Positions 1 through 64,000 of a stretch of DNA of 64,000 nucleotides are shown one piece after another; the first letter of the stretch is position 1; each line of letters starts with the position of its first letter. The notes under the pieces are model-generated. The model did not search any database and was not told where the DNA came from. It saw only the letters and a list, made by a program, of their open reading frames with translations. Position numbers and translations under genes: made by a program. Source of the stretch: an uncultured Methanosarcinaceae archaeon (GTDB lineage: Archaea > Halobacteriota > Methanosarcinia > Methanosarcinales > Methanosarcinaceae); NCBI GenBank assembly GCA_963721455.1, contig CAVRJG010000038.1:1-64000 (forward strand), written 5' to 3'.

Positions 1-2096
1 TCTGCTGAATCCGTGGTTGAATCTGTGATTGAAACGGCGCCGAATTGAAATTCCCGACTTTCTGGAAGACTGGCAGCCTTACTCGATTGAACCTCTTTCT
101 TTTGGAGATAGTTACGGACAGACTTCAGGCACAGGGTATAGACCCTCGCCTGTGAACCTGCCAGAACTTGCAAGCTCTGAAGGAAGACTTTTACTGAGAG
201 CTTCAGGTTCAGACCTCCGCCTGCTTATGATCTGCGCAAGGAAGGAAAAGTAACAGTTGCAAAGAATCAGGGAAAGGATGGAAGCTGCTGGGCCTTGCAA
301 GCATGGCATCTCTTGAATCTTATCTTCTGGGAGCAGAAAGAAAAAGCTATGACTATTCCGAAAACAACATGAAGAACCTTGTCTCAAAGAACTATCCGGA
401 AGGTTTCGATCTAACTTCGGATGACGGCGGGAACGCATTCATATCAACAGCATACCTTTCTCGCTGGAGCGGGCCTGTAAATGAATCCTTAGACCCTTAT
501 AACGAGTTGTCCGCCTATTCACCCACAGGGCTTCCTGTACAGAAACATGTGCAGGAGGTATTTTTCCTCCCTGAAAAGACAGAGTTTCTGGATAACGAGG
601 TTCTCAAAAGGGCACTTCTAGAATACGGGGCTGTATACTCTACACTGTACTGGAATCTGGCTTATTATCAGGAAAAAAGTCACACCTATCGATATACTGG
701 GAACCGGTTTGTCAATCACGCTGTAACCATTGTGGGCTGGAATGACTCTTTTGACAGGAATTTGTTTACGCAGGTTCCGCCCGGAGACGGGGCTTTTATA
801 GCGAAGAATAGCTGGGGTGAAACTTGGGGTGAAGACGGGTACTTCTATATTTCATACTACGACACAAAAATCGGATTTGATGAAAATGCCGTATTCACAG
901 CTGAAAGTCAGGATAATTATGACCATATCTACCAGTATGACCCTCTTGGATGGATAGTATCAAAAGAATATCCAGGAAGCTCGATTGCCTGGGGTGGTAA
1001 TGTCTTTACATCTGAAAGGGATGAAACCCTCAGAGCTATAGGATTCTATACTACGGACCTTAATACGGCTTACGAGATATACGTCTACAAAAATCCGGTT
1101 TCCGGCCCTGTTAACTCGGGACAAGGATTCGTTGCAAAGGAAAACGGCCGATACTCCTTCCCAGGATACCATACACATGTGCTGAACTCGGGAGTACCCA
1201 TACGTGCAGGAGATAAATTCTCAGTAGTTATAAGATTCAGCAACCCTTCTGCTGAAGGTCCTCTTGCAGTCGAACAGCCTGTAGCCCTTTACAGCAGCAG
1301 GGCACAGGCAAATCCCGAAGAAAGTTATGTGAGCCCGGACGGGGTCAAGTGGGAAGATATATCCAGCAACTCGGAAGCGAATCTCTGCATAAAAGCTTTC
1401 ACAACCAGCAATGAAATTCCTGAGGCTGGCTTTTCCTCAAATATCACAGGCGGGGTTTATCCTCTTACGGTCCAGTTCACTGACCTCTCCAAAAATGCCT
1501 TTTCATGGGAATGGGACATGAACGGAGATGGAAATACAGATTCTACAGCCCGAAATCCAACCTATACCTACAGGTCTTACGGGAATTATGCAGTCTCTCT
1601 GACTATCGAAAACAGTAACGGGTTTGACACCGAGACAAAACCCGGTTATATAACAGTGATTCCTCTTTCACTTAACTCAGCCAGCCCCGGCGGAAATATT
1701 ACAAGCTACAAAGGAAAGAAGCAGGAGTTTAGTGTTAGTACAAACTATGCCTGCAATGTAATCTGGTATCTTAATGGAGAAAGCATAATCTCTGAATCCC
1801 GCGTCCAGAAAAGCTCATACTCGGATAGCATCCGTTCTCCAGGCATTTATAACATTACAGCAATTGCCATAAACGGGGACGAAAAAGTTACACAGAGCTG
1901 GATATGGACAGTTCGCGCCTGGAACCCATGGGATAGCCCGGATTCTCAGGAAGGGGAAAACATAAGTACCGAAGAACTACAGGAGGCTATCCATATCTAT
2001 CGCAATGGGCTACAAATCCCTGAAACCGGAGCAGAACTCACGGACGAAAGGCTCAAAGAACTTATACTGCTCTGGCGGGAAGGTTCAGGGGAGTGA
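1..2096 (+). pseudogene. C1A (papain-like) cysteine peptidase with lectin-like and PKD domains; 5' end outside the window, frameshifted near 45-300
   Basis: ORF 303..2096 has NHAVTIVGW and KNSWG motifs plus a PKD domain. The catalytic NQGKDGSCWA segment (~265-295) and the pro-region (ORF 29..253) lie in other frames. Colinear with the intact paralog at 12414..14639. Confidence 0.85.
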
Positions 2097-2223
2097 CAGC
2101 TCCCCCGATAAAAATATAGTAATCACAGAAAATATTTACACTTTATAAATTTGATCCTTTGCTGAAAATGAAATTCAAAAGTGTACTTATTTCATTTGTT
2201 GACCATATTTGGACGAAAAAGCG

Positions 2224-2302
2224 AACCACTGAAAGCACGGAAAACACAGAATAAAGGAAATGAGGGCACAGAGATTTCCGCCTTTCCGTGTTTTCCGTGG
2301 TT
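2224..2302. repeat. REP-like imperfect palindrome (AACCACTGAAAGCACGGAAA ... TTTCCGTGTTTTCCGTGGTT)
   Basis: Inverted arms read directly. A related copy lies at ~29185-29248. Both sit between convergent genes. Confidence 0.6.
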
Positions 2303-2491
2303 ATAGAATCTTGATTGAGTTTTTCCCTGCCCGTCTGTGTTTTTCGTAGTTATAAAACCCATAGCGGCTTAAGTTTAAATATTTACATTTTAAACTATAA
2401 TTGGTTTTTAAAAGTGTAATTAATTCGTAAGTTTACTATAGAAGGCAAAGGAAAGAAAATAAAGGGAAGAAAGAAAAACTGGGAAATAAAT

Positions 2492-2690
2492 TTAGCTTTC
2501 CCGGATTGTGTCTCCTTTTTCCAGAACCTGTTCGATCCCCTCCCCGATTTTAACATTCATGAGAAAATCATCAACAGTTGCAAGAAGGAAGCCTATTTTC
2601 TCAGAATGAAACCGGACAGCAACGCTCTCATCACTGATTTCACTTTCCATACTTCGATTATTATCTGATACACGGGCTTGCAGGAGATTA
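2492..2690 (-). pseudogene. pcc1: 5'-truncated copy of KEOPS subunit Pcc1
   Basis: RSMESEISDESVAVRFHSEKIGFLLATVDDFLMNVKIGEGIEQ is near-identical to 11513..11752. Similarity is lost just before the MITE at 2693. Confidence 0.85.
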
Positions 2691-2692
2691 TG

Positions 2693-2828
2693 GGCAGTGT
2701 GCCGATTTTGCTGTAAAATCATAAATCTCAAAAAGTTGGTAGTTTAAAAATTCCATATCGGAAGAACAAAATTACACACAGTACATAAAAACTTGACTTC
2801 GAATTTACAGCAAATTTGCGACACTGCC
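2693..2828. mobile_element. 136-bp MITE with IS6-like terminal inverted repeats
   Basis: Left end GGCAGTGTGCCGATTTTGCTGTAAA vs reverse complement of right end GGCAGTGTCGCAAATTTGCTGTAAA (21/25). No target duplication seen. Confidence 0.7.
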
Positions 2829-2829
2829 A

Positions 2830-3643
2830 CCTTTTTGGATTGAGGATGAGTCCAGCTACTGTAAAGAGGGCAGAAAATAAGTGTTTCTACAATTTAAAAT
2901 GAGTTACCGATTACATCAAGAAGCAATTGATCAAAGAAGAGGTTATCCACGGTGATGAAACAGGAATGAGAGTCAATAGCCACAATGATTGGTGTCATGT
3001 AGTCTCTACGGATAAATGGACCCTTTATTTCCATGATAGAAGTCGAGGGTCAAAAGTCATGGATAAAATGGGGATATTACCAGAATATCAGGGAATAATG
3101 ACTCATGACTTCTGGAGTTCCTATTTCAAATAAGAATTCATGATAATTTCAATCAAGATTGGGCTCAAGAGATGAGTAATCTGCTTGCAGAATCTAAAAA
3201 ATATGCCGATGAAATGAGGGAATTGGGAAAGGAAATTGAAGGAAAAGAGATTGAGGCATTAAAACAAAAATACAGACGAATCGTAATGAAAGGAATTGAG
3301 GAAAATCCTCCGCCTAAAAGATTGAAATGTCAAAAAGGAAAGAGAGGAAGACCTCGTCAAAGTAAAGCAAAGAATCTACTTGACAGATTCATAAAATACG
3401 AGGAGGAAATTCTGAGGTTTGCTACAGACTTGAGAGTACCTTTCGATAACAATCAAGCAGAAAGAGATCTTAGGATGGTAAGGGTTCAGCAAAAGATCTC
3501 GGGATCTTTTAGGACACCACAAGGAGAGGATGCTTTCTGTAGAAATAGAGGATACATTTCTACAATAATGAAAAATATGATGTCTGTAATTGATTCACTT
3601 TATGCGGCGCTTAAAGGAGCGCCGCAAATACCTGAATAATTAC
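2830..3643 (+). mobile_element. 5'-truncated, degenerate IS66-family copy
   Basis: Near-identical to ~5395-6260, with a TGA at ~2900 and an internal deletion at ~3130. Ends in the same right TIR, CCTGAATAATTAC. Confidence 0.9.
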
Positions 3644-3960
3644 GGATAATCTTAAAATGCATACATCAGAAGAAACTCGAGAATATCTGGCGACAGTTCC
3701 TGATAAATTTGAATTTGTTTTCACACCCAAACATGCTTCGTGGCGAATATCATCGAAAGTTTTTTCAGTAAAATGGGGAGAAGCGTGTTGAGAAGAACAA
3801 GAGTAGACTCAGTAAATGAATTAAAGAAAGAATTAGTCAATATATAAGCCAGATTAACGAAAAACCAGTTCTATTTACGTGGAGATATAAAACGGAAGAA
3901 AGGAATGAAATGCCTGGTGGAATCACAATCTAAAATGGAGTTAATTAGGAATCTATGCAC
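3644..3960 (+). pseudogene. IS630-family transposase 3' remnant
   Basis: Reads DNLKMHTS...FEFVFTPKHASW..IIESFFSKM across frameshifts and ends at a CTAG junction. Confidence 0.75.
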
Positions 3961-3962
3961 TA

Positions 3963-4044
3963 GTGTCGTGTCAATCATTAAAGATTCCACAAGTCAAAAT
4001 AGTTGCAATCGATTTTATACGACATTTTGCTGTTGACACGACAC
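3963..4044. mobile_element. 82-bp IS630-type MITE
   Basis: Perfect 12-bp TIR GTGTCGTGTCAA/TTGACACGACAC, flanked by TA within CTAG. Confidence 0.8.
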
Positions 4045-4046
4045 TA

Positions 4047-4152
4047 GTGTCTAGGCAACTTAATTATTCAACATAATGTCTTTACAATTCCTCATCAGCA
4101 TAAAGTGATTTTGAGTTTATCCAGGTGTTTCATAATTAAAGTGTCATAACAC
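4047..4152. mobile_element. 106-bp IS630-type MITE
   Basis: GTGTCTAGGCAACTTAATTAT vs reverse complement GTGTTATGACACTTTAATTAT (15/21), TA-flanked. Confidence 0.65.
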
Positions 4153-4154
4153 TA

Positions 4155-4483
4155 GTGTCGCGTCAATCATCAAGTGTCTGATAAAGACGTGATAATTTTA
4201 TCCTTGTATCTTCTGTTATGAATTGCCAATTAACCTTTGAATTTTTGTTGTTTCTAAACTTTTGCCAGGCTAATACTTCTTTCCTAACAGCCTCGATGTT
4301 ATCCATTCTCCTTTTTAAACATTGACCTGTAAGTACATTCAATTCAATCTCTGCCATATTCAACCAGCTTCCATGTTTTGGTGTGTACACAAACTCAAAC
4401 CTATCCCATAGAGCCTTCGCCTTCGCTAGTGGAAATGTTTCATAGAGATCTTGGAATATGTGTGTTTAGATTGTCCATTATCA
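4155..4483 (-). pseudogene. IS630-family transposase 3' remnant with right end
   Basis: MDNLNTH...YTPKHGSWLNMAEIEL DDE motifs. The end GTGTCGCGTCAA matches the TIR of the MITE at 3963. Confidence 0.85.
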
Positions 4484-4719
4484 GGTATCCTCTTCAAATT
4501 GTATGGGAAAAAGTAAATTTCACATATTTGCTGAAAATTTAAAAATTTAATTAAGTCAAAAAACATACTCAATATACATGTTTAACTTCATAACTGCATT
4601 ACAAAATAGGCACATGTTTTTTCAATGAGCCTATCCCAAAACTCAAAATTGCTTCTCTGAATCCTGTATCCCGAATAATCAATCGAGTTTCTAATCATGA
4701 AAACAATCCTAAAATTTTT

Positions 4720-6260
4720 GTAATTAATCAGCTACCTTTGTTCCTAACTTATTTTTCTGCTACACTCAATACTGATTATTTTCATACTGGTTAATATAAA
4801 AATCATTCATTTCGTGTTTTGTATGGAACGTGATGAAATTCTATTTCTCTGTCACTCTAATCCCGAGGCTATTCTTGATCATATAAATAGTCTTGAGACT
4901 GAATTGAGTGATGTTAAAGAAGAAGTTCGAAATCTAAAGGCTCTTTTGAATCAAAACAGTCAAAATAGTAATAAACCTCCTTCTACCGATACTTTTGTCC
5001 AGAAGAGAACTCAAAATGATCAAAAAAAGAGTGGTAGACTTCCTGGTGGTCAGCAAGGCCATGTCGGATCTACACTAAAGACTTTTGATTCTCCTCATGA
5101 AATCGTAAACCTTCGCCTTTGTAACTGTAAATTTTGTGGTCACGACTTATAGCAGACTAAATCCAATGGTCACGAGAAACGGCAGGAAGTTGATCTTCCT
5201 GCCTTAAATTTCAGAGTTACTGAGTATCGCAGTGAGATCAAGAAATGTCCTTACTGTGGTTATAAAAACAAGGCTGATTTTCCAGATCACATAACAAAAC
5301 CTGTTCAATACAGTCAGAAGATTCTGGCAATTGCAGTTTATCTACGGAACTTTCAATTGATACCTTATGGGCGGATTTCAAGAGCGCTTAAGGACCTTTT
5401 TGGATTGAGGATGAGTCCAGCTACGGTAAAGAGGGCAGAAAATAAGTGTTTCTACAATTTAAAAGGAGTTACCGATTACATCAAGAAGCAATTGATCAAA
5501 GAAGATGTTATCCACGGTGATGAAACCGGAATGAGAGTCAATAGCCACAATGATTGGTGTCATGTAGTCTCTACGGCTAAATGGACCCTTTATTTCCATG
5601 ATAGAAGTCGAGGGTCAAAAGCCATGGATAAAATGGGGATATTACCAGAATATCAGGGAATAATGACTCATGACTTCTGGAGTTCCTATTTCAAATATCC
5701 AATGTGCAAACATGCGATGTGCAATGCACATCTCAGGAGGGAACTTAAAGGAATTCATGATAATTTCAATCAAGATTGGGCTCAAGAGATGAGTAATCTG
5801 CTTGCAGAATCTAAAAAATATGCAGATGAAATGAGGGAATTGGGAAAGAAAATTGAAGGAAAAGAGATTGAGGCATTAAAAGAAAAATACAGACGAATCG
5901 TAATGAAAGGAATTGAGGAAAATCCTCCGCCTAAAAGATTGAAATGTCAAAAAGGAAAGAGAGGAAGACCTCGTCAAAGTAAAGCAAAGAATCTACTTGA
6001 CAGATTCATAAAATACGAGGAGGAAGTTCTGAGGTTTGCTACAGACTTGAGAGTACCTTTCGATAACAATCAAGCAGAAAGAGATCTTAGGATGGTAAGG
6101 GTTCAGCAAAAGATCTCGGGATCTTTTAGGACACCACAAGGAGCGGATGCTTTCTGTAGAAACAGAGGATACATTTCTACAATAATGAAAAATATGATGT
6201 CTGTAATTGATTCACTTTATGCGGCGCTTAAGGGAGCGCCGCCAATACCTGAATAATTAC
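4720..6260 (+). mobile_element. Complete IS66-family insertion sequence (single-ORF type), 1541 bp
   Basis: TIRs GTAATTAATCAG / CTGAATAATTAC. 8-bp target duplication AAATTTTT at 4712-4719 and 6261-6268. Confidence 0.93.
4814..6256 (+). CDS. IS66 DDE transposase (480 codons) with one in-frame TAG at 5150-5152; pyrrolysine read-through or pseudogene
   Basis: ORFs 4814..5152 and 5357..6256 share a frame and the gap has no other stop. Motifs NSQNSNKPPS, CxxC...CxxC, HGDETG, HDFW and DNNQAERDLR. Confidence 0.85.
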
Positions 6261-7437
6261 AAATTTTTGATGATTAAGAATCAAATGGCTTTTGGGATAG
6301 GCTCAATTAGAAAATTCTCCCTTGAATTTGAAGAGGAGACCTTAAAGCCCAGAATCAGGAGAAAGGTCTCGAAAACCGAAAAAACGTCTTTGCGCCAAAT
6401 TATTATTAAACAGAAATTTTAGCTTTTAAAAACAAAATAGTAAAAGATATATTTGCATACACCAATTATAAATTAAGAACGTTATAACGACATTCTAAAT
6501 TGGTACGCAAACTAAGATTCAAGTATGTTTATTTCAGGCAATGTACACATAATCTGAGTTCTCCATAAAAAATAAGCTCTACAAACCTAAATTTTAAGGT
6601 GATAGTTGAAATTGGGCTTTAAAACCCATAACTGAGTAGAATAATAGCTTTATTTTTTGACAAACTATATTCATTTGGCTCTTCGCTATTTCGAGTGAGT
6701 AATTGAGAATCACTTCCTAAATATGATTGCAACACATATGATGTTTGAATATATTTTGTTTGGAAAACCATATTCAAGATCGATGTTTATCTCTTTGGTA
6801 TGGTCACTTTTCAACTGGGCAATTATTTTCAACTCACACAAAACAGCGAAGAACCATTTATTTGTAATTATGACATCCGATCGCATTTTTATTTTACACA
6901 AAATATAGTATGTTTGTCATCTTTTAACTATTTTTGTGCACTACTTCGAATACTATGTATAGCATTTTCCTAATAGAATTTTAAGACAGCCTCCAAAATT
7001 AATTCAGTGTGGATATATTATGGTAAGATATATCATGCGATATAAGGCTTAAAACAGTAGAAAGCAGGCTGTCTCAAAACTGTGCTTGATCGTACATTTA
7101 GCCTGAAAGTACGGAACAAAACTGGTCCCCCATGCTCTTTTTCCATTTCTGCCCCTAAACATCTAAGCCTTCGATGGCAATTCACTGATTAGTTTAGGTA
7201 CGGTTTTGAAAAACCAAAATGTAGACAACCTTACTGCCCAAGGTAATGAGGAAATCAATAGTCAAAAAAGTTAAGGTGAATAGTACTTTCATTTGTTTGT
7301 GCCTGTTATTCGAAGAATTTCATGTCCGTTTAGGTTAACAGATTCCTTAACCGAATACAAATGAAACCGCTTTACTGTGCATATATAAAACTCAAAATTA
7401 TACAAATGTATTGTTTATCCTTTCACAATAAAAAGGT

Positions 7438-8779
7438 TTAAAGAGCCGTTGGTGGCTCTTTCATATTTTTCGCAATTCGTTCTAAGGCAGCATTAAATCC
7501 TGCTTCCATCTGCTTCATCTTTTCAGCTACTAAATATTCAACCATGCTATCGACGTTGCGTTCATATTCGTGTCTATCTGCCCTTTCTAATTCCAATTGC
7601 TCTCTTAAATCCTGAAGTTCATGGCGTTCCACAACGTGTCTGGCGGTTTCGGCCTGAAGGATCTGGTTCTCCTGCTTGATTCTTAGGTATTCGGGACTTT
7701 CTGATACGTCAGCCTCCTTTTGAATAGTGAGGTGTGGAACAAATTTGAGATATGTTTCTTTCAAGCCATTTTCTGCAGAAGCCCGGAAGTACGCAGATTT
7801 TGTTTCATCCTGAATATGTCCCATCCAGAAATTTACTATGAAGGAGTCCGCCCCGTTGTTCAAGAGGGCACTGTTGAATGTTCAAGAGGGCACTGTTGAA
7901 AAATTTTCTCATGTTATGGCTACGGATTACAGACCAGGTCCCCAGAGGTGCCGCTTTGTTGGCTTCAACTGCCAGATTCTGGTAAATATCAACAATGGCT
8001 GCTTCTGTAAGTTGTCTTAGTTTGTCGTTTTTGGTTTTCAGAAACTCAGGCGAGATTCTCCTGCAGATGAGGAGATAATTACCGTCGGAATATACACGCT
8101 GTTTTGCTAATTGCTCCAATTTAGCTTTTGTAGGTATTTTTGGTTGTTTATTTCGTGTTTCGAGGTAATCCAAGATAGCTCTAGAGGCCTCCGGGCTCAG
8201 GAATGTGACGAAATCAAACCCGACTTTTTCCCTACGCAACTTCAATGTAGTGACTCCGGTCTCAGGATCATATCCCTTCTTGAAATCTCCCACTGTGAGG
8301 TTGCTGATTTCTTGAGCACCCAGGCCGCTTGAGACCCCTATAAGTACAATTGCACGTTCAAGCTCATCCGCATGTTTAAGTACTGTCTGAATATCCTCTT
8401 TAGTGGGGATCTCTTTATGTTTCAACAGTGGGCGGGGTTTTGTTTCATTATTAGGCAACGAAGGCAGAGTAATGTCATTCTTCTTGTAAAAAGAGTAAAC
8501 GCCTGTCATGCGGTTTTTGATTGTCAGAGGTGCTAGATCTTGATTTTGCAGATGTTCTTTATAATCCAGAAGGTGACGCTTCAGTCTGCTTTGCCGAGGT
8601 AGAACTCCGTTTCGAATATCTTTCTCAGCTTCTAGTAAAATTTCTTCAGGCGTCATCTGCAAAAATTCGGTGTAATACTGAAGTGCAAAAATATACAAGC
8701 GACGTGTTCCAGATTTCCTGCTCACGGATGCGAGCCAGTCTTTCACAACAGAATCTTTTCCAAGTTCTTTATACAACAT
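7438..8779 (-). pseudogene. Tyrosine recombinase/integrase frameshifted by a 22-bp tandem duplication
   Basis: HNMRKFF (HxxR) in the upstream ORF, and WMGH plus the catalytic-Tyr region (KSAYFRA) in the downstream ORF. Repeat TGTTCAAGAGGGCACTGTTGAA at 7857-7878 and 7879-7900. Confidence 0.9.
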
Positions 8780-8842
8780 TTTGTTCCCTACTAAGGGTAT
8801 TTATGTGCTTATGGTACAAATAACTCTCCGATTTCCTGTGAT

Positions 8843-8891
8843 CCCGAAGCGGAACTCGGGAGGCGCAACTCGGGAGGCGCAACTCGGGCGG
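8843..8891. repeat. GC-rich REP-like motif with 14-bp tandem units (AACTCGGGAGGCGC x2.6)
   Basis: Read directly. A related motif, CGAGCCGCAACTCG, lies at ~25491-25504. Confidence 0.65.
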
Positions 8892-8986
8892 TAAAAGCAT
8901 GCTTTAAAGAATAACCTCTATGAATTTCAAAAAAGGTGGAAAAAAGAAGTTGTAATAAATAAGGGATTCTGCCTTTTACTGGCAGA

Positions 8987-9199
8987 TCAGCCCCCTGTGA
9001 CAACTCTCAGGATTGTAAGTCTGTCGGAACTTACCATCCCGTCAAGGGGAACAGCATTCCCTCCATTTAATACAAGTACCGTTTCCTGATTTATATCCAA
9101 TGTATCAAGCAGGTCTTCGTAGGTGGCGCTCTCGGCTATTTCTACAGTCTGCTCGGAAATTTCTCCAGCCTGGATTGTTATGTGTACTTTTTTGCTCAC
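8987..9199 (-). CDS. Ubiquitin-like sulfur carrier (SAMP/ThiS/MoaD family)
   Basis: 70 aa, beta-grasp-like pattern, C-terminal GG. Confidence 0.85.
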   Translation of the reverse strand: MSKKVHITIQAGEISEQTVEIAESATYEDLLDTLDINQETVLVLNGGNAVPLDGMVSSDRLTILRVVTGG

Positions 9200-9324
9200 T
9201 CTATAGATCCACCGCCGCTTACCTGAATTTCGCTTACGATTTCCTTTATTAACTTCTGCTCCAGTTCATATTCTTTTCTGACGCCTTTCCGTTCTGCACT
9301 TCTTTTCTGGAACTTTCCTGTCAT
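9196..9324 (-). CDS. Candidate 42-aa small protein upstream of the SAMP gene
   Basis: ATG preceded by AAGGAG. Reads MTGKFQKRSAERKGVRKEYELEQKLIKEIVSEIQVSGGGSIE. The stop overlaps the SAMP start (GTGA). Confidence 0.5.
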   Translation of the reverse strand: MTGKFQKRSAERKGVRKEYELEQKLIKEIVSEIQVSGGGSIE

Positions 9325-9789
9325 TTTCAGATCTCCTTACGATTTTTCAGGTTTGCAACACAGTTGGTATAGATCTCTTCAAGCAGACTCGTTTCTTTGT
9401 CTCTTCGAGATGTATATCCAATGATTATAATGATCTTATGTTTTAATTAATTTTTTGGTTGACAATGAGTTGGTTAACATATTTAATTTTCCGACTCTAT
9501 AACGGCTATTCACTCTAAATTTTAGTCATAAGTATGGGTTAACGTTGGGTCTGATATCGTTCGAAAGCTTGACAAATAAGATTGGAAACTGTATCCTAAA
9601 ACTAAACATGGATTATATTTATTCAGAAACTATAATTCTATGGAAAAATTAGACAATATTATATATATTTCAAACTCAAAGCAAAAAGTTCTAATATACG
9701 ACAGGTTCGAGAAAAATGGTCGAAAAAAGAATAAGCAAAGAGACTAAGCAAACAACTGAAAAAACTTGCCTGATTTGTAACTTTAATTA

Positions 9790-9861
9790 TACATCAGCCG
9801 GGATTCGAACCCGGGTTCGAGCGTTGGCAACGCCCGGTGATGACCGCTACACTACTGATGT
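9790..9861 (-). tRNA. tRNA-Gly(GCC)
   Basis: Cloverleaf with acceptor stem ACATCAG/CTGATGT, anticodon arm GGGCG-TTGCCAA-CGCTC and T-loop TTCGAAT. Confidence 0.95.
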
Positions 9862-10080
9862 TCGAAGCTTGTAGGGCTTTCTGCCGCTTTTTTAGGCTAT
9901 ATATTTTCTCATTAATTAAGTTGACCCCTTAGATATTTTCGGGGTATATATTTTATATTATCAAGCCAGTATAGACTGGCATCCTTTATGCTCTGGCAGT
10001 CATGTGTTAAATCTATCTTCTAAATCTATCTTCTAAATTGATCTTTTGACTTTATTATTGAATTTATTGAGTGATGGGTT

Positions 10081-11418
10081 TTGAGCGAGCTTGAAAAACT
10101 GATAAATCTTGCAAAAAATGCAGCCGAAAAAATCCGGAAACACAGATTTGTACGCATAGTCTCACATAATGATGCTGACGGGCTAACTTCAGCCGGGATA
10201 ATGGCGCAGGCCCTGTTGCGGGCAGGCATCCGTTTCCAGCTTTCGATAGCTGGAAGGCTGGACGAAGCTGTGATTGAAGAGGTGAACAGGAGCATTTCCC
10301 CGGGGGAACTTGTTATTTTCTGCGATATGGGCAGCGGGCAGCCTGAACTTATAGGTAAGGTGGCAGCCGACGTTGTAGTGCTTGACCACCACCAGCCAGT
10401 AGGGCAATCTCCGGCAAAGGCAGTTGTAAATGCCCATATGGTAGGAATCGACGGAGCTACTGACATTTCGGCTTCCGGTACCTGCTACCTGGTAGCCAGA
10501 GAACTGGCAGCAGATAATGTTGACCTTGCAGGGCTGGCTATTGCAGGCGCAGTCGGAGACAGGCAGCTTTTCCGCACGGCTAATGCCTTCATTCTGGACG
10601 AAGCCTTAAAAGCAGGGGTCGTATCTGTCCGGAAGGGATTGAAAGTAGGAGATGGAGACCTTGCAAACGTACTTGCATACAGTACCGAACCTTTCCTGGA
10701 CATAACCGGTTACCCTGAAAAGGTGAAAGAATTTCTGAGCCAGCTCAGGCTTTCAGGAAATATTGAGAGCCTGTCTGAAGAGGAAGTCTCCAGGCTTGTC
10801 AATGCTGTCGCCCTGAAACTTGTCAGGCAGGCAAGCCCTGAAGCTATTGAAGCTGTCATAGGAGAAGTTTTACTCCTTAACCGGGAACTCGTGAAAAATG
10901 TTTATGATTTTATCTCTATTCTTAACACATGCGGGAAACATAAAACCTATGGGCTGGCCCTGTCTCTCTGCCTGAAAGGCAAGGGGGTTGTCGGTGAAGC
11001 TCTCTCTCTTACAAAAGAACATGAAAAAAAACTTGCCCTGGATATCAGGGAAAATGTAGAAAAAATTCGCAAAGGGGAAAATATCTGGTACATCACCACT
11101 ATTGATGCCCTTTCTACCGGAAGCCTTGCAAGCACGGTTGTCCGTTATCTTCATCCCGAACTCCCCTTCATCTGCATAAACGAATCCGAAGGTATCCTGA
11201 AAATCTCGGCAAGAGGCACCCGCGAACTTGTCTCAAAGGGCCTGGATCTCGCCTTCGCCCTGAGGGAAGCGGCAGGCGCAGTCGGCGGAGGCGGAGGCGG
11301 ACACAGTGTGGCTTCAGGAGCTGCAATTCCCATTGGGAGTGCAGAGGAATTCCTGAGCATTGCAGACCGAATCATAGGGGACCAGCTCCGAAAGGCAGGT
11401 AAAGGAAAGGCAAAATAA
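10081..11418 (+). CDS. RecJ-like DHH/DHHA1 phosphoesterase
   Basis: SHNDADG, DMGSG, LDHH and GGGH motifs. Located in the usual archaeal pcc1/rps3Ae neighbourhood. Confidence 0.92.
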   Translation: MSELEKLINLAKNAAEKIRKHRFVRIVSHNDADGLTSAGIMAQALLRAGIRFQLSIAGRLDEAVIEEVNRSISPGELVIFCDMGSGQPELIGKVAADVVVLDHHQPVGQSPAKAVVNAHMVGIDGATDISASGTCYLVARELAADNVDLAGLAIAGAVGDRQLFRTANAFILDEALKAGVVSVRKGLKVGDGDLANVLAYSTEPFLDITGYPEKVKEFLSQLRLSGNIESLSEEEVSRLVNAVALKLVRQASPEAIEAVIGEVLLLNRELVKNVYDFISILNTCGKHKTYGLALSLCLKGKGVVGEALSLTKEHEKKLALDIRENVEKIRKGENIWYITTIDALSTGSLASTVVRYLHPELPFICINESEGILKISARGTRELVSKGLDLAFALREAAGAVGGGGGGHSVASGAAIPIGSAEEFLSIADRIIGDQLRKAGKGKAK

Positions 11419-11512
11419 GAATCAAAAATGAAAATACAGTAAAATGGAAAGAGAAAGGAAAGTAAAACGAGTAGAGATAACGAAAAGTTGGCAAAACGTA
11501 TGAGGAGTGCTT

Positions 11513-11752
11513 ATGAAGATTACAGGTACAATTGAATTTCCGGATTCCGAATCAAGAAGGTCCGCTGCCAGAATCCTGCAAGCTCTTTCTCCGGATAACC
11601 TTAGAAGCATGGAAAGTGAGATCAGTGATGAGAGGGTTGCTGTCCGGTTTCATTCTGAGAAAATAGGCTCCCTTCTTGCAACTGTTGATGACTTTCTCAT
11701 GAATGTTAAAATCGGGGAAGGAATCGAACAGGCTCTGGAAAAAAAGAGCTAA
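11513..11752 (+). CDS. pcc1: KEOPS complex subunit Pcc1
   Basis: ALSPDN and SLLATVDDFL motifs, small size, downstream of the DHH gene, RBS GAGGAG. Confidence 0.85.
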   Translation: MKITGTIEFPDSESRRSAARILQALSPDNLRSMESEISDERVAVRFHSEKIGSLLATVDDFLMNVKIGEGIEQALEKKS

Positions 11753-12051
11753 ACTCTGGTAAAGCTGAATTTGTTTTCCTGCTTTTTTCCCTTTCTTTTT
11801 CTTCTTTTTTCTCCCTTTCTTTTTCGATCTCGTCCGTGAGTTATTGATCAACTCTGAAAAAACGAGTATATCCTCCATATTTGAGGAAAATGAAAAGAGA
11901 TTCTCATGTTTATGGTTTTCAATAACTCACCCTCACGACCCCTTCTCTTTCCCTTTACTTCTTTCTCCCTTTCTCTTTTTATTTGTAAATTTTATAGAAG
12001 GCTGAATATATATAGACAAACAGCGTCAAAGATGGCAAGGGGAGCGATAAT

Positions 12052-12363
12052 ATGCAGCGCATAAAAGAAACCGACACAGAAGAGTTGGCCCGGGTAGGCT
12101 GGGAATTAAAGGAGATGGAGGCGGGAACCTTTGAATTCGCGCCAGACGACCCCCGTCGACGGTTCCACGTACCGGACGGCGCCTGGGAATTCGTTAAGGC
12201 GTCCCCGGTTACGGAGGACGAAAAGGCAGAAGCCGATGCCATGATCCAGGCCATCATAGGCGACCAGCACAGCCCCGGAAAGAAGAAGACGGCAAGCCTG
12301 GCCCGGGAAAAAATTAATAAAGTAAGGGGTTGTATTCTAAAAAAAGGCCCAGGTAAACAATAG
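12052..12363 (+). CDS. Hypothetical protein
   Basis: 103-aa ORF with a GGGGAG RBS and an upstream TATA-like sequence. No motif recognised. Confidence 0.5.
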   Translation: MQRIKETDTEELARVGWELKEMEAGTFEFAPDDPRRRFHVPDGAWEFVKASPVTEDEKAEADAMIQAIIGDQHSPGKKKTASLAREKINKVRGCILKKGPGKQ

Positions 12364-12413
12364 AGGGCCAGAAATGCCAACAACTCCAAAAATTATTTCT
12401 TCTTTTCTCTTTT

Positions 12414-14639
12414 TCAGTCAACTGAGCCTTTCCACCAGAGCGATATAAGTTCTTTGAGCCTCTCGTCCGTGAGTTCTGCTCCGGTTTCAGGGATTTTCAG
12501 CCCATTGCGATGGATATGGATAGCTTCCTGCAGTTCTTCAGTGCTTATGTTTTCCCCTTCCTGGGATGTCAAATTTTTCCAGGGATTCCAGGCGCGAACT
12601 GTCCAGTTCCAGCTATGCATAAACTTTTCGTCGCCGGTTCTGGCAAGTGCGGTGATGTTATAAAAGCCCGGAGAACGTATGTTGTCCGAGTATGAACTAT
12701 TCTTAACGCGGGGTTCGGAGCCCCTTCTTTCTCCATTAAGGTACCAGCTTATATTGCAGGCGTAGTTTGTGCTGAGATTAAACTCCTGGCTCTCTCCTTC
12801 ATAAGTTGTAACATTTCTTTTCGGGCTGGCTGAGTTAATTGAAAGAGAAGCTACTGTAATGTAATTACGTCTTGTCTCGGAGTCAAGCTCTTTACTGTTG
12901 CTGACACTCAGCGAGACAGTATAATTGCCGTAAGAGCCATAAGTATAGGTTGGGTTTCGGGCTGTAGAGTCTGTTTTTCCATCTCCGTTCATGTCCCATT
13001 CCCATGAAAATGCATTTTTGGAGAGGTCTGTGAACTGGACCGTGAGGGGATACATCCCGCCTGTAATATTTGAGGAGAAGTCAGCCTCAGGAATTTCATT
13101 GCTGGTTGTGAAAGCTTTTATGCAGAGATTCGCTTCCGAACTGCTGGATATGTCTTCCCACCTGACCCCGTTAGGGCTGACGTAACTTTCTCCGGGATTG
13201 GCCCGTGCCTTGCTGCTGTAACGAACTACAGGCTGTTCGACTGCAAGAGGGCCTGCAGCAGAAGGGTTGTTGAATTTAATAACTACTGAAAATTTCTCTC
13301 CTGCACGTATGGGCACTGCCGAATTCAACACCTGCGTATGATATCCTGGAAAAGAATATATCCCGTTTTCCTGTGCAATAAATACCTTTTCCAGATTAAC
13401 AGGTCCGGAAACAGGATTTTTGTAGATGTATATCTCGTAAGCCGTACCAAGATCTGTAGTATAAAATCCTATAGCTCTGAGGGTTTCATCCCTTTCCGAG
13501 GTAAAGACATTGCCGCCCCAGGCAATCGAACTTTCTGGATACTCTTTTGATACTATCCATCCCAGAGGGTCATACTGGTAGACATGATCATAATTGTCCC
13601 GCCTCTCAGCTGTGAATACGGCATTTTCGTCGTAGCCGAGTCTAAGGTCGTAATAGGAAATATAAAAGTATCCGTCCTCACCCCAGGTTTCACCCCAGCT
13701 GTTCTTCACTATAAAAGCCCCGTCTCCGGGCGGAACCTGCGTAAACAAATTCCTGTCAAAAGAATCATTCCAGCCCACAAGGGTTACAGCATGGTTGGCA
13801 GTCAGGCTCTTAGTGTATTGATAGGCGTTATTTTCTTCCTGATAATAAGCCAGATTCCAGTACATTGTGGTGTACACAGCCCCGTATTCCAGAAGTGCCC
13901 TTTTGAGAACCTCATTGTCCAGAGGCCCTGTCCTTCCAGGCAAGAAAAGCATCTCCTGTACATGCTTCTGTACGGGGAGCCCTGTGGGCGAATAGGCAGA
14001 CGACTCGTTATAAGGGTCTTCTAATTCATTTACAGGCCCGTTCCAGCGGGAAAGATATGCTGCTGATATGAATGCGTTCCCGCCATCATCCGAAGTTAGA
14101 TCGAAACCTTCTGGATAATTCTTTGAGACAAGGTTCTTCATGTTATTTTCGGAAAAGTCATAGCTTTTTCCTTCAGTTCCCAGGATATAGGATTCAAGAG
14201 ATGCCATGCTTGAAAAGGCCCAGCAGCTTCCATCCGCTCCCTGGTTCTTTGCGGCTGTTACTTTCCCTTCCTTGCGCAGATCATAAACAGCCGGAAGTTC
14301 TGAACCCGAAGCTCTCAGCAAAAACCTTTCTTCAGGCCTTGCAAGTCCTGACAGGTCCACAGGCGAGGGCTTATATCCCATGCCTGAAACGTGTCCGCAC
14401 CCGCCACCAAAAGAAACAAGTTCAATCGGGCCTGGATGCCAGAGTTCCAGAAAGCTGGGGTCCATTGGTGCCGTTTCAATCACGGGTTCAGCAGAAGATG
14501 TACCGTTCTGCGGCATTTCATGGTTTTCGATATTTCCGGCAGCAAAACAGGTGCTGCCAGGTAAACACGAAATCAAGACCATAAATACAAGCAGAGAGGA
14601 TTTGATTCTCTTAAGCAGGGAGGATTTTATTCTTTTCAA
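12414..14639 (-). CDS. Secreted C1A cysteine peptidase with lectin-like and PKD domains
   Basis: Signal peptide, QGADGSCWAF (catalytic Cys), NHAVTLVGW, KNSWG and a PKD domain. Confidence 0.92.
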   Translation of the reverse strand: MKRIKSSLLKRIKSSLLVFMVLISCLPGSTCFAAGNIENHEMPQNGTSSAEPVIETAPMDPSFLELWHPGPIELVSFGGGCGHVSGMGYKPSPVDLSGLARPEERFLLRASGSELPAVYDLRKEGKVTAAKNQGADGSCWAFSSMASLESYILGTEGKSYDFSENNMKNLVSKNYPEGFDLTSDDGGNAFISAAYLSRWNGPVNELEDPYNESSAYSPTGLPVQKHVQEMLFLPGRTGPLDNEVLKRALLEYGAVYTTMYWNLAYYQEENNAYQYTKSLTANHAVTLVGWNDSFDRNLFTQVPPGDGAFIVKNSWGETWGEDGYFYISYYDLRLGYDENAVFTAERRDNYDHVYQYDPLGWIVSKEYPESSIAWGGNVFTSERDETLRAIGFYTTDLGTAYEIYIYKNPVSGPVNLEKVFIAQENGIYSFPGYHTQVLNSAVPIRAGEKFSVVIKFNNPSAAGPLAVEQPVVRYSSKARANPGESYVSPNGVRWEDISSSSEANLCIKAFTTSNEIPEADFSSNITGGMYPLTVQFTDLSKNAFSWEWDMNGDGKTDSTARNPTYTYGSYGNYTVSLSVSNSKELDSETRRNYITVASLSINSASPKRNVTTYEGESQEFNLSTNYACNISWYLNGERRGSEPRVKNSSYSDNIRSPGFYNITALARTGDEKFMHSWNWTVRAWNPWKNLTSQEGENISTEELQEAIHIHRNGLKIPETGAELTDERLKELISLWWKGSVD

Positions 14640-15169
14640 GATTTTTGGCCTCAGTTGGATTGGCTCCTGGTCAGCCTGTGGAATATTTCTCCGAGCTGGC
14701 TGGGAAGTAAATCTTTAGCATTATTTTATACATGATTTATAGGACTATTTATGAAATTAATGTATAAGTCTTTTTCGAACTGTGAATAATTTTTTATTAT
14801 ATAATCTAAATTATTTATTTCTCTAAAGCCCTCAAGTAAAGCTAAATTTAGTTGCACGTCAGCCAAAAACTATGCTGCTTTCTCAAAGAAGGACAAAATA
14901 AATTAGCAAAGAAACATGGACTGTAAAAGGTATTCAAGTCTCCAGTTCCATTTATCCCTGTTTAATGGCAGTTATTTAATTTTAATATAGTGTCGGGTAC
15001 TTCTGCCTTCTCCGGAGTCTTACTTGCTGCTCAGAGTTTACTCCCTTTTTCGGTTTTACTCTTTTTTTCGGTTTTACTCTTTAGTTCTTCAGGTTGAGGC
15101 TTCCAATAGAAAGAAACATTACTTTTGTCTTTCAATATCTTATAAGGCATATTTTAAGGGGGTGAAAGC

Positions 15170-15439
15170 CTGCTTTCGGAAGTACTTGCAGACCTTGAAA
15201 ATACCAGACCTCAAGACCTTGATAAAGAAATCCTTAGAGCTGCCATGATTGCAGAACTGGATGCTGTCAACATCTATGAGCAGATGGCAAACCTGACGAA
15301 AAACGAGAAGATTCGTACAATCCTGCTCGACATTGCCAGGGAAGAAAAAATCCATGTGGCCATGTTTGAGACCGTGCTCCTTCAGACTGACAGCGAGTTT
15401 CTAAAAATCTACGCCGACTACGCACTGGCTAGAAGGTAA
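15170..15439 (+). CDS. Short ferritin-like/rubrerythrin-family protein; probable CTG start
   Basis: ELDAVNIYEQ and REEKIH di-iron motifs. The frame is open back to CTG at 15170, just after a GGGGGTGA RBS. Confidence 0.8.
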   Translation: MLSEVLADLENTRPQDLDKEILRAAMIAELDAVNIYEQMANLTKNEKIRTILLDIAREEKIHVAMFETVLLQTDSEFLKIYADYALARR

Positions 15440-15806
15440 ATAGTAGAAAATAAGAGTAATATCTAAAATTCCCTGGCACTTATTCATAAACAAAATATCA
15501 GTTGTAAGAGCAACTCTCACGATTGCCATTAGAACTGCAAATCAGGACTGCCGGTCAGGGAGTATTTGTATATTTGTAGCTTATGATGGGCACGGACGAT
15601 TTTTTTCCCTTCTTTTTTCCATTTTTCTATCTGAACTTTCGCCTTTTGTTTTGATTTCTCCTTTTGTTTTGATTATTTCTGAAGCTTTTCATGCGTTTTC
15701 TCTTCAGTTTTTTCTCTTCATTTTCACTACATGGTTTTTACAGTCTAATGGTTCCTGCCATCTAAGCCTTTATACCCGTCGAAACCATATTTTCTATTGA
15801 TCTTCC

Positions 15807-16262
15807 ATGCTTGAAGAATATGAGAAAAAGAGACAATTTAAGAAGACTCCTGAGCCGTCAGCCAGTGATTTCAAAACAAGCTCCGACAAACCTATTTTTG
15901 TGGTTCAGCGCCATGACGCGCGGAATCTCCATTATGATTTTCGCCTGGAGATGGATGGGGTCCTTAAAAGCTGGGCTGTGCCCAAGCAGCCGCCAAAAGA
16001 GGCAGGCATCAGAAGGCTTGCTATCCAGACCGAAGACCATCCTCTTGCGTACGCTTATTTTGAGGGAGAAATACCGGCCGGAGAGTATGGAGCCGGCAAG
16101 GTTGAGATCTGGGATAGGGGAACTTTTCGGCTTCTGAAACGTGAGGAAAAAGAGATTGTTGTGACACTTGAAGGAGAAGAATTGAAAGGGGATTATGTTT
16201 TAATCAGGACAAAGTATGGAGAAGGAGAAAAAGGATGGCTCTTCTTTAAAAGGGCCGACTGA
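15807..16262 (+). CDS. Stand-alone LigD 3'-phosphoesterase (PE) domain protein
   Basis: FVVQRH, HYDFRLE, LKSWAVPK, TEDHPLAY, FEGEIP and YGAGKVEIWDRG motifs. Confidence 0.93.
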   Translation: MLEEYEKKRQFKKTPEPSASDFKTSSDKPIFVVQRHDARNLHYDFRLEMDGVLKSWAVPKQPPKEAGIRRLAIQTEDHPLAYAYFEGEIPAGEYGAGKVEIWDRGTFRLLKREEKEIVVTLEGEELKGDYVLIRTKYGEGEKGWLFFKRAD

Positions 16263-16376
16263 AAGGCGATTTTCAGAGCAGGTTCAAACAGTGCAGGCAA
16301 CAGTGAAGGCATTTTTCAGATTGCCGGGTTTCCGGCTCAGACCCTGAGCTTTTTAAACCATTATGAGAATAAGCAT

Positions 16377-16748
16377 ATGGGGATAATTACGGAAGAACGG
16401 GTAACTATCAATGTTTTTGAAACTGCCGGAGCCAACTGCTGCGTTGCCGCCTGTGACGGGCAGAAGGTACACGACAGAATTGCAGCCGCTTTCTGCGAAA
16501 ATAAGAAGGTGGAACTCTCTTTTGCAGGGACGGGTGACCTGACTCCTGCCTTTCTGAATTCGGCAGTGGGACAGCTTTACGGAAGTTTTCCTGCAGAATC
16601 AATTGAGAGTAACCTCTCATTCACTGATATTCTAGAGGAAGATGAGATTGTTCTAAAGAGAGTTCTCGAGAGGGCGAAGACCTATCTGGAGCATGCATAC
16701 TCCTGCAGGAAAGCGCTCAGGGATGTGCTGGGAGGCGAGGATGCCTGA
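16377..16748 (+). CDS. STAS-like (DUF4325-type) protein
   Basis: DGQKV...VELSFAG...TPAFLNSAVGQLY pattern. Overlaps the PIN gene. Confidence 0.75.
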   Translation: MGIITEERVTINVFETAGANCCVAACDGQKVHDRIAAAFCENKKVELSFAGTGDLTPAFLNSAVGQLYGSFPAESIESNLSFTDILEEDEIVLKRVLERAKTYLEHAYSCRKALRDVLGGEDA

Positions 16749-17373
16749 AAGAGTGCACCGTGCAACCGTTTATCCGGTAAGGCGCCGCCCAAGACTTCGC
16801 GCTGGAAGACCCAGGCCTGAAAAAGTCGTCCCCATAAAAGTCCATTCCATAGAAAGCTATGATTTTCCCGAAGGTAAGAGCTACTTCTTTGATACCAACA
16901 TCTGGCTCTATATTTACGGCCCTATAGGCTGGCCTGACCAGAGGTCGGATGTTTATTCCAGAGCCTTAAAAGAGATCCTGAATTCAGAAGGCACAATCTA
17001 CATCAATTGCATGATAATTTCAGAATTCATCAATGCCTTTTCGAGGATAGAGTTCAAGCAGCAGTCCGATTTTACGAGGTACAAGGAATTTCGAAACTCC
17101 CTGAGCTACCGGGCCATTGCCCAGGAAATCGCCCATAACGTAAGAAAAATCCTCAAAAGCACCCTGACCTGTGACCCTGAATTACAGGTCATAGACCTCC
17201 CTGAATTAATGGATCTCTTCGAGCAGGGAAAATACGATTTCAATGATCTTCTCTTTGCACAAATCTGCAGCGCAAAAGGCCTGGTCTTCGTAACCCATGA
17301 CAAGGATTTCAGCGAACTTGGAGTCGAGATCCTGACCGCAAATGAGAGGCTGATGGGTAAGGGAAAAGTGTGA
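16741..17373 (+). CDS. PIN-domain (VapC-like) ribonuclease
   Basis: FFDTNIW, ISEF, DFND and VTHDKDF acidic motifs. The ATG at 16741 overlaps the STAS stop. Confidence 0.88.
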   Translation: MPERVHRATVYPVRRRPRLRAGRPRPEKVVPIKVHSIESYDFPEGKSYFFDTNIWLYIYGPIGWPDQRSDVYSRALKEILNSEGTIYINCMIISEFINAFSRIEFKQQSDFTRYKEFRNSLSYRAIAQEIAHNVRKILKSTLTCDPELQVIDLPELMDLFEQGKYDFNDLLFAQICSAKGLVFVTHDKDFSELGVEILTANERLMGKGKV

Positions 17374-17517
17374 AAAACTTATGGGTAAGGGAAAAGGCTG
17401 AAGATTTCAGTTCCCTTACTTTTTAGGCTTTAGCCTCAAAGTAGATTCGAGTGCTTCTTTTAAAAAATATGGGGGCCCGACGACAAATATAATTAGCCAG
17501 GTTTCCAATTTACTTCT

Positions 17518-19848
17518 ATGTCCAGACAGGCAATAGATTCTGTTGCTCGAATCCTGGGGGCTGTCCCTTCTCTCATTGAGAAAGGAGATTACACACAGGC
17601 TTTTGAAAAGGCCGAAAAAGCCCAGAAGCTTGCGGAAAAGGCAAAAGTGCCGGATCTTATTAACTGGGCGCTGATGGCAAAAGGCGAGGCTCTGGCCGCT
17701 GCCTGCCGGCTGGAGGAAGCTCTGGATACTTACGAAAGTGCCCTGGGTTTTTCGTCAGATCTTTTTTTCAAAGATACGGGAGATGTCCGTCATCAGGAAC
17801 TCCTGTACGACACTATCGGCAAGCTTGGAAAAATACTTGATGAATTAGACAGCGTTACAACAGCAGAGCAGGTCTGCAAAAGGGCCGAAAAATATTTTGA
17901 GAAGGCTCTTATAGAATATGAAAGGCTGCTTGCAAATAATCCTGATAATTCTGAGTATCTCTTCAATTACTTGAAGACAATGGGAAATATCTGGGCCTGT
18001 TATGTGGTAGCAGAAGACCTTGAAAAGCAAATCCCTCTTCTGCCAGGCATCGTGAAGGCTTACGGGAAAATCATTGAATCCGACCCGGAAGACCCTGAAA
18101 ATTTTTTCCGGCTTGACAATATCGTAAAAAAGTTCGGGGAAGCCTGCCTGGAAGACGGCCGATTTGAAGAGGCAAAACAGGTTTATGAGCAGGTGCATGC
18201 TGTTTATACAAATATCCACAAAAAATATCCGGAAAACTTACTTGCGCTCAATTTCCTGCTTTTCTCCTACGACTACGTTGGGAAACTTTACGCAGAAATA
18301 TGGGAAATGGATAAAGTTGAAGACTATTATTCTCAGGCCCTTGAACTCATTGAAGAACAGCTCCGGAAAAACCCGGAAGAACTCTCCATTATCATGAACC
18401 GGGGCAAAATCCTCCAGGATCTGGGGATTCTCTTTTCCGAAGCCGGAGAGCTCGAAAAAGCAAAGCTCTACTATGAAAAAGTTCTGGTCAATTTCGAGGG
18501 ACTGATAGGAAAACGTCCCGAAGACCCGGAATACCTGTATCACCTTTCCGGGGCATTCAACGGGCTTGCTGAAGCCTTCAGGGATATTCCCAGCGTGGAA
18601 AAAGCAAAGGAGTGCTACCTGCATGAAATCGGAATCTATGAATCTCTGATCGAATCTGAAATTGATGAGATAGATAACGAGCTGAGCATCGCCGAGACAT
18701 TTAACCAGATCGCGAATCTCTATTCCGAAGTCCCGGATGCGGAAAGTGCAAAAGAGTACTATGAAAAGGAAATGGAGATATACGAAAGGCTTTTTTCCGA
18801 ATTCCCTGAAGAAACCGATTATGAGCTCTTTATTGCAGAGGCTCTCAATGAACTCGGAGACCTTTATTTTGAAACGGAAGAAATAACTGCACGGCAGTAC
18901 TACGAAAAAGCTCTCGCAATTGCCGAAAAGGCAGTGGAACAGGCTCCAAAAGAATCTTTTTCCCTATCGGATCTTATCCAGACTCTGAAAAACCTTGCAG
19001 ACCTGAATAAGGTCCATAAGCATTATGAAGCCGCAATTCCTTTCCAGCAGCGCGTACTTAAACTCCAGCTTGATATTCTGGAGAAATTTCCGGGGAACTG
19101 GATGCATATACGTGACGTCGGAAACGCCTTCAGCGAGCTCGGGCTTCTTTTCGAAAAAGTTGGAGATCTAAAACAGGCAGAGCAGTTTCATTCAAAAGCC
19201 GTGGAGACTTTTTCAGAAGTTCTCTTTGGTGGAGAAGACCCCGATACAAGAAGACGCCTCGCTACTGAAATCCAGTTGCGTGGGTATGTCTACCTGAGTT
19301 CAAAAAGATATATAAGTGCGAAACCGTACCTGGAACTTGCCCGTAAATACTACGAAAGTACCTCTGAACAGGAACCAAATAATTTCCGTGCTCTTGATGG
19401 CCTTTTTTCTGTCCTGTATGAGACCGGCCTCCTTCATTACGGCATGGAGAACTTCGAAGAAGCCATCGAAAGTTACAAAACCGCATTTTTGGTCCTGGAC
19501 AGGTTGACTGAGGTTTCTCCGGAAAAATCCAAACCGCAGACAAAGGCTGCGAGACTGTATGTCGGGCTCGGGATGTCTTACTCTGCGCTTAATGAGTACG
19601 AAAAGTCGAAAGAAGCTTTTGAAAAAGCCCTTGCCACAAATGCAGAGCTCCTTGAAAAAGAACCCGAAAATGTTTTTTACCTCGAGGACAGAGCCATAAC
19701 TTTAGAAGAATATGCTAACCTGCTTCTCAAAACAGGCAGGAGTGCCGAAGCTGAGGCATATAAGGCAGAGTCTGCAGAAATATACCAGAAAGTCGAAGCT
19801 AAAGAGCCAGGGATGATGAAGCTTCGGAGGGGCATGGTTGGTTTTTGA
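17518..19848 (+). CDS. Tetratricopeptide repeat protein
   Basis: Repeated helical units such as AKLYYEKVL and ARQYYEKAL. Confidence 0.88.
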   Translation: MSRQAIDSVARILGAVPSLIEKGDYTQAFEKAEKAQKLAEKAKVPDLINWALMAKGEALAAACRLEEALDTYESALGFSSDLFFKDTGDVRHQELLYDTIGKLGKILDELDSVTTAEQVCKRAEKYFEKALIEYERLLANNPDNSEYLFNYLKTMGNIWACYVVAEDLEKQIPLLPGIVKAYGKIIESDPEDPENFFRLDNIVKKFGEACLEDGRFEEAKQVYEQVHAVYTNIHKKYPENLLALNFLLFSYDYVGKLYAEIWEMDKVEDYYSQALELIEEQLRKNPEELSIIMNRGKILQDLGILFSEAGELEKAKLYYEKVLVNFEGLIGKRPEDPEYLYHLSGAFNGLAEAFRDIPSVEKAKECYLHEIGIYESLIESEIDEIDNELSIAETFNQIANLYSEVPDAESAKEYYEKEMEIYERLFSEFPEETDYELFIAEALNELGDLYFETEEITARQYYEKALAIAEKAVEQAPKESFSLSDLIQTLKNLADLNKVHKHYEAAIPFQQRVLKLQLDILEKFPGNWMHIRDVGNAFSELGLLFEKVGDLKQAEQFHSKAVETFSEVLFGGEDPDTRRRLATEIQLRGYVYLSSKRYISAKPYLELARKYYESTSEQEPNNFRALDGLFSVLYETGLLHYGMENFEEAIESYKTAFLVLDRLTEVSPEKSKPQTKAARLYVGLGMSYSALNEYEKSKEAFEKALATNAELLEKEPENVFYLEDRAITLEEYANLLLKTGRSAEAEAYKAESAEIYQKVEAKEPGMMKLRRGMVGF

Positions 19849-19981
19849 GGTATGTGAAATCCCGGATGTATTTTCTTACATCCGATTTTCTTACATCATT
19901 ATGTTTTTGTTCAAAAATCTTCTGCAGTTTTCCTGTTGAGAATCAGCTTATATGGAAGCAGCCATCTTCTTTTTCATTTTC

Positions 19982-20137
19982 CTATTCGACCTCAAGGTAG
20001 AGTTCAATTGCTTCTTTTATTCTTCTGTTTAACTCATCAAGTGTCTCTGCCTGCGTGTGACATCCCGGAAGCTCAGGTACAGAAGCTATATAAATTCCGT
20101 CTTCATCCTGTTCAATGACGACAGTAAACTCTCTCAT
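19982..20137 (-). pseudogene. hicB: Frameshifted HicB-family antitoxin, not in the ORF track
   Basis: MREFTVVIEQDEDGIYIASVPELPGCH, then a frameshift, then QAETLDELNRRIKEAIELYLEVE*. Confidence 0.8.
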
Positions 20138-20206
20138 TGGATGGCTCCGTCTTTAAGATATCATATCCGGATGATTTTATTTATAGCTGTGGAGAAGCGT
20201 TAATGA

Positions 20207-20251
20207 CAGGTTCCAGTTTCCTGTAAAGCTCTCATGGAGAAAATATCAATC
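20207..20251 (+). repeat. Partial copy A of the repeated intergenic element
   Basis: CAGGTTCCAGTTTCCTGTAAAGCTCTCATGGAGAAAATATCAATC matches the core of copies B-D. Confidence 0.7.
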
Positions 20252-20252
20252 A

Positions 20253-20693
20253 AGAAACGAATTGATCGCCGAAATTTTCCATGAAATTCACTGGATAGAA
20301 AAATGGGGCAGGGGAATAAGCCTGATTCTCTCAAAAGAGCCTGATGCCGATTTCAAAGAGATTGGAACTCAGTTCATTGTCACGTTTAAGAGGAAATACC
20401 TCGAAGATGAGGAAGGAGTCGGAGAAAAGGTCGGAGGAAAGGAGGTAGAAAGGGAGGTAGAAAAGGAGGTAGAAAAGGAGTCAGAATGGGAGTTAGAGGG
20501 ATTAACTGATTCCCAAAAAGCCATTCTCAAAATGATAAAAGCAAATCCATATACCTCCAAAAAAGAAATGTCCGAAAATATAGGAATTAGAATCAGTTCT
20601 ATCGACAAAAATATACAGACTCTGAAGAAAAAAGGTTTACTTAAAAGAATCGGCCCGGCTAAAGGCGGCCACTGGGAAGTTCTTGAAAAGTGA
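20253..20693 (+). pseudogene. C-terminal remnant of an AlbA/RecG-C-type ATP-binding wHTH protein
   Basis: RNELIAEIF...IEKWGRGI and a terminal wHTH, KRIGPAKGGHWEV. The N-terminus is absent. Confidence 0.8.
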
Positions 20694-20843
20694 GCTTCTG
20701 AAGAAATATATTTTTTAAGCGATGGGCCTACTTTTCTCAACCCCCGGCAGGTTTCAGTTCTCTATAAAAAGTCCCACGGCGAAAAGATCAATCTGAATTA
20801 GATGTTTCTGGCCGGCATCCGCACGAGAAATTTTTATAACACT
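20694..20843 (+). repeat. Copy B of the ~150-bp intergenic element ending in a BRE/TATA-like motif
   Basis: TTTCTCAACC-CCGGCAGG...AAAGATCAATC...GGCCGGCATCCG-A-GAGAAAT-TTTTATAACA. Confidence 0.85.
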
Positions 20844-20927
20844 AGGTACAGATTACATATTATTGAAAAGATTGTTTTTAACTTGAACTATTGAAAAAGC
20901 AGATGGTTAATTCATAAACTGCTTACA

Positions 20928-20992
20928 ACATATTCATGCTTGTTCAAGCATGTTCATAACATGTTCATAACATGTTCATTGCTTGTTCATAA
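20928..20992. repeat. Degenerate 11-12-bp tandem repeat (CATGTTCATAA-like, ~6 units)
   Basis: Read directly just past the stop of the minus-strand gene. Confidence 0.7.
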
Positions 20993-21002
20993 GTAAGAAG
21001 AA

Positions 21003-22414
21003 TCAAGTCTTGCTTTTCAATTCATAGTAACCAAGAGGATCTTTAGGGCTTTTTCCCTTCCAAACAATGTATTCTTCTGCTATGAGATTTTTGAGCTTTC
21101 TTCTTAGTGTTGACCGGCTTTTCTTCAATAAATTTTCCAATTCTTTTGCAGTTGCTTTTTCATGCTCCTGCATGTAGCTTATAATCTTTCTATCATCTTC
21201 TTCCAGTTTACTCAAATCAAATGAAGGAAGTTCTTTCTCTTCATATGCTTTTTTGTAAAAAATCGTCTTGAAAAACCCGCTATCTTCCCTGAATTCCGGG
21301 TCAACAATTCCCCATTCCCTGCAGTATTTTCTCATCCTGAAAACGCCGGTTCCAAATCCTTCGATCAGTCCCAATTCGCTGAAGGTCCTGCCTATGATTT
21401 TATTTCTGTGTTCGGATACTCCTTTTCCGAGGTCTTCAAGGGTGATGCTGGAGGGGAGGTGGCCTGGGCTTGTGATTTCAATCCTGTCATCGAATATGGC
21501 GAACTTTATGTCTGCACCTTTTCTTGAGTAGTCCCTGTGACAGACAGCGTTTACAAGCGCTTCTTTTACGGCTTTTTCCGGGTACTCATATGCTTCTTTC
21601 CTGTAAAGGCCCTCAATTTTTGCTCCTCTCCGGATGTTCCGCTTGAAAAAAGCAATTGCTTCTTCGACCTGCTTAAATAGAGGACCGGAAACAATTCGCT
21701 GGTCAAGAAACTCGTCCATTTCGTTACCTTTGAAGCGGGCACACCTTATCACTGCGCCAGGGAGGTGAACGTCAGGTTCACTTGAAAAAAGAAGTATTCC
21801 TGCAACTGTAGGGTAAATGCTGCCGTTTAGCTGGAGGGCAAAACGCTTCTTCTCAAAAAAACTATTGTTAATTTCGTTTTCAGGAATTCCCCTTATTTTT
21901 CCCTCATACTAAAGTAGAAGGCAAGGTTTTCAGTCTCAAGTTCTTCTAGACCCGCACCCTGAACCGTTGTCTCGTCAAAACTAATGTTCATACGCTGGCG
22001 CCTGAGCTCCTCAATAATTTCAGGATCTGCCTTCCTGTTGGTGGATCCTACACGTACGAAAGTCCCTTCCATCTCCCCCTTTTCTTTAAGGTGGTAAGGT
22101 TTAAGCCTGCCAGGATAAACTTCGACTTTCAGAAGCAACTTTCCTTCAATGTTATGAATCGTTGTATTGAAGGAGGGAATGGGCTCGAGCATTTCATAGG
22201 TAATGTTTGCAACCTGTTCTTCGACATCAGAGATGTCCAGCTCGTCAATGCCTATGAGAGCCTTGTCCAAATCCCGGATTCCTATTATGATCGAGCCACC
22301 GGCTCCGTTTGAAAAAGCTCAGACCGTCTTTGCAATTGCAAGCGCAGTTGGCATTTTTTCTTTGAATTCCAGAGTTCTGCTTTCAGGAGCCGCGAGGAGT
22401 TTCAGGATGGGCAT
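21003..22414 (-). pseudogene. AlbA_2 (Schlafen-like) + RecG-C ATPase-like + wHTH protein, disrupted
   Basis: ESRTLEFKE...AFSNGAGG, EALVNAVCHRDY, DRIEITSPG and EGFGTG. In-frame TGA at 22319-22321 and a frameshift at ~21895. Confidence 0.88.
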
Positions 22415-22551
22415 GTTTATCTGCTGTCAATAAGTATACTTCAGTTAAATATTTGTGCTTCTCCAAAGGCTCTTCTATTCTCCGGAATCAAAATTCTTAA
22501 CTTTTTATAGTAAATTTCCCGCACCTATAGTATGAGATTTTGAAAGTCCGC

Positions 22552-22772
22552 AAAAAAAAGGCATTCTGAAAAGGATCGGTCCGGCTAAAGGCGGCCACTG
22601 GGAAGTTCTTGAAAAGTGAGCTTCTGGAGAAATATATTTTTCAAGCCATGCGCCTCCACCTTTCTCAACCTCCGGCAAGTTCCAGTTTCTTGTAAAAGAT
22701 CTCATGGCGAAAAGATCAATCTATATCATAAATTTCAGGCCGGCATCCGTAAGAGAAATCTTTTATAACACT
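22552..22772 (+). repeat. Copy C: duplicated wHTH 3' tail (KRIGPAKGGHWEVLEK*) plus the intergenic element
   Basis: High identity to ~20628-20843. Confidence 0.88.
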
Positions 22773-22788
22773 GCGAAATCTCTTAATT

Positions 22789-23033
22789 ATGGAAGAAACA
22801 TACAGGTTTTCAGCCATCGTTCATAAAGAAGGAAAATGGTATGTCTCTGGTGTTCCGAGCTTGATATTGCAAGCCAGGGAGAAACGATTGAAGAAGCTAT
22901 CGAGAACCTGAAGGAAGCAATCGAATTCTACCTCGAAGACGAAGATGCTCAGATCCCTGCAGCCGGCCAGGTTTTTACCACCACGGTAGAGGTTTCTTCC
23001 CATGCCAGAACTTCCCACTCCGTCAGCTCGTGA
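22789..23033 (+). pseudogene. hicB: HicB-family antitoxin with a 1-nt deletion
   Basis: Near-identical to the intact 24070..24315 but missing a base at ~22847. Confidence 0.85.
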
Positions 23034-23227
23034 AGTTATAAGGGCACTCAGCGGCCAGGGATTTCAGGTGGTATCTCAGAAAGGAAGCCACATCAAAATG
23101 AAAAAGATAGCTCCGAATGAAAGCGTGTTGTATTGTCCCCGACCATCCGGAAATTCCGGCAGGAACCTTGAAATCCAGTATCCGGCAAGCAGGAATGACC
23201 GATGAAGAATTTATCAGGTTTTTGTAA
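23002..23227 (+). pseudogene. hicA: HicA-family toxin, frameshifted
   Basis: SQKGSHIKM, then VPDHPEIPAGTLKSSIRQAG in another frame. Confidence 0.85.
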
Positions 23228-23391
23228 TTTTGTTGTATATTCAGAACCTTTTAGAGACCCTCTTTTTTTCAAACTTTTATTCCTTCTACCCCTTTTGATA
23301 AGTTCGGCTTACTCTATGCAGGTATACAGAACAATCAATTTGATTTTGGAATTAAGAAGTATATTAATATCAAAATCACCAATTAATCTTT

Positions 23392-23598
23392 ATGCGGTTC
23401 ACAATTAAACTCGAAGAGTCTGAGGAAGGAGGATACACCGCCCAGTGCCTTGAAATTCCCGCCGCTATCAGTGAAGGAGATACTAAAGAAGAGGCGCTTG
23501 AAAACATCAAGGAAGCTATCCAGCTTGTTCTGGAAGTGACCCGGGAACAGGCTCAGGTGTTGGGGGAAATTGCCACAGTGGAGGTTTCGATTGGCTAA
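23392..23598 (+). CDS. hicB: HicB-family antitoxin
   Basis: EEGGYTA...SEGDTKEEALENIKEAIQLVLE. Confidence 0.9.
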   Translation: MRFTIKLEESEEGGYTAQCLEIPAAISEGDTKEEALENIKEAIQLVLEVTREQAQVLGEIATVEVSIG

Positions 23599-23806
23599 AT
23601 TGCCTTCGGTTTCCGGAAAAAAGCTCATAAGAGCCCTTGGAAAACTCGGTTTTGTTGTTGTCAGGCAGAAAGGTAGCCACGTAATTTTGCAAAGAGGGTC
23701 AAATTTGCTTACTGTCCCTCTCCATGATCCTGTCAAGAAATCCACTTTGAATGCAATTTTGAAGCAAGCTGATGTTTCGCTCGAAGAACTGCTAGAACAT
23801 CTTTAA
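23591..23806 (+). CDS. hicA: HicA-family mRNA interferase toxin, intact
   Basis: GFVVVRQKGSH, TVPLH and STLNAILKQA. TTG start overlapping hicB. Confidence 0.9.
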   Translation: MAKLPSVSGKKLIRALGKLGFVVVRQKGSHVILQRGSNLLTVPLHDPVKKSTLNAILKQADVSLEELLEHL

Positions 23807-23909
23807 TAATTAAGTTTTTTAAAGTGCTTCAGACAAATACAGAGTTTAAGTTTCGCTTTTTGAGCAGAGAATCTTCTTGAAATCTTCTGATCCTTAGTTC
23901 ACAGGATAG

Positions 23910-24050
23910 ATCTATTTTCTCAAGCTTGGCGCCTCCCTCTTTCTCAACCTCCGGCAGGTTTTTAGATTTCAGTAAAAGATCTCATGGCGATAAGATCAAT
24001 CCGGATCAGAAATTTCAGGCCGGCATCCGCAAGAGAAATCTTTTATAACA
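23910..24050 (+). repeat. Copy D of the intergenic element
   Basis: Same conserved blocks as copies B and C, followed by hicB. Confidence 0.88.
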
Positions 24051-24069
24051 ATGCGGAGATCTGTTAATT

Positions 24070-24315
24070 ATGGAAGAAACGTACAGGTTTTCAGCCGTCG
24101 TCCACAAAGAAGGAAAATGGTATATCTCCTGGTGTTCCGAGCTTGATATTGCAAGCCAGGGAGAAACAATTGAAGAATCTATCGAGAACCTGAAAGAAGC
24201 AATCGAACTCTACCTCGAAGACGAGGACGCCCAGATCCCGGCAGCTGGCCAGGTTTTTACCACCACGGTAGAGGTCTCTTCCCATGCTAGAAATTCTCAT
24301 CCTGTCAGCTCGTGA
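24070..24315 (+). CDS. hicB: HicB-family antitoxin; its hicA partner is truncated at ~24331
   Basis: KEGKWYISWCSELDIASQGETIEES. hicA starts at 24284 and its homology is lost after about 16 codons. Confidence 0.88.
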   Translation: MEETYRFSAVVHKEGKWYISWCSELDIASQGETIEESIENLKEAIELYLEDEDAQIPAAGQVFTTTVEVSSHARNSHPVSS

Positions 24316-24455
24316 AGTTATTAGAGCATTAAGGCTCTTGTCAAAAAGTTCATTTTTTTACTGACTCTTTTAAAATACATACGTAATGTGGTTTTTTCTC
24401 GAAACTTCCTGACAAAATCAAAAAGTTTATAAATTTAATAAGTTTTTTATATTAT

Positions 24456-25262
24456 ATGTTACTTTTTAAAAATTCAGCTAAAACTATGGAAGGGGTTCTC
24501 AATAACGCAAAGCATGCAACGGATGGAAAACCACATCATGTAAAGCTAGGAGATATTATCTTAATAGCTCAGACGAAAAGTACATTATGGCCTGGACAGA
24601 AACCAATTCGATGGATAATGGATTTTGTGTCCTGTGAAGAAGACGTGGATAATCTCAGCAATAAAATCTGGGGAAAGCATTGGAGATATATAATCAATGG
24701 AGAAAACGTAAGGTCTGTGGAACCTTTTGACATAAACGAAATAAAAGTTACTTCCAAAAACTACGATGCAGTCCAAACTTATGCTATAATTGAGCCTGAA
24801 GATGAAGAAGAAGTGCTTAATTGGATATCTGAGTCTGTAAGCACTTATGTATATAATACAGGTATCTTCTCAAATGAGTTTAAAGAAGGAAAATCTCTAG
24901 ATTACGATGAACTTATACAAAAATTGGATATTAAGTATAGAAATACTCCTGAGTTCAAAAAAACTGTAGTTGAGTTAATACAGAGGCCTTCTTTACTATC
25001 CAATGCCATCAAAGAAAAATATGGATATAAATGCATGATCTGTGGGTATCCAGGATTTTTGAAAAAAGATGGCGAAAAATATGCAGAAGTCCACCATATG
25101 ATAGAGCTTAATACGAAGTCTCCAGAAACACTTCAAAGCTGGAATTTATTAGTTGTTTGCCCATTGTGTCATAAAAAACTTCATTATGCGGATGTAAAAT
25201 CAGAGTTTTTAGATCCTGGATGGAAAATCATGATTGATGGCGAGGAACATATTATTAAGTAA
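24456..25262 (+). CDS. HNH endonuclease (McrA-like) with a putative PUA/EVE-like N-terminal domain
   Basis: CMICG...AEVHH...NLLVVCPLCHKKLH. The N-terminal VKLGDIILIA strand is PUA-like (inference). Lower GC than its neighbours. Confidence 0.8.
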   Translation: MLLFKNSAKTMEGVLNNAKHATDGKPHHVKLGDIILIAQTKSTLWPGQKPIRWIMDFVSCEEDVDNLSNKIWGKHWRYIINGENVRSVEPFDINEIKVTSKNYDAVQTYAIIEPEDEEEVLNWISESVSTYVYNTGIFSNEFKEGKSLDYDELIQKLDIKYRNTPEFKKTVVELIQRPSLLSNAIKEKYGYKCMICGYPGFLKKDGEKYAEVHHMIELNTKSPETLQSWNLLVVCPLCHKKLHYADVKSEFLDPGWKIMIDGEEHIIK

Positions 25263-25443
25263 GTATTTTTTCTTTGAGTCTTACCAAATAAGCTTTCGGT
25301 GAAATTCCCGCCTGTGCGAAATCCAATTCTGCCTGTTCTCTGCCGGTTGTGCGGGGTTGATGGGAGAGAGGGCCGCTAAATATAAAAATAGAGTTTTAAT
25401 ATGCCCTTTTGAGCGACGCGAAAAGTAATGTTACTTGTGTAAG

Positions 25444-25809
25444 TTAGTCCGCTTGAGGGAGCGTAGCGACCGAAACGGACCGCGCATCGTCGAGCCGCAA
25501 CTCGACTGAGACCACTTCATTAAGAACACGTTTTCCAACGTTTGGTTTAAGCCCGGTTCTGGTCACAAGATCAACTTTTACTCCCAGGAGATCACTCAGA
25601 TAGTATTCAAGTTCAATGTATTTCAGGAGACCAGGTGTTTTATCAAACTCCACCAGAACATCAAGATCACTCTCACTTGTTTGTTCCCCACGGACGTATG
25701 ACCCGAAAACTCCGAGATAGCTCACGCTGTACTTTTTTCGGATCTCTGGCAGGTGTTGCCTGAGTATTCTTATGAAATAGTCAGCGTCCTTAAGTTGTTG
25801 GGAAGACAT
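25444..25809 (-). CDS. Minimal nucleotidyltransferase (MNT antitoxin family); C-terminus runs into a REP-like motif
   Basis: GVFGSYVRGEQ, SDLDVLV and KVDLV motifs. Likely ATG at 25809. No HEPN partner seen. Confidence 0.85.
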   Translation of the reverse strand: MSSQQLKDADYFIRILRQHLPEIRKKYSVSYLGVFGSYVRGEQTSESDLDVLVEFDKTPGLLKYIELEYYLSDLLGVKVDLVTRTGLKPNVGKRVLNEVVSVELRLDDARSVSVATLPQAD

Positions 25810-26311
25810 TTTACTTCCTTTACTTATTTTTTCATTGCTGGAATTATAATGGCTACTTTTCTCTATAACGATATCATGTTTCATGTCTATATGCTTTTTC
25901 TGCTGTCAGTATTTTGTGCAAAACATGTATTCAAATTAATGTAATGTCGCTGCATGAGAGTTATAGACGACATGCCTGGACAGTCATGTAATTTGCTGAT
26001 TCTTAACCTTAATTTTTTGTAGATGCTAAATATTTAAATAGCTGGTCAGTTTTTTATGTAAATAGCACGAGTATAAGCAGGTTACAGGTATCTATATCTA
26101 ATTCTGTATCCGAATTATAGGCCTGTACTGTCAAACCACAATTCCAATGCCGGAACTACCAGATATCTCCTATCCGGGTTACGGATACCGGGTTATGGAT
26201 ATTCGCTATAGAATAGGCATTTATATCAGAAATAGAATGTTTAGGTTCTGCTTACATCCTTATCTTGATTCACAGTTACATTATCCAATATAATTACAAG
26301 AGGCTTAAACT

Positions 26312-27820
26312 TTGGAATTACAGTTCAATCTCAAAGCTTATTTTAAAACAAGCGCAGACCCCACTCCTGCAAGAGAAGCTGTAGCTGCTCTTTTTGAAGA
26401 GGCAAACAACACCCTTCTCACAAAAGGGGCGCCTGAAGGGCAGGGAGCAAAAATTACGGAATGGAAGCTCGGGGAGGACAGGATCGAGCTTACGCTTGAG
26501 TCCGGTCGGTATGTCAGGGTGCATGATGCGATCCTGCGGCTCAAGAAGGTGCTTGCCGAGGCGCTGGGGAAAAAATATAAAATCGGGATTCGCGGAATCG
26601 AGGTTGAGTCCTTCACCATACGGCTGCCTACCGAACACGAGTTAAAGGCGCTCAAGGTTCCCTACATCAAGAGCATGGAAAATATAGACGGCGGAATCAT
26701 ACTTGAGCTTGAAGTAGGAGAAGCTGAGATGAAAAACCGGGTGCCGGACAGGATTCTCACGCTGCTTGAAGAGAAGATCGAGGCTACCAGGTACGGGGCA
26801 AAAGCCGAGCACTGGAATCTGCTCTGGCAGAGAGGGCCAATGGAGCATCCCTTCAAGGAAGACCCGACCCAGGCTATGATGAAAGAAGGCTGGCTCAAGC
26901 GGGGGGCAAGCCGCGGGCAGTGGATCCACGGGCCTCAGTCGACAAGACTTTTCCGGACTTTCGAAAAGATCGTCTTTGACGAACTTCTGGAACCCCTCGA
27001 ATACAGGGAAATGATTTTCCCGAAGCTGGTCACCTGGGAAGTCTGGATGAAGTCCGGACATGCCAAGGGCGTATACCCTGAGATCTATTATGTATGCCCT
27101 CCGAAGACAAGGGACCCCGAATACTGGGAAGAGGTTGCCGATTATTACAAGGTTACCCATGAAGTGCCCACAAAACTGATCAAGGAAAAGATAGGAGAGC
27201 CAATCGGAGGCATGGCCTACGCTCAGTGCCCTCCTTTCTGGATGTACGTGACAGGGGAAACTCTTCCTAACGACGAGATTCCAATAAAGGTCTTTGACAG
27301 GTCAGGAACCTCACACAGGTATGAGAGCGGCGGAATCCACGGGATCGAAAGGGTAGATGAGTTCCACAGGATAGAAATCGTCTGGATCGGGACAAAGGAA
27401 GAGGTAGTAAAGTGCGCAGAGGAACTGCACGAGCGCTACATGCATATTTTCAACGATATCCTGGACATTGAGTGGAGAAAGGCAAGAGTCACCCCCTGGT
27501 TCATGGCACAGGAAGGGCTGCTCGGCCTTGCCGAAGAAAACACTGTCGGGACAACTGACTATGAGGCCTGCCTTCCTTACCGCGGGCCGGACGGAGAATG
27601 GCTTGAATTCCAGAACGTGAGCATCAATGGAGACAAGTACCCCAAAGGCTTCAATGTGAAGCTCCAGTCCGGAGAAGAACTCTGGTCAGGCTGCTCCGGA
27701 GTCGGGCTTGAGAGATGGGCTGCGGTCTTCCTTGCGCAGAAAGGGCTTGACCCTGAGAACTGGCCTGAAGAGTTCAGGAAGAGGGTAGGCGCGCTGCCAA
27801 AAGGCATCCGCTTCCTTTAA
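26312..27820 (+). CDS. serS: Seryl-tRNA synthetase, methanogen type
   Basis: [31 protein letters not shown] and [12 protein letters not shown]. Confidence 0.96.
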
Positions 27821-28348
27821 ACTTTTTTATTTTTCTTTTTAGCAAAAAACAGACTCATATAACTTAATCATATGACGCATGTAACTTAATCATATATCAC
27901 ATATTACTGAATTCACCGTGTCGGTCAAACGTCCTGAGAACCGGGCAGAAAGCGATTCTGACCGATTTGTTTATATATGGAAATGATGTGTATAGTGAGC
28001 CATTAACTATTTAGAATCCACTAATTTCTGAGGATTTCTGGCAATTTTCCGGATCATACTTTTGATTATCAGGAGCCTGTAGCTGCCGGCAGATAGGGGA
28101 CGGATCTGGGTTCGGAAACGCTAAGAGGCTCGGAAATTTCATCTCGAAACGGAAATGAAGGTGCTGAAAGCGCAAACTGCGCCGGGCAGCGCAAAGTCTG
28201 TGCAAAAGCGCTGAAAATCGTTCACGCTCATTGATTAAGGAGAAAGCTCACCCGAGCATCAAGCTCACCCGAGCATCCGGAAAAAGAACCTGAGAGGCTT
28301 GAGGGCCGAAGGACCAACCAGTAGCATACAAAAATTATACAAAAATGA

Positions 28349-28981
<633 letters not shown>

Positions 28982-29348
28982 CTTCTTTTTTGTTCAGAAG
29001 CAGGGGAAAATCCGAAAGGATTTTCTTATCTCTTTTAGCGTTTTCTAATTTCTTAGTATTTGATTCTCTCTTTTGCCTGAGTATTTAATATCGGAAAGGA
29101 AAATATTCTCAAGCAGAGTGCTGTTGTACAGTGTAACTAAAAGAAAAATCGATGGTTTTTCTGGTCTCAGGGCGTTATTTGGGACAGAAAGACACGGAGA
29201 CTGTGCCCGTGTTTCCTTTATTCCGCGTTTTCCGTGCCGTCGGTGGTTAATTTTTAACCCGGAAAATCGTAAACGCCGGGTATGGAAAACTGTACGCACT
29301 TCTCTTTTCTTCCCTGTTTTCCCTATACCTGCCGGATTTTCTAAGTTT

Positions 29349-31808
29349 TTACTTATTCTTTTTCAGGCCTGCAGCCGATAGTTTTGAAGTTCTTCCTGTT
29401 ACCGGGATTGCTGCTGAACCTGCTGCCGGGCTTACAGAAGCCTTCTCCTTAATTCTGGCTGCGTTTCCTGTGCCTGGTTTTTTCCAGTATTTTCTGCCTT
29501 CTTTACAGCGCCGGCTTACACAGAAATCTTCTTCAGGGCTTTCGCCTTCTTCTTTTAACCTGAACGTCTTCCAGCCGCAGCTCTCACAGGTTTTATCAAG
29601 CAGGGTCAGTTTTCCGGTTTTGGGGACCGAATGTGTGTACCCGCAGCGTTTTGTACATCCCAGGAATCTGGTGTCTTTGAAAGTAATAAGAAACATGCTT
29701 CCGTCACATTCCGGGCAGGGCCCGACAGTTTCAGGCGGGTAGCATTCCTTTTCAAGGTCACATTTAAAGCAGGGACCTATGCCTACAGCCCAGTTGTACT
29801 TGTTTCCTACTTTCAGGACGGCTGCCCCTTCCTTCTTACATTCCTTGCTTCTGAGCACGGCCAGAGTTCCTGTTTTCGGCAGGGGATGCGAGTTTCTGCA
29901 GTCAGGGTAACCTGTACAGCCCACAAAACGCCCGGAATCTGTCTGCACGATCCTTAACACATGCCCGCAGGCCTTACAGGTCCCTATGTAGTTTTTCTTG
30001 TCCTCAAGGGCAGCTTCGTCCTTGATCGTACCTGCTATTCTTGAAGTCAGCTCCTTTTTATTCGCTTCAAGCTGGGCGTACATCTCCTTTAATAGGGCCG
30101 TTCCCTCGTCAAGGGCGGCTTCAAACTCTTTTTTCCCATCTTCCACTTCCTGGATCAGGGCTTCGATCTTTGCCCTGATGTCTGGCCTGACGAGAATCGG
30201 AACAGTCAGGGAGAGCCCTTCCATAAGGGTAAAGCCCGTGTCAAGAATAGATACGGTTTTTCCCTTTGTCTCAAAATACCCTCTTTTCTTGTTTGTTTCG
30301 ATATGAGAAGGAGCTGTTGCCTTTGTTCCTATCCCATTTTTATCCATAAGGGTCAGAAGTTCGGCTTCTGTCAGCTTTTTTGGAGGGCTGGTTTTGGATT
30401 TCGTGTTGCTGAGCTTTTTTATGCCCACCTTTTCTCCTTCCCCAACAAACGGGAGAAGCTTATCCTTCTTGTTTTCGAAGGGGTATACTTCGAGCCAGCC
30501 TGAATCCTTGAGAACTGTCCCGGATGAATCAAAAGGATCTTCCTTCACAAGGAGATGAAGATGAGTTTTCTCGAAAACTGCTGCAGGCATGAGGTTTGCC
30601 AGGAAATGCCTTGCTATAAGGTCGTAGACCTCGGGTGCCTGAGGGATATTTACTGCAGAGCTTACCTCTCCTCTAGAAGCAGCCCTGATAGGGTGAATCG
30701 GAGGGTGATCGTGCCCATCTTTATCCCCGTTTTTCGGGACAATAGGGGCTATAAGGATGGATTCGGCAAAAGGCTTGTATTCCTTCTGCCGCGCAAAATC
30801 AAAGACCAGGGATTTGAAATCGAAATCATCTGCGTATTTGTTTGTTTCTGTCCTGGGGTAGCTGGTAAACCCTGCAAGGTAAAGCTGTTCTGCGACCTCA
30901 AGGGCAAGTTCAGGGCTGATCCCGAGGAACCTGGAGGCCCGCTTTAGAAATTCGGTAGTATTAAGCGGGTTAGGAGGGCTGGTTTTTGTTTCCTTTACTG
31001 TCTTTTTCGCAACAAGCCCTTCGTTTGCCCCTTTGAGCTTCTTGAAGATCTCGGCGGCTTTTTCTTTATCATGGATATTTCCTGCCCTGTGAGTGCCCTC
31101 GAATTCTCCGCCTTTTGCAGAGAAAATTGCAGTTATCTTCCAGAAGTCCTTTACCTGAAAAGCCCTGATCACCTTTTCCCTTTCATACACAAACCCGCAG
31201 GTTGGCGTCTGGCAGGGGCCGATTGAAAGGATGTCCTTTGTCCTTGCTTTTTCCCTGACTGAAAGCGTGACAAAACGGGTAAATGCAGCACCCATTTTCA
31301 GGTCCAGGATCTGCCTTGCTTCCGCAGCCATTGCCATGTTATAATCAGGGTCCATCAGGTTCTCAAAAGCTTTCCTCACCTCTTTTGGGGAGAGGGCCGA
31401 AAAACGTGCCCTTGCAAACGGTACATTTGTTACTTCCTCTGCAAGCGTCTTGGCTTCAAACCCTATATTTTCTCCTTCCCTGTCGTAGTCGCACGCAAGG
31501 ATAATCTTATCCGCCCTTTTTGCGAGGTTTTTTACTGCAGCTGCGTAGTCTGCTCTTGTCACGAACTTTTCCGGGTCTACTCCAAGGAGTACTCCAGGAT
31601 CAACTTCACTCCATTTATTATACTGCTCCGGAAAATCGTAATTCATAATATGCCCGGATAGCCCCATTACCAGCCACTCTTCACCCTTCCATTTAAATTC
31701 GTATGCAGGCAGCCCTTCTACTGCAATCTTCTCCACTTCCCCATCGCCCAGGATGCTGGCAATCTGGGCGGCTGCCTTGTTCTTTTCTGCAAATGCGACA
31801 ACTGTCAT
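29349..31808 (-). CDS. topA: Type IA DNA topoisomerase (Topo III-like) with C-terminal Zn ribbons
   Basis: TOPRIM AEK and DYDREGE, catalytic SYPRTET, GIGTKAT, and multiple CxxC motifs. Confidence 0.95.
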   Translation of the reverse strand: MTVVAFAEKNKAAAQIASILGDGEVEKIAVEGLPAYEFKWKGEEWLVMGLSGHIMNYDFPEQYNKWSEVDPGVLLGVDPEKFVTRADYAAAVKNLAKRADKIILACDYDREGENIGFEAKTLAEEVTNVPFARARFSALSPKEVRKAFENLMDPDYNMAMAAEARQILDLKMGAAFTRFVTLSVREKARTKDILSIGPCQTPTCGFVYEREKVIRAFQVKDFWKITAIFSAKGGEFEGTHRAGNIHDKEKAAEIFKKLKGANEGLVAKKTVKETKTSPPNPLNTTEFLKRASRFLGISPELALEVAEQLYLAGFTSYPRTETNKYADDFDFKSLVFDFARQKEYKPFAESILIAPIVPKNGDKDGHDHPPIHPIRAASRGEVSSAVNIPQAPEVYDLIARHFLANLMPAAVFEKTHLHLLVKEDPFDSSGTVLKDSGWLEVYPFENKKDKLLPFVGEGEKVGIKKLSNTKSKTSPPKKLTEAELLTLMDKNGIGTKATAPSHIETNKKRGYFETKGKTVSILDTGFTLMEGLSLTVPILVRPDIRAKIEALIQEVEDGKKEFEAALDEGTALLKEMYAQLEANKKELTSRIAGTIKDEAALEDKKNYIGTCKACGHVLRIVQTDSGRFVGCTGYPDCRNSHPLPKTGTLAVLRSKECKKEGAAVLKVGNKYNWAVGIGPCFKCDLEKECYPPETVGPCPECDGSMFLITFKDTRFLGCTKRCGYTHSVPKTGKLTLLDKTCESCGWKTFRLKEEGESPEEDFCVSRRCKEGRKYWKKPGTGNAARIKEKASVSPAAGSAAIPVTGRTSKLSAAGLKKNK

Positions 31809-32324
31809 ATAAAATACCTTAACTTTGTTATTGAAATAGTATTGAGATATTTGAGATATAAAATAGTATAAATAACGAAATATGTAAGGAAATATCTCGG
31901 GAAATGTACAGGGAAAAGTTCTCCTGTCTTTTCTTTTCCTTATTTTGCTTATCTATGCCGGTCTAATAATACCGGTCATCTGTAAAAACTCTTTACTTTT
32001 TAAGCAATTTCCGCAATTTTCTCTCTATTTACGCGCTACAATAATACACTGACATTATTTATATATTTGTCTGTTTATACATTATTAAGTGACTTCCCAG
32101 ATGTGAAAAGACGTGAAAAGATATATATCAGTTTACTGTCTGTTCTACTCTGCAAGACGGAAATACCCGCTTTATCTTGATAATCAATTACTCTGGTGGG
32201 CCAGTATAATATGTCGGTTTAATTACAGTTAATATTATTGACGTATTTTTATCACTATATCTTAATATCTCTTAATTGGTATGGCATTATAATTGCCTCA
32301 TTCATCTCACAATATGGAGTAACA

Positions 32325-33611
32325 ATGACACTGATGGAAGATGCGAAGAAGGGAATCGTCACCCCCTCAATAGAAGCCGTGGCAAAAGCTGAAGGAATAG
32401 ACCCCGAGATTATCCGCTCCTGCGTGGCAAAAGGGCTGATAGCGATCCCCATAAACAAGAGGCGGGAAACCCTTCCTGTCGGGATTGGCAAATATATGAG
32501 CACTAAGATCAATGCCAATGTGGGCACTTCGAGGGACTGCATCGATATTGATGCCGAAGTCGAAAAAGCAAAAGCGGCAGAAGCCCTCGGCGCTAATGCG
32601 GTCATGGACCTCTCAACAGGCGGGGACCTGGATGAAATCCGCACCCGTATCCTCAAATCGGTCCATATTCCCGTAGGTACGGTTCCTATCTACCAGGCTG
32701 CAGCTTCCAGGAAAGTTGTTGTGGAAATGACATCGGATGATATGTTCAACGCTGTCCGGAAACATGCCGAACAGGGCGTGGATTTCGTAACCGTGCACGC
32801 CGGAGTTAACCTGAATTCCCTTGAGCGCCTGCGCCAGAGTGACAGGATAATGAATGTTGTCAGCCGCGGAGGTTCTTTTACCCTTGCCTGGATGCTGCAT
32901 AACGGGGAAGACAATCCCTTCTATGCCGAATACGACTATCTTCTTGAAATCGCAAAAGAATATGATATGACCCTGAGCCTTGGAGATGGAATGCGCCCGG
33001 GATGCATTGCTGATGCTTCCGACCGCCCGAAGTTCATGGAATTCATCACACTCGGCGAGCTCGTAAAGAGAGCAAGAGCTGTCGATGTCCAGACTTTTGT
33101 GGAAGGCCCTGGACACGTTCCTTTAAATGAGATCGAACTCAGCGTAAGAGGCATGAAAGAACTCTGCAATGACGCCCCTCTCTACCTTCTTGGTCCGCTG
33201 GTGACCGATATTGCTCCTGGCTTCGATCACATTACCGGCGCAATAGGAGGGGCAATTGCAGGGATGTACGGCACGGACTTTCTCTGCATGGTAACACCCT
33301 CTGAACACCTTGCCCTTCCAACCCTCGAAGATATAAAAGAAGGCTTGCTCGTAACAAAGGTTGCAGCCCATACCATAGACCTTATAAAGGAAGGCCCGAG
33401 AGAACGCGCCTGGGAAAAGGACATAGCTATGGCGTATGCCCGCAGGGATCTTGATTGGGAAAAGCAGTTCTCGCTGGCAATCGACGGCAGCAGGGCCCGC
33501 AAAATTCGGGATGCTCGAAAGACTGAAAGTGACGCCTGCTCGATGTGCGGTGATCTCTGCGCCATGAAAATCGTAAGGGAAGCTTTTGAGGAAAAGAGGA
33601 AGGAAGAGTGA
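32325..33611 (+). CDS. thiC: ThiC-family radical SAM enzyme (HMP-P synthase or Bza-type paralog)
   Basis: [35 protein letters not shown] and CSMCGDLC. Probable ATG at 32325 after GGAG. Confidence 0.88.
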
Positions 33612-33660
33612 AGTTTCTTTTATCCGTCTCTTCTTACCCTTTTCTCCTTCTTTTCTTCCT

Positions 33661-33731
33661 CTCTATTTTCTCTCTATTTCCTCTATTTCCTCTATTTCCT
33701 CTCTATTTCCTCTATTTCCTCTCTATTTCCT
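33661..33731. repeat. Pyrimidine-rich tandem repeat CTCTATTTC(CT) x~7
   Basis: Read directly downstream of the thiC stop. Confidence 0.8.
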
Positions 33732-33858
33732 CTTTTCTTTAATTTCAGCCCACTTCGGAAGCTTAAACTATAACATTTTAAGGTCTGCTGCATTACTTAA
33801 CCAGTAAATACAACGAGTAAAAACAGCCAGTAAAACAGCCAGTAAGAAAGGAATTAAA

Positions 33859-34356
33859 ATGGCAGAGAATGAAATCAAGTCCGTTTTGAAAATTCGTATT
33901 GCAGAAAAAGAAGATGTCCCTTTGATTCTTGAATTCGTCAAAGGCATTGCAGAGTTCGAAAAGCTATCACATCTGGTCGCAGCCACTGAAGAATCCCTGA
34001 TGGAGTCCATGTTCGGGGAAAAGTCTTATGCGGAAGTTTTCTTTGCGGAACTGGACGGGGTGCCTGCAGGTTTCACGGTCTTTTTTCATAACTTCTCTAC
34101 TTTTGTGGGAAGGCAGGGGCTCTATATCGAAGATATTTTCGTAAAGCCCGGGTTCCGCGGAAAAGGAATAGGAAAAGCAATGTTTCTCCATTGTGTGAAG
34201 CTTGCAAAAGAAAGGAACTGTGGAAGAGTGGAATGGACAGTTCTCGACTGGAACCCTGCAAGGGAATTCTACGAATACTTTGGGGCAGGCCCTGTAGACG
34301 GGTGGCACATCTACAGGATGGGTGCGGACAAATTCGAAAGTGCACTTGAAAAATAA
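33859..34356 (+). CDS. GNAT acetyltransferase (SSAT-like)
   Basis: LYIEDIFV, FRGKGIG, EWTVLDWN and AREFY. Confidence 0.92.
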   Translation: MAENEIKSVLKIRIAEKEDVPLILEFVKGIAEFEKLSHLVAATEESLMESMFGEKSYAEVFFAELDGVPAGFTVFFHNFSTFVGRQGLYIEDIFVKPGFRGKGIGKAMFLHCVKLAKERNCGRVEWTVLDWNPAREFYEYFGAGPVDGWHIYRMGADKFESALEK

Positions 34357-34450
34357 GTTTGAGAGGGTTTGCTTACAATCCTCTCCTTTCTGGTCCTGTT
34401 GATACCCAATTCTTGAAATCTGATCTTTCCCCTGATTGCGTATTCAAGGT

Positions 34451-34855
34451 TCAGGTAACATCTTCTTGCTGGACAAAAGAGTGGTGTTCCAGGCGTTGAA
34501 CTCGTTTTTCAAGGTTCTCTATTTGCTGAAGAAGTTCTTCGGAGGCTTCTCCGCCCTGTTCAGCTCCGGATACCTTTCCTCCGGCTTTCTCGGCAAATTT
34601 CTGAGCCATCTGCATAAATTTGTCAAGTTTCATGACCGGGAACGTCTCAAACCTGCACAGCCCTATGAAAGGAAGGACTGAAGCTGCATATGTTTTCTCG
34701 TCGTCAGTTTCATAAATCACAAACGTGCGGTAGCCCGTAAGGTCAGTCCACTCGTCGATCACTTTTATGCCCTTCGGGTATTCATAATTCGCATAGAAAT
34801 TCGCGACTTTTAATGAGTCTTTCGGCTCCCAGGTTATTATATCCATCAGCAACAT
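34451..34855 (-). CDS. DUF3303-like protein
   Basis: MDIITWEP...GIKVIDEWTDLTGYRTFVIYE pattern plus a coiled-coil tail. Confidence 0.7.
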   Translation of the reverse strand: MLLMDIITWEPKDSLKVANFYANYEYPKGIKVIDEWTDLTGYRTFVIYETDDEKTYAASVLPFIGLCRFETFPVMKLDKFMQMAQKFAEKAGGKVSGAEQGGEASEELLQQIENLEKRVQRLEHHSFVQQEDVT

Positions 34856-35328
34856 TTTCTGACACCCCAGTTAAAAATTGATCCGGATGCGGCTCTAAAG
34901 AACCTGGATCGGATTCAAAAATACATTTGGCAAAGTTAAGTATTGTTTCTCTTCAAAAGGGCATATACTTTTAGGAACAAATGTTTAGAAAAAAAGGTTC
35001 GTGAATAGCTTTAAAATGGAACTTATCCAAAAATTCATTTCGTTCTTAATTATTTTGGACTTACGCAGTTAAACAAAACAACTTTTAAATATTTATTCAA
35101 CTTATTTATTATGGGGTGTATCCAAAAATTCGAAGTTTGCCTCTTTGAATTTTGCATTTAATAATTAATCGGGTTTTTGATCAGGAAAAATTCTATAAAT
35201 TTTCAATGAATGAAAATATAGTGGGTTTCAGCTGGTCTGAGTCTCTTTACTTTCGGACTCACGCAGTTAAACTGGGAAACCGGTGGCATAGGCTTCAAAC
35301 TATCAAAATTATATATTTATAATGAGGG

Positions 35329-35961
35329 ATGTCTATTATAAAATCAAAGAGAGACTACGACTTATACCTTGAAGCAGACAAATTAGCTTTAGGAAAAAAT
35401 TATAAAAAGCCTAAATTAATTGGCGATGATATCTGGAAATTTCAAAGACTATTAAGGAAGGCTGAGTATTATCATAACTGTAAGAAATCTTTTATTCATA
35501 AATTCTATCTCAAATATATATTTTTTAGATTTCATCTGATGAGCATCCATCTCGGGTATAGCATTCCAATAAATGTTTTTGGTCCTGGATTATGCATAGC
35601 CCACGTAGGAACTATTGTTGTAAACAAAGATGCCAGAGTTGGAGAGAATTGCAGGATACATGTTTGTACCAATATCGGATCTGGTAGAGGCGATGTTTTT
35701 TCGGCACCAAAAATAGGAAATGACGTGTACGTTGGTCCAGGTGCCAAAATCTTTGGAGGTATTGTAATTGCTGATAATATTGCAATTGGGGCAAATTCTG
35801 TTGTAAACAAATCATTTTACGAAAAAGGGATTTCGATTGCAGGAGTTCCTGCCAAAAAAATAAATAATAAAGGATCCGATGGAATGATAATTTCAGCTAC
35901 AAAAATTATTCCAGTCCATACTCCGCAACTTCCTTTAGAGCGCGCCAACGCAACGGAGTAA
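35329..35961 (+). CDS. Hexapeptide-repeat O-acetyltransferase (serine acetyltransferase/WcaB-like)
   Basis: FGPGLCIAH, APKIGNDVYVGPGAKI, IGANSVV and AGVPAK. Confidence 0.88.
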   Translation: MSIIKSKRDYDLYLEADKLALGKNYKKPKLIGDDIWKFQRLLRKAEYYHNCKKSFIHKFYLKYIFFRFHLMSIHLGYSIPINVFGPGLCIAHVGTIVVNKDARVGENCRIHVCTNIGSGRGDVFSAPKIGNDVYVGPGAKIFGGIVIADNIAIGANSVVNKSFYEKGISIAGVPAKKINNKGSDGMIISATKIIPVHTPQLPLERANATE

Positions 35962-36184
35962 TTAAGTGGTAACTATTTAGCCTGAGAAAAGCAACCTCAA
36001 TAAATTTTTTGTAGCCATCTTTCTTAAGATGACTATTGACAACGTTTTTTCAGTATCTATTGCACGCAGATAGCTGAAGGCGTGTGACACGCAAGGCATA
36101 TCCACTATGTATTCCTCTCTATTTAGACCGTTATTTTCATGTATCTTATCTCCGACATAAAGTCCAATAAATCCATGTTAGATA

Positions 36185-36325
36185 GGACTTAAGCAGTTGA
36201 ACTGAGGAACCAGTAGCATTAAATTCAACCTGCTGATAATCTACGGATGATAGAGCTGTTGAATCGAAGGTTAAAAATCTGTTTTCTTAAACTTACACAC
36301 GTTCCTGTTGTTTTGTGCATGATAC
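36185..36325 (+). repeat. Degenerate duplicate of the MITE-derived leader and first codons of the 36823 gene
   Basis: Aligns with ~36759-36912 (GATAATCTACGG-TGATAGAG-TGTTGAATCGAA, GTTCCTGTTGTTTTGTGCATGA). Confidence 0.8.
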
Positions 36326-36822
36326 TCGCACTACGTAACTATTTATAGTAAGTTTAAAGTAGTTATACTAAAGTAAAAACGTAAAAAAATTTTACAGTCT
36401 AAGTTCCTCCTTTTTTAAGCACATAAGTGTTTCCTGATATCAAATTGTGTGCTTAAACTTACGCGCATGAACTACATGTTCTAATTTCAAAATCACAATC
36501 ATCTGACATTGAAACAATAAGGGCAATGAAACTTGAAGGTAAATCCACTGAGGATATTGAAACAAAGGTTTCAAGGAAAAGAAAGCTGAATCCTTAAATG
36601 TTTGCTTATCTCCTGACCAGGGGAACTCCTGCCTGAATTCGAGAGGGTAAGATCTGCCATTAGGTGCTTTACTGGAGATTAAACCGCCAGAGAGATATTG
36701 AATCTTTCAAGAGTCCATCTTTGTGATCTAATCTCCAGTTTAAATCTGAGACTTTTTTAGGATTTGCGCAGTTGAATTGAGAGACCGGTAAAATGTGAAT
36801 TCAAGCTGCAGATAATCTACGG

Positions 36823-39048
36823 GTGATAGAGTTGTTGAATCGAATGTTAAAAATCTTTTTTTTTACAGGCTTCTTTATACTTACATGCGTTCCTGTTGTT
36901 TTGTGCATGACACCTGCACCAATAGTCTACGTTGCGGGAGATGGCAGTGGTGATTTCAACTGTTCTGGAGATAACGATCAAGTACAAATTAACGAGGCCC
37001 TTACATATGTTGCCGAAAACTTCGAATATACAACGGTCTACCTCAAGGGACCTTTCACATACGTCATAGACGATACTCTTCAGATTGGTGGCAACACAAT
37101 CCTTGAAGGAGACTCCACTGCTGTGATCAAATTGGCTGATCATGCGGGCTGGCCGAAAGAAAAACCTATAATTAAACAAATGGACAGCGTCGGAAACCAG
37201 GATATTATTATACGCGGTTTTACTATTGATGGAAACCGAGAAGAAAATACCAATGTAATAAGCGGAGGAGGCTACTACAATCTTATTCACTTGAGCGATT
37301 GCCAGAACATAAGTGTGTATAATATGTATCTGACCAATAACCACGGAGACGGCTTAAAGACTGACAATTGTTCTAACGTAAAATCCTATAATAATACGGC
37401 ATACTCATTAGGGCATGATGCTCTATATGCCATTGCCTGTTCAAATGTGGAAGCCTATAACAACACAATAACCTGTAGAACGAATAGTGGCCTGAGATTA
37501 TATAACACAAACCATGCAAGTTTCTACAATAACACTATTACCTCCGAAAATTCCGGAGGTGCAGGAATTGAAATCCAGAAGGACGGATCGTATTCCACAA
37601 TGGATGATATTGAGGTATACAATAACGTAATATACAACACTGCGCTTTCAGGAATTTTGGTTTTCGGATCAGAAAATTATTCCACGTCCTCAGCAAATGT
37701 CCACATCCACCATAACCAGATCTATGATACTGGAACTGGTTCAAGCAGCGAATTTATAGGTGGAATCTTATCCTATGGGTTCAATGGGCTCATTGAGAAC
37801 AACGTGATTGATGGGGCATACGGGGCTGGTATTGTGCAAAATAAGGCATATTATTCGTCTCCGGAGGGTTCAGGGTATTTGATTACGGTAAAAAATAACA
37901 TAATAACGAATACTCGCGCATCAGCAGCCGGAGGGAAAGGGTATGGAATATGTAACCTGCTTACAGACACACACTCTTTTGTCCTGCAGAACAACTCTTT
38001 CTATAACAACGCAGGTGGCGACTATATAGGCGTTGAGCCATCACCTTCGGATATAGTAGCAGACCCTCAATACGCAGATAGGGATAAACACGACTATCAC
38101 CTGAAGTCAAAAGCAGGTCGCTGGGACGGAAACAGTTGGGTAAATGACAATATAAGTTCCCCATGCATCGATGCAGGAGATCCTTTATCGGATTATTCTA
38201 ACGAACCGGAACCCAACGGAGACAGGATCAACATAGGTCTGGATGGAAATACAAGGTATGCCTCAAAATCAGAATTTGATGTGTCATACAATAGTAGTGG
38301 AAACAGTAGCAGTGACAGCAGTGGCAGCAGTGGAGGAAGCAGCCACATCAGCAGTGGTGGTGTCGGCTCTCCCGAACCTGCAAGAAACGTTGAGACTAAG
38401 GAACTTTCACAGGTATTCATTACAAACGACAAAAATATAACGTTTGATTTCGCAAAGAATGCAACCTGTGTTGTTTATGTGAATTTTGATGCAAAAAAGA
38501 CAGTTGGTAAGACAACAGCCATTGTAGAGATGCTGAAAAATAAATCTACTCTGGTTTCAGACCTACCTTCAGGCGAGGTATATAAATCCTTTAATCTCTG
38601 GGTTGGAAACGGTGGATATGGGACCTCAAATAATATAGAAAATCCGGTCGTATGTTTCAAGGTTGAAAAATCCTGGATACAGGAAAAGAATATCAATAAT
38701 TCTTCTATCACCCTGAACAGGTACAATGATACAGAATGGGATCCGCTTTCAACCAACCTGTCAGGGGAAGATGGCGCGTACCTCTATTTCACAGCCAAAA
38801 CCCCTGGATTCTCTCCCTTTGCAATAACAGGTAAGATTAAAGCAAAAGTAACTGTGGCTGAAATACTGCCTGAACCTGACCCTCAGGATCTTGAACAAAA
38901 CGGAAGTATAAAATCAGAAATTGAAAATAAGCCTGAGCAGACAGGAAACACAAGTACTCCTCAGAAAGAAAACGTAAGTATGCCTGGATTTGAAATAGCT
39001 TCTGGGATCGTCTGTCTGCTTGGCGTATTCTTGTACAAAAGAAGATAA
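36823..39048 (+). CDS. Cell-surface right-handed beta-helix protein (disaggregatase-related type) with PGF-pre-PGF domain and PGF-CTERM sorting signal
   Basis: Signal peptide, YVAGDGSGDFNC, beta-helix repeats, Ser/Gly linker, TPGFSPFAI, and MPGF-TM-KRR C-terminus. Confidence 0.9.
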   Translation: MIELLNRMLKIFFFTGFFILTCVPVVLCMTPAPIVYVAGDGSGDFNCSGDNDQVQINEALTYVAENFEYTTVYLKGPFTYVIDDTLQIGGNTILEGDSTAVIKLADHAGWPKEKPIIKQMDSVGNQDIIIRGFTIDGNREENTNVISGGGYYNLIHLSDCQNISVYNMYLTNNHGDGLKTDNCSNVKSYNNTAYSLGHDALYAIACSNVEAYNNTITCRTNSGLRLYNTNHASFYNNTITSENSGGAGIEIQKDGSYSTMDDIEVYNNVIYNTALSGILVFGSENYSTSSANVHIHHNQIYDTGTGSSSEFIGGILSYGFNGLIENNVIDGAYGAGIVQNKAYYSSPEGSGYLITVKNNIITNTRASAAGGKGYGICNLLTDTHSFVLQNNSFYNNAGGDYIGVEPSPSDIVADPQYADRDKHDYHLKSKAGRWDGNSWVNDNISSPCIDAGDPLSDYSNEPEPNGDRINIGLDGNTRYASKSEFDVSYNSSGNSSSDSSGSSGGSSHISSGGVGSPEPARNVETKELSQVFITNDKNITFDFAKNATCVVYVNFDAKKTVGKTTAIVEMLKNKSTLVSDLPSGEVYKSFNLWVGNGGYGTSNNIENPVVCFKVEKSWIQEKNINNSSITLNRYNDTEWDPLSTNLSGEDGAYLYFTAKTPGFSPFAITGKIKAKVTVAEILPEPDPQDLEQNGSIKSEIENKPEQTGNTSTPQKENVSMPGFEIASGIVCLLGVFLYKRR

Positions 39049-39063
39049 AAAAGAATAAATTGT

Positions 39064-39100
39064 AGTTAGATGGTAGGGATAACTGACCCCACTATCTAAT
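39064..39100. terminator. Stem-loop after the surface-protein gene
   Basis: Imperfect arms TTAGATGGTAGGG and CCCCACTATCTAA, followed by T-rich sequence. Confidence 0.45.
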
Positions 39101-39134
39101 TTCTTACCTCTTTTTAATTTCATTTAAAATTCTC

Positions 39135-39290
39135 AAAGTCTCTTTTTATGGAGATAAACAGACTACCTGGAGGTCTATCTTACTCTTGAAAGCTGGAGAG
39201 TTAAGCCCTTACCTGACAGAAAAAACCAAAAAACTTGATTTTGTTAGCCCTGAATTTGGGGTTCAGAGGGCTGATTCTCAAGAAATATAA
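39135..39290 (+). pseudogene. Fragment 1 of a putative CRISPR-independent Cas1 C-terminal region
   Basis: YGDKQTTWRSILLLKAGELSPYLTEKTKKLDFVSPEFGVQRADSQEI*, overlapping fragment 3 in sequence. Family assignment is from recall and needs BLASTX. Confidence 0.55.
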
Positions 39291-39410
39291 AGTATTTCTT
39301 CCTTTGATTTTAGTTATTGTTGCCCTAAATTTAATTTAAATAAAAATTTTTAATAATAAATTTCAAAAGAATTTATTTTTTCAACTTTTCTGTTTTTCTG
39401 ATCACTCTAT

Positions 39411-39476
39411 CTATGTTTTTCCGAACTCAGTTATTCTACATCATGTAGGAATACAGAGAAAGCGACCGATTACCGT
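39411..39476. repeat. Conserved non-coding motif with a palindromic core (TTCTACATCATGTAGGA), copy 1
   Basis: Second copy at 46011..46079. Both end in GACCGATTACCGT. Confidence 0.7.
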
Positions 39477-39499
39477 ACTATGAAACAGCTTTTTATTAT

Positions 39500-39630
39500 G
39501 AGCTGATCCCAAAACTCAAAATTTCTTCTCTGAATCTCGTATTCGGAATAATCAATCAAGGTTTCTGATCATGAAAATTATTTCTGAAACTCTTAATGAT
39601 TGAGAATAAAATTGGTTTTGGGATGAGCTT
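39500..39630. mobile_element. MITE of the same family as 4627..6304
   Basis: GAGCTGATCCCAAAA ... TTTTGGGATGAGCT termini and a colinear interior. Confidence 0.8.
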
Positions 39631-39850
39631 TATCATTGTCAAAAATTGCTTGTTCCCCTTCGTTTGAGTTCAAATTTGAAGTTTGATTCAGGGTGTTAAA
39701 CTTTATCATCTGAAAATTAGCTCCTCTAATGTCTGCTCCTGTCATGTTTGCTTTCATCAGGTAGGCTTTTTTCATTTTGGATTCTGTCATTTTGGATTCC
39801 ATCATTTTGGCTCCAGCCAGGTCTGCTTCCGCGAGGACGGTCTGTTTCTA
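39631..39850 (-). pseudogene. Pentapeptide-repeat protein fragment
   Basis: ADLAG AKMME SKMTE SKMKK AYLMK ANMTG ADIRG ANFQ. Confidence 0.7.
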
Positions 39851-40319
39851 TCTCCAAGTTAGAGAATAGATAATGAACACATATAATCAATGTTTAAATA
39901 TTTTAATAAATAGAAAAAAAGTTAAATATATTAACAAGAGGGGCTATTAATATTTGGGGAACTTATATAATCGAATTCAAAAAGGACTTGTGAAGGGGTT
40001 GGAGTAAACGTCTAAATGGTTAGATTTGGGTGAATGGATATCGTCCACCGTAAGGTTTTCAATCGTGGGTGTGTTTTGCGTGGTGGTGTTGATTTGGCAC
40101 TTGATTGTCTCTCTTATGCGGCTCGGGATCTCTGCTGGATCGGAGAAAATTTCAAATCGTAAGAATGATGCCGTTGAAAACAATAATAATTAAAGTATTT
40201 GCCAGTGCGTTGGAGAAAATGCGGCAGGAAGCGGGAGAGTCACTAACGAAGAGTAAGCCAGAATATAATACATAAACTATCTAATTTTTTTAATACTAAT
40301 TTGTAACCCGATGTTACTT

Positions 40320-40529
40320 TTGGGCAGGTTTAAGAAACTGAATTCGTAGAAGACCTGGAAAAAGCAAATTAAGCCTTTTAGCTGAGTCCTTGTAGGATTC
40401 CAGGCAATTGAAGAAAATGATAAGGCTGTTAAGCCTCTGGCTCCTTTTACTAAGAATTATCAGAAGATAGTCTACGAGCTATTTATTGATTCTGATACAG
40501 GTGAAATTAATTGGGGATCTCAATACTTT
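40320..40529 (+). pseudogene. Fragment A of a putative family-B DNA polymerase C-terminal region
   Basis: LGRFKKLNS*KTWKKQIKPFS*VLVGFQAIEENDKAVKPLAPFTKNYQKIVYELFIDSDTGEINWGSQYF in one frame. Assignment is from recall. Confidence 0.5.
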
Positions 40530-40530
40530 A

Positions 40531-40644
40531 GGACTTACGCGGTTGAACTGAGAAATCAATAGCATTAAACCTTCAACTGTATAAAACACTAAGCCAGTCA
40601 CAACGCCGAATGTGCTTGATTTTGTACTTCAAATGCGTAAGTCC
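40531..40644. mobile_element. 114-bp MITE with GGACTTACGC termini
   Basis: Perfect 10-bp TIR GGACTTACGC/GCGTAAGTCC with TA on both sides. Left-end relatives lie at ~35057, 35255, 36186 and 36760. Confidence 0.85.
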
Positions 40645-40646
40645 TA

Positions 40647-40943
40647 TTACATGAAGCAAAACGCCAAAAATGATAAGCCTTTCACGCTTAACAGCCATGT
40701 TTTGGAGAGGGTTAAGGCTTGGGAAAACGTGGTTTTGGGGGATCAGGCTACCTCAAAAGAAGTTTTATATACGGGCATTTTTGAACAGATAGCTACAAGA
40801 GATAAGCAGATAAGCTAGCTAAACGAAGTGACACAAAAACAGGCAGTATACATTCAGAAATTATTCCGGAGAATAGTAAACTAAACATGAAACTATTGCC
40901 GGAAATCACCGAGAATAATAAACCATGGTGGAAATTTTGGTGA
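40647..40943 (+). pseudogene. Putative Cas1 tail fragment 2 joined to a decayed coiled-coil ORF ending KPWWKFW*
   Basis: YMKQNAKNDKPFTLNSHVLERVKAWEN, a direct repeat of ~42404-42598. Confidence 0.55.
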
Positions 40944-41164
40944 TACCAAACGAATTCTTTTGAGTATTTTAACGGTCACTTTAAAGTTCATAACAAGTTC
41001 ATTTGTGATCCAAATTGAATTCACTTCTATTCTATGTTGGATTCTTGCGCTAAAAAGCAATACTTATATAATAAAAAATAAGTTTTCAAAATAACTAAGA
41101 GTATTAGAATAGATATATTCCATGTTTATATATAACGGTTAAGTTAAAAAATTACAATTCAGGA

Positions 41165-41389
41165 GTGCTTACAGTGCTCGATTGGATTTATAGTAACAAA
41201 GAATGGCTCTTTGAAGGAATAGGTGTTCTAGCTATATCAACTATTCTAAATAAATTTGTCTTCACTAAGAAAAAGCAACCATTAGACATGAAATATACCA
41301 AACAAGAGCAAAAGTCGGGCAATAATTCTACAAATATACAATCTGCTACGGATATAACATTTTTCCTGTCCTCCAAGGAGGACAAATGA
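41165..41389 (+). CDS. Small membrane protein with a C-terminal Q/N/G/S-rich motif
   Basis: DWIYSNKEWLFEGIGVLAISTIL, then QEQKSGNNSTNIQ. ATGA overlap with the next gene. Confidence 0.7.
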   Translation: MLTVLDWIYSNKEWLFEGIGVLAISTILNKFVFTKKKQPLDMKYTKQEQKSGNNSTNIQSATDITFFLSSKEDK

Positions 41390-42258
41390 TTAATGATAAG
41401 CATCAAACTGGTGGCGATGGATCTACAAATATTCAAGGAAATACTATTAATATTATTACAAATACTAATAATTTTTATACTAACGATCCAGAAGAGCAGG
41501 AAAAACCCAGCAAAGAAGCAGTCTCGCGTCCTCCAGATAACACGCCTCTAGAAGAACCAGAAAGTCATGCAAAAGAATTATTCATTGGGATAATTCTATG
41601 TCTTCTGATATTTAGCGGAGTTGTACTGATAAATGGGGCCGATTATACACCATCGGGGGTCTCACCAGCACCAGAAAATCGGATAACAAGCAATGGTGAT
41701 GGTACGACTTCACAGGTAAATACAACTGTTTCAGATCAACCACTTCCTGTTGCTGACTTTTCGGCAGATATAACATTAGGAAATGCGCCGCTAACAGTTA
41801 AGTTTACAGATATGTCTAAGAATGCAAACGAGTGGAACTGGAACTTAGGAGATAAATTCATTACAAAGGATCAAAGTCCAGAGCATACCTATACAAAAGC
41901 AGGAACTTATACTGTGGAAGAGACCGTAAGTAATGCAAAAGGTAATAGTAAAATGAATAAATTAAATTATATCACTGTTGCACCTCCTCTGCCACCTCTA
42001 GTTGCTAACTTTTCGGCAGACAAAACAGCAGGAAATGCACCACTGACAGTTAGGTTTACCGACAAGAGTGCCGGATCACCCACTAGATGGAAATGGAGTT
42101 TTGGAGATGGAAATACTTCAACCGACTGTAATCCAAAATACACCTATTCAACAGCCGGAACTTATACGGTGAAAGAAACCGTGTTTAGAGAAACCATAAG
42201 TAATCAAACTGAGAGTAAAAATGAAAGAAAAATAAATTATATCACTGTTTGGAGGTAG
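41386..42258 (+). CDS. Single-pass membrane protein with two PKD domains and an N-terminal Q/N/G/S-rich motif
   Basis: QTGGDGSTNIQ, a TM helix, and two ADFSA..GNAPLTV.FTD...W.W..GD units. Confidence 0.85.
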   Translation: MINDKHQTGGDGSTNIQGNTINIITNTNNFYTNDPEEQEKPSKEAVSRPPDNTPLEEPESHAKELFIGIILCLLIFSGVVLINGADYTPSGVSPAPENRITSNGDGTTSQVNTTVSDQPLPVADFSADITLGNAPLTVKFTDMSKNANEWNWNLGDKFITKDQSPEHTYTKAGTYTVEETVSNAKGNSKMNKLNYITVAPPLPPLVANFSADKTAGNAPLTVRFTDKSAGSPTRWKWSFGDGNTSTDCNPKYTYSTAGTYTVKETVFRETISNQTESKNERKINYITVWR

Positions 42259-42295
42259 AACACGTTCGACATTTTTAAAAATCCATTCAAGAAAA

Positions 42296-42598
42296 TTTGT
42301 TAGCCCTGAATTTGGGGTTCTGAAAGTCGATTCTCAAGAAATAAGGCAAAAGGATTTCTTATGTTGATTGGAAAAAACTAGGGTTTTCTAAGGGAACTTT
42401 ACATTACATGAAACAAAACGCCAAAAGTGATAAGCCTTTCACGCTCAACAGCCATGTTTTGGAGAGGGTTAAAGCTTGGGAAAACTTAGTTCTGGGGGTT
42501 AAGTTAACCTCTAAAGTCGGTTTATTTATAGACACTCTATGAACTGATAGCAGAAAAGACGAGCAGATAGGCAAGCTTAGTGAAGCACACAGAAGCAA
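42296..42598 (+). pseudogene. Putative Cas1 tail fragment 3 plus coiled-coil fragment
   Basis: FVSPEFGVLKVDSQEIRQK / ISYVDWKKLGFSKGTLHYMKQNAKSDKPFTLNSHVLERVKAWENLV. It bridges fragments 1, 2 and 4. Confidence 0.6.
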
Positions 42599-43059
42599 GA
42601 GATAAGATACAGGGAAAGAAGAAGGAGCCCCTGATTAAGAAGTTATGTAAAAACTGCAATAAACCCTTCTTCCCACTTTCAGCAGTAAAATTTCAGTATT
42701 TAACATTTTTACTGTTAACGATTCTCAATATAACATAAATTTATGGACTTTTGTACAGGAATTAAAGGTGGGTATGTATGAATTTAAAGACCAAAAAATG
42801 ACAGCATTCAATTTTCATCGAGTTTCATTTTGATTTTAGATTATTTTCAAATTTTCAAAAACGTTATCGAAGAAATAGTGATTTCCGAAAAAAAATACTT
42901 CGGAATGTGGGTTCTTTACAGAAAACCCGAAAAAGAAACATGTTCCTGAAGGGTTATATACTCGGATTAAAAAAGAAGCAAAAAGAGAATTGAAATATTA
43001 ATTATCCTGCTTTTTGACAACCCATTTACCATTATCTGAAACCATAATTCCAGATTCTA

Positions 43060-45833
43060 TTAACTCTTTGTATTACCTGCACTCTCAATTCCTTTAGAGT
43101 GTTCACCCAACAGTTTAGCATTCTGAGTACGCATATGGTCAGCACCTAGTTTATTTTCGAATATCTGCAGCGAGCGTTCAAATAGGGGTAAAGCATAATC
43201 GCCCTTTCCAGCACATCCGTCAATAATTCCTAGATCCAATAATGATATTGCGAAATCAACGTGATCATTTCCTAGACTTTTCCCCCGAATATCAAGTGCC
43301 TGTTGGCAAAATTCGTGAGCTTTTTCAAATTCATGTGTTTCAATATAGAGATTTCCCATGTTGTTCATAATTAATGCAACCATGGAGTGTTCCTGTCCCA
43401 GACTATTTCTAGCTGTATTTAAGGCTCTTTGATAAAATTCGAGGGCTTTCTCATAATTATCCATTATGCGATATGTAACAGCTATGTTATTTAATAAACT
43501 CACAACCTTTGAGTTTTCTGACCCTAAATGATATTCAGTTACTTGTAAAGCTCGTTGATAAGCCTCCAATGCATCATCGCATCTATGCATATATTGATAA
43601 GCAGATCCTAAATTGGCTAATGTTTCTGCAATAATTATGTGATTTTCTTCCAATTTCTCTTCTGCAATTTCAACAGCCCTTTGACAGTATTTCACCCCAT
43701 CTTCAATATTGTCCATTAGAGTACACAGCGCCCCTAAGGTGGACAGGCTTTGTGCAACTACAGGATGTTTAGGGCCAAGCTTTTTTTTGTTTATATTAAA
43801 TGCTTTTTGAGCAAGGGCAAAAGCTTCGTTATAATTACCTAATTGCTGATGAATTACTGCTAGATTTTCTGCCGTTTTAGCAACTTCGAGATCTTCTTCC
43901 CCCAAAAGAGCTTCTCGAACAATTAGAGCTTCCTGGCATAGCTCCATTGCTTTGTTATACTGACCTAAGAATTGATAAGTCATTGCCATATTTTGTTGTA
44001 CAAGTGCAAAATAAAGAGGCTCTTTGTTAACTTCATTCTGAAGTATGTAAAGTGCCTTTTGTTGCAGTGTAAGCGCTTTTTCATACTCACCAATACCCGT
44101 ATAAGAATTTGCTAAATCGTTAGATGCCATTGCAATTGCAAGGTCATCAATTACAAGGTCAACCCCTCTATATTTTTTGCCTAAATTTTTTTCATATATT
44201 TCAAGAACTTGTTGGTAATACGATATTGCTTCGTTGTATCTCCCTCTATCTTCACTTAAATAAGCTAATTTTTTCGTAAGAATTCCAACATAAGGATGTT
44301 CTGGCCCGAGCCTTTCCTTAAAAACCTCAACAAGATCGTTAAACATCGGATAAATTGTTTTCCAGTATCCAGCTTTATCAAATGTTTCGGTATATTCAAT
44401 AATCCATCCACCTAAGTCGTCGAATTCCAATACTTCTTTTGCATGATAATAAGCTTCGATTAATGCAATTTCATGTTCTTGGGTGATCGATTTTACATCG
44501 ATGTCTTTGATTTTATTACTATAGTAATTATGCAAAAATAGATGAACTTCTTTTCTATATGTCGCATCTTGATGTTCTTGAAGACTTTTCCTCATTAACT
44601 GGTGGAGTGAAAAACTATCATCCTTGACCTCTTTAATAAAAGAATATTTAATCAAGTCTGTAAATTCGCCAGATGAATAAGTTGGATTGAATTTTTTTAT
44701 CAATAATTCAAATAGATTTCGATCCCATGAATTCGGTGCTGAAAGTATATTAAGAGTTCTTTTTTCATTTTTATCAAGGTACTTCACAAACGTGTCAAAT
44801 ATCTCTTTCTTTGTACCTGCGAAGTTTTTAGCTTCGGGTTTTTTGTTCCTACTTACTTGCTCGTAAGTATCAACAGACAGGTTAAGGTAGTATGGAACTC
44901 CTTCGCTTGCTTTAACTATTACACCTCGAATGTCTTCCTCTTCTATATATTCGTTTAAGAATTGTTCACTATATTTTTCTGGTAGATCCTCTATCAGGCA
45001 CTCTTTATACACATTTTCCCAGTCTTGCTCGTCGTCTACCCAGAGTGATTTTATCTGTTCTCTCCCACATATTACCCATGAGACTCCTGGCATATTGGGA
45101 ATTAGGCATTCTCGTATCCATTTATCTTTTTCATGAAACTACCTTTTCCCCGCAGTCTGTCCCAAAGAGCTTCATAAGTATCAATAAAAATACAAGCTCT
45201 TGAATTATGCCTAAACTACCTGTAAAATCTGCAGCAAAAATACCAGGCAATTTCTTTTCGATTTCATGAGCTTCCATAGATTCAAGTTTATTTATGTCTA
45301 TAGGCAACTCTCTCAAAAATCTTCTACTTTTTCAGGGGCTTGTTTATAGTATCAACTATCCGTTTTGCAGGTATCGATCTAAAGGTCCAAATGCGGTTTC
45401 ATTAAGAGCATTTAGTACACTCGTGAAAAAACCATCTTCTTTAATCATTGGATATGTCTCTTTATTCAACGGAATATCAGGCCTACTTTTTTTTCGAAAA
45501 TATGGCATGAGCCAAGTTAAACGATAAAACCTCACATTGCGTTTTTTCTGAATTTTGTTCCTGAGTGCTATTAAAAAAGTACTCACATTTCTATGGGATC
45601 GTTTTCCAAATCCATAGATACCCAAAGCATTTCAGGGTAATCTCCGTGTTCAATATATATTGCAACTCATGTTGCAACTCGCTTTTACCAATGCCTGCTA
45701 TACCATAGTAAAATAGAGCATTATAATCTTGATTATTAGGGTTTTGAATGAAGTTTTTAAAATTATCAATGCAAGTTTCGCGATCAACAAAAACTCTTTC
45801 CTTCCTAAAATAATCAGTCGGATGAAGTGCCAT
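43060..45833 (-). pseudogene. STAND-like P-loop NTPase-TPR protein, 5' part broken by several frameshifts
   Basis: FVDRE and Walker A GIAGIGKS in 45591..45833, fragments through 45131, then GVPYYL and kinesin-light-chain-type TPRs (LGPEHP) in 43060..45093. Confidence 0.85.
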
Positions 45834-46010
45834 TTATAAAAAATCTCCACAAGCTCAATCGCCGTTTTTACCTCGGAACTTCTGATACATTTATTAGTCG
45901 ACCTATATTACATTTTGGAAATTTTTAATACATTATTATGATTATTTTGTTACAAACGGATTAATTTTTCTGATATTCGTAACTGTTTGATATTTTAGAT
46001 ATTCTACATA

Positions 46011-46079
46011 CTATGCTTTTCTAAACTTAGTTGTTCTACATCATATGGGAATACGGAAATTGTTTAGACCGATTACCGT
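46011..46079. repeat. Conserved non-coding motif, copy 2
   Basis: AACTTAGTTGTTCTACATCATATGGGAATAC...GACCGATTACCGT matches 39411..39476. Confidence 0.7.
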
Positions 46080-46223
46080 CCAATTAAACACAAAAACAGA
46101 TTACGAAATTTGTATTAAGCCTCAAAATAAGCCTGTTGATATCTTTTTTACTGCGTTTAATTTTTGTTCCATTTACTCAAAATATTGAATCTAAGTTTAT
46201 TGTGCTATTGGGATTTATGAATA

Positions 46224-46489
46224 AAATACATTCAGGCTACTGGTCTGATTTACATTGGAAAGGAAGCAAATAATATTGAGGAATAGCCTTTGGATGTAAC
46301 TAGACCATAGATTTCCATTAATGTGGAAGAGATTAAGTAGAATATTTTGCTGTTAAGCCCTGAAGAAGCCAGAAAAATAGGACTCAAGTACGAAGTGCTT
46401 TAGCTTATTTGAAGAAAAAAGCAAAGAAAGGAATATTAAATTTAAATACCAAAAATATGAGGAAAGTTCTGAAGTATTATTACTCTTGA
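46224..46489 (+). pseudogene. Fragment B (extreme C-terminus) of the putative family-B DNA polymerase
   Basis: KYIQATGLIYIGKEANNIEE*PLDVTRP*ISINVEEIK*NILLLSPEEARKIGLK / RSALAYLKKKAKKG. Assignment is from recall. Confidence 0.5.
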
Positions 46490-46582
46490 ACGTGTGAATA
46501 TAAGCCAATATTATTAATTCTGATGCATGAAGCTGGTTTATTGACTAGCTTCATGAATGAGTTATGGGAAAATTTAGGTTCT

Positions 46583-46642
46583 GAGTTAAACAGCATCCGA
46601 GTTAAACAACAACTAAGCTAAACAATACCAAGTTAAACAACC
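46583..46642. repeat. Four RAGYTAAACA direct repeats at 15-16-bp spacing
   Basis: Read directly. Followed at 46643-46681 by KKLGFSRGSLHL (fragment 4). Confidence 0.7.
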
Positions 46643-46730
46643 AAAAAATTAGGGTTTTCTAGAGGTTCTTTGCATTTGATAACCTTATCACAGAATATTT
46701 TTTTGATTTTTCTGTGTTTTATTCGTTTTC

Positions 46731-48180
46731 TTAGATATTGTCCAATCTTTTATCTTCCGAAAATAGCATTTCATAATTGATCGCTAATATTAGCCTGTAT
46801 GCGTTATTTAGCCTTATATTTTTAAATTTTCTCCAAAACCCCCCTGAATAATAAAGATACATACCAATAACTAAAAGAACAAAGTTTTCTACCATGTTAT
46901 TATTTATCTCATTTGTTTGTAACCACATTATTAACATAATAATACCGAATATAATTGGAATGGCTCCATACAATATATTCGCTACTTCTATGATTTTGTA
47001 TCCATATTTTTGTTTTACTATTTGAGTTCCCTAATGACAGGATTAGTGCATAGAAGGTGACCAAAATATACGCGATTACAATACCGGCACCTAGTCTTGT
47101 AATAATATCGAAAGGAATTATTTTTGATGTAATTATAGACTCCAAGTTGGAGGACATTGGTGGTGTTAAAATCGAAAAATTAAGCCAGTATAAAGAAAAA
47201 GATTTGTAGGATCTAAAAAATGGGAGTATCTATCAACCCAAATCCCGTTAAAATATTGGTGTGAGTTGAAGACAAATCTTGATGTATATCATTTACTAGT
47301 TGGTTTGCACAAACCAGCATAAATTGAAGTTCTTTTTCTCTATAATTTTTGAGGTCTAACTCTTTACTATTTAAAATGGAACCATAAATTTTATCGTGTA
47401 ATTGATATGGACTTGGCTCAATACGAATTTCTTTATATAGTAAGTTATTTTCATATTTAGATATTTTATAAAGAAAATAATTTTCAGGCGTAGCCTTAGT
47501 CATATTTTTTTCTGTTTGAATTGGAATTAAGCCAATTATTTACCCAGTCAAAATAAGGTATTATACTTACCGCGAATACTATTATAATTAATAAAGGTAG
47601 CCATTCTAAAGCATGATGAAAACTATTGACAAACACATCAATGAGAAGAAAACAACCTAAAATAATAAGAAAAATTAGGGGATATCTGATTGTTTCTTTT
47701 TTTGCTATTTTGGAGGTTATTTTGACAATAGTTGTGAAAAATAAAAGACTGAGATACTAAGTAGACACTGCCATAAAAGGACAAAAAGAAAGAAATATGA
47801 GAATCGGAGGAAATATAGAAAGTAGTTGAAATTAAAAAAAGTATAAGTGAAATTAAAAATCCTTTGGCATATTTATAATCATAACCTCTATCCTCAATTC
47901 GAAATAAAAAGAATAGAATTACAAGCGCAGATAAAAAACTAAAATAGCTTAACGCGATCTCCAATATAGACTCAAATGATGAGGGGTTTCTTAAGATTAA
48001 ATCTATAGAAAAAATCAACAAATATGAGAATATCCATTTGGCGAAGGAGTTAAATGTATAAGAATTTTTGTAAATTTTAAACCACCCATAGTAAACTGAA
48101 AGAAAGAACGGCTAAAACACCTATAATCAAAACTAAGTACACAGCTAACATGATTTCAGTAGGAATTCCGGTTTCCACAA
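46731..48180 (-). pseudogene. Fragmented, very AT-rich multi-pass membrane protein gene(s)
   Basis: Four consecutive hydrophobic ORF pieces in different frames. Confidence 0.5.
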
Positions 48181-48347
48181 TATCCTCTTTTAAAATATTG
48201 TATTCTTGGTTAATAGTATGGAAAAACAAGGCGTTCTATATAAACATTTTTAAATATTATTATAAATATATTAAGGATGTGAGATGAATATCAGTTTTTA
48301 ATTTCAATTTTTTAAGTTAGTTATTTTTTCAATAGATCAATATAAAA

Positions 48348-48582
48348 CCTACTTTCGGCAGGTAACTTGTATTTTTCACAATATATTTACTGCTAGCGTT
48401 TTTGCTGGAAAACACATATTGTCTGATACCAAACGTTATTGCAAAATTGGTTCATTGTTCATATATGTCGTGAGATTTGGGTTATACGTTAACCAGTTAC
48501 AAACCCAATATATATTTGCATAATGTTTGAAAAACGCCATCAGTAAAAATTTAATATCTAATGTCGACCTGCCGAATGTAGG
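48348..48582. mobile_element. 235-bp fold-back, MITE-like element
   Basis: Termini CCTACTTTCGGCAGGT / ACCTGCCGAATGTAGG (15/16), plus nested internal inverted arms. Confidence 0.7.
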
Positions 48583-48742
48583 ATAAAAGAGAAATCTGAG
48601 TTCTTTTGTCAAGTCAATTGTCGTTTGTCGAAAAAGAGTTTACTTATTTTTTGGTTAGGGCAGCTTTTGGAAAAAACAGTGCTGTGGATATTTATCAGTT
48701 GCGTACACTTTATTTGAGATCCCTATTATTCCTCCCTACAAG

Positions 48743-48765
48743 TGCGAGGGGTAGGATTCGAACCT
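48743..48765 (-). other. Isolated tRNA 3'-end fragment (probably tRNA-Leu), att-like
   Basis: AGGTTCGAATCCTACCCCTCGCA forms a T-arm, 3' acceptor strand and discriminator. The 5' half is absent. Confidence 0.75.
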
Positions 48766-49174
48766 TTATCCTTAATTAACTGACTTCATTGACCTGCATA
48801 CTTTAACTGTTTTCAATTACTCAAAAATCGGCATGTTTATTCACTTGCAAAGTAAAATAAGTTGCAAATTAAGAACAGAGTACAGGAATTTAACAATACT
48901 ATAAAAGGAATGATAATATGACTGGGAATACGGATAAAGGGAAAAAGAAGACAAAATCACAGGAAACGTCTGCATGTACAACAGATGCTCAGAATCAGGG
49001 AGAGAAACCAAAGAGAAAATGTTGTAAGAAGAAATAAAAAATCAGTTTGTAATTTATTGTTTTTATTCCATGTTTTTTCATTTCAAAGAGACCTTTTAGG
49101 AAGGAGTCTTTTGAAAAAAAAGGTTTGGAAAAGACTCCTTCTTCCTGTGGGGAATCTTTTCTCTGGCAGAAACC

Positions 49175-52100
49175 TTAGTAGAGGTTTTCGCTGGAACGTT
49201 CTTCGTTTTGAATGCATTTTAAGGCTTCAAGTTTCCTTTTCGCATCTGCCATGTCAGGATAGAGGCGCAGGATTTCACTGAAAGTCCTTATGGCTTCGTC
49301 GTACTTTTCCATTTTTCCGAGGATAACTCCTCTGTAATTCATGGACTGGGCATCGCGGGGGTTTATTCTGAGCAGTTTGTCAAAGGCTTTCAGGGCTTCC
49401 TCGTATTCTCCGATTTTTGCAAGGGAGATGCCGAAATATTTCAGGGACTGCTCGTGCCAGGGGTTAAGGGCTAGGGCTTCGCCAAATGCCCTGCATGCAG
49501 TCTCGTAAAGTTTCTGTTTGAAGCAGACAACCCCTACATTATAGATTGCTTTGATGTTCTCAGGGTCTTTTTCCAGCACAAGGTCAAAAGACCGCAGGGC
49601 TTCCCTGTACAGTTCGAGCGTGCAGAAGGCAATTCCCTTATAGTTCAGGGCATCGAGGTTCTCAGGGGAGATCTCAAGGATGCGGTCAAAATAGCTCAGG
49701 GATTCCTGCGCCCGGTCAAGCTTGATAAGGGTCGTGGCTGCGTTGTAAAGGGCTTCTTCATTCTTCGGATTGAAAAGTGCGGCTTTTTCAAAGGCTTTCA
49801 GGGCTTCTTCCGGGCTTTCGAGTTCCAGAAGGCAGAGCCCCAGATAGTTCAGGCTTTCAGGGTCTTCGGGCGCGGCTTCCAGCAGCATTCCAAAGGTTTC
49901 GGCAGCAGCCTCGTACTCTTCAAGGTTGAAAAGCACAAGAGCGCTGTGATAGAGGGCTTCCCTGTGCGCCGGGTCTTGCTCCAGAATTATACCAAAAGCC
50001 TCCAGGGCTTTTTCATATTCCTCAAGCTCCATTCTGGCAATCCCGAGCCTGTAACAGGCTTCAATAAAGTCCGGGAAATCAGGGGCAAGCAGGAGTACCC
50101 TTTCAAGGTCCCGCGCAGCTTCCTTGAAGTGCTGGAGCTTGAAATTAGCCACTGACCGGCTGTAGAGAGCGTTTATGTTTTCAGGGTTCAGGACCAGAGC
50201 CGAGTTGAAAGCCAGGCGGGCTTCCTCGTAACCATCCAGTCCAAGAAGGGCAAGCCCCTTTTGCTCCCAGGCAGCTTCCAGAGCCGAATCGAGCTCCACT
50301 GCCCTTTCAAAAGCTTCTACCGCTTGCTGGTCCCGTTCAAGCCCCCTTAAAGCAAGCCCTGTTACGTACCAGATATCTGCAGCCTCTGGTTTTGCCTCGA
50401 GGATTTTTCCAAATGCCTCAAGGGCTGCTTCATAGCCTCCCAATTTGAGCTGGGCAAGCCCCATTTTCGTCCAGGCGTCTCCTGTCTCGAAATCATTTAA
50501 TTTATTTTTCAATCCGGGGCTTTCCTTCTGGTTTTCCAGGACAGCCTGCTCGAAGGCTTCGAGGGCTTCAGCATAGTATTCCAGAGAAAAGAGAGCAAGC
50601 CCTCTCCCGTACCATGCCTTTTCAAAGTCCGGATAGAGCGAAAGAAGTTCTGAAAACACCTCAAGGGCTTCTTCCAGCCTGCCGAGTTCCAGAAGCACAA
50701 TCCCTTTGCCGTAAAGAAGCTCTTTCGAAGCTGGTCTGCTCGCTGTAAGCTTTCCAAGTGGCAGCAGGGCTTCTTCATATTTCCCAAGTTTTATCAGGGA
50801 GGATGCAAACCTTTCAAGGAGCTCTCCAAAAGCCTGAGAGTTTTCAAAAGCCGGATTTTCTCCTGTACTTTCTCCTCCGTTTTCTTCCATATCCTCCCCG
50901 GTGTTTCCCCTATTAAAGTTCTCAGCTGCAAGTTCGAGAAGGGAATTAACCGCAGAAACAGCTTCTTCCAGCCTTCCGAGTTCAAAGAGGGCAAGGGCTT
51001 TCTTGTGCAGAACCTCAGGGTCGGTTGCTCCTGCTTTAAGGGCAATGTCAAAGGCTTCCACTGCTTTTTCATATTCTTCGAGTTCGAAGCAGGAAATTCC
51101 TGCATAATATGGCAATTCGGGCTTCTGGCAGCCGAGGTCAAGCGCGTTTTCAAAGGAGTCCAGGGCTTCTTCAAAGTTCCCCAGCCTGAAAAAGGCAATA
51201 GCTCTGGAGTAATGCAAATCTTCTTTTTTCGGGCAGTATTCCAGAGCCGCTTTAAACGCCTCAACTGCTTCCTGATATTCCTCAAGTTCAAAATGAGTAT
51301 ACCCTTTCTGCTCAAGGGCATAAGTACAGTCAGGCTTCAGTTTAAGGACTGAATCAAAGATGGCTGAAGCCTCCTTTACTTCTCCAAAGGCTTTTAACAC
51401 AACCCCTTTTCTAAAAAGGATTGTTTTTCGCTCCGGATTCTTCCTCAGAACCATATCAAAGATCTCAAGAGCTTCTGCGTAAAGCCCCTGTTTGAAGCAG
51501 GCTGTGCTCAGGTGTGCAAGAGCTTCAACATTGGACGGCCCCCTCTTAATGACCTCCCTGAAACCTGAAGCAGATTCTTCATATCTTCCTGACCGTAATA
51601 GAGAGAGGCTCTTCATGTAAAGAGCATCAGGGTTTCCGAAGTCTGTTTTAAGTACTGTCTCAAAAGCTCTTAAGGCACCCTCAAAATTCCCCAATTCGAA
51701 ACAGGAAAGCCCAAGCTGGTAACAGGCGTCCTGGAAGGCAGGGTCGATTTCAAGGACTTTTTTGAAGTCCCTGACAGCATCCTCATGCTGCTTTAGTTTT
51801 GAGTGGGATATGCCTCTTAAATACCAGGCTTCTGCAAACAGGGAATCCTGTTCAATAAGCCTTGAAAAAACCTCAAGCGCTTTTTCATAAGCTTCCTGCC
51901 TGATAAGTACACGTCCTTTCCAGTAAAGCGCAGAGGAGTTCTGTGCAGAGGGATCCCGTGCAGAGGAGTTTTGTGCAAAAGAATTTTTCCCGGAACCCTC
52001 AGCCATCTCTTCAAAAACAGAAAGGGCTTTATCGTACTTTCCTGATTCGAAGCTGGCAATCCCAAGATAATACCTGGCTTCTTCCCTGCCAGGGTCAAGT

Positions 52101-54694
52101 TCCAGCACTCTGGAAAAAGCTTCAGCTGCCTCTTCATACCTTTTCAACTGCAGAAGAGAGAATGCCACGTTGTTGAGAGCAGAAAGGTTTTCGGGATCTC
52201 TTTCGAGCACAGCTTCCAGAGCTGCCAGGGCAGTTTCGTACTGTTCGGTTTCAAAGAGGCAGAGAGCCCTGTACTCGAGAGCTTCCTTCATTTCGGGGTT
52301 CAGGCTGACAGCTGACTCAAAAGCACAGGCTGCTTCTCCTGGCATGTGTATTCTGTACAGGCTAAGGCCTTTGTAGTACCAGAGAATATCGGAATCCGGT
52401 CTTTCATTAAGAGCGCTCTCAAAGGTTTCAAGGGCAGGGACATACCTTTCAAGCTGTATCTGCGCAAAACCTTTGTAAGTCCGGGCGTCATCGTAATCGG
52501 GGTTCTTTATATCATTATAATTGGAATTCTTTATATCCTCAAAATTAGCATCCTTTACAATTACTTCATCAAAGGCTTTTATAGCATCTTCAAAACGTTC
52601 CAGTTTTATCAGGGCAAGCCCTTTTCTGTACCAGGCTTCCCTGGACTCCGGCTTTTGGCAGAGCACCTGTTCAAACGCCTGCAGTGCAGTTTCATATTTC
52701 CCGAGTTCCATTGCAAGTTTTCCTTTCCTGCACTGGATTTCCAGAGCTTCGGGATTCTTTGCAGCAAGCTTTTCAAAGGTTTCCAGAGCTTCTTCCGGTT
52801 TTCCAAGTTCCAGCTGTGCAACCGCAAGGTCGTATAAGATATCCGGGTAATCCGGATTAAGAGAGAGAACTTTTTCAAGGCATTCCAGGGCAGTTTCCTT
52901 TCTTCCCAGCTTGAGCAGGGCTATTCCCCTTTTGTAAATAGAATCGAGATCTTCAGGGCTTGTTTTGAGGACTTCGGCAAAGGCTTCATCTGCTTTTTCG
53001 TATTCTTCGGCAGCCAGTAAAATTAGCCCTCTGTTTCTCCAGGCATCCTCAAAGTCAGGCCTGAGCCTGATAGCTTCTTCAAAAGCCTCGATGGCTTCCT
53101 CCGGTTTTCCAAGCTTTACGAGCACGATTCCTTTTTTATTCCACCCTTTCTCAAGATAAGGATTCAGCCGCAGAACTTCCTCAAAGGCTTTCAGGGCTTC
53201 TTCATAACGTTCCATGGAATAAAGTGCAAAACCCTTATTCATCCAGCAGGCTTCGTACTCGGGTTTAAGCTCCGCAGCTTTCTCAAGAGCCTTCAGGGCA
53301 GGCTCGAATTTTCCGCTATCAAGGAAAATTAGCCCTTGCTTGAGCCAGAGATTGCAGTTATCGGGTTCTTTCTCAAGACTATATGCAAGAGACTCAAGGG
53401 CTTCTTCAAATCGTTTTAGCTCTACCAGTACAGTGCCCCTGAACTTCTGGGCCTCGGTGAATCCCGGGTTGTATTCAAGCATGGAATCGAAAGCGTTGAG
53501 GGCTTCTTCGTATTTCCCTGTTCTGGCAAGCAAGCGCCCCCGCTGGAACCACGCGTCTCCATACGCAGGATCCAGTTCGGTAACCCTGGAAAAAGATTGT
53601 GCAGCTTCCTTAAAGCGCTGCAGTTTCAGGAGAGCAAGAGCTCTGTTATACCAGATTTCCTTCATTTCCGGATAAACTGCAAGCACGGAGTCAAAGGCTT
53701 CGATGGCTTCTTCGTAGACCTCAAGTTTCATGAGAGCAAAGCATTTGTAGTTCCAGGCTTCGAAATAAGCGGGATCAAGCCTGATTGATTCCTCAAAAGC
53801 ATCAATTGCTTCATTTAGCCTGAGCAGCTGGATAAGAGCAAGGCCTTTCCTGAGCCAGATTTCTTTGTTCCCTGGATTGAGTTTCAGTATTTTCGAAAAG
53901 GTTTTTTCGGCGTCCTCATAGCGGGAAAGTTCGCTTAAGAGTATGCCCCTGTGATAGAGAGCAGTCTCGCTGGCAGGAAATTTTCTTAAAAATGCGTCAA
54001 TACATTCCAGAGCTTCCTCACTTCTCCCGAGCTTTTCCAGTGAAAAACATCTCTGTTCCCAGGCATCTGTATGCTTAGAGTTTTCCCTGATCAGAGAATT
54101 AAAGCATTCAAGTGCCTTTTCATGTTCTTCAAGCTTTGCAAAAACCAGCCCTTTTGCGTAGCAGGCTTCTGAATTTTTCGGGTTGATTTTAAGTGCATTT
54201 CCGAGACTTTCCAGGGCTTCTTCGTACCTGCCAGCTTTTCCAGCCACTGTCCCTCTGGCATACCAGGCGGTTCCGCATTCAGGTTCAAGTTCAAGCACTT
54301 TCTCAAAACAAAGAATTGAAGCTTCAGCCCGTCCCATTTCGGCAAATACAAGCCCTTTCCGGTACCAGATTTTCGGATTTTCGGGATTTATTTCAAGCGC
54401 ATCATCATAGGCTTCCAGTGCTTCTCCGAGCCTTCCGAGGGTTGCCAGAGCTGTTCCTTTCTTATAAAGGGCATCGGAATTTTCTGGCTCTAACTGCAGG
54501 AACTGGTCAAAAGAGTCGAGAGCTTCTTCCGGTTTTTTAATTTCCAGCAGGGCGAGTCCCCTGTTGAAAAAGGCTCCTGTGTGACTGTGGTCTTTGTCCA
54601 GAATTTTATTGAAAACATTAATCGATTTTTCGTACCTTTTGTGTTTAACCAGGTCAAGGCCTCTTTGAAAGGCTTCATCGTTATTGATAAGCAA
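49175..54694 (-). CDS. Giant TPR protein (1839 aa)
   Basis: Dozens of 34-aa AWYxKG..L..LGRYEEA repeats. Confidence 0.95.
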   Translation of the reverse strand: MLINNDEAFQRGLDLVKHKRYEKSINVFNKILDKDHSHTGAFFNRGLALLEIKKPEEALDSFDQFLQLEPENSDALYKKGTALATLGRLGEALEAYDDALEINPENPKIWYRKGLVFAEMGRAEASILCFEKVLELEPECGTAWYARGTVAGKAGRYEEALESLGNALKINPKNSEACYAKGLVFAKLEEHEKALECFNSLIRENSKHTDAWEQRCFSLEKLGRSEEALECIDAFLRKFPASETALYHRGILLSELSRYEDAEKTFSKILKLNPGNKEIWLRKGLALIQLLRLNEAIDAFEESIRLDPAYFEAWNYKCFALMKLEVYEEAIEAFDSVLAVYPEMKEIWYNRALALLKLQRFKEAAQSFSRVTELDPAYGDAWFQRGRLLARTGKYEEALNAFDSMLEYNPGFTEAQKFRGTVLVELKRFEEALESLAYSLEKEPDNCNLWLKQGLIFLDSGKFEPALKALEKAAELKPEYEACWMNKGFALYSMERYEEALKAFEEVLRLNPYLEKGWNKKGIVLVKLGKPEEAIEAFEEAIRLRPDFEDAWRNRGLILLAAEEYEKADEAFAEVLKTSPEDLDSIYKRGIALLKLGRKETALECLEKVLSLNPDYPDILYDLAVAQLELGKPEEALETFEKLAAKNPEALEIQCRKGKLAMELGKYETALQAFEQVLCQKPESREAWYRKGLALIKLERFEDAIKAFDEVIVKDANFEDIKNSNYNDIKNPDYDDARTYKGFAQIQLERYVPALETFESALNERPDSDILWYYKGLSLYRIHMPGEAACAFESAVSLNPEMKEALEYRALCLFETEQYETALAALEAVLERDPENLSALNNVAFSLLQLKRYEEAAEAFSRVLELDPGREEARYYLGIASFESGKYDKALSVFEEMAEGSGKNSFAQNSSARDPSAQNSSALYWKGRVLIRQEAYEKALEVFSRLIEQDSLFAEAWYLRGISHSKLKQHEDAVRDFKKVLEIDPAFQDACYQLGLSCFELGNFEGALRAFETVLKTDFGNPDALYMKSLSLLRSGRYEESASGFREVIKRGPSNVEALAHLSTACFKQGLYAEALEIFDMVLRKNPERKTILFRKGVVLKAFGEVKEASAIFDSVLKLKPDCTYALEQKGYTHFELEEYQEAVEAFKAALEYCPKKEDLHYSRAIAFFRLGNFEEALDSFENALDLGCQKPELPYYAGISCFELEEYEKAVEAFDIALKAGATDPEVLHKKALALFELGRLEEAVSAVNSLLELAAENFNRGNTGEDMEENGGESTGENPAFENSQAFGELLERFASSLIKLGKYEEALLPLGKLTASRPASKELLYGKGIVLLELGRLEEALEVFSELLSLYPDFEKAWYGRGLALFSLEYYAEALEAFEQAVLENQKESPGLKNKLNDFETGDAWTKMGLAQLKLGGYEAALEAFGKILEAKPEAADIWYVTGLALRGLERDQQAVEAFERAVELDSALEAAWEQKGLALLGLDGYEEARLAFNSALVLNPENINALYSRSVANFKLQHFKEAARDLERVLLLAPDFPDFIEACYRLGIARMELEEYEKALEAFGIILEQDPAHREALYHSALVLFNLEEYEAAAETFGMLLEAAPEDPESLNYLGLCLLELESPEEALKAFEKAALFNPKNEEALYNAATTLIKLDRAQESLSYFDRILEISPENLDALNYKGIAFCTLELYREALRSFDLVLEKDPENIKAIYNVGVVCFKQKLYETACRAFGEALALNPWHEQSLKYFGISLAKIGEYEEALKAFDKLLRINPRDAQSMNYRGVILGKMEKYDEAIRTFSEILRLYPDMADAKRKLEALKCIQNEERSSENLY

Positions 54695-55244
54695 CTCCTC
54701 CGATCCCTTTTTTCTAAATCTATTCCTGCAAGCTCAAATAAATCTGATATTTTAATGTGAGTTTTCTATCTGGATTTAATAATATTTTGCCCTGCTTTCT
54801 CCGGCTTCAGGACTTTTTGCGAGTACTCTTCCTGTTTCTCGCTATTAAAAGCTCCTTTTCAATAATTGTAATAAATATTGCCTGTATTGTAAATGTAAGA
54901 ACCTGTAGTAAATTATAAATCCGCAGCATACTGAATTATTTCTCTATTTTCCTGGTATGGGATATTTAAATACCCTTTTTTCCCGAATGCCTTTTCCGGG
55001 ACAATTCGCCGTCCCCTACTGCTAAAATTTAATGATTCAGTCCAGACCAGAATCTATTATCATTATTAATTTTTATCTGGAATCTTATCTCCTAACATTG
55101 TATATAAACAATCCTCCATAATTGAGGGTGGGAGAATACTCTTCTATTTATCTTTTTAAAGTGCTTTTTGAAGGGTATCCACAATGCACTTCGCAGGCAG
55201 TTTGAATTATAAAAATAGATGTAAATAAATTTTCTAAATCTAAA

Positions 55245-55775
55245 TTAAATTTCAAAAATTTCCTGCAAGGCTTTTCTTAAATGCCTGCACGTCTCCTTAT
55301 TGAAGCAGACAAGGAAAATCTTTTCAGGCAATTCATTTTCCTGAATAAACGTTCTTATTTCGGAAACTGCAATTCCTGCAGCCCTCTCCGAAGGAAAACC
55401 GTATGCCCCTGTACTTATAGCTGGAAAAGCAATGGTTTTTACGGCATATTCCCTTGCAAGTTCAAGGCTTTTTCTGTAGCAGGAAGCCAGCAGGTCATCC
55501 TCTCCTTTCTGGCCCCCATGCCATACAGGGCCGACAGTATGTATCACCCATCTTGCGGGTAGAAGGTATCCCTTTGTAATTTTTGCTTCTCCTGTGGGAC
55601 AGCCTTTCAGGATTCTGCATTCTTCCAGCAGTCCGGGACCTGCAGCCCTGTGAATGGCCCCGTCAACTCCTCCACCTCCTAGAAGAGTAGAATTTGCTGC
55701 ATTTACGATTGCATCAACTTCGAGTTTTACAATATCTCCCTGAATTACCCTTATCCTTTCCGAAATCCGTACCAT
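55245..55775 (-). CDS. Macrodomain O-acetyl-ADP-ribose deacetylase (YmdB-like)
   Basis: [19 protein letters not shown] and [13 protein letters not shown]. Confidence 0.95.
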
Positions 55776-55829
55776 AATCCGTTCTCGTGCTTTTATTCCT
55801 TTATATTTTGTCTGATATCTTTCCCGGGG

Positions 55830-55920
55830 TGCTATATGATTTGTATTTCTTACTATGTTCTGCTTTTGCTACGTCCTGCTATATGATTTGTATTTCTTGC
55901 TATGTTCTGCTTTTGCTATG
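55830..55920. repeat. 47-bp tandem duplication in the divergent macrodomain/mtaA intergenic region
   Basis: TGCTATATGATTTGTATTTCTT(A/G)CTATGTTCTGCTTTTGCTA at 55830 and 55877. Confidence 0.85.
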
Positions 55921-56219
55921 TTTTGCTTTATCCTTTTGCTACTGTTAAGTGCAATTTTATCTTTCATGTTCCTGTTTTTAGTTTGTGCATTCCCAAACAA
56001 TCATATAGCATAAAACATAGATTATAATAGTCAATCTGGGCATGGGGATTTCGGTATTCCGAAGATGATTATTTGCCTGTGACGGAGACTCTGAAACTTT
56101 GATGTGCTTCAAAGGGGGTTATCAGGGCTATCTTAAAAATCGATCTTTTAGACCAGTAATGCCGAGAATAAGTACGGCTATAAAACTTCTAAATTAAAAC
56201 TTAACATGGGGAGACAGCT

Positions 56220-57239
56220 ATGGATGAAATGACACTTAAGGAGAGACTTTTAAACGCGCTAGAAGGAAAGAAGGTTGACAAAGTACCTGTTTGTTCCGTA
56301 ACCCAGACGGGAATTGTGGAATTAATGGATAAAGTGGGAGCTCCCTGGCCGGAATCTCACTCTGACCCTGAACTGATGGCAAAGCTGGCAATTGCAAACT
56401 ACGAGCTTAGCGGGCTTGAAGCTGTAAGGCTTCCTTATTGCCTGACCGTACTTGCCGAAGCAATGGGCTGCGAAGTCAATATGGGGACAAAGAACAGGCA
56501 GCCGTCTGTTACTGCACATCCGTACCCTAAGGATCTGGAAGGCATGGCAATGCCTGAGAATCTGCTTGATAAGGGCAGGATTCCGGCTGTACTTGATTCG
56601 ATTAAGATCATAAGAGAAAAAGTAGGGCAGGATGTGCCTATTATCGGGGGAATGGAAGGGCCAGTTACCCTTGCCTCGGATCTGGCGAGTGTAAAGTCCT
56701 TTATGAAATGGTCTATTAAAAAACCCGAGCTTCTACACCAGGTACTGGATTTTGCAACCGAAGCCACAATATCTTATGCAAATTCAATGGTTCTTGCAGG
56801 AGCAGACGTTATTTCCGTTGCTGATCCTGTGGCGTCTCCTGACCTGTTGAGTCCGGATTCTTTCAAAAGCGAACTTCAATCGAGGCTGCAAAAGTTTTCC
56901 TCAAACGTAGATTCAGTTACAGTCCTGCATATCTGTGGGAACGTGGGCCCTATCCTCGACTATATGGCAGATTGCGGTTTCGAAGGCTTGAGCGTTGAAG
57001 AAAAAGTAGGCAGCATAAAAAAGGCTAAGGAAGTGCTTGGGAACAGGGCAAGACTCGTAGGAAATATCTCCAGTCCTTTTACTTTACTGCCAGGCCCAAT
57101 TGATAAGATCAAAGAAGAGTCCAAAAAAGCTCTCGCGGAGGGAGTAGATGTACTTGCTCCTGGCTGTGGAATCGCACCTATGACTCCTCTTTCCCACATT
57201 AAAGCTATGGTCGAGGCAAGAAACGAGTACTACGCTTGA
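56220..57239 (+). CDS. mtaA: Methylcobalamin:coenzyme M methyltransferase (probably the mtaA2 isozyme)
   Basis: UroD fold, Zn ligands LHICG and APGCG. Convergent with mtaCB, as I recall for the mtaA2/mtaCB3 locus of Methanosarcina. Confidence 0.93.
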   Translation: MDEMTLKERLLNALEGKKVDKVPVCSVTQTGIVELMDKVGAPWPESHSDPELMAKLAIANYELSGLEAVRLPYCLTVLAEAMGCEVNMGTKNRQPSVTAHPYPKDLEGMAMPENLLDKGRIPAVLDSIKIIREKVGQDVPIIGGMEGPVTLASDLASVKSFMKWSIKKPELLHQVLDFATEATISYANSMVLAGADVISVADPVASPDLLSPDSFKSELQSRLQKFSSNVDSVTVLHICGNVGPILDYMADCGFEGLSVEEKVGSIKKAKEVLGNRARLVGNISSPFTLLPGPIDKIKEESKKALAEGVDVLAPGCGIAPMTPLSHIKAMVEARNEYYA

Positions 57240-57624
57240 AGATCCGGAAAAACAAAAATAATTCTTAATTTTTTTTCAATTTTCCAGTATATTTTTACAG
57301 GCTTCTTTTTTCCGGTATTTGTTTTTACTTTATCTCATTCTCAGGTTTATGTGTTTCTTTTATCCTTAGCTTTCACCTTTAGTCTTTATCTTTTAAGACT
57401 GATTTCAATTCTGGCTTAAGAATTAAAAGGAACTTTTTTTCGACGACTTTCCATTAAGGTAAAAAGTGTAATTATTTACATCCAAAACTATAGTATGCAT
57501 TCAAACTGCTGGCAGTCAGCAGGTAAAGTCCATGTCAATAAGTAAAAAAGTCTTACATGAACTTCATCAACAGGAAATTAAATTCGGAATTTTCAAAAAA
57601 AGAAATGGGAAGAACTTACCTCGA

Positions 57625-59010
57625 TCAGAGGCCGTAGTTCTCCGGCAGGAATACTTTGACTTCATTTTTATATTTTGTAAGGCAGTCACTCATGAACTTG
57701 TCCTTGTCGTCAGTAAGGGCCTGGAAAGCTGCCTTTGAATTTGCAAGGGCAGTTGCTTCGAACCTGGAAAGGGCAAGTTTGCCTTTTGCTCCTTCTTCGA
57801 CGATTTTGATGCTTTCTATCGCTGCGTTCTTGGCACGGAGGTAAATGTCGTTTCCGTCCTTGGCAATTGCCTGTCCTACTCTGTAGGCATTCGGATATGC
57901 GAGTACATAGCCCTGCGCGTCTCTGTACATGTCCGAAGCTGCGAACATATCCCTCAGGATTTTGGCGTTACCCGAATTAAGAGCAACATTCATCAGGGCG
58001 CAGTCATATGCCAGGGTTTCGGACCAGCACTGAACTGTGGTACCACCGAATTCACCGTGGTATTCAACGGACTCGTTGGACCAGAGGTCACAGCACTGCA
58101 TGGTCAGGTTACCCATCAGGTCAGAGTGGGCACAGGTTGAGGTCTTACCTTCCTGAGCAATCGGGACACCTGCAATTGCTTTGACAATAGTGTTTTCGTA
58201 TCCGCAGTCCTTACCAGGGCCAACGGCACCGGCTTCGTATGCACAGAGGGACCTTGCTGCAGAGATTGACCTTGCAATTATTGCGATGGTGTGGGCAAGG
58301 TTCTTATCCAGCAGGCCTCCTGCAATGAACATTGCAGTATTTGCCTGGGCACAGTCTGTGTCTCCCGAGGCTACAGTTCCGGTTTTCTTTGCAATTGATG
58401 CAATGTCTTGCCAGATCATTTCCATGTCCATGCTGCCGAGAACGCCTATGCCGTAAAGTATGCCTGCCATGTCGTTCCTGAGAATAGCATGGTCGAAAAC
58501 TTCCTTACCACCCATTGACTCAACGGCAAGCAGATCTGCACCGGACTTGGCGCACTGTTCAAAAGCCTCGATGAAGACGGAGTACTTGTCTCCTCTGAGC
58601 TGGAGGAAGTCTCTGTTCTCACGGATGTCACCGATTGTATGGCGGAGTGCGCACTTTATGCCGTGTTCATCGTGGTATTCTTCCATGATGGTTTTCTGGG
58701 CGTGCGCAACGGCGGCTCCCCAATCCGGGTGGTTGGACATCTGCTGGACGTGTTCGGTTTCAAGCACGACAGATGGAGCTCCGATCTGAACCATCCTTGC
58801 CATGATGTCGGTGGTGATCCTTTCATACTCTTTTACGAGCTTTTCTTTGGATGCCCCTGCTTCAGGTCTTGGGGCATAGTTCACTTCGGGAGTTGTGTAG
58901 CCGGCACCGATCTCAAGCCCAAGCCCTGCTTTGACTGGCTTGACGGCTTTTCCGAAAATCATTTCATCTGCGCTTGCATAAGCCATTTTAGTACATCTTG
59001 TTACTGCCAT
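57625..59010 (-). CDS. mtaB: Methanol:corrinoid methyltransferase (probably isozyme 3)
   Basis: PEVNYAPRP, VESMGGKE, GDTDCAQAN and GPGKDCGYE. Confidence 0.96.
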   Translation of the reverse strand: MAVTRCTKMAYASADEMIFGKAVKPVKAGLGLEIGAGYTTPEVNYAPRPEAGASKEKLVKEYERITTDIMARMVQIGAPSVVLETEHVQQMSNHPDWGAAVAHAQKTIMEEYHDEHGIKCALRHTIGDIRENRDFLQLRGDKYSVFIEAFEQCAKSGADLLAVESMGGKEVFDHAILRNDMAGILYGIGVLGSMDMEMIWQDIASIAKKTGTVASGDTDCAQANTAMFIAGGLLDKNLAHTIAIIARSISAARSLCAYEAGAVGPGKDCGYENTIVKAIAGVPIAQEGKTSTCAHSDLMGNLTMQCCDLWSNESVEYHGEFGGTTVQCWSETLAYDCALMNVALNSGNAKILRDMFAASDMYRDAQGYVLAYPNAYRVGQAIAKDGNDIYLRAKNAAIESIKIVEEGAKGKLALSRFEATALANSKAAFQALTDDKDKFMSDCLTKYKNEVKVFLPENYGL

Positions 59011-59023
59011 CTACTCCGCCTCC

Positions 59024-59791
59024 TCAGTGTCTATGGAATGTCTCCCTCAGTTTCACAATGTTGTCCCCATGTGCCTTGATGAAATCTGCCATCTTCGCGG
59101 CATCGGCTGCTTCTTCACCGTATACCCCAAGCTCATACTGGGACACGAAGTCCTGATTGACAGCACCGCCACCGCATGCAAATGGAATTCTATATCCTTT
59201 CTCCATGAGCTTGTCGTTAACTTCCTTGAATGCATACATGGTTGTGGTCATGAGGGCAGTACCTGTAAGCATGAGGGGATTTTCTCTCTCCACCGCAGCT
59301 ACTACTTCGTCTACAGGAACATCTCTTCCAAGATCCACCACATCATAGCCACCTGCTCTCAGTAGTGCGGCTACGATGTTCTTTCCGATATCATGGACGT
59401 CACCTTCTGCAACATGGCAGACGACTTTACCTTTGGTTACAGGAGAGGTTTTGGAGTTTTCCTTAGCGAACTCGATGCCGTTCAGCATAGCATCAGCAGA
59501 CATCATGACGTTTGGCAGGAAAATTACACCTTCATCGTAGAGCTTTGTGACAACACCCATGCCGACCATGAGGGCATCGTCGATAAGGGCAATCGGATCC
59601 TTACCCGCCTTCATTGCTGCCTTGAGACCGTCGACCACGTCATCTTCTTCTCCTTCAAAGATGGCTTTTGCGATCGGGTAGATTAATTTGTCCTTAGGAT
59701 AGAGCTCTTCTGCGGCGTCTTCCGGTGTCATTGCCTTTTCCAGAGCTACGTTGTAGCGAACCAGAATACCACTGGGATCTATATCTATCAA
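59024..59791 (-). CDS. mtaC: Methanol corrinoid protein (probably isozyme 3)
   Basis: B12-binding DVHDIGKNIV. TTG start at 59791 after GGAGGT. Confidence 0.95.
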   Translation of the reverse strand: MIDIDPSGILVRYNVALEKAMTPEDAAEELYPKDKLIYPIAKAIFEGEEDDVVDGLKAAMKAGKDPIALIDDALMVGMGVVTKLYDEGVIFLPNVMMSADAMLNGIEFAKENSKTSPVTKGKVVCHVAEGDVHDIGKNIVAALLRAGGYDVVDLGRDVPVDEVVAAVERENPLMLTGTALMTTTMYAFKEVNDKLMEKGYRIPFACGGGAVNQDFVSQYELGVYGEEAADAAKMADFIKAHGDNIVKLRETFHRH

Positions 59792-59928
59792 ATATATAAC
59801 CTCCATTTTGGCATTTGAGGAGTAATCAATCCCTGATTATTTACAGGGGCCAAAGTCGGGTTAAAAATTAAATTTTTTCCTAAATAGACCTTAATTCTGT
59901 TTAGATGCCTAATCTCTCTTTTTTTTCC

Positions 59929-59976
59929 ACAAAGACAACTAAACGAGATCTAACAAAGACAACTAAACGAGATCTA
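59929..59976. repeat. Perfect 24-bp tandem duplication upstream of mtaC
   Basis: ACAAAGACAACTAAACGAGATCTA x2. Confidence 0.9.
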
Positions 59977-60507
59977 AGTAGGTATAAACTCCCGAATCTT
60001 CCCAATTTCTTAAAAGGACTTCTAACTCCCCTTACTTTAATTGGAATTATATATATATAAATCTCACTGAGCATGTTTAAAGTTCTCACACTGAACTGCA
60101 GGCTAGAATTTTCGTTATCATGAGGCCCTATTATTTTTAATATCTCGTTTTCATGGGGTCTCTTATGACTTAAGCATAATTAAAAAATATATATAATTGT
60201 CAGCATCGAAATATTCATAAACCTGCATTTTCTTTATCAGATTTCCAGCAGATTCAGGCAGTTGCCAGAAACTGCATAATAATATAATTCAAAAAGTCCT
60301 CAAAACACATAAATAAAAACTGTAATTTCGATCACTCATTTTCTCTTGATTTGGTCTGTATTGAAGGCATTTAATAGCAAAGTATATATACTAGTAATGC
60401 ATCTAGAAGATTCCCTGACATAGGAAGATCAGGGGGCATTAAACCTATAGATTTAGCAAAAATAAGCTTTTGCGATGAAATCTATATCTACAAATACGCT
60501 GAATAAT

Positions 60508-60723
60508 AAGCTTTATATACAAGATACGTCTTGTATGTATCCCTCACACGAAGCAAATTTGTGAGTTCCCGCCTCTCTAACGATCCTAAATGATCGGAAT
60601 GGCAATTTCTCTATAGATTCAAACAAATATTTCGTTTTGTTCTGGATCTCTGGGCGAAAAATTGCAGGACTGGGAAGCTTTATATACAAGAAACGTCTTG
60701 TATGAATCCCTCACACAAAGCAA
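60508..60723 (+). promoter_or_regulatory. Tandem rRNA promoters (two ~49-bp copies at 60508 and 60675)
   Basis: AAGCTTTATATACAAGA-ACGTCTTGTATG-ATCCCTCACAC repeated; TATA box TTTATATA. Confidence 0.85.
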
Positions 60724-60936
60724 TTGTGTGGGTTGAATTACACATCTCTTTCATCTTTTAATGGAGCCAGGAGTTATTTCCTGTCTGACGAGGATTTTGT
60801 CGGTTCGGTTAATTCTGGGCGGTGAGAGTTTTTTACAAAAACACATCATCGCGGAACTTAGAATAACTGAATTGATAGTTGTTAGTGCAAGTTTCTGCGA
60901 CCAAGACCTTTAATTTCAATCAAGTGTGCTATAACA

Positions 60937-62414
<1,478 letters not shown>

Positions 62415-62498
62415 AAGCATAAAAAACCCACCGCCCAGATGCCGATAAACCGACAAATCCTCAAACCAGAGATCCTTTGTGGATCTCTAGTCTCTCTC

Positions 62499-62571
62499 GG
62501 GCTTGTAGATCAGTTGGAAGATCGCTGCCTTTGCAAGGCAGAGGCCCTGGGTTCGAATCCCAGCAAGTCCA
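62499..62571 (+). tRNA. tRNA-Ala(TGC) in the 16S-23S spacer
   Basis: GGGCTTG...CTGCC-TTTGCAA-GGCAG...TTCGAATC...CAAGTCCA. Confidence 0.95.
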
Positions 62572-62700
62572 TTTTTGTGCACCCGGAAAGTAAATTTTCG
62601 GGGAAGGGCGGATTGCCTGTGTGGAAACTCAGGTACATGAAGTCATGTATAGGTGCTGTATATTGAACGCTAACTGGACCTGGTTAGGTGTAACAGGAGT

Positions 62701-64000
62701 TATGCTATCAGGTGGATGGCTCGGCTCAAGAGCTGATGAAGGACGTGCCAAGCTGCGATAAGCCCGGGGTAGGTGCATGGAGCCAATGAACCCGGGATTT
62801 CCGAATGGGACCTCTCCCTAGTGATCAGTAATGATCGGGAACGCTCCGAATTGAAACATCTCAGTAGGAGCAGGAAAAGAAATCAAACGAGATGCCGTGA
62901 GTAACGGCGAGTGAAACCGGCACAGTTCAAACCGAATCCCTTCGGGGAAATGTGGTGTTGTAGGGCTGTTCAAACGTCTCGCGGTAAAACCGAACTTGCC
63001 TGGAACGGCAGACCATAGAGTGTGACAGTCACGTATGTGTAAACCAGAAGACCGGAACATGTCCCTGAGTACCGTGCGTTGGATATCGCGCGGGAATCTG
63101 GGGGGCACCAACCTCCAAAACTAAATACTACTTGAGACCGATAGCGAAATAGTAGGGTGACCGAACGCTGAAAAGTACCCCGAGAAGGGAGGTGCAAAGT
63201 GCCTGAAACCTGATAGTGATAGAACGATACGGCATGAAAGGATCTTTGACGTGAAGGAAACATTCGCGAGAATGCTGTACGAACGCCACTGCCAGTGTCG
63301 TATCTTACGTTTTGAAGAACGGGCCAGGGAGTGTATCTTGGTGGCGATGGCTAACCTTTTATCTGGGCAGCCGAAGCGAAAGCAACATGTGCGCAACCCT
63401 CACGGGTGAGGCACGACGTATACAAGTGCGTGGAGTCACCGGGGTACGACCCGAAGCCGGGTGATCTAGGCGTGGGCAGGTTGAAGCGTGGCGAAAGCTA
63501 CGTGGAGGACCGCAAGCGGTTTTGATCTGCAAATCATTCGTGTGACCTGCGTCTCGTAGTGAAATGCTAATCTAACCCGGCATCAGCTGGTTCCTTCCGA
63601 AACATGTCGCAGCATGACCTGACTGGAGATCGTCGGTGGAGTAGAGCACTGATTGGCGGTTCCGGGGGAGAAATCCCTCACCCGCCTGTCAAACTCCAAA
63701 CCCACTGTCATTTAAGAAGGTCGGAGTCCGGACTACTGGGGTAAGCTTGTAGTCCGTAAGGGAGACAACCCAGCCCGTGGTTAAGGTCCCCAAGTGTCGA
63801 CTAAGTGTTAACACTAAAGGGCGTCCCAAGCCCAAGACAGCTGGAAGGTTAGCTTAGAAGCAGCTACCCTTCAAAGAGTGCGTAACAGCTCACCAGTCGA
63901 GGTTTGGGGCCCCGAAAATTGACGGGGCTCAAGTCGACTACCGATACCACGGAGTACCGCAAGGTAATCTCGTAGGAAGGCGTTGTGTTCGGGCAGAAGC
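62701..64000 (+). rRNA. rrl: 23S rRNA, 5' part; start approximate, runs off the window
   Basis: GGTGGATGGCTCGGCTC, GATGAAGGACGTG, GAAACATCTCAGTA and GACCCGAAGCCGGGTGATCTA. Confidence 0.96.

Follow-up and report, generated by a model that had tools for sequence, protein, structure and literature searches.

Casposons of Methanosarcina have been described as inserting in tandem, using tRNA-Leu as a target, carrying TPR and pentapeptide cargo, and leaving behind inactivated copies and solo TIRs (Krupovic et al. 2016, PMC4779613). The window, the whole 64,000-nt stretch of DNA that was analysed, comes from a Methanosarcina-like archaeon and contains a 9.6-kb island at 39135-48766 that is a real relic of this known element type, specifically of family-2 casposons. 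Like family-2 Methanosarcina casposons (MetMaz-C1 type, 6OPM), it has a Cas1 with a C-terminal HTH tail, a family-B polymerase, the TIR tip motif, a 14-nt CGCA-led target at a tRNA-Leu(-like) site, and TPR and pentapeptide cargo. Unlike them, it keeps only the 3' ends of genes and one target copy, and its single TIR lies at one end, whereas a complete element has one at both. No piece of it is functional as a transposon.

The resemblance extends to the tandem and inactivated casposons of Methanosarcina, where one target is reused, older copies decay and relics outnumber complete elements (PMC4779613). That paper describes solo TIRs and copies with a broken polB, whereas the island holds co-oriented, 5'-truncated cas1 and polB ends without internal TIRs; we found no description of such arrays in the literature searched, with PMC4779613 considered apart from its supplements. 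Islands moved by tRNA-targeting tyrosine integrases (MetMaz1FA1A3-E1, PMC4779613) likewise stack at a tRNA and are flanked by the 3' fragment of a tRNA-Leu, but the island here lacks an integrase and paired att repeats and is bordered by a casposon TIR. An integron-like cassette array was considered and rejected: the tails are cut at differing points, their homology ends variably and there is no integrase. In DNA transposons with internal deletions and in LINE copies truncated at the 5' end, too, ends survive, the enzyme core is lost and cut points vary. Unlike these, the island keeps only its target-side end, and no reverse-transcription step is implied.

Gene relics, cargo and the target-side end

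Table 1. Features of the island, in window coordinates
Feature	Position	Strand	Basis or remark
Cas1 (casposase) 3' relic T1	39135..39287	+	Ends in stop codon; aa 303-349 of 408-aa relative
Repeat X1, non-coding casposon-arm sequence	39411..39487	.	Direct repeats D11, D13
Pentapeptide-repeat ORF fragment, 70 aa, cargo relic	39596..39805	-	Pfam PF00805, E=2.5e-5
PolB relic, left half of split polB 3' end	40269..40532	+	aa 699-786; in-frame stops; tblastn
MITE-like 118-bp miniature inverted-repeat element, 38-nt arms	40529..40646	.	Inverted repeat I1
Cas1 3' relic T2	40645..40749	+	aa 372-403; tblastn
Cargo: 74-aa ORF and 290-aa PKD-domain protein	41165..42258	+	Pfam PKD_4, E=2e-28
Cas1 3' relic T3	42296..42507	+	aa 334-403; frameshift near 42352
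Second multi-copy repeat, ~240 bp, MITE-like	42671..42913	.	Many matches at 72-88% across numerous genomes of the genus
NTPase-TPR cargo gene, in at least 4 ORF pieces	43060..45833	-	TPR_12, E=3e-77; weak AAA_16
Repeat X2, arm sequence, second copy of X1	46011..46090	.	Direct repeats, 83-88%
PolB C-terminal relic, right half of split polB 3' end	46224..46483	+	aa 813-900; tblastn
Non-coding hairpin (9-bp stem), then ~3.5 tandem 16-nt repeats	46526..46647	.	Conserved block 3' of polB
Candidate 13-aa Cas1-tail relic T4	46643..46681	+	Insecure
Five small ORFs, 50-127 aa, putative membrane cargo	46731..48229	-	No family match
Casposon TIR, tip at 48732	48686..48732	-	blastn to G110 TIR
14-nt target-site copy	48733..48746	-	CGCA plus 10 nt on tRNA strand; between TIR tip and tRNA-like end
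22-nt tRNA-Leu-like 3' fragment	48743..48764	-	T-loop, T-stem 3' half, acceptor 3' strand

When the intact 407-aa Cas1 and 913-aa PolB of a casposon in genome G110 were used as tblastn queries against the window, T1 (39135-39287) matched Cas1 aa 302-351, T2 (40645-40734) aa 374-403, and T3 (42296-42352 plus 42354-42491, frameshifted) aa 336-403. A closer reference is the full-length, 408-aa Cas1 P0001 (Pfam PF01867), to which T1 is 74% identical (aa 303-349), T2 84% (aa 372-403) and T3 84% (aa 334-352) plus 96% (aa 356-403). In nucleotides, T1 is 87% identical to the cas1 of the intact locus L047, and T2 and T3 are 87% identical to each other over 126 nt (direct repeat D1). The tails thus far described come from a Cas1 subfamily that is sister to the M. 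mazei type and shares ~75% identity with it; they are cut at varying points (aa 303, 334 and 372), and their homology stops near the stop codon or 40-140 nt beyond it, depending on subfamily. The preliminary description had counted four tails of one protein, which is right for T1, T2 and T3 as Cas1 3' ends. T4 gave no tblastn match with the G110 queries; it is 82% identical over 34 nt to 42372-42405 in T3 (direct repeat D19) and sits at the border of the hairpin-plus-repeat block, whose tandem repeats span 46587-46641 (period 16, Tandem Repeats Finder).

The two further coding fragments noted earlier (40320-40529 and 46224-46489) belong to PolB itself, while the repeated tail is that of Cas1; the two tails are homologous domains. 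The right PolB relic (46224-46391 plus 46430-46483) corresponds to aa 813-900 of the G110 protein, and every Cas1 and PolB fragment in the island lies on the plus strand. The suggestion that these derive from a CRISPR-independent Cas1 and its adjacent family-B polymerase is borne out by an intact relative, whose Cas1 matches Pfam Cas_Cas1 (1.2e-66) and, over its whole length, the M. mazei casposase structure 6OPM (2.2e-258), and whose PolB matches DNA_pol_B (2.7e-8). In intact relatives the reference PolB (913 aa, PF00136) adjoins cas1. Around the island, Pfam found cas gene families in 0 of 25 neighbouring ORFs, and there is no CRISPR-like array at 30-56 kb.

A 5.65-kb block (40531-46181) interrupts the polB 3' end, and it starts exactly with the 118-bp repeat element: the left PolB relic is 77% identical in nucleotides to the polB of L047 up to the first base of this element, and in L047 the match to the right relic lies only 36 nt from the piece matching 40317-40530. 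The left end of the element has 32 further matches in this genome. T2 runs directly into repeat-element sequence, and in genome G023 the 118-bp element again lies inside a Cas1 tail, with a right-hand junction identical to that in the window. The two small repeat elements have further scrambled the island.

Behind T3 comes the NTPase-TPR gene, behind T2 a small ORF and the PKD gene, and behind T1 the arm repeat X1. The PKD gene (41386-42255, plus strand) has its stop 38 nt upstream of T3. The NTPase-TPR gene comprises a TPR part (43063-45093, minus strand) and an N-terminal piece (45594-45833) that matches AAA_16 weakly; the gene recurs in four other genomes at 83-89% nucleotide identity, and its N-terminal part is repeated on a contig of the same genome, C63, at 92%. 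The pentapeptide, PKD and NTPase-TPR cargo reported between the fragments agrees with these Pfam matches, the AAA_16 part weakly, and the small ORFs (46734-48229, minus strand) had Pfam matches in 0 of 5.

The preliminary description found no casposon TIRs, but one is present at the target side, abutting the CGCA-led target and the tRNA-Leu-like fragment. An nhmmer profile of 19 TIRs matches it at E=3e-6, and the 15-nt tip motif is present with 3 mismatches. It was the sole match in 36-50 kb at E<=10, so that search found no second TIR; a weak alignment marks a possible degenerate TIR at ~46140-46175. The format of the 14-nt target copy agrees with PMC4779613, and no partner copy was found. 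That the island ends at a tRNA 3' fragment is correct: on the minus strand, the 24 nt at 48742-48765 match the tRNA-Leu 3' end of a related genome at 95.8% identity, and the piece differs at one position from the 3' end of this genome's own tRNA-Leu(taa). ARAGORN called no full tRNA there, the window has no tRNA-Leu gene, and 38-50 kb holds a single tRNA-Leu-like piece, with no direct att repeats at both borders. The use of tRNA-Leu by casposons, also raised earlier, is supported for these elements.

Intact relatives and relic arrays

Intact relatives, of which seven were delimited (L025, L026, L027, L028, L038, L048 and L049), are ordinary family-2 casposons, with 45-60-nt TIRs, PolB and a CGCA-led target duplication at tRNA-Leu, and their Cas1 shares ~93% identity with the M. 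mazei casposase of solved structure, 6OPM. Their layout is TIR, arm, cas1 on one strand, HTH-HEAT, a 213-aa gene, polB on the other strand, arm and TIR. The proposed comparison of TIRs and target duplications with att repeats came out for the former: TIR pairs occur in all seven, and repeated target sequence in the flanks of the five examined (L025, L026, L027, L028 and L038). Casposons insert in both orientations, with the polB arm toward the tRNA-like flank in L025, and the cas1 arm toward tRNA-Leu in L046 and L066 and toward the end TIR in L096. Between L025 and L026 gene content switches abruptly ~106 nt beyond the cas1 stop, in keeping with the expected variability of cargo just downstream of cas1. 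In this comparison similarity also stops ~100 nt upstream of the polB stop, however, and PolB relics share the 3' bias; the cas1 3' end is no special exchange point.

In five related genomes, 113 of 119 Cas1 matches are fragments; 91 of the 113 terminate within the final 10% of the protein and 9 are confined to its first 60%, while 20 of 36 PolB fragments end in the last 10%. Neighbouring relics no more than 5 kb apart are co-oriented in 36 cases and not in 11, for which the binomial p of 3.5e-4 overstates independence, as genomes are related and loci clustered. In four delimited arrays all relics point at one terminal TIR. G023 has two arrays of 4-5 Cas1 tails each, running toward one terminal TIR beside tRNA-Leu or a tRNA-Leu-like piece, and L060 has three Cas1 relics followed by a TIR. 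In one G023 array, identity to intact Cas1 falls and stops increase with distance from tRNA-Leu. G023 also has a truncated inner TIR, with X sequence ~100 nt internal to a truncated TIR, followed by a full outer TIR, which shows a deletion that crossed a junction. Composites of tails, NTPase-TPR gene and X sequence occur in different flanks in the window, on C63 and in G023, which simple in-place decay does not predict.

Origin of the one-directional array

The island probably comprises what is left of at least three family-2 casposons inserted successively at a tRNA-Leu-like target. The element closest to the target retains its target-side arm, namely the polB 3' end, the hairpin-plus-repeat block, small ORFs, the TIR and the CGCA-led copy, and farther out come cas1 3' ends followed by cargo, all pointing to the target. 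The casposase would have placed each new casposon at the tRNA-side target copy, in either orientation, and later deletions would have removed its core genes and far arm, as well as the TIR-target-TIR junction at which it met its older neighbour head to head. This would leave the target-side arm and, depending on which core gene faced the target, the 3' end of cas1 or of polB. Repeated rounds could produce a one-directional array of 5'-truncated tails with cargo between them and a single closing TIR, and small repeat elements, an IS elsewhere and recombination may have scrambled the stack afterwards. The serial integration and decay first proposed for this DNA fits the locus, with its relics, one TIR, one target copy and recurrent arrays. 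We infer the number of separate insertions, because the relics are not set off from one another by a second TIR, a second target copy or an internal tRNA-like piece. The deletion model would require repeated large deletions, each ending in the last third of the target-side gene and sparing the older arm. Related loci retain 6 intact TIR-target-TIR junctions of the head-to-head kind, which are therefore not quickly lost. The assembly consists of 73 contigs, so an intact casposon could be unassembled.

It is also conceivable, though unlikely, that a single large casposon arm already contained the tails in a still mobile element: two tandem casposons would fuse by internal deletion, gaining cargo and leaving a cas1 tail as a scar, and the island would be one or two such composite elements that died later. 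The related tail-NTPase-TPR-X composites in three contexts favour this, as does L038, where a full-length cas1 is followed on its own strand, after ~670 nt, by an additional Cas1 tail and a PolB-like one. The L038 element bearing the extra tail has lost polB, though, the composites of the window, C63 and G023 are not collinear, and of the 7 delimited intact casposons, 0 have an additional Cas1 or PolB tail in the stretch from TIR to core. We consider it very unlikely that the island arose by one-ended insertion, in which the casposase would join only the TIR end of an incomplete copy (the arm and the adjoining stretch of whichever core gene lies closest to that end) to the tRNA-side target and host repair would seal the ragged end, adding units in a polar fashion beside a leader-like tRNA end, as with CRISPR spacers. 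This would account for the predominance of 3' ends, the scatter of 5' cut points, the shared orientation towards the target and the absence of far-end TIRs and target copies between units; the worsening of Cas1 identity and stop load away from tRNA-Leu in one G023 array agrees with it, as does the reported integration of varied DNA ends by casposases in vitro (PMC6977970, PMC7786333). Each unit should then have its own target-side TIR, but one is present solely in the terminal unit of each array, and the G023 junction with its truncated inner TIR resembles a deletion.

Retention of the tails for a function, either as small HTH proteins damping the casposase or as DNA sites that it binds, is highly improbable. 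The over-represented part is indeed the DNA-binding tail, and many relics in other genomes lack internal stops, but in the window T1 terminates at a stop codon, T3 carries a frameshift and T2 continues into repeat-element sequence. Furthermore, T2 and its G023 counterpart share 79% DNA identity, about that of the adjacent non-coding repeat element (75%) and below that of the NTPase-TPR gene (86%), and PolB relics show the same 3' bias. The distinct Cas1/PolB class moved by a tyrosine integrase that the preliminary description entertained, with the cas1 3' end as attachment or cassette-exchange site, is extremely improbable. It is true that cas1 3' ends repeated in one orientation and separated by cargo resemble direct att repeats, and integrase elements also use tRNA-Leu in M. 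mazei (PMC4779613). Against this, the tail cut points differ and therefore mark no fixed site, the casposon TIR and CGCA target are present, and the intact relatives are standard casposons with paired TIRs; integrase families match 0 of 25 ORFs at 26-60 kb (Pfam) and 0 of 4 G023 ORFs between tRNA-Leu and its fragment.

With decay of successive casposons as the preferred reading, the polarity of the relics is a modestly interesting feature of a known element type. It is improbable that the one-directional arrays are more than debris and record polar, one-ended addition by casposases of TIR-bearing partial copies, each an arm plus a gene tail, at the same target beside a leader-like tRNA end. 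If they did, such addition would foreshadow polarised spacer acquisition at the level of transposons, and the hairpin-and-iteron blocks by cas1 and polB would mark copying stops or recombination points.

Casposon identity of the fragments

The peptides quoted in the preliminary description were reproduced by translating its six stretches. Searched raw against Pfam and NCBIfam, the fragments matched 0 families for 3 queries each, so full-length relatives were needed for identification. A 196-aa open frame on C9, another contig of the source assembly, overlaps the window fragment 40320-40529 and has matches in 48 of 121 same-family genomes, with open frames of about 880-913 aa as the best hits. 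The longest tail in the window (42345-42539) has matches in 86 of the 121; in 38 of the 150 matches listed, with 427 more beyond these, it forms the C-terminus of 399-420-aa open frames, which, among the matches listed, typically lie ~5 kb from the 880-913-aa frames on the opposite strand. In the related genome G110, Pfam places the shorter protein in Cas_Cas1 (E=1.2e-66) and the longer in DNA_pol_B (E=2.7e-8); the shorter also aligns over its whole length with the M. mazei casposase structure 6OPM (E=2.2e-258). The G110 element is bordered by 62-nt inverted repeats, 89% complementary, with a tRNA-like 3' end and a repeated 12-14-nt CGCA-led target on one flank and a solo terminal inverted repeat (TIR) on the other. 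This plan is shared by six more delimited elements from other genomes, and all seven belong to the family-2 casposons known from Methanosarcina (PMC4779613). The G110 casposon also carries a reverse-transcriptase gene (PF00078, E=9e-15) in its polB-side arm, a cargo already on record for Methanosarcina casposons (PMC4779613).

The window fragments were assigned by tblastn with G110 Cas1 and PolB as queries (Table). A closer full-length Cas1 in public data, the 408-aa P0001, has 74%, 84% and 84-96% identity to T1, T2 and T3. These comparisons uphold three of the four Cas1 tails originally claimed; the fourth, T4, has as its sole support 82% identity over 34 nt to T3, and since it sits on the margin of a non-coding block we treat it as unproven. 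A Pfam scan of the ORFs found the pentapeptide, PKD and NTPase-TPR cargo genes to be as first described; the small ORFs described as membrane cargo had no family match. DNA and protein searches of the whole source assembly found no full casposon copy; as the assembly is 98.5% complete in 73 contigs, an intact copy may have gone unassembled. Further casposon pieces lie on contigs C9, C63, C45 and C42. C63 holds three more co-oriented tails, an NTPase N-terminus plus repeat X and, alongside the tails, an insertion that we take to be IS630-like from its translation. On C45, a 1.06-kb insert interrupts a Cas1 tail (aa 327-360, 377-396) and carries a minus-strand ORF of 294 aa, presumably ParB-like from a reading of its sequence.

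Table. Casposon relics, borders and repeats in the window, on source contig C45 and in casposon loci of relatives (L codes; L025 is the G110 casposon)
Feature	Location	Basis or content
Cas1 aa 302-351 (T1)	window 39135-39287	tblastn
PolB aa 699-786	window 40269-40532	tblastn
Cas1 aa 374-403 (T2)	window 40645-40734	tblastn
Cas1 aa 336-403 (T3)	window 42296-42491	tblastn
PolB aa 813-900	window 46224-46483	tblastn
Unproven tail (T4)	window 46643-46681	similarity to T3
Block splitting polB 3' end	window 40531-46181	T2, PKD gene, T3, second 240-bp repeat element, broken NTPase-TPR gene, arm repeat X2
118-bp miniature inverted-repeat element	window 40529-40646	
118-bp element, partial copies	window 35253-35293, 36183-36223, 36758-36798	
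Second repeat, ~240 bp	window 42671-42913	
TIR	window 48686-48732	similarity, tip motif, profile
Possible degenerate TIR	window ~46140-46175	weak alignment
Duplicated gene leader	window 36222-36331 / 36798-36919	
Hairpin/16-nt repeat blocks	window 46526-46647; L047 4769-4907, 2238-2397, 11639-11714	
~42-nt units downstream of cas1	L025 9760-9825; L026, L019, L022, L023	
Homologous Cas1 and PolB tails	L025 9867-10100 vs 15600-15890	
Reverse-transcriptase gene	L025 16098-17696	PF00078
Head-to-head TIR tips	L039 ~1199-1250	
Split Cas1 tail	C45 69239-70456	

The tRNA-Leu-side border and the build of the island

The preliminary description reported no casposon TIR, and raised the idea of an integrase-mobilised class. 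A TIR in fact lies directly left of the tRNA fragment, detected by similarity to the G110 TIR, by a 15-nt tip motif with 3 mismatches, and by a 19-TIR profile (E=3e-6). Its tip is separated from the tRNA-like acceptor end by 14 nt, which on the tRNA strand read CGCA plus 10, and a CGCA-led 14-nt target is the published casposon format (PMC4779613). The 22-nt tRNA piece matches the 3' end of the source genome's tRNA-Leu(taa) at all but one position, and has 95.8% identity over 24 nt to a tRNA-Leu of a relative. With ≤3 mismatches the tip motif has 8 matches in the window vs 7.8 expected, and only that at 48718-48732 is real. Within 36-50 kb there is no second TIR (19-sequence profile, E≤10: one match) and no second tRNA-like piece (tRNA-Leu 3' probe: one match); TIR motif, TIR profile and tRNA-Leu probe found no internal borders between relics, and a possible degenerate TIR aligns too weakly to be relied on. 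With a casposon TIR and target present, and no integrase among the 25 ORFs in 26-60 kb, a new integrase-driven class is not borne out. In L039, two TIR tips meet head to head, and no target sequence separates them.

Counterparts of the window's two PolB pieces lie 36 nt apart in the intact relative L047 and both pieces are about 77% identical to it, so they represent a single polB 3' end, interrupted by a 5.65-kb block that starts exactly with the 118-bp inverted-repeat element. A related block in genome G023 has a Cas1 tail broken by the 118-bp element at an identical right-hand junction, a further three co-oriented tails, and an NTPase-TPR gene (86% identity) followed by repeat X; also present are a truncated TIR and, after it, a complete TIR with a CGCA target and a tRNA-Leu-like piece. 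T1 and T2 may be a single tail split by insertion, as in G023 the 118-bp element sits within one continuous tail, though their identities to L047 differ (T1 87% vs T2 79%). The flanks of the G023 block are unlike those of the window, and no empty-site relative was found: in other genomes, the left and right flanks of the window's island match separate contigs or positions far apart.

The 118-bp element, whose insertion is common to the window and G023, has 32 further matches in the source genome, and the second repeat is multi-copy within genomes throughout the genus. The window also holds a duplicated leader, with first codons, of a disaggregatase-related surface-protein gene (576-588 nt upstream, 87-90% identity).

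Relic polarity and the origin of the arrays

Across five genomes, whole Cas1 as query gave 119 matches, 6 near full length and 113 fragments. The last 10% of the protein is the end point of 91 of these fragments, 9 lie wholly within its first 60%, and mean match depth is 74 at aa 351-400 vs 7.9 at aa 1-100. For PolB, 4 of the 40 matches are full length, and 20 of the 36 fragments end in its last 10%, a 3' bias that resembles that of Cas1 but is weaker. With one CRISPR-type Cas1 match dropped and pieces within 600 bp merged, neighbouring relics ≤5 kb apart were on the same strand in 36 cases and on opposite strands in 11 (binomial p=3.5e-4, not a clean probability, as the loci are related). Cas1 and PolB tails are often co-oriented, whereas intact elements have the two genes in divergent orientation; this agrees with insertion either way round and survival of the target-side arm alone.

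On the best-supported reading, the casposase would have inserted casposons again and again at the tRNA-side target, and later deletions would have taken away the core along with the far arm and the join to the older neighbour, a step supported by the truncated inner TIR in G023. Six head-to-head junctions survive, at related loci, so the process would not be fast. Less probably, tails and cargo would form a composite mobile arm, although extra tails occur in 0 of 7 delimited intact casposons. Still less likely are one-ended insertion of partial copies, functional tails and the integrase class of the preliminary description.

Core boundaries and meaning

The intact casposons L025 and L026 are 89.7% identical across a shared core that begins 106 nt beyond the cas1 stop and reaches to ~100 nt ahead of the polB stop, and both arms are unrelated. 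Between tails, homology stops at the stop codon or runs a further 40-140 nt, by subfamily. The claim that the cas1 3' end is a cargo-exchange point therefore holds in that cargo changes just past cas1, but cas1 is not special, since L025 and L026 change equally at polB. Just downstream of polB lies a hairpin with a 9-bp stem followed by 3-5 tandem 16-nt repeats; the repeat block recurs ~430 nt downstream of cas1 in opposite orientation, so that the core genes of this casposon subfamily lie between its copies, and it may serve for protein binding or replication. M. mazei-type casposons have 2-4 tandem ~42-nt units from the cas1 stop onward, each with a 13-nt palindrome, and copy number differs between loci. 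Homology links the C-terminal tail of the casposon PolB with the HTH tail of its Cas1 (41% over 49 aa, E=2e-9).

We found no description of co-oriented cas1/polB 3' relic arrays, or of repeat blocks beside cas1 and polB, in passages of PMC4779613 and PMC10359463 or in abstracts of other papers. An unannotated 10-kb island becomes readable: its short ORF-less stretches are casposon gene tails, its 'cargo' genes entered the chromosome as arms of casposons, and the idea of a new integrase-driven class is corrected. Because the relics are mostly 3' ends, with co-oriented neighbours and one closing TIR per delimited array, our results suggest that accretion takes place at casposon target sites. This raises a concrete, testable question of how casposons get inactivated or inserted at tRNA-Leu, and on the accretion reading, arms with cargo would outlast the transposition machinery.
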